From: Promethearchaeota archaeon
Lineage (GTDB): Archaea; Asgardarchaeota; Lokiarchaeia; Sigyniarchaeales; SOKP01
Assembly: GCA_016840085.1 (NCBI GenBank)
Contig: JAEOTA010000006.1
Coordinates: 19,639-83,638 of the forward strand
Direction: 5' to 3'
DNA length: 64,000 nucleotides
Below, one piece after another: positions 1-64,000 of the stretch. Under the pieces are notes generated by a model that did not search any database, had not been told where the DNA came from, and saw only the letters and a list, made by a program, of their open reading frames with translations. The first letter of the stretch is position 1. The number at the start of each line of letters is the position of its first letter. The position numbers were made by a program, and so were the translations under genes.

Positions 1-344
1 TTATTATTTGGAAAGTGAGATTTTTCAAAACTCTGATTTTTGTCTGATAAAATCTCGGAGTAATTGTTATTTGTAAGACCTTTCGAAATTATATCTCATC
101 TCGAAGAAATTTGAGTTTGATAAATATTGCACTGATCTTATATTTAAAAATAGAGCCTCTCCAAATTTAGTGGAGATTTTAGACATTTTTATGCAAAAAT
201 AGAGAGAATTTCAAAAAAAAAGTGAATCTTAGAATTATAATGTTTTGACGAAAATAATTATTTATTAATAGTGTGAAGAAATTATAATATATCTTTAAGT
301 TCACTTATCTTATAAAAATAAATACAAAATTATGGAGAAATATT

Positions 345-1745
345 ATGGCTGAAGAAAGGAAAAGTTCCGAGTCTGAATACTCTTTAAAGAAGGCAGTATT
401 ATACAGTTTTGGTGGTTTTACAGATGTTGTTTTTCTACAATTTTTCACTTTTTTAATATTTACATTTTACTATTCTGTAATTCAATTAAATGTTGTCTTA
501 ATAACTATTGCTTTTGTAATTTGGTCTATATGGAATGCGATTAATGATCCACTTTTAGGGGCACTATCTGATCGAACTAGCACAAAATGGGGTCGTAGAA
601 AACCATTTATTTTTGCCGCTATTTTTCCCCTACTCATTGTTAATGTTTTACTCTGGACTCCCCCTAGAGGGGATGTAACAGCTACTTTCATCTATTTCTT
701 AGTCATCATTATCCTATGGGAATTATTTTACACAATGTTCTCATTGAACCAAACATCATTATTTCCTGAAATGTTTCGAGACTTGGATCAACGAGCAAAA
801 GCAAATACTTCAGTTCAATTCTTTCAAGTTATTTCTCTTTTAGTTGCTTTTATTTTACCGGGAATATTCATCCCTCAATATAATGATCCACAGTATTTTT
901 CTGAATTCCGTATAGCAGCGATTGTAATTTCAATCATTTGTGGTACTACTGGACTTCTTTTTATTAAATTTGGCATAAGAGAAAGAGTGGAATTTTCTAA
1001 GGATCCTGAAAGTGCACCCTCGTTCTTAACTGCATTAAAGTATACATTCAGAAATAAATCATTCAGGCTGTATATTATTGGAAATTTTGCTCTTTGGTAT
1101 GCATTTGGCATGTTACCAACTGTATGGCCTCTCTATGGTGATTTTGTGTTGGGTGTCCCCGATGCTTTTGTTCAATCATTAATGCTCGGAGGGGCTTTTA
1201 TTGCTGCTATGATTTTTATGTTCCCATGGCGGATTATAGTTAATAAACTTGGAGCTAAGAGCGCTTACATTTTAGCATTAATTGTTTTTATCGCAACATT
1301 GTCGCCATTTATGTTTATATCTAATTTTCTGGGTGGGTTAATCACGATGATAATTTGGGGCTTTGGACTGGCTGGTGTACTGTTTGTTAGAGACATTACA
1401 ATCGCGGCTATAATTGATGAGGATGAATTAAATACTGGAATCCGAAGAGAAGCGGGGTACTATGGTATAAATGGGTTTATAATTAAATTAACTAATGTAG
1501 TAATTTATATTACAATAGCACTTGTATTTATTGGAGTAGAATGGGCTATCTTTGACCCTACTACAATAACTGATGCGAATATTTTTGGTTTACGTAGCTT
1601 AATGTTTATTTTTCCTACAATCTTTCTAGTACTTGGAATTATAGCAATGCTATTTTTTCCGATCGATAAGGAAAAATATGATAAATTAACAGAGGACGCT
1701 AGAAAACTTCATTCAGAAAAAAAAGAAAAGGTTGCTCGTAACTAA
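345..1745 (+). CDS. MFS transporter, GPH/MelB-like sugar:cation symporter family
   Basis: ~12 TM helices; motifs WNAINDPLLGALSDRTSTKWGRRKPF and IIDEDELNTGIRREAGYYG. Confidence 0.9.
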   Translation: MAEERKSSESEYSLKKAVLYSFGGFTDVVFLQFFTFLIFTFYYSVIQLNVVLITIAFVIWSIWNAINDPLLGALSDRTSTKWGRRKPFIFAAIFPLLIVNVLLWTPPRGDVTATFIYFLVIIILWELFYTMFSLNQTSLFPEMFRDLDQRAKANTSVQFFQVISLLVAFILPGIFIPQYNDPQYFSEFRIAAIVISIICGTTGLLFIKFGIRERVEFSKDPESAPSFLTALKYTFRNKSFRLYIIGNFALWYAFGMLPTVWPLYGDFVLGVPDAFVQSLMLGGAFIAAMIFMFPWRIIVNKLGAKSAYILALIVFIATLSPFMFISNFLGGLITMIIWGFGLAGVLFVRDITIAAIIDEDELNTGIRREAGYYGINGFIIKLTNVVIYITIALVFIGVEWAIFDPTTITDANIFGLRSLMFIFPTIFLVLGIIAMLFFPIDKEKYDKLTEDARKLHSEKKEKVARN

Positions 1746-1814
1746 TACAATGTCTTTTTCAAGGCATTTAAAATTTGATTTTTTTATTTATATTTTTTTA
1801 TAAAAAAAGTTAAA

Positions 1815-3323
1815 TCAATTATATCTTCGAAGTTTCAGATAATTTCCATAGCTCCACAAACGATAAATGCTTTTAGCTGCTGCTTCAACTGAATTATATA
1901 CCATTATCCCTTTTTTTATCATTTTAGGACGAAATTCTTGTATGGCTTCTGCTGTTTCCTTTCGTGGTGCAAATGACATATGTACACTAATTAAGTTTTT
2001 TTCTGAGTTTGGTGGTAAAGTATTAGCATAACTATTAACAACTTCATCCATATCTAATCCTTGTGAAATATACCATTCAGGACTATTAGTAATCATTATT
2101 GAAGAAATATGAGGTTCATTATTTAGAACCTTTATAGTTTTAATCATATTTTCATGACCACCATGGGCCCCAAATTCTAAAGGGTTTGTTAAATTTGAAT
2201 TTACTTCAGGAATGAATTCATTTATCATTTTTTGTGCTTTTTCTGTGATTCTTGGAACTTTTAAGCCATTTAACTCACATTCATCTGTCATCTCAACTGC
2301 TGGTCCTCCTCCACCTGTAATGATTGCTGTACCGAGATTGCTAGGAATTTTATATATTAGACAGGTTTGGATCATTTCAATTAACTCTTTAAAGTTTCTT
2401 ACAAGGATTGCACCTGTTTGATGCATCATAGCTCTCCATAATTTAATGTTACCCGCTAAACCACCAGTATGACTCATCACTGCGCTATGTCCAGCTTCTA
2501 ATTTACCACCTTTCCATATTATAACCGGTTTCTCTTTAGTTGTTTTTTTCAATAGTTGAACAAAATCATTTCCACTTCTCTTTATATTCTCAATATACAT
2601 AGAAATTACTTTAGTATCTGGATCGGTTCTAAAATAATTCAAGAAATCTACTATATCAAGATCTATTTGATTGCCAAGAGAAATTACTTTTGAAAAAAAA
2701 TAACTATTCAATGGTCCAATATGGGAATGTCTCCCTGCTATTCCCCCCGATTGACTTATAAAGGTTACTGGACCATCCTTTAATGGAAGGCGATGTGTAA
2801 AGCCCAATCGCCCTTTTGGATTATAAATACCCATACAATTAGGACCAAGAATCCGGATGTGACTTTTTTTTGCTTTCTCTAAAAGTTGTTTTTCTAGTTT
2901 ATACCCTTTTTCACCAAGTTCTGAAAATCCACTAGCAAAAATATGAGCAAATAACACACCTTTTTTTCCTAATTCCTCAACAATTTGAGGTGTGATTTTA
3001 GCTGGAACAGCCACTATTCCCAGGTCAATAGGCGGATCATCTGGTAAAGAAGAAATCGAAGCACGTACTTTGAATCCCTGAATTTCTTCTCCAGCATACT
3101 TTGGATTAACAGGATAAACTGCTCCTGCGTATTCATATTCCTTAAATGTTTCCAAGTAGTGGGATCCTCCCCAATCTCTATCCTTACTTACCCCAACTAC
3201 TACCACTGCTCGTGGGTTAAATAATCGATTAAAAGGGATATTTTCTCTTTCAAAGGGGGTATTTTTTTCTTTAATTTCTCTTTCCGATATAAAGTCAGGT
3301 TTGTGGCTCTCACATTTTGTTAT
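1815..3323 (-). CDS. ADP-forming acyl-CoA synthetase alpha-type (CoA-binding) subunit; start extended from track GTG 3206 to probable ATA 3323
   Basis: ILGPNCMG, SQSGG, SLGNQ and catalytic SHTG motifs; conserved LFNPRAVVVVG lies upstream of the GTG; GGTGA 6 nt before ATA. Confidence 0.8.
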   Translation of the reverse strand: MTKCESHKPDFISEREIKEKNTPFERENIPFNRLFNPRAVVVVGVSKDRDWGGSHYLETFKEYEYAGAVYPVNPKYAGEEIQGFKVRASISSLPDDPPIDLGIVAVPAKITPQIVEELGKKGVLFAHIFASGFSELGEKGYKLEKQLLEKAKKSHIRILGPNCMGIYNPKGRLGFTHRLPLKDGPVTFISQSGGIAGRHSHIGPLNSYFFSKVISLGNQIDLDIVDFLNYFRTDPDTKVISMYIENIKRSGNDFVQLLKKTTKEKPVIIWKGGKLEAGHSAVMSHTGGLAGNIKLWRAMMHQTGAILVRNFKELIEMIQTCLIYKIPSNLGTAIITGGGGPAVEMTDECELNGLKVPRITEKAQKMINEFIPEVNSNLTNPLEFGAHGGHENMIKTIKVLNNEPHISSIMITNSPEWYISQGLDMDEVVNSYANTLPPNSEKNLISVHMSFAPRKETAEAIQEFRPKMIKKGIMVYNSVEAAAKSIYRLWSYGNYLKLRRYN

Positions 3324-3429
3324 ATTAAATCACCAATAATTAAAAACCCTAATTTCTAGATGATTAAATTAAGCGTACGTAAAAAATTTTTTTAATTAAA
3401 AAAGTAAAAAATAATAAAAAATTATTAAA

Positions 3430-4005
3430 TTAAAGCTTAGATCCACAATTTGGGCAAAAACTGGCTTTTACTTCTAATTTATGACCACAATAAACGCAAA
3501 AATTCTTATCTTCTGTGGGTAATGGAGCATCAAGTTTTTTAGTAGGTGGAACATACTCAGTTGCGGGTTGATATATTACTCCTTTACCTAATATGATTTG
3601 TCCAGTTTCAGAATTAAAACTATATTGTACTATTCCTTTGTTACGCAAATCTACCAATACACGTAAAATATCTTTAGGTCTCATACCAATTTCCAAAGCA
3701 ATATGTTCTAGTTTATGTGTTCCTTCGAAATTTCTTTGAGCTACAGCATTCTTTACAACTTGTTTGTATTTAATGTTCCTATAAAGTTGTTGAAACCCTC
3801 CAATAAAAATGAAAAAAGCTGGAATAAACATCCAGTAGCCCCACGCACTAAGTCCAATAAAATCTATGTCAAGTGCTCGTAATACTAAAGATAAAATCGC
3901 AACAAAAAGGAACACACATCCACACGCAAAAGTTCCTATAGATGCTTCATAAGATTCTTTATAATAATATCTATGCTTATATTTTTCACTACTCAATTTA
4001 ATCAA
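3430..4005 (-). CDS. Membrane protein with wHTH-like middle region and C-terminal zinc ribbon
   Basis: Two TM helices; C-terminal CVYCG...CPNCG. Confidence 0.7.
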   Translation of the reverse strand: MIKLSSEKYKHRYYYKESYEASIGTFACGCVFLFVAILSLVLRALDIDFIGLSAWGYWMFIPAFFIFIGGFQQLYRNIKYKQVVKNAVAQRNFEGTHKLEHIALEIGMRPKDILRVLVDLRNKGIVQYSFNSETGQIILGKGVIYQPATEYVPPTKKLDAPLPTEDKNFCVYCGHKLEVKASFCPNCGSKL

Positions 4006-4093
4006 TTCCTGTTAAAATTGTAATAAGTTATAGTATACAATTATAATTAAGTGTTTAAATTTTTTGAATAGACCAATTTTTATTAAAAAGAAA

Positions 4094-5704
4094 TTAGAAT
4101 ATATTAAATGCCTTTCCCATCCAATATACAACAAGATAAGAGGTAGGCACTGCCTGTCTTAAGCCATTTCCAGTTGGATTACCACCATCACCATAAAATT
4201 TGGAATGCTCCCACAGGAAACTATGGACTCCCATTTCTGAGACCGTTAACGGTTTGAGATATAAAGAATCTTCAAAATTGATCACATCTCCAATCCAAGA
4301 AAATAAACTGCCATAAACGTTATTTTCAAAGAAATTTTTCCATTTTTCTTTATTTGACTCTGTGTCCATTTTTCTGATTTCTGGATTTAGGCTTGTTGCA
4401 CGCGTGGAATTCGGTCTTACCGTTAAATTGTAATCTCTAATCCCATTGTCCCATCCTGAGGTATTAAAGCGCCAAAGTTGGTCAAGAACATCCCATCTTA
4501 TCATTTCATCATTATAATTTAGATTTTCAAATTCAGAAGGATTTGTTATTAATGTCATAAAAACTAAATGCCCAATATTGAAAAAGGCATTGCGATGATA
4601 CTTGACATATCTATAAAACTTTTGTTCAAAATTTTCAATATAGTGATATTGCAATTTTAGATTGTCTTCAAGCAGAATTAACGCAATTTCTACATCCATT
4701 CCAAAGGCAAGTGCATAAGTATCATACGCTGTATTCTGTTTTCCTCCCATAGCCGCTTCATTCATAGACAACATTTTAGACGCTGCATAATGATATAAAG
4801 AATCATACTTTTCAGGTAAAGCTGTAGCTCCTATTCTTAGGAGAGTTAATTGCCATGCACTACCTTCAAAGAAAGGATTAAGATCTGAACCAACTGGTTC
4901 ACCTTCTCCCCCCAAAACAAGCCAGTTAGTCTTTTTAAAGCCCTCAATCATTTGTTCTGTCAATAATGTTATTCTATTTACACACCATTTACTATCGTCA
5001 TTTTCATTAGGATCAATAAATTTTAAGACACATGCAAACCCGAGGAAATATCCTGCAAGTTCATCTCTACTTGTATGAAGCCGTACTCGCCATTTTTGAT
5101 AAGGCCCTGTTCCATTGAAATGTCTTGGATGTTCTTCAAAAATCCAAGGATGATATTTACGATTTTCAGGAGCACATACAAATCTTGCTGGCATTCCAGT
5201 ATATTGAGGACCAATTCCTCCATTAGGTGCGGCTAACATATTGCTAAAAGCACTTACACATTTTTTGACCATGCGTGTGGCGTTATTCAATTCAAGTATA
5301 TCCCCACTGTCTAACGCTGCTTTATATCTAAAACATTGAGATGCTAGGGTGTAACCTATTTTTAAAGCACCGTTATCTGTGCCATGCCATGTTTCAACTT
5401 CCAAATAACTACAGTTAGTAAAAGTTATATCAACACTAATATTTGTGGGCATATGAAATCTCTCCATTTGCAAATCATATGTATGAGCTAATTTATCTAA
5501 ATAACTTGAATTCCCTAAGATGTCATTTAAGTTATAAAAATATTTTGTGTTTGGAGGATCCAATTTTAAAGTAAAAGAAGCAACATTATCTAACACATAT
5601 AGACAGAGACCTGCATAACTACCAAAACCAATTAATGGGATTAAAAATAGAAATGTAATAGCAGCATTTTTTTTTTTAAGATTTTTCCTCTTTCTTATCC
5701 TCAT
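4094..5704 (-). CDS. Uncharacterised N-terminally anchored extracellular protein, possibly alpha/alpha-toroid hydrolase-like
   Basis: Basic N-terminus plus TM; DNGA and HTSRDELAGY motifs; function uncertain. Confidence 0.5.
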   Translation of the reverse strand: MRIRKRKNLKKKNAAITFLFLIPLIGFGSYAGLCLYVLDNVASFTLKLDPPNTKYFYNLNDILGNSSYLDKLAHTYDLQMERFHMPTNISVDITFTNCSYLEVETWHGTDNGALKIGYTLASQCFRYKAALDSGDILELNNATRMVKKCVSAFSNMLAAPNGGIGPQYTGMPARFVCAPENRKYHPWIFEEHPRHFNGTGPYQKWRVRLHTSRDELAGYFLGFACVLKFIDPNENDDSKWCVNRITLLTEQMIEGFKKTNWLVLGGEGEPVGSDLNPFFEGSAWQLTLLRIGATALPEKYDSLYHYAASKMLSMNEAAMGGKQNTAYDTYALAFGMDVEIALILLEDNLKLQYHYIENFEQKFYRYVKYHRNAFFNIGHLVFMTLITNPSEFENLNYNDEMIRWDVLDQLWRFNTSGWDNGIRDYNLTVRPNSTRATSLNPEIRKMDTESNKEKWKNFFENNVYGSLFSWIGDVINFEDSLYLKPLTVSEMGVHSFLWEHSKFYGDGGNPTGNGLRQAVPTSYLVVYWMGKAFNIF

Positions 5705-5712
5705 AATATTAA

Positions 5713-6462
5713 CTATGAGCTGGAACTATTTAATTCTTTTAACCAAGATGAATCTTTTTTTAATAGTTTATAAATTTCTATATTACCAAAATCTCCTCTA
5801 AATTGATCTTTTTCCATTTTAATTACCCTGACTTTCCAATTTCTCTCTTTAATTCCAATTCTGATAGCATCTGGTATTTCAATCTCTCCTCTTTTAGAAG
5901 GTTTTAAAATTTTTAAAACATTAAAAATTTCTTTAGAAAAAATAAAAATTCCACAATTATTATAATTGTATCCTGAGTCTTTGGGAGGTTTTTCTATAAT
6001 ATCTTTACAGTATAAATCATCAGAAATTACAGCAGCTCCCAAATAAGGATCGTAAGAAAAATTCACTACCATGACGAAATTTTGGTTCTCATTTAGAAAT
6101 GTTTTGTAAATATCTTTATACACCTTATAAGGCACTAATACATCTCCCCAAGTTAAAAAGAAATGACTTTCATCAATGAATTGTTCACATAATAATAAAG
6201 CTCCGCCTGTGCCACTTAATTCTTTTTGTTCGACATACTTTATATTTATTCCCCATTTCTTACCATCTCGAAAATAAGCTAAAATTTGTTCTTTTTGATA
6301 TCCTACTACTAATATTAATTCTTTGAAGCCACTAGAAATTAACCCATTTACAATATATTCTAATAAAGGTTTTCCATGGATAGGAAGCATCGTTTTTTGG
6401 TAAACATCAGTATAAGGTTTCAATCGTTTACCATATCCTGCACACAAAATTATAGCCTTCAA
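5713..6462 (-). CDS. Sugar-phosphate nucleotidyltransferase (NTP_transferase)
   Basis: AIILCAGYGKRLKP, GTGGA, EKP and RGEIEIPD motifs; overlaps upstream kinase by 4 nt. Confidence 0.9.
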   Translation of the reverse strand: MKAIILCAGYGKRLKPYTDVYQKTMLPIHGKPLLEYIVNGLISSGFKELILVVGYQKEQILAYFRDGKKWGINIKYVEQKELSGTGGALLLCEQFIDESHFFLTWGDVLVPYKVYKDIYKTFLNENQNFVMVVNFSYDPYLGAAVISDDLYCKDIIEKPPKDSGYNYNNCGIFIFSKEIFNVLKILKPSKRGEIEIPDAIRIGIKERNWKVRVIKMEKDQFRGDFGNIEIYKLLKKDSSWLKELNSSSS

Positions 6463-7562
6463 TAATATTCAGCTCCATTACTAGTTTTTAGTATAAATGC
6501 CTTACCACCAGCATCTTCAATAGCATTTTTAATTTTTTCTTCCCCTCCAGGTGATAAAGCAAATATGGTCCCACCAAATCCAGATCCATTTATTTTTCCA
6601 CCTAAAGCACCAGATCTTTTGCATTTAAGCAACATATCATCAATTTTTCGAGTAGAAACTTGAATATTTTCTTTTAACTGTTTTTGATGCAAATCTAATA
6701 AATTACCTAGTGATTCATAGAATTTTAGAGTTTTTTTAGAATATTCTTCTTTTAAGAATATATATCTATTTTGTTCAATTAATTTTTTAGCTTTAATTGT
6801 ATAATTTCGATTATGAATATTTCCTAAAATTTTCTTTTGATATTCTTTTTTTAGATTAGGTAAAAAAGGTTCTATTTCTTCTAAATTTGTTGTATATTGA
6901 TTAAAATTTGGCATTATTTTTTTTATTTCTTTAAATGCGTTAAGAGTCACATTTTTAACCCTAATTAAATCATCAACTGTTTTTTTCTTTTCCATGGAAT
7001 TTCCCAAAACAAAACCGTTAAGTTTGACTTTATAATGGATTAAATTTGGTTTAGGTAATTTAGGTTCAAGGTAGATTAAATTACCAAAAGTAGAAGCGAA
7101 ATGATCCATCATCCCGCCACCCTCTTTAAACTCTTTAACTTCTGTATTATATCCATCGAGTGCTAATTGAAATGATTTTACTTTTTTATTACTGATAATA
7201 TTTAAAAAAAATAACCATACCATAACTAAAGCTGAAGAGCTAGCAACTCCCGCGTTAATGGGTATATCTCCAGTTATATTAATCTTATAACCTTTATCAA
7301 ACCGTACACCTTTTCTTAAAAATTGATTATAACCACTTCTGAGATAATCTCTTTTCGATTCATATTCTAATTTTTTCTTATTTAATTTAATTTCTGATTG
7401 TTGGCTAATATCTGACATATTGATTAGGAATTTAGATTCCAATATTCGTTCTGCTTCTAAATATATGTATTTTGAAATAGCCATTGCAATAACAGGAAAA
7501 TTTAAATAATCCTGATGTTCTCCAAATAAGCAAATCCTGCCAGGAGCTCTTAACCGAATCAT
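6459..7562 (-). CDS. GHMP kinase, galactokinase-like
   Basis: APGRICLFGEHQDY, PINAGVASSSA, GMMDH and GSGFGG motifs. Confidence 0.9.
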   Translation of the reverse strand: MIRLRAPGRICLFGEHQDYLNFPVIAMAISKYIYLEAERILESKFLINMSDISQQSEIKLNKKKLEYESKRDYLRSGYNQFLRKGVRFDKGYKINITGDIPINAGVASSSALVMVWLFFLNIISNKKVKSFQLALDGYNTEVKEFKEGGGMMDHFASTFGNLIYLEPKLPKPNLIHYKVKLNGFVLGNSMEKKKTVDDLIRVKNVTLNAFKEIKKIMPNFNQYTTNLEEIEPFLPNLKKEYQKKILGNIHNRNYTIKAKKLIEQNRYIFLKEEYSKKTLKFYESLGNLLDLHQKQLKENIQVSTRKIDDMLLKCKRSGALGGKINGSGFGGTIFALSPGGEEKIKNAIEDAGGKAFILKTSNGAEYY

Positions 7563-7690
7563 ATTATTGTGATTATTAATATTATTAGCGTATTACAGAT
7601 GTATTATAATCACTTGTGTATTATAATTATTGATTTTGTGAATACAACTACAAGATTTTTAACAATATTTGACAGTTACTCCTGAGCTTA

Positions 7691-8440
7691 ATGATTTGCG
7701 ACGTTGTCATTATTAAAGATGGATTACCATTACTATCTAAGAATATCTCCAATTCATTTAATACAAAAAATTTGTTTTCTGAGGTAGATAACCTTATAAT
7801 GGTAAGTGGGTTCTTTTCAGCCCTGAATTCATTTTCAGATTCATTTGAGGATTTAGGAACCATTAGCGAATTGAAGCTTTCAAATAATAATCTTAAATTA
7901 TCGTTTTTAAAAGATTCAAATATACCAGATTTAATTTATCTTGCGACCTATGATAAGAATTCTGAACTTGCAAATGTACAAAGATTTTTAAAAAAACTAG
8001 CTAACAATTTTTTAAAAGAATTTAGTATTAATCAAATTTCAAATTGGAACGGCAGATTAGATAGTTTTAAATCATTTGAAAATGTAATTAAGCATTATAT
8101 TGAAGTAGAAGACAGTAAAAAGAAAGCTCAATTCAAAAATCAGGTATATGATTGGATTAAAGGTTTCGAAAATCCAATTGATCAAATTGAAACACCTAAA
8201 ACAGAATCAGAAATAGTAGATTCTGTTCCAGACTTTTATATTTATATTCCAACTATTATGACCTCTGAAAAAGTAAATTCTAAATATTATTTAACAGGAG
8301 ATACATCGTGTAAAGTGTATGAATTTATTGATGGAAAGAAAAACATTAACCAAATCGCGGAAGAATTAAATTTAAGTCAAAAAAAAGTTTATAATCTATG
8401 TAAAAGCCTATGTAAAATACAACTTATTTCATTCAAATAA
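7691..8440 (+). CDS. Longin-like domain protein with C-terminal winged helix
   Basis: N-terminal longin pattern (IIKDGLPL, MVSGFFSALNSF); C-terminal IDGKKNINQIAEELNLS HTH. Confidence 0.65.
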   Translation: MICDVVIIKDGLPLLSKNISNSFNTKNLFSEVDNLIMVSGFFSALNSFSDSFEDLGTISELKLSNNNLKLSFLKDSNIPDLIYLATYDKNSELANVQRFLKKLANNFLKEFSINQISNWNGRLDSFKSFENVIKHYIEVEDSKKKAQFKNQVYDWIKGFENPIDQIETPKTESEIVDSVPDFYIYIPTIMTSEKVNSKYYLTGDTSCKVYEFIDGKKNINQIAEELNLSQKKVYNLCKSLCKIQLISFK

Positions 8441-8498
8441 AAATTTAATACACAAATTTTTTACCGCAAAATTTGGCTCCGTTAGTTTGTTGCATTAG

Positions 8499-9216
8499 CA
8501 AGAACAAGTTTTACTTACAAAAAATTTAAAATCTAATGGTGATGAGATAGAGATTTCATTTTTAAAAAAACATGAAAAACTTTTAAATCAAAGAGAAAAA
8601 CAGTTAAGGCAAAAAGAAATAATGTTGGAGCAACGAGAAGAAGATCAAGTAATTATTCACTCATATGAAAATAAAAGATTTGATCGCATTTTAAATTCCA
8701 ATAATGATAATGAATTAGTCATTCCTATGGTATATTACGCGTTAATTAATTCATTTGATAATAATATTAAAGCAACTACATTTTCTATTCAAGGATTAGG
8801 TTCGGGTAGAGGTTTGATTCTTAAGGATCCTGTAAATAATATTTTCGCAATGTCGTATATTTAATTACCAAATTCCTCTGCTGCTAAGCAAGGTTATCAT
8901 TTGCTTTTTCCTCATACTTTTATAGATACATATACAAGATTTATATAATAACTTATTATACCCTGGAGCAAAAGAAGCAAACATTAGAGTAAGTATTGTC
9001 AGTGGAGCTAAACTATTTTTAGATTATGACCAGACATATCAAGAAAACATAGAAAATATTAAAAAAGGATTAAGTTCAATGCATATAAAAATAGATTCAG
9101 AAGATATTGGAGGTTTAAGTGAAAGATCAGTAATTTACGACTCCATAAATGATGCGCTTTATGTTAAAAAAACATGGGAATTCCAATATCGACAAATAAC
9201 ACAATTGAACTTATAA
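8499..9216 (+). pseudogene. cheD: CheD-like deamidase pseudogene (5' limit approximate)
   Basis: GLGSGRGLILKDPVNNIFAMSYI*LP..., frameshift near 8931, then GAKEANIRVSIVSGAKLF...EDIGGLSERSVIYD...LYVKK ending at TAA 9216. Confidence 0.75.
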
Positions 9217-9245
9217 TATCTTTGCTCTACTTAATTTAGAATTAA

Positions 9246-10193
9246 TTAATATCGATATATATCAAATATCCAAGCTCTTCCTCCTGTTTCGGTTATTGCT
9301 TCGGCGACTTCTTTTTGTTTACTAGGTGCTATCGCAACCATACATCCTCCACCACCAGCCCCCATTTGTTTTGCACCTAAAGCACCAGCATCTTTTGCTG
9401 CTTTACATAAATTTACGATTTTTGGGGTATCTGCTTTCAAAACTGCTTCTTGTGCTTGTTGTTTATTCATTAATTCCCCTAATTTATTAAAGTCTTTCTT
9501 CAATAACGCGTCCCTTGCTTGATAAACACAGTTTTCTATTACTCGAAAAGCTTCTAATATAGCAGGATCATTTTCTTTTATCTGTTTTTTTACTCTATTT
9601 AATACAAAAGATGCTTTTCTTTCTTCTAATGAATCTCCAACAACAATCGGCATTTTTTCAATGCCTAAGTGCTCTACCCCAGGATTTTCATAACTTGTAT
9701 TTATAAACACAATTCCACCATGAGCGATTGTATATTGATCTAACCTACCACACATTATTCCCAGATCATGGTTCTCACCTAAATAAGCAAGCTCTGCAAT
9801 TTCATCTAATGCGAGATTCAAATTATATGCTTGATTTATAGCTTTAATAAAACCTATTGATACAGCAGCAGAAGTTGATAATCCTGCTCCAATTGGAATG
9901 TCAGAATCTACTTCCATAAAAAATCCTTTTTTAATATGCTTCTTAAGTCTTTCATATAAAACACTCCAATAAGCTAAATCAATGTCACGAGGTGGAGACT
10001 CATTTAAATTGAATGATATCCTTTCTTTAGTATTATGGCTATAGAATTCAACGATATTATCAGTCTTTTCTTTATAAGTGATTGTCATCATCAAATTTAT
10101 TGCCATACCGATAACAGGTTTTCCTAAAAGGTCTACTTTATCCCCCATCAAACAAATTCGACCCGGTATTTTTAGAGAGATTTCTTTTTCCAT
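9246..10193 (-). CDS. GHMP kinase (mevalonate/sugar kinase-like)
   Basis: PGRICLMGDKVD, PIGAGLSTSAA, CGRLDQ and GAGGGG motifs. Confidence 0.85.
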   Translation of the reverse strand: MEKEISLKIPGRICLMGDKVDLLGKPVIGMAINLMMTITYKEKTDNIVEFYSHNTKERISFNLNESPPRDIDLAYWSVLYERLKKHIKKGFFMEVDSDIPIGAGLSTSAAVSIGFIKAINQAYNLNLALDEIAELAYLGENHDLGIMCGRLDQYTIAHGGIVFINTSYENPGVEHLGIEKMPIVVGDSLEERKASFVLNRVKKQIKENDPAILEAFRVIENCVYQARDALLKKDFNKLGELMNKQQAQEAVLKADTPKIVNLCKAAKDAGALGAKQMGAGGGGCMVAIAPSKQKEVAEAITETGGRAWIFDIYRY

Positions 10194-10265
10194 AATAATT
10201 AAACTTGAACTATAGTTTTAATGTCGAATTAATTAATTCAAAATTAGGGTGTGAAAAATAATATT

Positions 10266-10571
10266 TTACAGTTGCTTTCTTTTTTGCTGGAGTTTCTTCT
10301 TCTTACGATCTGCCTCTTGAATTTCCTCTTGTAACTCATACATCTGTGAATCAACTCTACCTTGTAGTTTAAATTGCCCAAAAATTTTACTTTCTTCACG
10401 CTCACCAGATTTTGAAATTTTTTCAAAAGATAATTCTATTGGTAAATCTTGATTTAAAGCTAAATTTATAAAGTTTATGAATCCAATGTGTTTACTCGGC
10501 GCAATATTAAATTTTATAATTAAATCTTTATTTTTTTTGGTTTTTGTTTTTAAAATTAAACGTAATTTCAA
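10266..10571 (-). CDS. Hypothetical small basic protein
   Basis: 101-aa ORF with TTG start and typical composition. Confidence 0.6.
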   Translation of the reverse strand: MKLRLILKTKTKKNKDLIIKFNIAPSKHIGFINFINLALNQDLPIELSFEKISKSGEREESKIFGQFKLQGRVDSQMYELQEEIQEADRKKKKLQQKRKQL

Positions 10572-10696
10572 GAGTTTTCAATCTCGTTGTTGTGTTACTG
10601 AATTAATTATATATTTAAAATAAATAAAATAAAAAAACTATGTTATTTTATAATGAGAAATATATTTTAATTTAACCCATAAAACATTATGTAAAA

Positions 10697-11326
10697 ATGC
10701 CTTCGAGATTTCGCTTAAGATATATCTTTAGACCATTAATAAAACTGATAGCAAAAGGTTTAATCCGAATTGGAGTTACACCAAACATAGCCACTATTAT
10801 TATGCTTGGTTTTTCAATCTTAAGTTTTGCGTCTTTATTGATTTTTCGAAATCTTTTATTCTTCTCTATTTTTGTGTTTATTACAGGAATTATGGATGGT
10901 TGTGATGGAGCGATTGCTCGATTAACTAACAAGTCAACAAAATTTGGTGGGTTTTTTGATTCTTTTATGGATAGAATATCTGAATTTATTATTTTCTTTG
11001 GTCTATTTATTTTTAACTTTAATGAATTTCTATGGGATTTTATTGATATGAATTTGGTTATATTCATATCTTTTTTGATTTCAATTATGATCAGCTATAG
11101 TAGAGCAAGAGCAGAAGTATTTTTCAAAGGAGATTTTGATGTAGGACTAATGGCTAGATCTGAAAGATTATTTTACATATTTATTACAATGATTTTAGCA
11201 TTTTTTTATGGATTCATGAATGAATTTTTATTTATTTATATGTGGCTTGTTATCGGGACTTTTATTTTTAGAACGATAAAAATATATTACAAAATAAAAC
11301 AGACAGAACAGCAAATAAATGAGTAA
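10697..11326 (+). CDS. CDP-alcohol phosphatidyltransferase (archaetidylinositol phosphate synthase-like)
   Basis: DGCDGAIAR...FGGFFDSFMDR signature; SYSRARAE; GLMARSER. Confidence 0.9.
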   Translation: MPSRFRLRYIFRPLIKLIAKGLIRIGVTPNIATIIMLGFSILSFASLLIFRNLLFFSIFVFITGIMDGCDGAIARLTNKSTKFGGFFDSFMDRISEFIIFFGLFIFNFNEFLWDFIDMNLVIFISFLISIMISYSRARAEVFFKGDFDVGLMARSERLFYIFITMILAFFYGFMNEFLFIYMWLVIGTFIFRTIKIYYKIKQTEQQINE

Positions 11327-11330
11327 AATC

Positions 11331-12074
11331 TTATCTTAATTCTATTCTTAGTCTATCCCCATCTCTTAATTTTAATACTTCTCTTAAGTAAGGTTCTGCT
11401 AAAATTTCAACAATATTTTTTTTATGATGAGTTCTTTTAATTCTTAAAATAGCAGCGTTTATTTTATTTTCTTGATTATCTAAACGAGACACATTGCATT
11501 CAAAACAATCTACTGAACCATATGTACGACCTAATTTTTTATCTTCAAATCCATCAATTCTAACAGGAATTCGAGTTTTTAAATTCTCTTCTAATAATTC
11601 TTTATTAAGATCACTAAATTGTAGATTTAACGTTCCAAAATAAGGAATATATCCAAGCTTTTTCTGAAATTGTTCTAAATAACCAAGTATTCTAACATAA
11701 TAACCTCCTTCACCCATTCCCTCAGTAACTTCACCAACTATTAAAATCTCTTCAAGTATTTGTTTTAAATTCTTATACATAACAAGCATACTATCAGCTC
11801 CCTTCTTTGTTATTCTTATTATTTGCTCTTTTCCTTCAACTTTTCTTTGAATCCAGCCAAGTTCTTCTAGGTTATTTATTCTTCTGGATGCGGTTTGTTG
11901 CGATAAATTTAATACTTTACCAAATTCAACACTACTGATATGAATTGCCTTCTGACTACCAATATTTAAGCAAAGATGATAAAGTGCAAACCAATTAGCA
12001 TAGTTTTCTGGAGATATATTTTCTTTATAGTCCATTTTAGCAACTTTTCGATTTATTTTCTTTATATTTTTCAA
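11331..12074 (-). CDS. ribK: Archaeal CTP-dependent riboflavin kinase with N-terminal wHTH
   Basis: SQQTASRR HTH; GMGEGGYY, PYFGTLN and EILAEPYLR motifs. Confidence 0.9.
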   Translation of the reverse strand: MKNIKKINRKVAKMDYKENISPENYANWFALYHLCLNIGSQKAIHISSVEFGKVLNLSQQTASRRINNLEELGWIQRKVEGKEQIIRITKKGADSMLVMYKNLKQILEEILIVGEVTEGMGEGGYYVRILGYLEQFQKKLGYIPYFGTLNLQFSDLNKELLEENLKTRIPVRIDGFEDKKLGRTYGSVDCFECNVSRLDNQENKINAAILRIKRTHHKKNIVEILAEPYLREVLKLRDGDRLRIELR

Positions 12075-12501
12075 TAATTTTCTGTTTTATTAAACTTGAG
12101 CTATTTAATTCATATTTATCATAATAAGTTTCGAGTCTTCTTACTTCTATATGATTAAGCCCTTTTTCTTTAAGCCCTTTTTTTAATATATTTATACTAT
12201 ATTTTTGATCTGGTCCTAATAATATAATATCCGGATTTATTTCTTCTACAGTTGTGAGAGTATCATTGTCACTCCTTCCTAGTCTTGCTTCTTTTACGTG
12301 TTTAATATTCTTAACGACTTCCAGTCGTTGGTCTTGAGGAATAATTGGAGATATACCTGAATATAATTTCCTATTTTTATCAGTAGCTATAATTACATAA
12401 ACATCTCCTAATTTTGCAGCTTCATTGATTAGGTAGATATGCCCTGGGTGCACCAAATCGAAGGTTCCTGCAATTAATACCTTTTTCGCTATTTTATTCA
12501 A
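12037..12501 (-). CDS. ribL: Archaeal FAD synthetase
   Basis: GTFDLVHPGH, PDIILLGPDQ and SSSLIK; adjacent to ribK. Confidence 0.85.
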   Translation of the reverse strand: MNKIAKKVLIAGTFDLVHPGHIYLINEAAKLGDVYVIIATDKNRKLYSGISPIIPQDQRLEVVKNIKHVKEARLGRSDNDTLTTVEEINPDIILLGPDQKYSINILKKGLKEKGLNHIEVRRLETYYDKYELNSSSLIKQKIIEKYKENKSKSC

Positions 12502-12573
12502 CCCATTTCATATTGAAGTTATTTTATACTTATCAAAAGTTCAAAGATTTAACAAAAATACATTAATTGAACA

Positions 12574-13185
12574 TTATCTTTCATTTTCAAAACATTGCTT
12601 TAAATCGTTCATTTGAATAGCAAGTGATATATCTCCCCTTGTTTTTTCAATGATATTTCTTGCTACGTCAACCTTACGTCTTAGATCTTGAGTAATTCCA
12701 CTAGGATAATCGATAGAAAATAAATATGTATAAATTTCGTCCATACTTTCTAAAATATAATTTAAATCTTGAGTTTGAGAATTTCTGATATTATCTAACG
12801 CGTATCTTCTTAATTCTCCTATGACATCTGCTAATCCTAATGCAAAATTAATAGGATTAACTTTTATCTCTGAAGGGGGTGGAATTTCTTTTTTACTAAT
12901 AATTGAATGAAAAACAATTAATTCTGTAAACTCTTGTTCAGGAGTTTTTAAATATTTGGAAAATATATCAGGATTCTTGTTAACTAATTTGACTAAATTT
13001 TGAAGATTAGTTTTAATAGTATTATTTTTATCTTGAAGCATTCTAAATTCTTTTCTATGAATATGTTTAATACTTATACTACAATCTCGAATAATATTTC
13101 GGGATAATTGTAAAATTTTTTCTCGATCATTATATAAAATGTCAAATAAATTAGATATTTCTGAAAAAGCTTTTTTAAGATTCAT
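12574..13185 (-). CDS. Translin/Trax family protein
   Basis: QEFTE, LGLADVIGELRR and LRRKVDVAR motifs. Confidence 0.85.
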   Translation of the reverse strand: MNLKKAFSEISNLFDILYNDREKILQLSRNIIRDCSISIKHIHRKEFRMLQDKNNTIKTNLQNLVKLVNKNPDIFSKYLKTPEQEFTELIVFHSIISKKEIPPPSEIKVNPINFALGLADVIGELRRYALDNIRNSQTQDLNYILESMDEIYTYLFSIDYPSGITQDLRRKVDVARNIIEKTRGDISLAIQMNDLKQCFENER

Positions 13186-13318
13186 TATTATTCAGATAAA
13201 TATTGGTAAAAATTAATTTGAATTCAGTATATCAATATATAATTATATATCAAAAGTAAGAAAAATATTTAGAATTTATTATAAGGAATTAATAAATAAA
13301 TAAATACTAAGATCTGAT

Positions 13319-15379
13319 ATGAAAATCTTATTAATCCACTCACAGAATGTAGAAGTAATTAAAAATAAAGAAGCAACCAGCAATCCTCAAGAGTTTGCAG
13401 AAGATTTTATTAAGATGGAAGGTCTTATTTTGGTGTGTTATATATCTGTTGAAGATCAAGATACATACGATATTAATTTGATTGCAAAACAGGGTGCTGA
13501 AGAAATTGAAGCAGCAATATTACAAATTACTGGTTTTCCTGAGCAATTAAGACAAAAAAATGAAGAGATAAGAAAATTTAATAAAAAAGTTGAAAAAGGA
13601 GAAATTAAAGGAAAAACTAGAAAATTATTAGAACTAATTATGGATAGAGACATGTATCGTGTGGATAAAGTTTTAGTTTATCCATGGGCACATCTAAGTA
13701 AATTTCTTAGTAAAGAGGCAAATGCTATGGAAGTTTGCCCAAAAATTGCTGAGAATTTAAGGGAGAAAGGCATAGAAGCAAAATTTTCTCCTTTTGGATG
13801 GTATAAATCGTTTAAAATTAATTGTTTAGGTCATGAATTAGCTGAGATGTATAGAGATGTTAAACTAGCAATTAAACCTGAGGAGCAGGTTAAAAATTCC
13901 GCATTTAAAGTAATTACAACCTCGGGAAAAGAAATTGATTTAAATTTTGATGAAGATCAAAATATAGTCCCCCCCAAGGAGATTAAAGACGAAGATTTTC
14001 ATTTATTCCTAAATTCTGAATTAGGTTCAAGATTAATAAATAAAGCAATGGAACCAGCTCATATAAAAGTGATGAAGGAGTTTGAATTAGTGGATTTTGA
14101 TCCTAATACCGATGCAGGGAATTTTAGGTGGTATACAAAAGGAATCATTATGAAAAATCTAATAAAGAATTTTATAGAAGATAGATTAATAGATTATGGG
14201 GCGATTCTTCTTGATACACCTGTTATGTATACCGTAAAAAATAAGAAATTGACAGCTCAAACTGCTCGGTTTCCAGCAAGGAGCTATTGGGTTGAATCTG
14301 GTAGAGATAGATATCTCTTGAGATATGCTTGTGATTTTCTTCTATTCGATTTATTTTCCCAAATGAATTTAAAACCACAATATCTTCCTTTAAGAGCATA
14401 TGAATATGAACAATACGCATTTAGACGTGAGTTAGAAGGTGAATTAAGCGGTTTAAGAAGATTAAGAGCGTTTATAATGCCAGATATGCATACGATGTGT
14501 AAAAATTTAGAATCTTCCATTGATGAGTTTAAAAAGCAATATGAATTAATTAAAAGTCTGGAAAAAGATTTAGGGATAAAAACTTATGTTATATTTAGAG
14601 TTACACAGGATTTTTATAAGGAAAATAAGGAGTGGATCGTTGATTTAATCAAGTCAGAAAAACATCCTGCATTAGTAGAATTATGGGAAGATAGATATTA
14701 TTATTATATATTAAAACTTGAAAGAAATGTGCTTTCTGCTCAAAACCGAAGTGCGACTTTAGCTACTAATCAGATAGATGTAGAGAGTTCCTTAGAATAT
14801 ATGGTTGATAATGATGGTGTAAGAAGGCAGAAATATAATATTTCTTTCATAGACACCGATGGCAAGTTGAAACATCCAATAATTCTTCATAACTCTCCAA
14901 CTGGTGCTATAGAAAGAGTTTTATGGGGTTTAATTGAATCGGCTATTCGAAATAAGGAAAAAATAGTACCTGGATTTAAAACGTGGTTATCCCCTATACA
15001 AGTCCGAATAATAACCGTGGGTGACGAGCAGAACGATTACGCTGAAAAATTGCTTAATATCATCAATGGAGAGGATTTTAGAGCGGATTTTGATGATCGA
15101 GAAGAAACGGTTGGAAAAAAAATAAGACAAGCAGAAATTGAATGGATTCCATATGTAATTATTCTTGGTAAAAAAGAACAAGAGAATCAAACAATTTCTA
15201 TAAGAAAGAGATTGATAGGTAAACCTTTTGGTCCAAAAAAACAGACTTCTAAACAAGTTAATGATGTGAAATTAGATACATTATTTGAAATGCTTGAAGA
15301 AGATACAGGAAACTTCCCAAAATATAAATTGCCAATACCATTTAGAAGGTTCTCAATGAGAATATATTTTAGAAAGTAG
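13319..15379 (+). CDS. thrS: Threonine--tRNA ligase, archaeal type
   Basis: Archaeal editing domain (YPWAHLS, PFGWYKSF, GHELAE); FRRE, MPDMH; anticodon domain. Confidence 0.97.
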   Translation: MKILLIHSQNVEVIKNKEATSNPQEFAEDFIKMEGLILVCYISVEDQDTYDINLIAKQGAEEIEAAILQITGFPEQLRQKNEEIRKFNKKVEKGEIKGKTRKLLELIMDRDMYRVDKVLVYPWAHLSKFLSKEANAMEVCPKIAENLREKGIEAKFSPFGWYKSFKINCLGHELAEMYRDVKLAIKPEEQVKNSAFKVITTSGKEIDLNFDEDQNIVPPKEIKDEDFHLFLNSELGSRLINKAMEPAHIKVMKEFELVDFDPNTDAGNFRWYTKGIIMKNLIKNFIEDRLIDYGAILLDTPVMYTVKNKKLTAQTARFPARSYWVESGRDRYLLRYACDFLLFDLFSQMNLKPQYLPLRAYEYEQYAFRRELEGELSGLRRLRAFIMPDMHTMCKNLESSIDEFKKQYELIKSLEKDLGIKTYVIFRVTQDFYKENKEWIVDLIKSEKHPALVELWEDRYYYYILKLERNVLSAQNRSATLATNQIDVESSLEYMVDNDGVRRQKYNISFIDTDGKLKHPIILHNSPTGAIERVLWGLIESAIRNKEKIVPGFKTWLSPIQVRIITVGDEQNDYAEKLLNIINGEDFRADFDDREETVGKKIRQAEIEWIPYVIILGKKEQENQTISIRKRLIGKPFGPKKQTSKQVNDVKLDTLFEMLEEDTGNFPKYKLPIPFRRFSMRIYFRK

Positions 15380-15394
15380 TTTTTTTTAAAACTT

Positions 15395-16018
15395 ATGACA
15401 ATAAAAGCATTAATGTTTGATTTAGGTGGAGTCATTGTAGATTTAGATTTTTCAAATTTTTATAATAGAATAATAACTCAATCTCCCTTGAACAAACCTC
15501 AAACACCAATTATTCTGGAATTTTTCCGTCAATCAGACATCTATCATCAGGGATTAATGCGTGATGAGGAATTCTACCAATTGGCGTGCGATTTACTGCA
15601 AGTATGTGAATTAGCTCAAAATGATTTTTTTGACGCATTTAATAGTATTATTTCAGGAATTAATCATAAAAGTATTGAATTGGTAAAAAAATTGAAAAAT
15701 GCAAACCAATATAAGCTTATTGCCTTATCAAACGTAAATTCGAGCCATTGGGAATATCTTTTAAGTAAGAAGTGGGATTTTCTGGAATGTTTTGATGAGA
15801 TAATTTTATCCCATGAGGTTCATATGACTAAACCTGATGAAGAGATATTTCAATATGCTATACAAAAAGCTGGTTGTAAGCCAGAAGAAATTGTTTTTAT
15901 CGATGATGGGTTAAATAATATCCGATCTGCTCGAGAATTAGGAATTTTAGGTATTAAATTTACAAATAATGAAGAATTAATTAATGAGCTCAAAAAACTG
16001 AGCGTCGAGATAAAATAA
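15395..16018 (+). CDS. HAD-superfamily phosphatase
   Basis: FDLGGV, LSN, KPD and FIDD motifs. Confidence 0.9.
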   Translation: MTIKALMFDLGGVIVDLDFSNFYNRIITQSPLNKPQTPIILEFFRQSDIYHQGLMRDEEFYQLACDLLQVCELAQNDFFDAFNSIISGINHKSIELVKKLKNANQYKLIALSNVNSSHWEYLLSKKWDFLECFDEIILSHEVHMTKPDEEIFQYAIQKAGCKPEEIVFIDDGLNNIRSARELGILGIKFTNNEELINELKKLSVEIK

Positions 16019-16035
16019 GATAAAACTAACGGAAT

Positions 16036-16566
16036 TTATAATTCTCCTACTTCTTCAAGGCAAGCTTTAGCGATTAATTCAAAAACACCTTCCACATTTT
16101 CTCCTGTTTTTGCTGATGTTTCCATATATTCACAATTTAATCGTTTAGCTAAATCTTCTGCCTCTTCTCTATCAATATCTCTCTCTAAATCGGCTTTATT
16201 TCCAATTAATATCATTGGAATGGTTCTTTTTACCGATTTTTTGATAGAACTAATCCATCCAGGAATCTTTAAAAGAGTTTGATTAGATGATAAATCAAAA
16301 ACACCAAGAGCACCATTACTGCCTTTAAAATAAATAGTTCTAAGTTTGTGGAATTGGGGCTGTCCTCCAATATCCCAAAGGAGGAGACGAACACCTTTTC
16401 CACCTATTTCTACATCTTTAATTAAAAAATTACTCCCTATAGTCTTCTTTAAATCATCACTAAAATAATCTTTAATATAACGCAATAAAAGGCTTGTTTT
16501 GCCTACGCCTCCGGGTCCAAAAAGCGTTATCTTAAATTTAAATTCTCCTTGTCCGGACATATTCAA
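16036..16566 (-). CDS. Rab-like small GTPase
   Basis: GPGGVGKT, TIG, WDIGGQ, NKAD and TSAK motifs. Confidence 0.93.
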   Translation of the reverse strand: MNMSGQGEFKFKITLFGPGGVGKTSLLLRYIKDYFSDDLKKTIGSNFLIKDVEIGGKGVRLLLWDIGGQPQFHKLRTIYFKGSNGALGVFDLSSNQTLLKIPGWISSIKKSVKRTIPMILIGNKADLERDIDREEAEDLAKRLNCEYMETSAKTGENVEGVFELIAKACLEEVGEL

Positions 16567-16791
16567 ACTCCTTATATTAAATTAATATTAGTTATATTAT
16601 ATTATATTTTTTATCTAATTTATGAAGCATTATTTAATATAATCTTAAGGGATTTAGTAATAATAAATTCACAAGTTAATATTTCTTATTATTCTTTAAA
16701 GATATTTATATATTTACAATTAGATAAGTATTTCTAAATTGTTTAATATAAAATTGGGAATTTATTAATAATCTTCAAAAAGAAGTTTGTT

Positions 16792-18069
16792 TCAAGATTT
16801 TTTCTTCTTTTTCCCAGCACTTCCCAGTTTGCCCATAATCCATTCAGGTGTTCCAACACCATTAAAATACTCTGTCCAAATATACATAAGTAACCCTAAA
16901 AATCCACAATAACCAGCAAAAACGATTGGCAAAAAGATAATAGAAAACTGACTTCCATATAGTGGAAGGAATAAATATTGAATTAAGAAAAGAGAGAGAC
17001 TTGTTTTTCCATAAAAATTAACCATTTTAATGACATCATTAGATTTTTTTTTAATATCAATAAAGTAAAAGCATACTGCGATAAGTAAGAATCCAACTCC
17101 GAGATTATAGAACATGTTTTGGGCGGTACATCTTATCATATACACTGGCATTCCTGGAAAATAGGAATAATCTTGTTGATTAGCTATTCGCAATAAATCA
17201 ATATGCAAATATTCTGATTCTACAATAAATCCAGGTGCTGAGTGATATGGAGGAGGAGCAGGATTTAAGAATGCCCATCCAGGTTCCCAAATATCAAAAG
17301 CTACGCCCCTCGGAACAATAATAAATAAACCAATTAATACTAATGCAATTCCATAATAAGTAAAGATTCGAAATAACCTATAATAAGCCTCTTTCGTCCC
17401 TTTTATCATTGCCTCGTAAATATATTCACCAAATATTGTAGATATAAAACATACTGATAGGTATGGTAAAATTGGTACTTGAGGGAGAGGAGATGTTATA
17501 ATGAAATGTAAGATTAGAACAACTACATTAGCATCCTTAAATTCATAGAGGATTTCTCGAATCCAAGGAGAAAAGTAAATAATAATCGCGCCAATCACTG
17601 CGCGTGATAACTTACTAAATTTTAGTACATAGTATGAGAAAATCTGAGAGAATCCAATAAACATTAGGATGTTCCAACCCCATAAATTAGCAGGGAAAGG
17701 AACAGCTACGCCTGATGAGTACAACGACATTGGATTGAAAAGCACACCTATAACTATGATCACTACTCCTCTTATTAAGATCCCATTGCGAATTACTTTT
17801 TCAGGTAATACTCCCTTTTTTCTTTTAACACTGAAAATTACACTAAGAGCCGAAAGAAACACAAATAGCGAAGGACCGAGAACGTCCAAAAATGCAAAAA
17901 CAAGTCCATATATATACCTCCAATCTTTATCAAGCCAGCTGAGAGCAGAATGAGCTAAGATTATAAAGACCATAGCAAGCCCTTTTACAAAATCTATTGA
18001 AGCAATTCGCTTCGATGCTAAATTATTATTGAATTCGGCAGTTGATACTTCTTCAGTAGATATCGACAT
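16792..18069 (-). CDS. DUF1624/HGSNAT-like membrane acyltransferase
   Basis: RIASIDFVKGLAMVFIILAH; polytopic; GKTSLSLF. Confidence 0.8.
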   Translation of the reverse strand: MSISTEEVSTAEFNNNLASKRIASIDFVKGLAMVFIILAHSALSWLDKDWRYIYGLVFAFLDVLGPSLFVFLSALSVIFSVKRKKGVLPEKVIRNGILIRGVVIIVIGVLFNPMSLYSSGVAVPFPANLWGWNILMFIGFSQIFSYYVLKFSKLSRAVIGAIIIYFSPWIREILYEFKDANVVVLILHFIITSPLPQVPILPYLSVCFISTIFGEYIYEAMIKGTKEAYYRLFRIFTYYGIALVLIGLFIIVPRGVAFDIWEPGWAFLNPAPPPYHSAPGFIVESEYLHIDLLRIANQQDYSYFPGMPVYMIRCTAQNMFYNLGVGFLLIAVCFYFIDIKKKSNDVIKMVNFYGKTSLSLFLIQYLFLPLYGSQFSIIFLPIVFAGYCGFLGLLMYIWTEYFNGVGTPEWIMGKLGSAGKKKKKS

Positions 18070-18253
18070 TCTTGATAATACACCAATTAATTATAGAATA
18101 AGGAAAAATCGACTTTCCTAAATAAAATTTTTTTTATATTTTAATTAAATTTAAACTAAAAAAACCTTTTTGTTATGAGTATTGATATTTAATCTCTGAG
18201 AAACTTTTAGTGCGAGTTCTTTTAAAAATAGGATAATAATCCCTATCTAAATT

Positions 18254-19540
18254 TTATTTTACATGATTTATGTTATAAATAAGTAAAGAATAGTATAATA
18301 AAATCAATAATATTAATCCTCCTATATTAAAAGGAAAAATTTCATATGTTAGATAAAAGATAATCCAAAATATTAATATTAAAAAAGAAATGAGATAGTA
18401 AATATATTTAAAAAAAATATAGAGTTCAAAATCTTTTTCTAATAGTATAAAAAGGACTAAAAAAGGAGCCAATACAACTATATGATGAGGCCATGAGTCA
18501 AAATATACAAGGAGCATGATAGTAATACCAGCAAAGTACCCATGAATCAACTTATTTTGCTGAGCTCTAGAAAATAAAAATAATAAATACAAAGGAAGTA
18601 AAAAAAGTAAGGTTATTATAATAAAAACTAAGAAATAATTGATATCCAATTCGAGCACTTGAAAAAGAATAAGAATAATTCTCGTAAGGCTAAAAGAAGG
18701 ATTGATCTCCAAGCCTCCTCCAATATTATATGTATATTCTCCTGTGAGATTAACTTCAATGAAATCTCCTATCATTTTAGGATGAAATATAAAAAATAAT
18801 CCTGATAAAATAATTAGGAAAATAGACCCAAACAGTCTTAAAATCGTTCTTTTAAATTGAAATACCATTTTTTTAACTTTTACATCGTAATTTAAGAATA
18901 TTATAAAAGGTAAAAGAAGTGCTAAAGATGGTTTGAATAAAATTCCTAAACCAAGTGAGATTCCTCCAAGAAAGTCAAATTTAACACTATCTTTCAAGAA
19001 GAAAAAAAGCGAAGTAAGAATAAAAAAAGACACTAAAACATTGATTTGACCTAAAAAATAGTTCATAAATTGAGGAAGCATTATTAAAAAAATACCAAGG
19101 TGATGAAGTATAGATTCATTATCTGGATCATAGAATATGTCTTTTAAGTTATTCACTTTATAACTAATATTCAACTTCCTGTTCGTATTCATATGAATTT
19201 GAATAATTTTATAAATCAAATAGATAGTAATGAGATTTAACGCAAAATTAAATATTTGAAATACAAAAAAACCTAATTTTAATCCTAATAACGAAAAAGG
19301 AGTAAAAAAGTAGGCAGAAATTGGAAAATATCTAAATGGAAAGAGATAGAGAGATGAATTATATAAATTGGGTAAATCATTAATTATGGTCAAACCTGCA
19401 TTGTAAAAAGTCAAATAATCAGTATTACTGCTACTCATCAGTGGACTTTTTAAAAAAAAGAAAAAAATGAAAGTTATTACTAAAAATAAAGCATTTATTA
19501 CCACAGCAAATAAAAAAAAAATTTGTGTCTTATTCATCAA
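18254..19540 (-). CDS. GT-C glycosyltransferase, family 87 (DUF2029)-like
   Basis: DYLTFYNAG, FRYFP, GQIN, FKP and WPHH motifs; polytopic. Confidence 0.8.
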   Translation of the reverse strand: MMNKTQIFFLFAVVINALFLVITFIFFFFLKSPLMSSSNTDYLTFYNAGLTIINDLPNLYNSSLYLFPFRYFPISAYFFTPFSLLGLKLGFFVFQIFNFALNLITIYLIYKIIQIHMNTNRKLNISYKVNNLKDIFYDPDNESILHHLGIFLIMLPQFMNYFLGQINVLVSFFILTSLFFFLKDSVKFDFLGGISLGLGILFKPSLALLLPFIIFLNYDVKVKKMVFQFKRTILRLFGSIFLIILSGLFFIFHPKMIGDFIEVNLTGEYTYNIGGGLEINPSFSLTRIILILFQVLELDINYFLVFIIITLLFLLPLYLLFLFSRAQQNKLIHGYFAGITIMLLVYFDSWPHHIVVLAPFLVLFILLEKDFELYIFFKYIYYLISFLILIFWIIFYLTYEIFPFNIGGLILLILLYYSLLIYNINHVK

Positions 19541-19655
19541 TTATCTTCAAATCTATTAAATTATGAGTGGAAACATCTTCTTTTAATTAGATGTTTAATC
19601 ATTATTATAAATTAAAAAATGTTAAGAATTTATATTTTTCGTCAATCTCCTTGAT

Positions 19656-21077
19656 TTAATTCACATTTTCTTCTTTTCTTGTATCATCTTTCGAGAGTTT
19701 TTTCATGAAATCCTCCATCTTCTTTACTTTTTCTCGTTTTTTAATCTTTGCATACACCTTTTTAGATGTTTTCTTGACAGCTTCACCTGATTTTTGTCCA
19801 ATTCTTCCTAACTGAACCATTAGCCATTCAGGAGAGCCAACACCCTTAAAATTCTCCATCCAAACCCACATAAGAATGCCTAGAAAACCAACGTAGCAAA
19901 AAACAATAATCAAAAAGAGAGAAACACTGAATTGATCAAAGAAGATTGGAAGAAATAGGAAATGAATTAGGAATAAACTAAGGGAAACTTTACCATAATA
20001 TATCAACATATTCGTGAAATCATTTGAGACATTCTTAATATCTATAAAGTAAAAGAATATTGAGATAACGAATAATGCAGCACCTTGATTATAAAACATA
20101 TTAGCACTTGTGCCCCGTATTAAGAAATTAGGCATTCCAGGGATTACAAAAAAATCCTGTTTATTTGCGATTTCTAATAAATCTAAATGTGGATATTCAG
20201 ATAATCCACCTACTACTGATTCAGGTGTTTGTAATGCCCAACCAGGTTGCCATTGTGTAAAATTTAGACCGTTAGGGAAAAAGGCAAAAATTCCAACCAA
20301 TATTAAAACTATTCCCCAAATAAAAAATATACGAAATAAACCCACGTAAGCGTCTTCAGTTCCTTTATTCATTGCTTCAAAGATGTATTCACCAAATATT
20401 GTAGACATGAAGCAAATCGACACCCATGGTAAAAGAGTTAAATGAGGTGTTGGAGATGTTATGATGTAGTGGAAAAAAATACATATTAAATTACCAGCAT
20501 CTTTACCTTCAAAAAGAAAAGCCCTAAGTATTGGAGAAAAAACAATTATTAAAATACCTATTAAAATACGTCTTGATTTCTTTAACTTTAAAATATAATA
20601 AGAAAAAATTTGAGAAAACCCAATGAATGTTATAATATTCCACCCAAAAACAATTACAATGATTTTTCCTGTTACTGGATCAATTCCCACTAAATTAGTC
20701 ATCATTCCTATTATGATCATTACAATTCCTCTTGTGAAAATACGGTTTCTAATAATCTTTTGAGGTAAAATTCCTTCTTTCCTTTTTATACTAAAGATAA
20801 CACTTAGAGCTGAAAGAAAAACAAATAATGATGGACCAAGAATATCTAATAGAGCAAATAGAAGTCCATATAGATATATAGAATCATTGTCAAGCCATGC
20901 TTGTGCTGTGTGGGCTAAAATTACAAAGATTATAGCAAAACCTTTTAAAAAATCTATTGATGATATGCGTTTAGGAGAGGCATAATCTTTAATATCCTCA
21001 AGAGGAATTTCTTGTTTTAGATAATTAAAGAGCGGAGGAGATTCAGTTTCTATTTCTATTTCAATTTCTGAAGTCAT
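19656..21077 (-). CDS. DUF1624/HGSNAT-like membrane acyltransferase, paralog of 16792-18069
   Basis: RISSIDFLKGFAIIFVILAH; shares LGPSLFVFLSALSVIFS and EYxHxDLLxIANxQD with the paralog. Confidence 0.8.
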   Translation of the reverse strand: MTSEIEIEIETESPPLFNYLKQEIPLEDIKDYASPKRISSIDFLKGFAIIFVILAHTAQAWLDNDSIYLYGLLFALLDILGPSLFVFLSALSVIFSIKRKEGILPQKIIRNRIFTRGIVMIIIGMMTNLVGIDPVTGKIIVIVFGWNIITFIGFSQIFSYYILKLKKSRRILIGILIIVFSPILRAFLFEGKDAGNLICIFFHYIITSPTPHLTLLPWVSICFMSTIFGEYIFEAMNKGTEDAYVGLFRIFFIWGIVLILVGIFAFFPNGLNFTQWQPGWALQTPESVVGGLSEYPHLDLLEIANKQDFFVIPGMPNFLIRGTSANMFYNQGAALFVISIFFYFIDIKNVSNDFTNMLIYYGKVSLSLFLIHFLFLPIFFDQFSVSLFLIIVFCYVGFLGILMWVWMENFKGVGSPEWLMVQLGRIGQKSGEAVKKTSKKVYAKIKKREKVKKMEDFMKKLSKDDTRKEENVN

Positions 21078-21212
21078 TTTATTTTCACTACTCTTTTTAA
21101 TTGGGAATTCAAGATCGAAGAAAGATTAATATTTTCAAAATTTATTTTAATAATATTCTTTTTCAATTTTTATAGTTTTTCAATATCATAGAAAAAAATA
21201 GATAGATATTCA

Positions 21213-21632
21213 ATGGAATTCAAAAATATTCTTAATAAAAACTTATTTGGGTTAATAGGATCAATTTTATTAATATTATCTGAATTTTTTCAATGGTTTT
21301 CAGAACAAAATCTTATTGAGCTATATATATTAACGACTTCCATTGAGATTGAAAATTCTTTTTTATTCCTATTTCCATTAATCAGTGGGATTATTTGTTT
21401 AGCAGCTAGTATTTTAATTATTTATAAAGTCGAATTCAAGATTAAATCAGTTATATTATCATTAGTAGGTTTAGGATTTCTAATAATATTCTTTTTTGAT
21501 TACTTTATTCAAGAGATACAATATCTCTATAATGCGGGTGCTGGTCTATATATGGGAATATCAGGATTTCTCTTAATTATAATTAATATAATAAATGTGT
21601 TAATTACTATAGATAATCAAGGGGGTACATAG
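21213..21632 (+). CDS. Small 4-TM membrane protein
   Basis: Four hydrophobic segments. Confidence 0.7.
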   Translation: MEFKNILNKNLFGLIGSILLILSEFFQWFSEQNLIELYILTTSIEIENSFLFLFPLISGIICLAASILIIYKVEFKIKSVILSLVGLGFLIIFFFDYFIQEIQYLYNAGAGLYMGISGFLLIIINIINVLITIDNQGGT

Positions 21633-22510
21633 ATATCAGTAATAACAGTAAAAAAGGGGGGAATAAAAATCATGATATTGAATCGAGTTTCTATTATGCT
21701 TTAGGTCATGAAATTCGCAGAGAAATTTTAAAGATAATAGGAGATAATGAGTTTACTTCATTTACTAATTTAAAAAAAGAGCTAAATGTTAGCACGGGAA
21801 CAATTTATCATCATTTAGATACATTATCTGAATTAATTGAACAACGAGAAGATAAAAAATATTGTTTAACAGAATTAGGGATTTACGCTTATAATTCTAT
21901 AAAAGACAATATAGAATCAATTAAAGCGCCAGAGAAGGAATTTAAGTCTCCGATTTTAAGAAAATTAATGTCAGTAACAACTAAAAGATTCATACAATTT
22001 GAAAAGAAAGATAAAATTTTTACGATTTTGATATCAATAGCAATATTAATTCTTGGGACTCTACTTTGTTGGCTGAACGGATTTTTCTCATTTTTATTGT
22101 TTTATCTAGATGTTGATCAGAGTTCATTTGAATCAATTTATCGGCTTTTGATTAGTTTTAGTTTTATTGCAAATTTTTTCCTTCTTTTTATTATAATAGA
22201 GGGTATTTCAAGAATATTTTATAAAAATAAGGAAAATACAGTTTATTTTTTTCAATCTTTTGCAATTATTCAATTTCCGATGTTATTTTACCTTATTTCT
22301 CACTTAATTTTTAAATTCTCAAATTTATTGGATAATAATATATTTAATTTGATAGATAAAATTTTACTGATCATTTTCCAAGTTTGGTCCTTATGGTTAT
22401 TATCATATAGTTTAAGTGTCAAAAAAGGATTGAAAATCGAAACTAGTTTGATTATATCTCTCTTACTTCACTATAGTGGTTTCACAATCATCCTATTTAT
22501 ATTGGTTTAA
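21629..22510 (+). CDS. ArsR-like wHTH regulator fused to a multi-TM domain; probable ATA start (track start 21968 is truncated)
   Basis: Open frame from 21629 encodes ALGHEIRREILKII...SFTNLKKELNVSTGTIYHHLDTL...YCLTELG, then ~5 TMs. Confidence 0.8.
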   Translation: MDISNNSKKGGNKNHDIESSFYYALGHEIRREILKIIGDNEFTSFTNLKKELNVSTGTIYHHLDTLSELIEQREDKKYCLTELGIYAYNSIKDNIESIKAPEKEFKSPILRKLMSVTTKRFIQFEKKDKIFTILISIAILILGTLLCWLNGFFSFLLFYLDVDQSSFESIYRLLISFSFIANFFLLFIIIEGISRIFYKNKENTVYFFQSFAIIQFPMLFYLISHLIFKFSNLLDNNIFNLIDKILLIIFQVWSLWLLSYSLSVKKGLKIETSLIISLLLHYSGFTIILFILV

Positions 22511-23804
22511 GAATTTTAAAGCCCAATTTTGTTAAGGATTGAGTTATTTCTTTATATCTTTTCCTAGATGACTCTAAGTCTCTTGTTTTAGTCGCTATAA
22601 AGCATGAAAAATGATTTGAATCATTTAATGAAATGGGGGGTGTCACAAATTCGGGGACTTCTTTAATTAATTTAGATATTAACCCTTCATATAATCCCTT
22701 ATTAGTTATCAGATCCTTTGAGCTTAATTCAATTCTAGTAAATAATGAAAAATTAAGATATTTAATCTTTATAGACTCTGTAACATTTAGTTTTGAATTT
22801 AGTATCAATTTAACAGGATTTTGATTAATTGTATTTCTTAATCCTATATAAGATGTTGTTAATCTTGGATTAATTTCTATAAAATAAAGTTGGAGATCCT
22901 CTTTTCTTATTAAATCTATGCCAAAATATCCCGTAAATTTTGAAAACTTAGGAAATTTAATAGAATTTTTTAAATTTATATATATGTCTTGGGCATCCTT
23001 TACGGGAGTATGACCTCCAAAATATTCAGATTCATGGTTTGAATTTTTTAAATTTACAGTTTGGGAATTAATACTTAGAATTATCGGGGAATCTATTGAA
23101 GAATTCATTGAAAATTGAGTTCCAATTAAAGAGACACTTAAATCACAACCCTCAACATATTGTTGAAGGATATACTTACGTTTACTATCTAACGTATCCT
23201 TATATTGCTGAAAATAAGCTCTTATTTGCTCTTTATTTTCAAAATAGTATATTGATTCTGCACCTACTCCATCTTCGGGTTTAATTACGATAGGTGTTTT
23301 TAATTTGTAAAATTTTTGAATAATAAAGTCAATATCTAAATTATTCTTTTTAAATGGTATTATATAAGTTTTAGGAGTAACAATCTTATTAACTTTAAAA
23401 AAATCGTAGGTTTTTATCTTTGATGTTCCTAATTTAATTCCTTCTAAATTAGTACTTAAAAGTATTTTTTCATGATTTATTATGATTTTTGAAAGGTTAT
23501 AAAGTATGTTTGAAGATTCAGGAGCAATGATAAAAACATATTTGCTATCTTTAACAAGGTTTTTGAATTTTCGAAGAAAATTCTCTTTACTATCAATTCT
23601 TTTAATGATATCTGCTTGTAAATATTTTGATAAGAAGAAAATCCGATAATCTAAAATTGTGCTTATTTCAAAATCTAACCTTTTAAAATCAGTTATAATA
23701 GATTTTAACATCCCAAAACCTTCACAAAAAAGTGAAGTTGGGATATTAATTTGATTAAATCCTCCCCCAGAAACATATTCAAAAATAAATAATTTATTCT
23801 TCAT
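22497..23804 (-). CDS. ATP-grasp protein, MfnD (tyramine-glutamate ligase)-like
   Basis: FEYVSGGG, EGFGML, IIAPE, KPEDGVG and IEINPRLTTSY motifs. Confidence 0.75.
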   Translation of the reverse strand: MKNKLFIFEYVSGGGFNQINIPTSLFCEGFGMLKSIITDFKRLDFEISTILDYRIFFLSKYLQADIIKRIDSKENFLRKFKNLVKDSKYVFIIAPESSNILYNLSKIIINHEKILLSTNLEGIKLGTSKIKTYDFFKVNKIVTPKTYIIPFKKNNLDIDFIIQKFYKLKTPIVIKPEDGVGAESIYYFENKEQIRAYFQQYKDTLDSKRKYILQQYVEGCDLSVSLIGTQFSMNSSIDSPIILSINSQTVNLKNSNHESEYFGGHTPVKDAQDIYINLKNSIKFPKFSKFTGYFGIDLIRKEDLQLYFIEINPRLTTSYIGLRNTINQNPVKLILNSKLNVTESIKIKYLNFSLFTRIELSSKDLITNKGLYEGLISKLIKEVPEFVTPPISLNDSNHFSCFIATKTRDLESSRKRYKEITQSLTKLGFKILKPI

Positions 23805-23941
23805 TAATTTAGAATTAAAAATTAGTTTTCAGAGTTTTATAGATCACCCCGTCATTAAAATGTTTTTATAGATTAGTTTTAAAATGATGAAGAAATAATT
23901 TTAAATAACGTTAATTTAACAAAAAACTTTAAAATTTGATT

Positions 23942-25177
23942 ATGTCTCCTTTTTATCAAGAAGAAGTCATGCAACGTATTCGATACTTGCACTTCAATAT
24001 AAAGAAGTTAGAAGATGCTTTAGAAAAAGAAGATGAACATTTTAGTTTAGATGATCTAAATCTTATTTTCGAATATACTAAAGTCTTAAATGTAAATTAT
24101 CAAAATGAAAATCATAGTGCGATTTTGAAAGATTTGGATATTACACCAACTTTTCAAGATCCGGTGGCTAACAGAGAGATTGAGATTCATGATATAATGT
24201 TTGAATGTGCTAGAGTTTTATGGGTTATGGCTAAGGCATATTCACAACTTTCTGAAAAATATGAGGAAGAAGAAGAATGGGAAAATGCTATAATTTCTAT
24301 GACAGAGTGTAGTAAGATCTATAAGACAGCAGCATATTTTAGCGCTGCTGTTGTCCACCAAAAAGATAAAGGAATTATTCTTGATTCTGAGAATCTTGAG
24401 TTAAATTCAGAGGAATCACGAGTTCTTGCTCAAAGTATCGCAGCATTAAAAGAAGAAAATGAGAATAATATTTACTTTTCATCCAAATTATATGCGGGTC
24501 TCAGTTTATTATCAAAAAGACTATTTTATTTAAGAAAGCATGAGGAAAAGAAAAAACAACAGATAAGAGCCCAATTTCATTATGATATGGGAAAAGCATG
24601 CAATCTTAAAGCTCATGCTTCTTTAGAATCTTCAATAACAAATATAAATAAAGAAAAAGTAAAAAAATTACAGCAAAAAGCTTTATGGTATTATTTAAAA
24701 GCAAAAAACATTTGGGATGATATGGTTGAAAATCTTTCACTCTCTAGTGAAGAAAAGGAAAATATAGAGTTAAACTTATCTATAGTGGAAGAAAATCTTA
24801 AGGAAAGTGATATAGAACAACTAAATTATGAAGAAATAAAAAAAATTCAAGATCCCGAACCTATAATTATTATTCCAGAAAATTTAGCCCCATTTGTGCC
24901 AAAAAATATAATTTATTTGACCAAATTTGTGCCAAGAGATGTAAATATCAAAAGATTTAAGACATACCAGAAGAAAAAATTAGAAGAAAAAATACCCTAT
25001 AGTAAAAAAGAAAAATTAATCGATAAAAAAGCGGGAGTTGTAAGAACTATAAATGAATTGAAAGTTTTAAGGGGAAGTAACGAAATTGATGTCGATAAAT
25101 TTGCCGAACTTATGGAAAAGTATTCAACTAAACTTAAGATGATTGATTCCGCTATAGAGAAATTAGCAAAAAGATAA
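23942..25177 (+). CDS. Probable BRO1-like domain protein
   Basis: PTFQD...IMFECARVLWVMAKAYSQLS, KTAAYF, LAQ, SKL and AQFHY in the order expected for BRO1 motifs; ATG 23942 chosen over TTG 23936. Confidence 0.6.
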   Translation: MSPFYQEEVMQRIRYLHFNIKKLEDALEKEDEHFSLDDLNLIFEYTKVLNVNYQNENHSAILKDLDITPTFQDPVANREIEIHDIMFECARVLWVMAKAYSQLSEKYEEEEEWENAIISMTECSKIYKTAAYFSAAVVHQKDKGIILDSENLELNSEESRVLAQSIAALKEENENNIYFSSKLYAGLSLLSKRLFYLRKHEEKKKQQIRAQFHYDMGKACNLKAHASLESSITNINKEKVKKLQQKALWYYLKAKNIWDDMVENLSLSSEEKENIELNLSIVEENLKESDIEQLNYEEIKKIQDPEPIIIIPENLAPFVPKNIIYLTKFVPRDVNIKRFKTYQKKKLEEKIPYSKKEKLIDKKAGVVRTINELKVLRGSNEIDVDKFAELMEKYSTKLKMIDSAIEKLAKR

Positions 25178-25201
25178 ATCTTTAAAATAAGTTTATTTTG
25201 G

Positions 25202-25720
25202 TTAAAAACGTTCTCCAGGTAAAGGTTTTTTCTCTTTTTCCAGATATTTTTTGCGATTTTCCTCTAATTCAAAATCTCTTTGAGATTCTTCTTGGAATAC
25301 AATATCATAAACTTCTTTTATCACAACACAGATTAGTAAAGCTTCCATAAAACTGATTAGAACTACCATTAGCAGCTCTAAATTATGCAAATTTTTGAAA
25401 AATAGTGTCGTAAACATAAAAAAATGAGGGATATATAAGAGCGTGACTATTCCAATATTTTTACCAAATTTAATAATATGTTTATTTTCTAGTTTGAAAA
25501 TTTTTTCTATTTTTACTACTTGCCATAAATAGTATATACAAAATAAGAGATTTATAGCGCACAAGATTATAATAAGATCTCTTTCTGCAGTCTCTAAGGC
25601 AATATAAGGTTGCAATAAATAGGATCCTATCATAAAAGTGATTGAGAAAAAAGCTAAAATTAATACTAAAGATAATAATCCATCATGGAAATCTTTATAA
25701 TCTAAAGTATTCTCACCAAT
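25202..25720 (-). CDS. Membrane protein; probable ATT start at 25720 (track start 25633)
   Basis: Frame open upstream of 25633, completing a TM helix (GLLSLVLILAFFSITFMIG). Confidence 0.55.
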   Translation of the reverse strand: MGENTLDYKDFHDGLLSLVLILAFFSITFMIGSYLLQPYIALETAERDLIIILCAINLLFCIYYLWQVVKIEKIFKLENKHIIKFGKNIGIVTLLYIPHFFMFTTLFFKNLHNLELLMVVLISFMEALLICVVIKEVYDIVFQEESQRDFELEENRKKYLEKEKKPLPGERF

Positions 25721-25870
25721 ATATTTTTTTTTTAATCAGCCTATTCTAAATATAATTTAATTTTAAATTAATATTTAAAGCAATTTTACAGTATTTATTG
25801 AAAAGTAAATTGAAATTTTATTAAAGAAAAAAATTAACAATATATTATCATAATCAAATTAGAAAAATGA

Positions 25871-27592
25871 TTGTTATTTATGAGTGTTTTAACTGAAGAA
25901 GAAATTGAAAAACTGAAAGAAACTCATCCAATCAAACGAATCTTTAGAATTATATTTCTTATTATCGGAAGTATTATTATACTTTTAGGGATATTATTGT
26001 TTTTATTTCAGTTTGATTTTGGAATAACTATTGATGACATTAATATCTCATTTCTAATTGATATAGCAATTATAGTTTTAGGGATGATTATAGCTTCAAA
26101 ATTCTTTATTGCTCCATATTACCTTCGTGAAAATTCTTTGACTATAAAGACTATTCATGATTTAAGGGAGCCAGTTAAGACCTATATTAAATTTTTCTCG
26201 CTTAATATTACACGATTTATAGCTGCTTTACTTTTAACTTTTGCAGGAATCATTTCATTAATTTTTTTTGGATTAGATATAGGACATGAGGTAAAGTATG
26301 GTAGTGCTGTTGTGCTTGGTGGTCCTTCCTGGTTTTATGTAACTGGACTACCTGCATTAGGAATTGGTTTTTCTTTATTACTATACTTCTTTTTAAGTCC
26401 ATTTAAAGGTACTTTTTCGCAATCTGAGAATTTCTTTTTCTTTTATGAAATAAGACCTGGATTTTGTTGGTTGACAGATATTCCGAAGAAAGACATTGAA
26501 GCTGTAAGATATCAAAACAATCATCTTGGTCCAAAACTAAGCTGGATAATGCTCCTATTGCCTTTTATTGTAATGCAGCTAATGACTGCTATCCCTCTTT
26601 TTTTTGCTGAAAGAGCTGGTCCTGAATATGTTTTATCGTGGATTTTTGTGATAATTACTATTTTAGAAATCGTGGCTTTAGCATTTCTTGTTTTAATACC
26701 CCAAAACTATTTTGAAATTGCAACCAGAACTCATTTATATGAAATGTGGTTTTCTCCGTTCAAAATAAAAAATCGATCAGAACTGAGAAAAAAAATAAGT
26801 AATTTCTTAGGATGTGAAATTGACAGAGATAGAGAAAAGAATTCAAAAAGTGTTATAAGTGAATTACAAAAACCATTTTCAGAAGTAAGTGATTCTCATT
26901 TTCATTTATTTGATTTAGTTTTTGGGTTTTTTTTAATAACTTTTGCTATTATTATGTTATCTCAAATGATTCTATTTGGACCATTATTCTGGTGGGTTGC
27001 TTTGATGTATGGCTTTATTCTTCTTGTTAAAGCTTTTTGTTATGATTTTAGTCAAGCAGGGGGAGATATTTTTTCTTATAATAAGGAGAATAAGTTATTT
27101 AAGTTTAGAAGGAAATTTAGCTATAAGTTTCATTATGTTTGTGCCAATAATGTAGAATCTATAGATGTAAGAAAATGGTTTAGGAAACTCGATTTTTTTG
27201 ACGTTTTTGGGCTAGGAGGAATGTTAATAATGTTAACTATCCAACAAATAGAAGGATGGGCACTTGCAGATACTAATTCTTTGATTAATGATAATATCAA
27301 TAGTACATTCTTCATGATAATTGTGTTTGTTTTTGCGATTTTGTATGTATGTCTTCCTATTGATGTAGTAGAATTTAGAACCCCATCAATAACTTATAGA
27401 ATTCGCATATCCTTAAAACCAAGATACCAGAATGCATTAAAAAGATATTATGTAAGCTGTAAAAATTCTATCAGAGAATTATTAAAAGATGATATGAAAT
27501 GGATTTTTATATTAAGAATTAGTATAATTAGCATGATAATAATTGGCTCAGCATCATATTCGATTTATAATATATTATCTTATTTTACTTAA
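25871..27592 (+). CDS. Polytopic membrane protein with two internal repeats (bPH-like soluble segments)
   Basis: Many TMs; repeated pattern IEAVRYQ/VESIDVR and YFEIATRT/VVEFRTPS. Confidence 0.6.
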   Translation: MLFMSVLTEEEIEKLKETHPIKRIFRIIFLIIGSIIILLGILLFLFQFDFGITIDDINISFLIDIAIIVLGMIIASKFFIAPYYLRENSLTIKTIHDLREPVKTYIKFFSLNITRFIAALLLTFAGIISLIFFGLDIGHEVKYGSAVVLGGPSWFYVTGLPALGIGFSLLLYFFLSPFKGTFSQSENFFFFYEIRPGFCWLTDIPKKDIEAVRYQNNHLGPKLSWIMLLLPFIVMQLMTAIPLFFAERAGPEYVLSWIFVIITILEIVALAFLVLIPQNYFEIATRTHLYEMWFSPFKIKNRSELRKKISNFLGCEIDRDREKNSKSVISELQKPFSEVSDSHFHLFDLVFGFFLITFAIIMLSQMILFGPLFWWVALMYGFILLVKAFCYDFSQAGGDIFSYNKENKLFKFRRKFSYKFHYVCANNVESIDVRKWFRKLDFFDVFGLGGMLIMLTIQQIEGWALADTNSLINDNINSTFFMIIVFVFAILYVCLPIDVVEFRTPSITYRIRISLKPRYQNALKRYYVSCKNSIRELLKDDMKWIFILRISIISMIIIGSASYSIYNILSYFT

Positions 27593-27656
27593 TATGTGCT
27601 TTTTTTCTATTTAAACTATAGTTGTAATTTTTATTTCAAGGTATCTTTTTAAATTT

Positions 27657-27920
27657 ATGTCTGAACAAATTTCAATACTATTATACATTAAGAATATGCT
27701 GGCAGATTTGATTTATCTCAATGGAATTATTGCTACAGAGTTAATGAAAGTAACAGAAAATACCGTCACTATTCGCCGTGGTGAAGAATTTTTAGAGAAA
27801 ACAAGTTGTCCATCTGAACATCATGAATTAAATCGAAAAATCATTGAAATTGTAAAAAAGTATCAAAAAAAGCCAGAAGATGTAGTTGGATTGGAAACCC
27901 ATGTCTTAAAACATCTATAA
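27657..27920 (+). CDS. Hypothetical protein
   Basis: 87-aa ORF, first of a + strand run. Confidence 0.65.
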   Translation: MSEQISILLYIKNMLADLIYLNGIIATELMKVTENTVTIRRGEEFLEKTSCPSEHHELNRKIIEIVKKYQKKPEDVVGLETHVLKHL

Positions 27921-27942
27921 TGAACAAATTGGTTGCTTTAAT

Positions 27943-28380
27943 ATGGCTGATGAATTTAATGTCTTTATAGATCGGCTTCAGAAGAAAATTATAAAAGAAG
28001 ATATTAAGAAGCACAATGAGATAATTGTTAAGTTATTTCACAATCCAAAAAATTGGGGAAAACCTTCAAAAGAAGAAATAATTATTTCTGACGAACGAAG
28101 AGGAGGACCAAAAGAGTATTTTTTAGGATTTTATTTGAAAATAGAGGAAGATATAATTACTAAAGCTAATTTTGTAACAGATGGATGTAGTGTAATGATT
28201 GCTACTGCAAGTCAAACTACAATTCTAATTGAAGGTAAATCTTTACTGTTTGCTAAAAATCTGAAGCCCGAGGATATTGACAAAGCGTTAAATGGATTAC
28301 CAGAAGATGAAAAACATTGTGCTGATTTTGTAATTGAAACTCTAAGAGATATAATTGAAAAATATAAACAAAATCAATAA
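27943..28380 (+). CDS. IscU/NifU-N-like scaffold protein lacking the first Cys
   Basis: NPKNWG, DGC and LPEDEKHCA motifs. Confidence 0.8.
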   Translation: MADEFNVFIDRLQKKIIKEDIKKHNEIIVKLFHNPKNWGKPSKEEIIISDERRGGPKEYFLGFYLKIEEDIITKANFVTDGCSVMIATASQTTILIEGKSLLFAKNLKPEDIDKALNGLPEDEKHCADFVIETLRDIIEKYKQNQ

Positions 28381-28392
28381 TTTAAATCCATA

Positions 28393-29133
28393 ATGACTGA
28401 TCTAATAACTGAAAATATTGATATTCCAGTTAAATTTGATAACATTAATCTAAAAAGTTCAATTTATTTTACATCAAATACGCCTCCTAAAGCTCCTTTT
28501 ATTGTTAATTTAGCTGGTTTTATGAATCATAGGGAGAATTATCTCGTTAAATTCTTTTCTGAGAGATTTGCAAATGCAGGATATTATGTTTTAGCATATG
28601 ATTATCGTGGCCATGGAGAAACACAAAAACAAACCGGTCCTAGATGGGATCGAATGATAACACAAATTTTTTCAGATATTCATATTGTTCTTAAATGGAT
28701 AGTAGAAAATCAAACAAAGAGGCTTTTAGAAGATAAAATTGCATTGTTTGGAAGGAGTTTAGGGGGTGCGATTATATTATCTCATGGGTATAGAGATAAA
28801 AAAGCAAAAATTTTAATTGCACTGAGTACACGCTATGATTACGAAACAATAAGGGGAAGATATAAAGAAGTTGAAGAGGAAGAAGGAGAAGGGATTATCA
28901 GTAAAATTAGTCCTAAATATTTCTTAAAAAAGGATCCAATGAATAATCAAAGAATTTTAATTGCACATTGTAAAGACGATGATCGCGTTCCTTTTGAAAA
29001 TTTACGTCATATAAAAGAACATCTTGGATTAGATGATGAAAACGTCATTGAGTTTGATACTGGAGGGCATACATTTTCAGGGCATAGAGAAGACATTTTT
29101 AAATACTCTCTTAAATTTTTAAAAAAGTTGTAA
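28393..29133 (+). CDS. Alpha/beta hydrolase
   Basis: DYRGHGE, GRSLG nucleophile, DDRVP and GGH. Confidence 0.9.
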   Translation: MTDLITENIDIPVKFDNINLKSSIYFTSNTPPKAPFIVNLAGFMNHRENYLVKFFSERFANAGYYVLAYDYRGHGETQKQTGPRWDRMITQIFSDIHIVLKWIVENQTKRLLEDKIALFGRSLGGAIILSHGYRDKKAKILIALSTRYDYETIRGRYKEVEEEEGEGIISKISPKYFLKKDPMNNQRILIAHCKDDDRVPFENLRHIKEHLGLDDENVIEFDTGGHTFSGHREDIFKYSLKFLKKL

Positions 29134-29186
29134 AGAAGGAAATAAAGAAAAATTAAGATGCATTAATAAATATTGGAGGAATCATT

Positions 29187-30089
29187 ATGGAAAAAATTCT
29201 TATAGTAGGTCCTGCTTCACAAATTCTAGGGGTTAAAATTGCCCAAGAATTAAGTATTGAAGCTATAAATACTGAAATCAAAAAATTCCCAGACGGTGAA
29301 AATTATTTAAGAATAAATCTTGAAGATGAAACCATAATAGCAGATAAGAAAGTTATAATCATACAATCTACAGGTCCTAGTTCAAGTGGAAATCAAAATA
29401 GTCGATTGATGGAACTTTTTATGATAATTGACTCTGTTAAGCGTATGGGAGCTGCTAAGATAGTTATTGTTGTTCCTTATCTTGCCTATGCACGTCAAGA
29501 TAAAATTTTCAGACCTGGAGAAAGTCAATTTGCTAATGTGATTTTCCGTATTCTAAATTCATTTGGGTTGGATGAATTGTATACAGTAGATATTCATGCT
29601 CCTGAAATTATGGATGAATGTGCATGTAAAGCAGTTAACATCGATTCAATGAAGCTTTTAGCAGATTATATTAAATCTAAAGGAGCGAAAGATATCGTTG
29701 TTGTATCTCCCGATAAAGGAGCTACAGACCGTTCAAAAACTTTTGCTAATCATTTTGGAGAAAATATTCCCATTGAAATTTTTGATAAGGAGAGAGACGT
29801 TAAAACAGGTGAAATACAAATGTCTGGAGCTTTGAATTTAAAAGGAAAAGATGTTGTTATTTCAGATGACATTATTGCCACAGGAGGTACGATGGCTACA
29901 GCAATAAAACTAGCGAAAGAGAGTGGAGCTAATAAGATATTTGCCGTCGCAACACATGCATTATTATTAGGGCAAGCAAAATTTCGAATTTTAAAAGCAG
30001 GGGCTGACGAGATAATAGGAACAGATTCAATTGACAATGAAGTGTGTCAAGTTTCTCTAGCGAAAATTATCGCAGATTACCTAAAATAA
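29187..30089 (+). CDS. prs: Ribose-phosphate pyrophosphokinase
   Basis: FPDGE, YLAYARQDK, VSPDKG and DDIIATGGT motifs. Confidence 0.95.
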   Translation: MEKILIVGPASQILGVKIAQELSIEAINTEIKKFPDGENYLRINLEDETIIADKKVIIIQSTGPSSSGNQNSRLMELFMIIDSVKRMGAAKIVIVVPYLAYARQDKIFRPGESQFANVIFRILNSFGLDELYTVDIHAPEIMDECACKAVNIDSMKLLADYIKSKGAKDIVVVSPDKGATDRSKTFANHFGENIPIEIFDKERDVKTGEIQMSGALNLKGKDVVISDDIIATGGTMATAIKLAKESGANKIFAVATHALLLGQAKFRILKAGADEIIGTDSIDNEVCQVSLAKIIADYLK

Positions 30090-30103
30090 GAGCTTTTTAA
30101 ATA

Positions 30104-30688
30104 TTAATAGTTATTAATGATATCTATGACCACGTCTCTTGTTTTTTTCTTTAAATCCTCAATAGTAGTAGTATTATAGATTATATAATCAGCGTTTTCT
30201 AAGACTTTATCAAGTCCAAATTCAATTTCTCTTTTATCTCTCTCTTGTAAGTCTTTTATACTCTTAGGATCATCACCGCGAGTTCTTTCAAAAAGCCGTT
30301 TAATTCTTTTTTCCTCATCAACTATAATAGCTATAATTGGAAATTTCCAAAACTTTCTAAATATATTAATTTCAGAAAGAGATCTAACCCCATCAACAAA
30401 GATTACTTCTTCTTTTCTATTTTTTATTAAATCTACACATTTTTCAGCAATTATTGCGGAACCCCCTTCCTCACGCAATTCTTTAGCAATCTTACCTATG
30501 TTATTTCCAGAAGGTTCTAAATTCCTTTTTTTTGCTTCATTTCGAACAACATCACCCATTGTTACAACAACCCCTAAATCCTCTATAGCCTCTATTGCTG
30601 TTGTTTTACCCGAACCCGGAAGTCCACAAATTGACAATACCTTTCGGATTTCCTCACTACGCTTCAGTTTCCTCCCTTCCCTTTGCAT
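30104..30688 (-). CDS. Archaeal P-loop NMP/dephospho-CoA kinase-like protein (UPF0200)
   Basis: GLPGSGKT, MGDVVR, DGVR and RDKRE motifs. Confidence 0.8.
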   Translation of the reverse strand: MQREGRKLKRSEEIRKVLSICGLPGSGKTTAIEAIEDLGVVVTMGDVVRNEAKKRNLEPSGNNIGKIAKELREEGGSAIIAEKCVDLIKNRKEEVIFVDGVRSLSEINIFRKFWKFPIIAIIVDEEKRIKRLFERTRGDDPKSIKDLQERDKREIEFGLDKVLENADYIIYNTTTIEDLKKKTRDVVIDIINNY

Positions 30689-30835
30689 TTTATTACTTTT
30701 ATGATTTATTTCTATTACTTTTACTTACAAATTTTACTAATATAATTTAAATATTTAGGATTTGTTTAAATTGCATATAGAATAAGAAATAAAGTTTTCA
30801 AAATATAATATCAAGGAGCATCAAATTCACATAAA

Positions 30836-31963
30836 ATGAGGAAAAGTAAAAGAGTAAGTCCGTTCAAATCACCAGTTCTACTCACACTAAAAGCTTATAG
30901 AAGAATTGTAGGTTATGCTATTAGATATGCTAATAATAATTTAAGTCCCGGTAAATGGCGTGAAGTATATGGAATTTTAGTTGGTTCAATAGAAAATAAT
31001 TTAGAAGTAATCGTAAAAGATGCGATTCCTATGGTTGTTGGGGATAGAGCTGGTGTCAAATATGAAAATAAACAATATGTGGACATGGCTCAAATTGATG
31101 CTTCAGTTTTTGAAAGATCAATTCAGGATAAGAGAAATGATTTTATAATTGGTTGGTGGCATACACATCCCGGATTCGGATTTTTTTATTCACCTATAGA
31201 TCATTTAACTCATTTAGGTTATCAAATCCCAAATCCTTTTGCAATAGGTTTAATTTTTGATCATTGTGAAAAAGGATCTAATGAACATTTTTTAGGAATA
31301 GCAGGTTTAAGACTTAAAGACCCCGACTTAGGATTAAGTTCTACTTATAACCTCATAGAAATGAAATTTGAATTTGACAAAGAAACAATGGTAAAAAAAG
31401 CTGATAATGTTATTAAGAAAGTGAACAAAGATATGGATATAGTATTAAGAGAAATCAAATATATAGATGAAGTACTAAGAAAAAAGGCATTAGCTCAGCT
31501 TCAGAGAAATTATGGATTAATTCTTGTTTCAAAAAAAGATATTGTAGTGACTGATAATGAAGAAGAAGCTGAAGAGGATGAACGTTATTTATATGAGTGG
31601 GATCCTGATTTCTATAAAAAAACATTTAGAATTCCTAAATTTAGAGAAAAAATTGAAAAATCTATATCAACTGCATATGATGAATTAGATAAATTATTTG
31701 AAGAGAAAAAAACAGAAGAATATGAGTTAAAGAAACAGAAATTATCAAAGAAATTACAAAATTCGTTAAAGAAACCTAATGAATGGTATGATAAGCTTAC
31801 GGAAGATTTTTCTAAGAGAATAGAAATTATATCTCCTTATTTCAATTATTTAGACACAAATGAAAGAAAAATAATTGAATATTTTGAACAGAGAAGTTCT
31901 GAATATTATAAAATCTTGGATGTTATAAATCAACGAGCTGAATTAAATCTAGAAGATTTTTAA
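30836..31963 (+). CDS. JAMM/MPN+ metalloprotease with helical C-terminal extension
   Basis: EVYGIL...GWWHTHPGFGFFYSPID. Confidence 0.88.
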   Translation: MRKSKRVSPFKSPVLLTLKAYRRIVGYAIRYANNNLSPGKWREVYGILVGSIENNLEVIVKDAIPMVVGDRAGVKYENKQYVDMAQIDASVFERSIQDKRNDFIIGWWHTHPGFGFFYSPIDHLTHLGYQIPNPFAIGLIFDHCEKGSNEHFLGIAGLRLKDPDLGLSSTYNLIEMKFEFDKETMVKKADNVIKKVNKDMDIVLREIKYIDEVLRKKALAQLQRNYGLILVSKKDIVVTDNEEEAEEDERYLYEWDPDFYKKTFRIPKFREKIEKSISTAYDELDKLFEEKKTEEYELKKQKLSKKLQNSLKKPNEWYDKLTEDFSKRIEIISPYFNYLDTNERKIIEYFEQRSSEYYKILDVINQRAELNLEDF

Positions 31964-32120
31964 TGAGATTGTTTTAATTTGCATTTATCAAACTTTAAAA
32001 GTATGTAAAAATATTATCAAATTAAGAATTTTGGAAAAATTTAATTAAGATAAGAAATTATTAAAAAATAAGCTTCTTTTTAATAGATTATATTATTTTT
32101 TTTGCGAATGAGGTTCTTTC

Positions 32121-32447
32121 ATGGTTAATGAAACTACAATTATAATAAGAAACCGAAATGAAAAAGATAAATCAATTAAAGACGCCATATTTGCTTTTTC
32201 AGGTGGTAAGAAATCCCTTAAGATAAAGGGTGAAGGTGATGAAATAAGTACTGCTGTGGAAGTTGCAGAAATTCTAAAAAGTCGTATGTATCCTAGGTTA
32301 GAAATTGCAAATGTTTCCTTGGGAAGCCGGCCTTATTTTACAAATAAGCAGCGTGGGCGTAATAACCGAAATTTTAGAAATAGCAAAAATAAAATAGATA
32401 TAGTTTCAAATATAGCAATTACGATCCAAACTAAATCGTATTCTTAA
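32121..32447 (+). CDS. Alba-family DNA/RNA-binding protein
   Basis: IKGEGDEISTAVEVAEILK; VSNIAITI. Confidence 0.8.
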   Translation: MVNETTIIIRNRNEKDKSIKDAIFAFSGGKKSLKIKGEGDEISTAVEVAEILKSRMYPRLEIANVSLGSRPYFTNKQRGRNNRNFRNSKNKIDIVSNIAITIQTKSYS

Positions 32448-32452
32448 TATTT

Positions 32453-32623
32453 ATGAAATCTAATTTTAAAAATCTTGGTCCATTATTAGGTGAGACTCGA
32501 ACTACAGCGGTTTGTGCAATTTGCAATAATTTCATTTATAAACGTATATATGAAGATGAAAATTCTAAAGGAAAAAAAAAAATTGTATTTGTATGTTTGA
32601 ATTGCTTAAAGAATGAAAAATAG
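32453..32623 (+). CDS. 56-aa zinc-finger protein (below the track cutoff)
   Basis: MKSNFKNLGPLLGETRTTAVCAICNNFIYKRIYEDENSKGKKKIVFVCLNCLKNEK; two CxxC; starts 5 nt after the Alba stop. Confidence 0.7.
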   Translation: MKSNFKNLGPLLGETRTTAVCAICNNFIYKRIYEDENSKGKKKIVFVCLNCLKNEK

Positions 32624-32646
32624 CTTGTATTAGTAATTATTTTTAC

Positions 32647-33468
32647 TTATTCATCAGATTTCTCGGTTTTTTTCTGTCTCCTCTTTTCAAGATATTTTTC
32701 CCAGTCAAAAGACATAATGAAAAACATCACAGTGATTGTAACTAAAAGCAAGATAGCTTCCGTTATTATACCTGATTTGCCATTAGGCTCCAAGCCTTGA
32801 GCTGTAAATCCAACTGCTACAAAAATTGGCCAGCAACAATAGAATAATGTTGTAAAGTTCTTTCCGAGCCACCCAGGTATAATACATTTCCAGAAAGGGT
32901 ATTTAATCATACCTAAAGGAAGGAATAAAATATCATCTGGTAAAGGTGTTAAAGCAAACAGAAAAATATAGAAAGGTGTACGCTTCTCATTTTCAAGAAT
33001 CAATTTTCCAAATCCATTAATATTACTCAAAAGATCTAATTGCCTTTCTTCTGCGATCTTTTTTGTACCATATCCTACCACGTAACCTGTAAGTTCACCT
33101 AAAGCACTACCTAAACCTCCTGCTATAGCAAGGCCTAAGATTTCAATCCAGAAAGAGCTTGATAAAATTATTTGTCCTAAATTCAACCCAATATTAATAT
33201 ATCTAAGAAAGATTGAATTTGAAAGAGAAAAAAGTACAAAAGGAAATGGAACTGGAAATCCAATTGATGCTGAACCTAAAAAACAAATTACGAGAGATAT
33301 AATTATTGCCCAAAAATAATTTGTACCCTCTGTGATGCGAGTTAAATCTTGTCTCGATTCAATTATTGCGAATTGTACATTTGGAACAAAAAGAAATAGT
33401 ATAAGATATATTATAACAATTAGATAAAAAACGATAAAAACAATAATCAATTTTCTTGAAACTGCCAT
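32647..33468 (-). CDS. VTT/DedA-family membrane protein
   Basis: GLGSALGELTGYVVG; FALTPLPDD; GK motif. Confidence 0.85.
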   Translation of the reverse strand: MAVSRKLIIVFIVFYLIVIIYLILFLFVPNVQFAIIESRQDLTRITEGTNYFWAIIISLVICFLGSASIGFPVPFPFVLFSLSNSIFLRYINIGLNLGQIILSSSFWIEILGLAIAGGLGSALGELTGYVVGYGTKKIAEERQLDLLSNINGFGKLILENEKRTPFYIFLFALTPLPDDILFLPLGMIKYPFWKCIIPGWLGKNFTTLFYCCWPIFVAVGFTAQGLEPNGKSGIITEAILLLVTITVMFFIMSFDWEKYLEKRRQKKTEKSDE

Positions 33469-33472
33469 TTCA

Positions 33473-33862
33473 TTATTGTCTCTTAGTTATTTTTGTATTC
33501 AACCCATTCCGTGCTTTTAAGAGTAATTCTAGATTAGAACTAACTTTCCCTATCTTATTCACTTTATTCGGCATTTGAAAATTTTCTATTATTATAATAA
33601 ACTCATCTGTTTTAGGATTATAGACAATATCTCCTTGTTCCACAATTTTTGTGGATTTGGGATTAGGCCCTTTATATATCTCTAATCCAGGAAGAGTCCA
33701 ATATTTTTTTGTCCCGAAACTAAATCGACCTCTCAACACGAATGGCAGTTTATCAATTATCGCATCAGCGGAAAGAGGAGTAATATATCTGATGATGTGA
33801 CCCTCTAATGTGCCAATTCCAAATAATTCAATCTTTATTGGTACTAAGCCTGTATCGCTCAT
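33473..33862 (-). CDS. Cyclophilin-like fold protein (DUF369-like)
   Basis: PLSADAIIDKLP, VEQGDIVY and VNKIGKV. Confidence 0.7.
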   Translation of the reverse strand: MSDTGLVPIKIELFGIGTLEGHIIRYITPLSADAIIDKLPFVLRGRFSFGTKKYWTLPGLEIYKGPNPKSTKIVEQGDIVYNPKTDEFIIIIENFQMPNKVNKIGKVSSNLELLLKARNGLNTKITKRQ

Positions 33863-33968
33863 TTTAATAAATATAATTCGAGTATTGATCTTTATTTTAT
33901 CTTTTATTAATTTTCTAATTCATTAAATATTTGTTAAAAAAATCAAAGAATTTATTATTTATCTTAAT

Positions 33969-33983
33969 AAGAAGATTTAAATA
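33969..33983 (+). promoter_or_regulatory. Archaeal BRE/TATA promoter for the putative ncRNA
   Basis: Purine-rich AAGAAGA then TTTAAATA (33976-33983), centred about 27 nt before G34007. Confidence 0.55.
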
Positions 33984-34006
33984 ATCAAATTATCATATAT
34001 CTATTT

Positions 34007-34508
34007 GGACAATAGGTAGATATTGCATTGGAATTAGATACATAATTGCGGTTTAAACACCGATTCAAATTAATTTGATTCCTTTTTTCCGACAATTTTT
34101 TTATTTTTGATTTCAAATCATTTAAAACAATCCTAGATATATATTCAATTTGATTCCCAATGTTCCTGTAGTGCTCAATATTAAAGCTCAGAAGCTTGAA
34201 TTTTTACATAACTTCTGTAAAACCAGCAGAAAAATTAGCACTTTGGAGCTAAAATATAAGTTTATCATCTACGTAACGATTTAATTTATACATTCTTTAT
34301 AAGAGAGACTAGTTTACATAGATAATTTAAGTTCTGCTGATAATATATTGTTGTTTTATGATACTTGAGACATAAAAACAGCAAGAACATACTTTCTATA
34401 AAAAATAGTAAATAGGAGCTTTGATTACTTAATTGTTTCTTAGGATTATGCCTTTCTTAAGTTCCTTTGAATCAATTTTACTTTGAATAATCGGAGCGCC
34501 TATTGTCC
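34007..34508 (+). ncRNA. Putative ~500-nt structured non-coding RNA of unassigned class
   Basis: GGACAATAGG/CCTATTGTCC terminal helix, nested long-range pairings, upstream TATA, downstream T12, no ORF in the track. Confidence 0.6.
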
Positions 34509-35359
34509 TTTTTTTTTTTTAGATTTCTCAAATCATCCATAGTATCAATATCATAAAATTCTTTGTTAGTTCTTAGCCTAAATGCATATATTTTTCTACC
34601 ATTATCAATCATATAATTAAATGTTTCCCAAATTGTTTTTACTCTGATTGCACCTTTTAGATCTAAGATTACTTGGATAAATTTGTAATTGAATATAAAA
34701 ATGGGAATTATTTGATGAAGGACATCATCAGAAAAAATATCTCTTATTTTTACTTGAGAAATCCTTTTTAAAACAGATTCTGAATCGAATTTTTTGACTT
34801 CAGCATAAGAAATTAGATTATTTCTTTTATAGATTTGTTCTAATGCCTTTAATTCTATATCTCTATAAAAAACAAATGGATAATCGTGAATCAATTTGGA
34901 ATTTTTAGAAATTAAGAGTAAAATTTCTTTTAATATGTCTAAGTCAAAAACAGTATCCCCTGGAATTAGTATATAGTAATTGTTACTAGTGAAGAAATTT
35001 TGGTTCTTTGTAATAGATAAAAAAGAATATAGTGGTCCTAATTTGTACTGATTCTTAGCATCGATTATTATCAAATTTTTTTGTAAGGAATTATTACTTT
35101 TTTTTAATGTTGAAATAAAATCTCGAATGGTATCTCCTAAATACCCTATAACAACTGCTATTTGCTTTATTTCTAAATCGATTAAATTATTGATGGTATG
35201 ATTAATAATCGAAATATTATTTAGTTTTTCGATTTTAATTAATGGTTTTGGTAAGGATTTTGTAATTTCCTTAAGTCTTTTCCCCTCTCCAGCACATAAA
35301 ATGATAGCATATAATTTTTCTTTAAAATCATTCTTTAGTAATGACAATCCTATTCCCAT
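34478..35359 (-). CDS. Nucleotidyltransferase (NTP_transferase)
   Basis: AIILCAGEGKRLK, PKPL, PGD and DIDT motifs. Confidence 0.85.
   Translation of the reverse strand: MGIGLSLLKNDFKEKLYAIILCAGEGKRLKEITKSLPKPLIKIEKLNNISIINHTINNLIDLEIKQIAVVIGYLGDTIRDFISTLKKSNNSLQKNLIIIDAKNQYKLGPLYSFLSITKNQNFFTSNNYYILIPGDTVFDLDILKEILLLISKNSKLIHDYPFVFYRDIELKALEQIYKRNNLISYAEVKKFDSESVLKRISQVKIRDIFSDDVLHQIIPIFIFNYKFIQVILDLKGAIRVKTIWETFNYMIDNGRKIYAFRLRTNKEFYDIDTMDDLRNLKKKKDNRRSDYSK
34509..34520 (+). terminator. Oligo-T archaeal terminator
   Basis: 12 T immediately after the terminal helix. Confidence 0.55.
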
Positions 35360-36245
35360 CCATATCTATTACAATTGTATGTTCTTCTTGAGCTACTGGT
35401 TCATTAGATTTTTCTATTAAAATTGGATACTTATCTAATATTTTTTTTCCTATGAAAGATTCAAGAGTTCTCTGTATTTTATTTTTAGGCATGAGATTAT
35501 TATTCACTATCCAACGAGGTGAAAATGGAAGATGTCTAAAGTTTTTCTCAATTTTATTCATATAATTTAAATGTTCGTAAGGTATATTTTTCTTGGCACG
35601 CTTGACAAATCTAAAAATATATGCATGACTCCCATTCTCAACTTTTCCTACACCAGAAGTAGTAAAAGGTTCACATGCATATGCATCTCCAGGTTTTAAA
35701 ATTTGATTGTGCATTTTTTCCTTATAATTTGGAATGAAAGGTCCAGCATGTAAATTATATTGCTTCAACTCATGACCTCCCAAATTTGTTATGGGTCGTA
35801 AACCTCGATTTATAATTTTTTGGGCAATGGCTTCACCAAGCTCATATAATTTAGTTCCGGGATTAAATAATTGAATTGCTGCTTCAAGAGCTTCTTTTGC
35901 TGCCTCAATATAATTTTGAAGTTTTGGATCTTCATCAAGATTAATTGTAAAGGCCGAATCTGCAATATATCCATTATAATGAGACCCAACATCGACTTTT
36001 AATAGTCCTTTTTCCGGTATTAAAGTCTGATCGTCAATTAGAGGACTGTAATGAGCGGCAACCTCATTCAGAGACATATTAATAGGGAATGAAAGTTCGC
36101 AGTCATTTTTAAGAATTTCAGCTTCACATCTGTTGGCTATTTCTAAAAACGATTCACCTGGTTTAATGATTCTTTTCGCCAACCTTTTAGCTACAATAAC
36201 TGCCTTTCCCGCCTTAATATAATCTTGAATATAAGTATTATTCAT
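35328..36245 (-). CDS. map: Methionine aminopeptidase type II
   Basis: AAHYSP, DVGSH, IADSA, NLGGH, CEPF and QEEHT motifs. Confidence 0.95.
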   Translation of the reverse strand: MNNTYIQDYIKAGKAVIVAKRLAKRIIKPGESFLEIANRCEAEILKNDCELSFPINMSLNEVAAHYSPLIDDQTLIPEKGLLKVDVGSHYNGYIADSAFTINLDEDPKLQNYIEAAKEALEAAIQLFNPGTKLYELGEAIAQKIINRGLRPITNLGGHELKQYNLHAGPFIPNYKEKMHNQILKPGDAYACEPFTTSGVGKVENGSHAYIFRFVKRAKKNIPYEHLNYMNKIEKNFRHLPFSPRWIVNNNLMPKNKIQRTLESFIGKKILDKYPILIEKSNEPVAQEEHTIVIDMDGNRIVITKE

Positions 36246-36271
36246 TTTTTTATTTTTTCTTATTAAATAAA

Positions 36272-37591
36272 TTAGGGAGTTAATCTGTCAGGAGTTCTTG
36301 GATACATTACTGCTTCTCTTATATCATCTAACCCGCATATTATAGAAACCCATCTGTCGATTCCTAATCCTAGTCCAGCATGAGGAGGCATTCCATAATC
36401 ATAAGCAGTAAGGTGAGATTTGAAAGAAAGTGGGTTTAGTCCTTTTTCTTCAAGTGCCTTCATTAATTGTTCTTTATTATGAACTCTGGTTCCACCAGAA
36501 GTTAATTCTAGCATGCCTTTTTGTAAGTCGAAAGATTCACTATATTTTGGATTCTTTGAAGCCATGATGTAAAAGGGTTTAATAGACATTGGCCAATGAG
36601 TTATATAATAATATCCAGATAATTCATCTCCTAATCTTCGATAAGCTTCAGTTGGAATATCCTCGCCAAACTCAAGATTAAACCCATTTTTATTGTTGAT
36701 TAATTCAATGATTTCTTCATATTTATATCTGGGAAATGAAACTTCTGGTACTACAGTTTTATTTTCCATTTCTAAATATTTTAATGCGCCCATTTTATTT
36801 TCTCTGATATCTTTAATGGCATTATAGACCAATTCTTCCAATAGTTCAAGTACATCTTTCATTGTAACAAATGCCATTTCTACGTCTAAAGTAAATATTT
36901 CGCATAAATGTCTTTTAGTGCGACTTTTTTCAGCTCTAAAACAATCACTTATTTCAAAAACCTTTTCATATACTCCGCTTAATTGTTCTTTGTATAATTG
37001 TGCAGATTGAGTAAGAAATGCTTCTTTCTCAAAATATATAATGGGAAATAACTCAGTACCTCCTTCTGTTGCTGATCCTATAATTTTGGGAGTTGTTATC
37101 TCTGTGAAATCTCTCTTGAACAAAAATTTCCTAATAGCTCTAAGTAATTCTCCTCTAATCTCAACAATAGCTTGATTTTTAAGAGATCTCAGATCTAACG
37201 CTCTATGGTTTAACCTTAGATCGAGTTCTGATACTGTCTCTCCTGTCATATCTATAGGAAGTTTATCAGGTGTTTTATTTAATAATTTTATTTCAGATGG
37301 AATAATTTCAATTCCACCTGGTGCCTCGTTGAATGCTTTAACAATTCCTCTTACCATTATGCAGTATTGATATCCGAATTTGGTATTATCAAACACATCA
37401 TCAGAAACAACTCCCCTTTTTAAGGTTATTTGACGTTCTCCATATTTATCTTGAAGAGAAATGAATTTTAGCCCTCCAAGATTTCTATAATTACGAACCC
37501 ATCCGCCTAAAATTATTTCACGATCTACTAATTCTGGTGTTATATCTTTAGTATAATGAGTTTTTCTCCAATCTCCTAATTCATCTAACAT
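36272..37591 (-). CDS. aspS: Aspartate--tRNA ligase, archaeal type
   Basis: [21 protein letters not shown] and [14 protein letters not shown] motifs. Confidence 0.96.
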
Positions 37592-37650
37592 AAATCACAC
37601 GAAATTTCTTACTTAATTAAATTTTAAAAGGAAAAAAAGAATAAAATCTT

Positions 37651-38439
37651 TTGGTTTCTTATCTATTACTTATGGTAAATTTAAACTGGAAAGGAAAGAT
37701 TGAAAATAAAATAGAATCAAGTGATTCAATTCCTTTCTTTATTAAAGATATTTTTCTATCTAATCTAAATAGTCTAGAAACTAGGAATGAATGGTGGAAT
37801 CTCTTGATATTGGGAGATAATCTTTCAACATTGAATTCACTATTGGATAATTTTGCCGAAAAGATAACTTTAATTTATAGCGATCCTCCATTTGCAACAG
37901 GTGGAGATTATAACTTAAAAATTCTTGTAGGAGAAAATAAAGAAATAATAACTGATTTAGCTTATGATGATAAATGGAAAGATGGTTTAGATTCATATAT
38001 AGAATTTATGTATAGCCGTTTAAAATTAATGAAAAAATTGCTATCTCAGAATGGTTCAATCTATATTCATTTAGATTGGCATGTTTCTCACTATATTAAA
38101 ATTATTATGGATGATGTGTTTGGTCCTGAGAACTTTAGAAATGAAATTATATGGGCATATCCTGCTGCTTCAGCTAGAACTAAAAGATTTTTTATGAGAT
38201 CTTTTGATGTAATTCTATTTTATACAAAATCTGAAGATTATATTTTCAATGATGATCCTAATATCTATATGGAGTATTCAGACAGGGTAAAAAATGCATT
38301 AAAGAAAGATGAAAAGGGCATATTCTATTACAGAGGGGGAAGTCATAATGGAAAAAAATTATCAAGAAAAGTTTATGTAACTAAAAAGGGCATTTTTCCT
38401 CGTGATGTTTGGAATGATATCAAGAAGATCGAAAATTAA
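37651..38439 (+). pseudogene. C-terminally truncated N6/N4 DNA methyltransferase (beta class)
   Basis: GDNL, DPPF, GSIYIHLD, NEIIW and PRDVW present; stops before TQKP and the FxGxG SAM-binding motif. Confidence 0.85.
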
Positions 38440-38550
38440 ATGAAACGGAGATTGATGTTTCACTTTTAGCTCAAGGGCACCGTTTAAAGGATATCAATAT
38501 GCATGGAATTATATTGAGTAACGAATTCACATTCTATCTAAAATATTAAT

Positions 38551-41175
38551 TCAATCAGATGAATATCTCGTTATAAATGATTGATTAATTTTATTTAATA
38601 CTGCCTGAGAGATTGGATTCCCTTCAAGAATTAGATATTTTAAGTTTTTTAATCTAAAAATCGAGTCTGGAATCTCTTTAATTAAATTCCATGATAAATC
38701 TAAAAATTCTAGTGATGTAAGGTTTCCGATGCATTCAGGAATGATTTCAATATCGCAATACGCTAGAGATAGTTCCTTTAAATATTTTAAAGAACATAAG
38801 ACATCAGGAAAAACTCCAAAACTCCCTGATTCAAGTGAAATATAAATACTTATAATATGACCTTTTTTGTTGATCGTGTAAAATGCTCCAAATTCAAAAT
38901 TATAAGCATTCTCTTCTTTTTCTAGTTTATCAAAGTATATTCCCATTATTTGTAATACTCCTAAAACACATGCTTCAGAGGGAACCACTCCTTCATGGAA
39001 ATATTGCATCGAATACCTTTTTTTAGCTATTGAGAATACTTTTTCTGGAATATGAGTTAATCCTTTACCGTTGATATAAAGATGTCTTAAATGGTGTAAG
39101 GAATTTAATGACTTTGGGAATTTATCAATACAAAATCCCTCTATGTATCTTAATTTGGATAATAAACCAATAGATTCTGGTATTTCATCAATATCCCAAT
39201 AATGTAATTTGATCCCTATCACATGCTTATCCTTAGATTTTGCGTATGCGATATGAGATGCGCCATCATCTCGCTTCAATGCCCATAGTGATCCAGAACA
39301 CCAATTTCCACTTACCCCAATTTCAATATCTATATCACGATTATAGTAATATGACTTTTCATTCTCCATTGATATGGCTTGTAAATCTAAGAAAAATCGA
39401 GCTTCATCAATACATATATCATAAAATTTCGCATATCTTTCTAAGATTTGTGTTTTCAATGCTGTATAGATGTCAGATTCTAACTCATCTAAAATAGTGA
39501 ATAATGAGATTATAATTGTTGCAGATTTGACATTTTGAATTGTCCACTGTAATATTTCAATACTATTTATTGGAAAAAGATTAATTAATGTCTTAACGGC
39601 AGCAGATCTTACAAATTTATGTTCCTTTGATAATAATATATTCTTAAGAAAATCAAAATTTCTCTCATCTTTTAAAGCAACTCTTTCGAGAAATTCAATA
39701 CATCTTGTCTTAACAAAAATGGAATTACTTGACTTAAATAAAGAAATCAATTGGTTCGAAACCTCTTCTTTACTTATCTGATTATCTAAAAACCTCTTGA
39801 AAATATTGCTTGGTGTTAAAGGTAGTGTATCAATTATTTTCGGTTTAATTCTTAATGAAATTTTATCTGATTCTATGTTAAGGGGGTTCCCTGTAACATC
39901 TAAAGATGTCGATTTATTCAATCGAATAATTGATGAAGGAACCTCTTTAAAATTACAGTGTTGAATATCAATTATATTTAAGGAATGCAAATTTTCAAAA
40001 GTGTCTGGAAGAGAATCTATTAATTTACATCCGCCTAAAATTATTTTTTGAAGGGTATTTCCTAACTTTCCAATACTTTTTGGAATGCTTTTTAATGAGA
40101 TACAACCTCTTAAATTAAGTTCTTTCATAGATTTTAAATCTCCTATACTCTCTGGTAAAGAATTAAGGGAATCACAAAAACTAAAATCTAAAACTTCAAG
40201 TGAATCCAATTGACTTAAACTCTCTGGTAAGTCTTTTAAATTTTTCCAGAAAGCTAAATTTAGGTGTCTTAGAGTTTTCAAATTTCCTAAATTTTCTGGT
40301 AATGAAAATGCCCTTCTACATAAACTTCTAATTTCACTCCAAGAATTTATTGTATGAGTTCCCTTAGCCATTGAAATCAAATCTTTATCATATTCTCCTA
40401 AATCGAGAGTTTCAAGAGATTGTAAATTCCCTATTTCCTCAGGTATAAATTCTAATGATTTGCAACCACTCAAGTTCAGAGTTTTTAACGATTTTAATCT
40501 CCCTATCGACCATGGTAATTCTTTTATTGGAATATTTCTCAATTCAAGAGAACAATTGGAATTTCCAATCAAGTTTAATGCCTCAAGTGATTCAAGATTT
40601 CCAATACTCGCAGGCAAAGATTTCAATGAGCTTGTTCCAATAAAATTTAAAACTCTGAGATTTTTCAAATTTCCTATGGTTTCAGGTAAAGATTTCATAT
40701 AACCTGTTATTTTTAATTCTTCAAGGGCATTCAATGAACCAATACTATCTGGTAATGAACGTAAATTAGCGCTATCAATTAAATTAAGGACTTTTAAAGA
40801 TTTTAAATTACCTAAACTTTCTGGTAATGAATGTAATCTATTGCAATCAACATATAAACTTTCCAAATGAGTTAAATTTCCAATAGAATCGGGAATGCGC
40901 TTCAACTCTTTTAAATTCAATTCCTTTATGTGACCTTCTCGAGCAATAAATCCCATCCGCTTTTTTTGTACAGATTGATTAAATCTATCTGTAAGAAAGG
41001 AGCCAATTGTCTTATGTAAATATTTAGGTAATTCTTTGGGTAAATTGATTTCGGTTGGGGTCCACTCTTCCCAAAATCCGCTCATATCTTTTATATCAAG
41101 GTTAGAGATAGATTTGCCTAAAATAATCTCTAAATCTGAAAGAAACTGTTTCTCTTGTCTACATATCTGATTCAT
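38551..41175 (-). CDS. Leucine-rich repeat protein (LRR - HEAT-like - LRR)
   Basis: Many LPESIGNLxxLxxLxL repeats; central FVRSAAVKTL HEAT-like segment. Confidence 0.92.
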   Translation of the reverse strand: MNQICRQEKQFLSDLEIILGKSISNLDIKDMSGFWEEWTPTEINLPKELPKYLHKTIGSFLTDRFNQSVQKKRMGFIAREGHIKELNLKELKRIPDSIGNLTHLESLYVDCNRLHSLPESLGNLKSLKVLNLIDSANLRSLPDSIGSLNALEELKITGYMKSLPETIGNLKNLRVLNFIGTSSLKSLPASIGNLESLEALNLIGNSNCSLELRNIPIKELPWSIGRLKSLKTLNLSGCKSLEFIPEEIGNLQSLETLDLGEYDKDLISMAKGTHTINSWSEIRSLCRRAFSLPENLGNLKTLRHLNLAFWKNLKDLPESLSQLDSLEVLDFSFCDSLNSLPESIGDLKSMKELNLRGCISLKSIPKSIGKLGNTLQKIILGGCKLIDSLPDTFENLHSLNIIDIQHCNFKEVPSSIIRLNKSTSLDVTGNPLNIESDKISLRIKPKIIDTLPLTPSNIFKRFLDNQISKEEVSNQLISLFKSSNSIFVKTRCIEFLERVALKDERNFDFLKNILLSKEHKFVRSAAVKTLINLFPINSIEILQWTIQNVKSATIIISLFTILDELESDIYTALKTQILERYAKFYDICIDEARFFLDLQAISMENEKSYYYNRDIDIEIGVSGNWCSGSLWALKRDDGASHIAYAKSKDKHVIGIKLHYWDIDEIPESIGLLSKLRYIEGFCIDKFPKSLNSLHHLRHLYINGKGLTHIPEKVFSIAKKRYSMQYFHEGVVPSEACVLGVLQIMGIYFDKLEKEENAYNFEFGAFYTINKKGHIISIYISLESGSFGVFPDVLCSLKYLKELSLAYCDIEIIPECIGNLTSLEFLDLSWNLIKEIPDSIFRLKNLKYLILEGNPISQAVLNKINQSFITRYSSD

Positions 41176-41317
41176 AAATATTACCTAATCTTCTTTTGGA
41201 TTATCTTTTAGAGGAAATCTTTTTACTATATTTAAAATCCTTGAGTGCTGAATTATTTCGATATTTTGAATATCTGAATACCTTATATTGCTGTATCTTT
41301 TTCATTTTTAACAGTTT

Positions 41318-41977
41318 TCAATCTAAGACATCCCCATCTATACTAGACTGAACCTCATCACGAAGTCTCAAGGCATCTCTAAAATTAGGTCTTAATTCTA
41401 ATGTCTTATCTACCCATTCATGTGCTTTCAATAAATCACCTTTTTGCCTATATATTTCTGCTATTTCAAACCATAGCTCATAATTTCTTTTTGGGAAATC
41501 TCTAGAATTTTCACTTACGAGTTTGGTTAAAATGTCAATTACTTTCTCATATTTACCTTGATCATTATATACTTTTGAAAGGTTATATAAAGTTACGGGA
41601 TCATGTGGTCTTAGCTCTAACAATCGATCTAAGGTTTCAATACTTTTTTCATACTCACTGTTTAAGGAATATACCAAACCTAAGTTTAATAATGCCTTCT
41701 TATTCTTTTTTTTTCTTCCAAGTTTGTTAGATAAAAACTCTATAGCTCGGTTATAGTTCCCGCTTCTAATCAATAGTTCAAGTTGACTACTAGATGCGGG
41801 AGCCATCGTCGGGAGATACTTGACTGCAAATGCAATTACTCCTAACATTAGAAATGAGACTAACCCGATAACTATCTCATAGGGAAGAATCTCATAAATC
41901 CATAAGAAAATTAAACCTGTTGGTACTCCTATACTAGTAAGGATTAAAATTATTATCGAAAATCTTCTTGAAACCAT
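41318..41977 (-). CDS. Membrane-anchored TPR protein
   Basis: Two N-terminal TMs plus ~4 TPRs. Confidence 0.85.
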   Translation of the reverse strand: MVSRRFSIIILILTSIGVPTGLIFLWIYEILPYEIVIGLVSFLMLGVIAFAVKYLPTMAPASSSQLELLIRSGNYNRAIEFLSNKLGRKKKNKKALLNLGLVYSLNSEYEKSIETLDRLLELRPHDPVTLYNLSKVYNDQGKYEKVIDILTKLVSENSRDFPKRNYELWFEIAEIYRQKGDLLKAHEWVDKTLELRPNFRDALRLRDEVQSSIDGDVLD

Positions 41978-42091
41978 TCTTATCCCACTCTAATAAAAGT
42001 CTAATTACATATTTAAGTCTATTGACCGAGGCTTACACCTAATTTCTATTAATTAAAAATAAATAATAAAAAAACAAAAAAAATAATGTCA

Positions 42092-43522
42092 TTAAGCAGA
42101 AATTGGCTTCCCCTTTAATAGTTCAAAGTAGAGACGACTAAGCTGGACAAGCACTGGAATCCCCACAACAGCAAGAAGTGGAGCAAAGTAGATTAAAGAA
42201 GCTAAACCGAGACCACCGATGCCTGGGTTATACCATTCAGCTCGTGCTTCTCCTTCAACGGCTCTAATCTGCTGCTTAATAGCCTGTATATCTAAAGGGG
42301 TATACAATTTAGCACCAAACATACTAGTCTTTTTTTGGGAAATAACATCACGTCCGTTTTGCCAACGATCCGAAAACGTATCATCAGAAATGTCACTCTG
42401 AAGAAGTATCCATAACATAGCACAAGCTGTATACCATACAGCCTTGTTCAACAGATACTTTATCCACTCAACCCAATATGTATCAGATGATGTTATTCCA
42501 ACAGGAGCTGTTGTCGCATCATGAGGTCCACCGAAATCCCGAGCAATCTTAGCCAACTCTGTAGATGCAATCCAAGGATGTATGGGAATGAGGGATACAG
42601 TATATAAAGAAGGGTTGATTCTAGTCCAATCAGGTCCTCCACTTATCTGATCCCAGCCACATAATTCATCTGCCACATTATCCCAATGAAAATGATATGA
42701 TCTTCCTGGAATAACATGAAATGGATGAGCGACATCACCAATTAAATGAGTCATAGCTCCTAAAGCAAAAGCTCCTGCCTCCCATTTACCTTTAATAGTG
42801 ATATCTTTTCCCAGATATCTTATAGTCTTCCTATAACTTAAATAATGACGCGCGATATCAGCTGCCTCCATAGCTAGAAGTGCAGCAGGAGAATTACCTA
42901 AATTTATATCACCATTCTCATCAAAATATATATGATGGACATATGAACCAAGCATAAGAAATTCAGCTCTAATGGCCGCTGACTCAAATGCAATTACATT
43001 TGACCTTATATCATAATGTCCAAGGTTCCAATCAGGGGCACCAGTTCCAAACAAAAAGCGTGCATATCTTCTATTTCTCATCCAATTCGTATCATCGTTA
43101 TTTGAACCAAATTTTGTTTGTTCAGCAAACCAACCTCTTTGTATAGGCATATGATTATTAGGGTAAGTATCAAAATCTTTATAAGGAATTGAATCATCCA
43201 GAATCCAATTGGTTAAACGTTTTGGATATAAAGGATCCAATCTTACCATTCTTAAGGCAGAATCAGCAATCCAATCATGGACACCATAATGATGAGTACG
43301 ATAACTGCTCTGACCAGGAACTTTAAAAGCATATTGTGAATCAACAAACACATATTGATGACACCCCCTTTCACGATAAATATGTTTCAATGAATTATTT
43401 AACCATGATTGTCCATAATTAGCGTTACAAATTAGAATTAATGGCACTAATAGAAATACTAACACAATGGCTAAGATAGAAAAACATTTCTTTCTTCTTC
43501 TATTAAGTCTTAATAATTTCAT
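42092..43522 (-). CDS. Secreted, membrane-anchored Zn-dependent phospholipase C / P1-nuclease-like protein
   Basis: HDWIA, PD, HH, LGAMTHLIGDVAHPFH and HFHWD motifs; N-terminal signal and C-terminal TM. Confidence 0.75.
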   Translation of the reverse strand: MKLLRLNRRRKKCFSILAIVLVFLLVPLILICNANYGQSWLNNSLKHIYRERGCHQYVFVDSQYAFKVPGQSSYRTHHYGVHDWIADSALRMVRLDPLYPKRLTNWILDDSIPYKDFDTYPNNHMPIQRGWFAEQTKFGSNNDDTNWMRNRRYARFLFGTGAPDWNLGHYDIRSNVIAFESAAIRAEFLMLGSYVHHIYFDENGDINLGNSPAALLAMEAADIARHYLSYRKTIRYLGKDITIKGKWEAGAFALGAMTHLIGDVAHPFHVIPGRSYHFHWDNVADELCGWDQISGGPDWTRINPSLYTVSLIPIHPWIASTELAKIARDFGGPHDATTAPVGITSSDTYWVEWIKYLLNKAVWYTACAMLWILLQSDISDDTFSDRWQNGRDVISQKKTSMFGAKLYTPLDIQAIKQQIRAVEGEARAEWYNPGIGGLGLASLIYFAPLLAVVGIPVLVQLSRLYFELLKGKPISA

Positions 43523-43594
43523 AATTTCACCTTTTTTTTCTGTTTATTTCATATTATATTATACTCCGATTTTACTATTTATTTCCTAAAAAAA

Positions 43595-46500
43595 TTATAT
43601 TAAATATAAACTATCTTCTATAACAATTTCGTTATCGGAATGAGCTGTATCGAAACGAAGACCTAAAATTGAATGAAAAAGCCCTGAAATCGACAAGAAC
43701 TTCGCAAGGCAAAAAGTCGCCAACATTGTATTAAAAATGCTAAACGTCATAAGTCCTGTAGTAGCGGGTTCAAATTGGTCAAATATAGCAAATTTGCCTG
43801 CCACAGTCGTCAAACCTCCCTTGACTTCACCAACATAACTCAATAGAACACCGATTCCAAGTGATTCTAAGATTAGTGCTGTAATCTGCCACGGCATACT
43901 CGCAAAATGAGCAATTCCATCTAAGAAAGGCTGGATCATATCCCCTGCCCAATTCTCATCAAAGTCAACACCAGCCAAGTCACCAAAAATGGCTCCAAAC
44001 GACATCGCAAACGGCAGCAATATTAATATGCTCTTTCCAATCCCAGATAAATCAAAGAGCCCTCCCATTAACGCAAACATTAATACCATACTCGCACCAA
44101 AGAGAGCATCTGGATTATTTATTAAAGCAAAAATATAATTTAATACCGCAACAATCCTAAATACAGCAATGAACTTCGAGAAGATTGCATTTCTCTTAGC
44201 ATTAAGGAATCCGAAAATACTGCTCATAGAGCCTAATTTCCAGTCTCGGAGCCCCATAAAAGAGGTGGCAAGCGTAGTCATCAACACAGTTATAAGCAAA
44301 TTGAGTGATACACCAAAAAGAGCCCCTGAATCTTCTTCTTTAATCATAGAGGCAATCGCAGTCATCTTGGAAATAGCATCAAAACCTAAAGTTGCAATAC
44401 TTGTAAGCATTGAAGCAATCTGATATTTTACATCACCACTTCTTTTTCCCAATTTCTGTAATCCTACAGAAACTAAAAATCCTCCTACTGTTATTATTGG
44501 ACGTATCATTCCGAAAGATTGCAGCCAAGAAGGAGCAGAACTTGAGGTTAATCCGCCGCCCCAGAATGTCTCCCAGAAGTGTGAGGCACTTCCAAAATGC
44601 CAAATTCTATGATTTGAGTAAAGTGTTTCTGCTTGATTAGCATCGTTATCTTCAACATCAAATTCAAACCGCCATGTACCTGGACCAAAAATCGTTTTAT
44701 TCCAATCTCCCTCTCCTGTCTCTTCATCTACATTCCATTCATATGAATAATCGCCCAATCCAGAAAGATCAACATAATACATATCAGCGTCGATATAGTC
44801 ATCATATCCCGCCCAAGCCATGTCCAAGGTGAAACTTTCACCTCCAATCTTAGTTAACGTCAGCTGAGGTGTGAATGTAAAGTTATTCGGAGTCTGTTCA
44901 TAAGTCTCTTCATGAGTGGCATCTTCATCACGAATCCATACCCAGAATCTTAGGAAGTCTTCGCTGTAGAAGGGCTGAATTGTCGAATATCTTCCATCTG
45001 GAAAATCTCTTGTAAGTTCATAGTCCCAAGATCTAGGATCCGTTAATTCCTCAACTTTATAAGTAATAATTTTGGGTTTACCGTCCTTCTCGATTGCTTT
45101 AATAAATGCATTATAGAAGGTCTTGGTGCTCTCTTCTGCGTATGAATTATACCCACTACCAAGTAATATGGAATTTTTACCATTACTTAGCGTTGCATTA
45201 AAATAATATCCAACATACGAACTTATTCTATTAAAGTCGTAATATTCGGATAGATTCAACGAGACAAAATATTTGGTAAACCATCTGCCATAATAGGAGC
45301 TTTCTTCATACTCGTCCTTAAAAGCAGATATGTTTGTCATTTCAAAAATCTCGAATGTGCCATCAGGGAATAGAAGTGTTATATCAACTCTATTTGGAAA
45401 TATTCCATTATCAACTTCTAATCCAGTGACCGTGAAATTTAATATATCTGGCTCCCATACAATTCCATCTAAGGGTTCGATACCCGAATAAATGAGATAA
45501 TCCCCAACTTGGGAATCATCAATTAAATTGGGACCTACTTCAAATCGAGTTGTAGTCGGCCAATAGACCACAGTGCCAACACCCTCACTTGGATCGTCTT
45601 TTGCTTCGAAATAATAGAACCATTGTCCTCCTCTTTCACTTTGGGTAAATTCTGTCGCAAAATCAATTGTTATATTATATTTAACACCTGTCTTATAGAA
45701 ATTTTTCGCAACATCTTCATCATTAAAATCATATTCATCATAGTCAGGATGTCTTTGCATAGTATAACTTATAGCATCATTAATATCTCCTTTAGGCGGA
45801 ATTAACCATACTTTTACGTACTCGGGGGGATCTCCGCCATCATCACTGTAGGTGGTGTAAAAGTCGTATTCTAAAGTATCTGTCTCATTAAAACCACTAA
45901 GAACTTTTGGTGGACCATTCTCAGATTCTAGACTATCAAAAAGATTACCTATATCAAAATCTATATGCGGAGCAGGAATATATAAGTCAAAATACTCCCA
46001 ATAGGTCCATTTAATCCACGATTCAAGTCTTAAGTCGGTATCTTCTGAATGCAGTTCAATAAAGCCGACCTTTGTATCTACCGCATAAAGGACAATAGGG
46101 TTCAGTCCCCATGCGTAAGTGACTCCGAATAACCCTCCAAATACCATGAGGCTAAGACCGAGAACCGAAATCATTCCAACGGTTGTCGCAATTTCTAAAG
46201 CAAGAAATATATAGATAAGCACAAGTAAGACAGCACGGATGATTAGCCACAACAATGGTCCTAAGAATGATAACACCGCCATCAATATTTCGCCGATAAA
46301 TCTTACAATTGCTGCGAAAAGCTGCACAATTGCCATACCAATCATATAAAATACATATATAACTGTCATAATTGCACTTATGAATTGTTCTGCTAACCAT
46401 TCATCAAAGTCATGAGGCTCCTCGCCTTGTTCAGAATCTATAAAATCGCAATACCATGGAATATAGCCTAATACTTCTTTATATAAGTTCATTAACGTTG

Positions 46501-49500
46501 CTGATGCTCCATTTTCTTTTGTTGATTGATATTTAAAAAGCTCAACTTCTTCTTGAGTTGTATCATTTACAATTACAATAATTAATAAATCTAATACAGC
46601 CATCGCGTCAGCTACGTTGATGTTATAGCGAATAACTACAAAATCAACTTCATCACATCCTTCTTCAGTCGTTCCATTCCTTCCAACAGAAATAAATTCA
46701 AACTCTTCTGGAACACCACTATATAATGGAGTCTGGTCCAGCTCTTCTCTTTCAAGATAACCATTAAGTTTTGTTTGAGTGAATAGACTAGTAGGAATGA
46801 GTATTGCATTAGGTCCTTCCTCAAAAGGCGTACCTTCAAAATTAGATGCATAATCTTGTACATAAAGTATAAAGATATTCATTTTTTCTTTTTCTTGATA
46901 ATGACCATTAAATACTGTATCATTTCTATAGATGGCTATAGTATTGGATTTTTCAACGGCAAATGTCTCAACTCGCACATGTGCTTCATTTTCATTGTCC
47001 CATGGTCCTGTGTAGGATACATCTATAAAGTCAGAATATCCAATATCACCTATTGAATAAGTTTCAGATCCTCCAGCAAGCCATAAATCCCATATATCGT
47101 TTCCAAGACTATCCTCTCGATTCATTTGCCATAATGAGAGTGAAAGTTCTATATTTTCTGGTTGTCTATTTATATGGTCATCGATATCTACATAATAATG
47201 CACACCCTCCCCCATGTTCCACATATGGAAATTTGATCTCCTGAAATGATCCCAAATTTTCCCAAAAGGATCTTCCCAAGACCAGTAATCTTCAGTTGCT
47301 TGAACTGCTTGACTCAAGATATAATAATCTTCTTCCCCCCCACTACTCCCCATTATACTAAATCTTATAACAATCTCTAACCAAGGAGAGTCTTCCCAAT
47401 AATATTGATTTCGGTGTGTAGCTGTCCAAGGACTTATTTTTAGCATCATATTTTTATTTGGATGGCGATCCTTATCATCACGAGCATTATCTCCGTCGGT
47501 ATCTTTACTCACAGGGTTAGTGAAAAAGGTCTGAGAACCTCGAGTCCATCCATATATTTCATTATAATCCGAGATAGTATCACCATCAGAATCGGCACGT
47601 AAAGGATCTGTTATCCATGCATCCTTATCATTGACCGAAGCTTGAATATATGTATCTGTTTCTATGAAGAATTTAGTTACATTGAACACATCATCATTAG
47701 TATTGTTATTAAATAATATGATTTCTAATCTATAATTACCATAAAATTGATTTATTGATTCATTATTCACATACTCCGTTAAATCCAAGAATTTATAGAA
47801 ATATACATCTGTATGATTAAAACCCGTATCATATTCTATTAATACAACATCATCAATTAAAGAACTAATATCTTCTTTTACAAGCGTAATATTAATGATT
47901 CCATAACCAAATGGAGTATTTTCAGAAATAATTTCAATAGTAATGTTTGCATCGTATACTCGTCCGATATCTGAAATAGCTATGAAGTAAATCTGTTTAT
48001 TTGGTTCCTCTTCTTCTTCCTCTTCCGCTGGTTCTTCTATGGGTTCAGTAGGCCATTGAACTACTGAATAGGACACTAGTTTCTCCTGGCCATTATCAGA
48101 TTCAGTAAAGGTAACTTGAGATGTAGAGCTAAGACGATAATCGATAGTTCCTCGTGGAAAGGCCGTACCAGTTCCGTCCATACTTGCTTGGGCAAACACA
48201 CTGGTAGTATCCATACTCCTTACCTTAGTAATATCCTCTGTCCATAAGTTTTCTTCTGAACCACCTGTGCTCTTAAAGAACCATCCATGTTGAACTGACA
48301 TAGGGGTTCCAGTTGATTGTAGATTTTCAATTATCCAACATACTTTATATCGATTCCCAGAAGTTGCTGAATTACGTATTCTCAAATGAGTATTGCTTAT
48401 TATTTCTACGTTATCGCCTGCGTCATCTAAACCTGTTGCATCATTATCTGTACGGAACTGTTGGTGCATGAATGCTCGGGTATAATTAGTTAAATCTGCT
48501 CCCCCTTCGCTTTCAATTGAGACATCAGCATAGGCGGTATCATAGTTGGAAGTTGTCCATGCTGTGCTACACTCAGTCGAAATTTCGAGTCTCTGAACAT
48601 CAGCCCAATTTAAACCCACAAATTCTACAACCGCATAGCTTACTCCATCAGTTGTAGAATCTGACTTCCCACGAGTGAACCTCGGTGTATGGAATCCACC
48701 TCCCAAATCGATAAGATCTGCAGTAAATAATGCTCGCCAAATATCACCTCTACCTGAAGTGACAGCATATTGACCTGTAATAAAAACCGCAACTTTATCG
48801 GGATTTATAATAGAAGATATTAAAGCCCCTTCACAACTAATTGTATCTCCTGAACAAGTGGCAGTTCCAACATCTCTGACAATAAACTCATTCCCACCAC
48901 CCGTCAGTCCTGTATATTGGATAATTTCCCATGTAATTCTGCACTCAATAGTAGTTGTGTCGAATCTCTCAAATGTAATTGAAGTTGCAATATTTTCTGG
49001 ATTTTGTATTCGAGCACCCCAAGTATCATGATTTTGATTACCTCCTGTGCTTATCTCACCCATTGCGGTAAATCTTGTGTCAGTTATACGGATAAACGCT
49101 GTAGTTGATTCAAGTTTATAATCAGAGCCTTCAATAATCGTAACAGTTGTATCTGATGCGCCAAAAGTTGTAGTACCACGAATTATCTTGAAATCACCCT
49201 CAGGTTGATCCTTGGACATATAGAAACCATACGAAAACGATGACTCAAATGCAACCATTCCAAAATATTCATCTGGAGAACTTCTTTCGGAATCACCAAT
49301 CTGATCCTCTTCTGCATTTGTGATATGTGTTGATGGAGTGAGAGCTCCATCAGAACGCGCCCATGATCCGTCCTCATTATTAGCAGTATTCTGACTTACA
49401 ACTATGATATCTGGAGCAGAAGAAAAAGATTGTTGAAATTGAAAAGCGTGACCACCATCATCAACTCCATCATTATTACAATCATTCTCTCTAATTGTTT

Positions 49501-52500
49501 CATATTTTACATTTTTTATAGTACCTATTCTCCCTGCCTCAATTGCGATCCATCCAATTGTTTCTTTTTCTGAATTTGTTCCTGTCTCCCCTGATTCCTG
49601 TTGAACTTTAAAGGAGGATGCTGACACATCACTTACAATTGACGCTTTAAATGCTTTATTATTATAGGTATTTAAGGAATGTAAGACAACAGGAACATTT
49701 CCAAATGGTGTATTGAAACCAATAATTTCCCAATTATTATACGGATTAGATCCTTGGTGACTTTTGTTTGTAAAAATTCTTCCTGCTTTTATTATGGCGC
49801 CATCAGGGAGCTCCCACTCTCCTGGCTCGATTGCAATATAATTAATAATTTCATTTGCATGACTATCATTATCTGGTTCTTCCATGAATATATTGAAGCC
49901 GGATGCTGTTACATTATCAATCCTTACTTCAACACTCTCATCTTCATTACGACTATTAATATAAGCAACTATTATAGGGGGTATTCTGTATGGGCTTTCG
50001 AATTCTACTGACTCGACTATAGATTGATCGATTGTATTACTTAGCACTAAAGAGCCAACTTCCAAATGAAAATTAAAGGGTGGAGTTATTATAGAATTAA
50101 TAGTAATGTCATTTGAAGCATATTCATATGCAAAATCAATAGTATTTTTACCACGAGTTAGAAGATCAATTTCAACACCATCCATTATGCCATCATTATC
50201 TGAATCTGCATCATTAGGATTTAAATATCCCTGAATATCAATATCAAACTGTTCTAACAAGCACCCTGAATTAATCTTGTCTATAGCAATGGTATATTGT
50301 CCGAAATAATTATATCCATTACTCTCTATTTGCTCCCTAAAATCAATTGTCTGGCTAAAGTATCGATTTCCTCCTGTCTCGCCTTCATATAAAACTAGGT
50401 TATTGTCAATTTTTTTAACCTGAATTCTTAGATTTGGCACATTCTGAATCCCATAATTTATAGTGTCATCTGCCTCTCCAAATGCTATTGAAAATGATAT
50501 ATGAGCAGAGACAGCTTTCATGAAGTATTGATCAAATCCAATTATTACCGATGCGTCTAAATCCATACGATTTCTTATTGATGTATGTTTCTTAATAGTC
50601 TCTGCATTATCAGGAATAAAATCATGATCAGTATCTGCTGATAATGGATTTGTTCCATCAATGGCCATCCCCCAACCCACTACCTCTTCGAAATCAGATA
50701 GACCATCTCCATCAGTATCAGAATTATCATAGTCAGTTCCAATGCTAATTTCCTCGCCATCTAAAAGCCCATCTTCATCTTCATCAGCTTTTAATGGATA
50801 AGGATCTACAGAATCGACTAATCCATCTACATCAGTGTCAGGGTTACGAGGATTTGTATCAGCAATAAATTCCTCGTAATCCGACCAGCCATCATTATCT
50901 GTATCATTTAGCCATGGATCGGAAGTTACATGCAGTTCGCCTTCTCGATCAGTATTAATATTCCATCCGAAGACTTCATACCCATCGGATAATAAATCAT
51001 CATCTGAATCATAATCTGCAGGATTAGTTCCAGCTGTCCTTTCCCCTATTCCAGTTAATCTATCAATTCCATCATATAATCCATCGCCGTCACTATCAGG
51101 ATTAAGATAATCAGTTATATTGTAAGTAAGCTCATATAGATTACTAAGTCCATCTCTGTCAAAATCATAGTAATCATAAATATGCTCTCCATTTTCAGCT
51201 AATTCTGCCTCAAACTCATCACTAAACCCATTCCCATTTGAATCAATAACTGAATATATGTAAAACGTGGCTACACTTGTCATGTCAGTGCTTGGATCTC
51301 GTACATCAACTTGCCCTTGATATATAGCAGTCTTTACAGTATTAAATAGAATTGAAGATCTATTTGCGGGACCGTATGGACCTCGATTATCGACACTCCC
51401 ATTGTGAGCAATCCTCCATGTAAACTCTAAAGTATTCACATCTCCATAATAATCGAAGGCATATGCTCTGAGAGTCAAGGTTCCTGAATCCACATCTCCA
51501 TGATACATATAATTTGTAATAGTTACAATTGGAGGTGTATCATCAACTATAATGGATATATTTTTATAGATTGTATATCCACTCTTGTCTTCAATTTCTA
51601 ATTTGTAGGTATATTCTCCGTCATTAAAGATTACAGTAGGTTTAGGATTATTTTTAAATTCAGTAATTTCTTGATTATACTGATCAAACCAAGTAAATGA
51701 CAAATCTTTCCGATCAAATAACGAATCTGAGACGTCTATGTCCAAAACAATTGCTTGACCCTCGATTCCATAAAATACACACGATCCTACGATCTCTGGA
51801 TATTTTTCGTGCACTTCAATTATAGTAGTATAATTGTAATAATTCCCATACAGGTCTCTTACATGTAATACAACCGTATAATTACCTGATTCAGCCCATG
51901 CATGGATTGGATTACGATCTACACTGAAATGACCATCTCCAAAATCCCAGAAAAAGCAATATTCCGCTTCTTGGGCGAATTCCTCTGAAAAATAGATCTT
52001 TGATTCCAAATATACCTGTTGATCTTCAATAATATAATCAGGAAGATCTCCAATAGAAATTGTGGGAATTGGATAAATAATTTCAATGAGTTCACCTCTA
52101 GTCGTCTGTAACGCACCATTGCTTGCTGTCCACGTGATAACATACATGCCAGCATGATCAAAACTTTCAAAGACACTATACACATTTCTATAAATAGAGC
52201 TCATATTTGCATAAGGAATAGCTTCCATACCCTGACCATCATAACCAAAATCACAGTAAATATAATAATGAGACCATGTATAATTATTTACCATCCAGTT
52301 TAAAGTAAGAAAAGAATCTTCTATACCACTGAAGAGCACCCTTGTCTTATATTCGGAAGGATGAATAAACTCATTACTTATGAATACAACAGAACCATTA
52401 TAATCGGTATTTGCTATTGTGCTAAATGGATCCCCAACAAGAACCCAAGTTAAGGATGTGAAATTATACAATTTTATTTGTAAATTACTTTGATTAGCAG

Positions 52501-55500
52501 TTGTATGAATTGAATATGTTATATTACATGATTCAAAAGCGTCATATCGATGAGGAGTCATATCGTTAAGAAATATTTTATACCTATCTTGAACTTCATA
52601 TTCCCAATTATATGTTGCAGTAATAGAATCCTTATAAAATTCAGTATCAGAAAATCCTGTAAAATTTATTCGCACATTATAGGTTCCACTCTCAATATAG
52701 TCTGTAGAACTAAATATAATAGAATCCTGGATATTTTCAGCTCCACCGACAGTAGTTTTGAAATACTCCCACACTCCACCAGAAAAATTATACAGATAAA
52801 CATTCGTCGATTCTCCCGCACGTGGTAAATCAAACTGATAATCAATGGTACATTCGTCAAAATATTCGTATCTAAACGCATTCAATTGATCTAATTGAAG
52901 TTGAGAAACAGGATAATATGTAAAATTATAGTGCCAACTTGCAGAAAGGGTATCCAAGGTGAAATTAGAATTTGCATAAGAACCAGGTGGATTGTATTCA
53001 GCTAACTCAAACCATATTTTTACTTTATATGTCGTCGAATCGACAAATGCATTACTCAAAAAGATTAAAGAATCAGAATAACTTGACCCAGAATATACTG
53101 TAGTCATTTGCACCCAATTACTGGCAGTATAATTCCATAAATAGATATTAACTGGTTCTGCCGATTCGGTGCTAATCGTGTAAGAAATAGTACATTGCTC
53201 AAATTGATCATATCGGAAATCGTTCATATTGGTTAAAGAGATCTCAAACTGATCATCCCATGTATATGAATAATCCCATTCAGCGTATAAGTCCTTACAT
53301 TTGAATTGAACTTCATATGGATCTGTAAATCCGCTAAAGCTAATATTAATAAAATATTTCCCTGAAGATTGTTCATAATAAATATATTTATTATCATAGA
53401 ATATAAACGAGCCTTGTTTCTCAATATGGTCATATGTGGATATATAATCAAGGGTATCCCATTGCTGAGTGTCATGGTTATAAACCAACACGTTAATCGT
53501 TTGAGGGTCAGAAGCAAAATAATCAGCCATATCTACAGCATAGAAGACTTCACACAATTTAAAATGAGCATCGTTATACCGAAAAGGATTCATATCCAAT
53601 AACTCAATGCTGAATGTGTCATGATATGAAGAATCCCAATAATATTCGTGAGTGAGACCATCATTCTCATTAACTTTAGAATATTCCAATAATAAACGAT
53701 CAAGTTCTAATTGAAAACTTGAAGTATGACTTCCTTGAAATCTGATTCTTACCTCGAAAGAGAAACTAACATAAGGAGATCCCGCTCCTAATGTAAACGA
53801 ATCGTCATTAAAATTAACTGTGTTAGTTACAGACTCTATCTCATACCAAGACTCACTCTGCCAATTCCAAATATCTAAATCGATATCCACAGCTACATTT
53901 GTTCGATGGGAATACTTGAGATAATCAACAGAGAGTACATCAGGATCGTCAGCTTTCATGCCTATTTTAACTTCAAGCTCATCGGAATAAATAGTCATAA
54001 CATAAAGAACGAGAAATACGCTATACAACCAATTACTACAAGGAAAGCTAGGTGTATCCGACATAAACTGGACTTGCAAATTATTTGCAGCAGTTTGACC
54101 TAAGTTTAGATTTGAATATGTATTAACCTCTCTATAAGGAGGATTTATAGGATTAAATGGCCAATAGACACTCTGCCATCCCAACCATGAACTCCCATCA
54201 TAAAGATTTACTTTCGGATATACCCCCGCATAAGGGCCCGCTTCTCCATAAGTTATAACCTCTATTTTTTGAATTGTCTGCCCTTGTAGATCGGGGTTAT
54301 CGAAACCAAAGGTCTCCAAGCTTCCTGAGGGATCGGGTCCTCCCAACGGATAAGTCTCAATAACATAATCACTCCCAGGTTCATCGCCATTATCAACCAG
54401 TTGATAATGAGGTGTAGCTCCATCCCATTGATTTGGTCCTGTATCACTATCAGGAAGGATCTCGAAGGTTGTGTAATCCCCAATATCAACTGAACTCATA
54501 ATAGAATAATCTCCATCGATAAACTCTAAATCCCCCTGACTTGTCAAATACATTATGGATAACGATTTATCTCGACCGACTCCGCTATTATATAACCAAG
54601 AGATTTGATCATCGGAAAGTGCATAATCATAAAGACGGGTATCGTCTATTATTCCATTAAAATTCGTGGCATGATCATTACCACGTGCTCCAATATACAA
54701 AGGATAGAGCGTCCAAAGATCTTGTAATGTGGCTTGTTCGTCAGCCTCAAGTTCACCATTAACATACAGTCTTATTCTATCAGTATATGTATCATATGTA
54801 CCTGCAACAAAATACCACTGCCCACTATTAATTGTAGTTGTTGAAATTATTTCTTCTGAACTTTGCCCTGATACATGAAATACATGTAGCTTGTCATCTG
54901 ATGCTACTCTCATACCAAATCCGCCTCTTGAAAGAATCCAATCGTATTTTTCAATAATAGAATGCTGAACACCCATAGCATCTCTCTTAATCCATGCAGC
55001 AAGTGTCCACGTATAACGCGGATCTATTGAAGAATCATGAGGGATGGAAACATAATCCGAACTGTCAAAATCTAAAGCCTTTCCAATTTTTCCGTTAACC
55101 CAAGTTGCACTATTGATCGTACCATCATTATCACCAATATAATCATAAGCTGTGGTTCCCTGTCCATAATCAAGCTTCCACCACCCGATTTCGGGATCGA
55201 TTTCATTTATTATAAAATCACCCGGTTGAGTTGGAACTTCATGAAATCCTGAAATTACAACCCCCAGCTCGCACTCGGTATCATGATTCAAAATATCTAG
55301 ATATACTCTCACAGTGTAATTGTTAGGGTTAATATATTTTTTATTCCAAAATTGAAGGGTGTCGAATCTTGATGAGTCAATAATATAATCATCATTATCA
55401 AACTCTACAAATTGACCTGAATTCCAATCTTTTAACGAATATCTAATGGTTCCGCCAATTCTTGTTACATCTGTGTAAATAAAGTTTAAGACACAACCAT

Positions 55501-64000: not shown

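Follow-up and report, generated by a model that had tools for sequence, protein, structure and literature searches.

An undescribed class of large non-coding RNA in one family of Promethearchaeia (Lokiarchaeia)

Introduction

To our knowledge, few large archaeal non-coding RNAs have been described beyond rRNA, SRP RNA and RNase P RNA. Bacteria contain large orphan RNAs, such as OLE, ROOL and GOLLD, which are structured, several hundred bases long, and of a function that is not evident from their sequence. Yeast telomerase RNA and 7SK RNA are flexible scaffolds, with conserved ends and small motifs, dispensable arms and a U-rich protein site.

Here we study an RNA gene in a window of 64,000 nucleotides, which is the whole stretch of Promethearchaeota archaeon DNA that was analysed. 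Like archaeal SRP RNA (RF01857), the new RNA has a TATA promoter of its own, paired ends, a U-tract and a single copy; unlike SRP RNA, it lacks helix 6, the helix 8 motif and a conserved long rod. As in archaeal RNase P RNA (RF00373) and RNase MRP RNA, a terminal helix, P1, closes a multi-arm body whose arms are gained or lost, but the CR-I/CR-V pseudoknot of RNase P RNA is missing. With bacterial tmRNA (RF00023) it shares a 7-bp core stem formed from both ends and, in its shortest genus, a length of about 360 nt. It differs from OLE, ROOL and GOLLD in being archaeal, AT-rich and single-copy among core genes, with far more variable arms and no Rfam match. The likeness to yeast telomerase RNA and 7SK is a functional analogy only, with no homology and neither a template nor a pseudoknot domain seen.

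Results

The gene and its neighbours

The predicted RNA occupies 34007-34520 on the + strand; it measures 502 nt up to and including the terminal helix, and a U-tract follows. Its 84 homologues are 343-632 nt long and come from one Promethearchaeia (Lokiarchaeia) family. We regard the locus as very probably a stand-alone, single-copy, non-coding RNA gene on the + strand. On the basis of conservation, covariation, single copy and RNA contigs, it is an undescribed class of large archaeal non-coding RNA; a first-pass annotation of this DNA had already proposed a promoter and terminator for the RNA itself and, as one option, an Asgard RNA class not yet described.

No credible Rfam match was found, at gathering or permissive thresholds, in the window or at nine other loci. 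A literature search, whose coverage leaves out many subscription papers, found no published description of the RNA, and the eight members tested contain no conserved ORF. The folding z-score is -2.7 on the + strand and -3.65 on the - strand; since it is no better on the + strand, folding energy alone does not assign the strand. A descriptor that combines a TATA box, a terminal helix of at least 10 bp and a U-tail matches a single locus in the 4.68-Mb genome, and the architecture of the ends is therefore above chance. A bacterial promoter and terminator scan was also applied, and it is uninformative for archaea.

The RNA gene lies between two protein-coding genes, neither of which is part of it: a divergent cyclophilin-like gene (33473-33862, - strand; PF18050) and a convergent NTP-transferase gene (34478-35359, - strand; PF00483), the last in the run aspS-map-NTP-transferase. 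The NTP-transferase ORF, on the opposite strand, shares its end with the last 31 nt of the RNA and the T12, a fact that the first-pass annotation did not mention. In genus g18 the NTP-transferase gene is missing at the locus and the RNA is retained, ending some 30 nt before it would reach the map stop codon; in genus g23 it is the linkage with the cyclophilin-like gene that is lost. Elsewhere in the window, a DNA methyltransferase-like ORF (37651-38439) breaks off abruptly next to a leucine-rich-repeat gene.

Promoter, U-tract and transcription

A BRE and TATA box stand at 33969-33983 on the + strand (TATA at 33976-33983), with seven invariant and five near-invariant columns among 42 homologues from 12 genera. 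The start of the TATA box is separated from the paired 5' end by 30-31 nt in 81 of the 84 homologues. At the other end, a tract of 12 T on the + strand (34509-34520) resembles an archaeal terminator; the 15 nt that follow the helix contain a median of 11.5 T, and never fewer than 8, across 84 loci. Judged from these sequences, the most likely transcript begins with the G that opens the terminal helix (34007) and ends in the U-tract. The BRE/TATA, the 10-bp helix 34007-34016/34499-34508 with its additional U.G pair, and the T12 had all been located correctly in the first-pass annotation.

Contigs from three metatranscriptomes, produced in three studies, span 33991-34525. They concentrate on the RNA gene: coverage of the promoter, which is equally conserved, is nil, and that of the flanking genes is sparse. 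Two of them end no more than about 10-16 nt away from the predicted start, and one at 34518, inside the U-tract. The contigs are unstranded, come from relatives, and belong to runs picked with this sequence; they give neither strand, nor level, nor exact ends. We therefore treat them only as a hint of transcription. One run contains a joint from 34065 to 34411, which probably stems from a diverged relative whose two ends both match, and which we excluded from the evidence. A second conserved AT-rich intergenic motif, at 33885-33915, is probably the promoter of the divergent cyclophilin-like gene.

The terminal helix

P1 is formed by a 5' strand at 34007-34017 (+), whose first base is the putative start site, and a 3' strand at 34498-34508 (+), which is antisense to the last NTP-transferase codons. 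Positions 1-7 are paired in 81-84 of the 84 homologues, and pairing at positions 8-9 is lost in 11-13 members. Position 3 is A-U in 83 of 84 and never G.U. At position 4 the pair is C-G in 65 homologues, U-G in 10, U-A in 5 and G-C in 2 (n=84). The U-G state can pair on the + strand only, and thus the G-U intermediates favour that strand. Position 10 is G-C in 37 members, U-A in 31 and A-U in 9. When the whole alignment, built from sequence only, was submitted to a tree-aware covariation test, 34016-34499 was the sole significant pair. In the 22 RNAs whose 5' end has changed, a purine-rich extension of 3-5 nt pairs with the tail, so that the first base remains paired.

The sequence of P1 at positions 1-9 is nearly unchanged, beyond what pairing requires, which suggests that the sequence itself is recognised. 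The 3' strand is nearly invariant, although the reading frame of the protein tail that overlaps it differs between species; the constraint is therefore not on the protein. The C-terminal tail of the NTP-transferase (34478-34520, - strand) consists of a run of Lys followed by GQ, DNRRSD or a longer end. As read from its sequence, this tail is a by-product of the RNA 3' end, with a frame that varies by species. No BHB motif was seen by eye at the inner end of P1 in two members.

The interior of the RNA

The first-pass annotation had described the interior as a long rod of nested helices, leading to a distal domain with a possible pseudoknot, and it took the ordered nesting as its main support. 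Each of the helices that it listed is complementary in this genome, but six of the eight are not conserved: 34060/34489, 34075/34469, 34129/34441, 34160/34385, 34224/34332 and the hairpin 34349/34371 keep 26-64% of their pairs in 60 homologues, with mean pairing probabilities of 0.00-0.01. In the same 60 homologues the terminal helix (86% of pairs) and 34170-34175/34237-34242 (68%) hold. Shuffled sequences average 7.4 nested helices of at least 6 bp, compared with 9 in the real sequence and about 5 in the proposed chain, and so nesting of this length is at chance level. When pairing is averaged over 63 homologues, the result is, instead of a rod, a multi-arm junction that P1 closes and that includes a local 3' hairpin. 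Neither the long rod nor the pseudoknot is supported, and the crossing helix 34224/34332 is among those that are not conserved.

Proceeding from the 5' end, a CAUUGG motif (34025-34034, +), whose C, A and G are invariant in 42 sequences, is the only inner motif common to the whole family, though it is missing from 4 short members. No consistent pairing partner was found for it within the RNA, where candidate partners barely exceed the control. Two specific partners were rejected: the strand before the P1 3' arm is at background level, genus g19 excepted, and pairing inside the 5' domain reaches -5.3 versus -4.6 kcal/mol in controls, at a position that is not fixed. A small 5' hairpin follows (34049-34062, +; 34049-34052/34059-34062), with a mean pairing probability of 0.31 and 68% of cells paired. 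After 34066, about 12 nt that are present in relatives are missing from this genome, according to both the alignment and one RNA contig.

An internal U-run at 34096-34108 (+) is a candidate site for an Sm-like protein. At nt 40-140, 67 of 80 RNAs contain a run of at least six U and 5 of 80 an A-run; the genome background is 28%. The middle arm (34161-34250, +) comprises the helices 34161-34166/34245-34250 and 34170-34175/34237-34242, with 68-69% of cells paired and a variable loop; it is dispensable, being gone in two members (L086 and L097). The core hairpin, D4 (34331-34372, +), contains an invariant GAC, and its six central pairs are kept in 41-52 of 52 sequences, with weak covariation. In its apical part, 34336-34340 facing 34360-34364 form a K-loop-like motif in 23 of 52 sequences, and a related motif occurs in genus g23.

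Near the 3' end, an internal copy of the P1 5' strand (34411-34416, +) can pair with 34499-34504, with 89% of cells paired, and can thereby compete with P1. An exact AAUAG copy is found near the 3' end in 31 of 40 members of genus g1, 15 of 20 of g20, 3 of 3 of g22 and 3 of 4 of g23, compared with 0-18% in blocks from the middle of the RNA; genera g18, g19 and g21 have no such copy of the strand. The 3' hairpin itself (34418-34497, +; 34418-34426/34489-34497, 34431-34440/34468-34477 and 34443-34445/34463-34465) can invade the terminal helix. Its cells are paired in 87% of cases, compared with 37-52% in slid registers. Its covariation score is 0.109 versus 0.082, and 0 of 500 shuffles reach it, in a control that ignores kinship. 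We also considered a double T-loop or T-box, and rejected it: of the two UGAGA-like motifs, the first lacks conservation and the second lies in a helix.

The conserved set thus consists of the P1 sequence, CAUUGG, the internal U-run, the core hairpin and the 3' hairpin, and the arms between them vary or vanish. For example, there are natural short forms without the 5' domain, CAUUGG included, or without the middle arm.

Distribution and copy number

There is one copy of the RNA per genome, and a single copy in this one. Searched at the DNA level, most of 36 same-genus genomes gave strong matches, and every same-genus locus retrieved at sufficient length has the syntenic placement. We reached other genera by following the cyclophilin-like gene, and then with a model of the promoter and 5' end. 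This model has strong matches in all 13 genera of the family, f1, including g23, where the RNA is about 360 nt long and no longer beside the cyclophilin-like gene. In other Lokiarchaeia families it found weak, TATA-level matches only (E above 3e-4), and those inspected lack a terminal helix plus U-tail. A strict pattern occurs in 40 of 68 other genomes of f1, once each, and in 0 of 232 other Asgard genomes. A 3' pattern run over all GTDB species gave 36 matches, in Asgard-labelled or unlabelled archaeal MAGs, most of them named Promethearchaeota. Among the genomes searched, then, the RNA is confined to f1, and a very diverged form elsewhere is possible. In a viral scan the pattern was too short and its matches were those expected by chance, with no matching 3' end among the first 80.

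Partial matches were encountered as well. Two same-genus genomes (L311 and L312) have a second TATA-led leader, about 200 nt upstream of an ORF, with a similar purine-rich start and a CAUUGG motif, and no matching 3' end. Locus L083 (contig C87 of genome G126) has the RNA's promoter and 5' end, and no matching 3' helix strand was found there; G126 has a second 5' match on contig C151, and L083 may be an interrupted copy or reflect a mixed bin.

Comparison with known RNA genes

The first-pass annotation had offered an expanded SRP-like RNA as one reading of the element. The element has no match to RF01857 at E up to 10, and the helix 8 motif with its GNRA loop is missing, as had been noted. A separate SRP RNA with helix 8 lies on another contig of this genome, at L001, and SRP RNA is also present in three members of the family; the annotation had advised looking for one elsewhere in the genome. 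The gene at L001 (1430-1760, - strand) reaches only 35.6 bits, a score that covers helices 6-8 and falls well short of the Rfam cut-off. SRP RNA is below the cut-off in all five Lokiarchaeia tested, and annotation would therefore miss it; full-length forms were found in relatives.

RNase P or MRP RNA was rejected on similar grounds. CR-I and CR-V, which form the P4 pseudoknot, are absent from the element, as the first-pass annotation had stated, there is no Rfam match, and the true RNase P RNAs are on contig C66. There, L002 and L003 (G000 contig C66:15325-15981) are tandem RNase P RNA genes of 130 and 91 bits, both over the cut-off, the weaker of which seems to lack a normal 3' end.

Nor is the element an expanded 5S rRNA, as it has no RF00001 match and the 5S gene is on contig C60. 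This gene (L125:1399-1526, G000 contig C60), the only 5S-like gene of the genome, is circularly permuted: the 3' half comes first, helix I is closed by a 4-nt loop, and a flanking stem is conserved. Permuted 5S genes are present in two other same-genus genomes (L129 and L130), one with a different break point, and the sister family has canonical 5S. The one paper found on permuted 5S rRNA (PMC4267664) deals with organelles.

Other classes were compared with the element in turn. Y RNA was rejected, since Ro60/TROVE is present in 0 of 61 genomes. With regard to C/D or H/ACA guides, the K-loop-like motif is present in 23 of 52 sequences and paired boxes are absent. A search for guide-length complementarity to rRNA gave only AT-rich chance matches to one 23S and partial 16S sequences, taken from relatives because this genome has no assembled 16S or 23S; complementarity to 5S, SRP or RNase P RNA gave nothing telling. 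With regard to 6S RNA, the element folds as a multi-arm junction and Rfam gives no match. Bearing on the Sm class, a U-run occurs in 67 of 80 RNAs, and the genome has two LSM genes over the cut-off.

Discussion

We tentatively favour, at somewhat less than even confidence, the view that the RNA is a flexible scaffold or decoy for proteins, with the joined ends as its working platform; this estimate applies to the mechanism, not to the reality of the gene. The range in size (343-632 nt) and the deletion of whole arms fit a scaffold better than a compact ribozyme. Proteins would read the joined ends by sequence. Candidate partners, proposed by analogy only, are an Sm-like ring for the U-runs and L7Ae for the K-loop-like motif. 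In four genera the internal strand could displace half of P1, by which the platform may open or close. Several points count against the scaffold: the K-loop-like motif is limited to 23 of 52 sequences, 13 of 80 RNAs lack the U-run, three genera have no competing strand, a single pair passed the covariation test on the whole alignment, and the RNA contigs are unstranded and come from relatives.

Several other explanations must be weighed against the scaffold. It is unlikely, in our estimate, that the joined ends mimic a tRNA, as they do in tmRNA, with a 7-bp acceptor-like stem, a D-loop-like UGG and the competing helix as T-stem; on this view RNase P and tRNase Z would trim the RNA, and its site of action would be the ribosome or tRNA-handling enzymes. 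It would account for the limit of near-universal pairing to P1 positions 1-7, for the 22 members with a leader-like paired extension of 3-5 nt in front, for the A and then C that often follow the helix in genera g20 and g21, and for the g23 members of about 360 nt, in which an internal strand is stacked on the stem; the UGG just after the stem, we presume, resembles the tmRNA D-loop. Yet there is no G3.U70, the third pair being A-U in 83 of 84; the 3' hairpin, long and variable, has no canonical T-loop; there is no conserved tag ORF; SmpB is over the cut-off in 0 of 61 genomes, with 10 bacterial controls positive; ARAGORN was negative on the window and 13 loci; Rfam tmRNA had no match at permissive E-values; and one RNA contig enters the U-tract instead of ending in CCA. 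Slightly less probable is a role in cis, as an antisense regulator or terminator partner for the convergent transcript of aspS, map and the NTP-transferase gene. The genera examined all share a single linkage, convergence with this gene run, and in this genome the 31-nt overlap and U-tract reach into the NTP-transferase ORF; but g18 retains an RNA that stops before map without any NTP-transferase gene, a short overlap needs no structured body of 350-600 nt with conserved inner motifs, and other Lokiarchaeia families have no such RNA beside map at the four loci checked.

We give the same low credence to a transcription regulator of the 6S or 7SK kind, which would bind RNA polymerase or a factor close to the joined ends and let go of it once displacement of the 5' strand allows the 3' strand to refold onto the internal copy. 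The alternative pairing of the P1 3' strand is conserved in four genera, with covariation, and we take this strand exchange to resemble 6S refolding; a terminal helix at +1, a U-tail and a single copy agree with it too. Against this, there is no promoter-like rod with a central bubble and no Rfam match, the alternative helix is missing in g18, g19 and g21, and in the short g1 members P1 is shifted outward and the competition is gone. It is very improbable that the gene is a second copy of SRP or RNase P/MRP RNA that has diverged strongly. The general type is the same (own promoter, terminal helix, 350-600 nt), and the family tolerates odd RNA genes, such as the tandem RNase P copies and the permuted 5S, but SRP and RNase P RNAs are both encoded separately, and no member tested has a helix-8 or CR-I/CR-V motif or any Rfam score. 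Least probable of all, and already largely refuted, is a DNA element, either a MITE or an IS remnant, with terminal inverted repeats that merely look like a helix. Its terminal inverted repeat, its AT-rich interior and a folding z no better on + than on - would suit such an element; however, the dispersed copies that the first-pass annotation had named as a sign of a MITE are absent, and we find one copy per genome at an orthologous site in 13 genera, a fixed TATA spacing, G.U intermediates possible on the + strand only, RNA contigs, and no viral locus among those retrieved with both ends.

To return to the protein scaffold, a bolder form of the idea would make the RNA part of a new, lineage-wide class of ribonucleoprotein in archaea related to eukaryotes, with a long scaffold whose U-runs are bound by Sm proteins, an end that can switch, and a function comparable to that of snRNA, telomerase RNA or 7SK in eukaryotes. 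Another bold reading is an SmpB-free archaeal tRNA mimic in translation. We consider such readings doubtful. The RNA is found in one family only, and is absent in this search from the neighbouring family, which, we understand, holds cultured strains. With the search models built here, R1 and R2, it can be found in any sediment data set, and its natural versions of 343-366 nt offer a minimal construct for probing and structure work. A single-copy RNA of 350-630 nt, kept through 13 genera of one Asgard family, points to an unrecognised RNA-protein machine in the archaeal lineage closest to eukaryotes.
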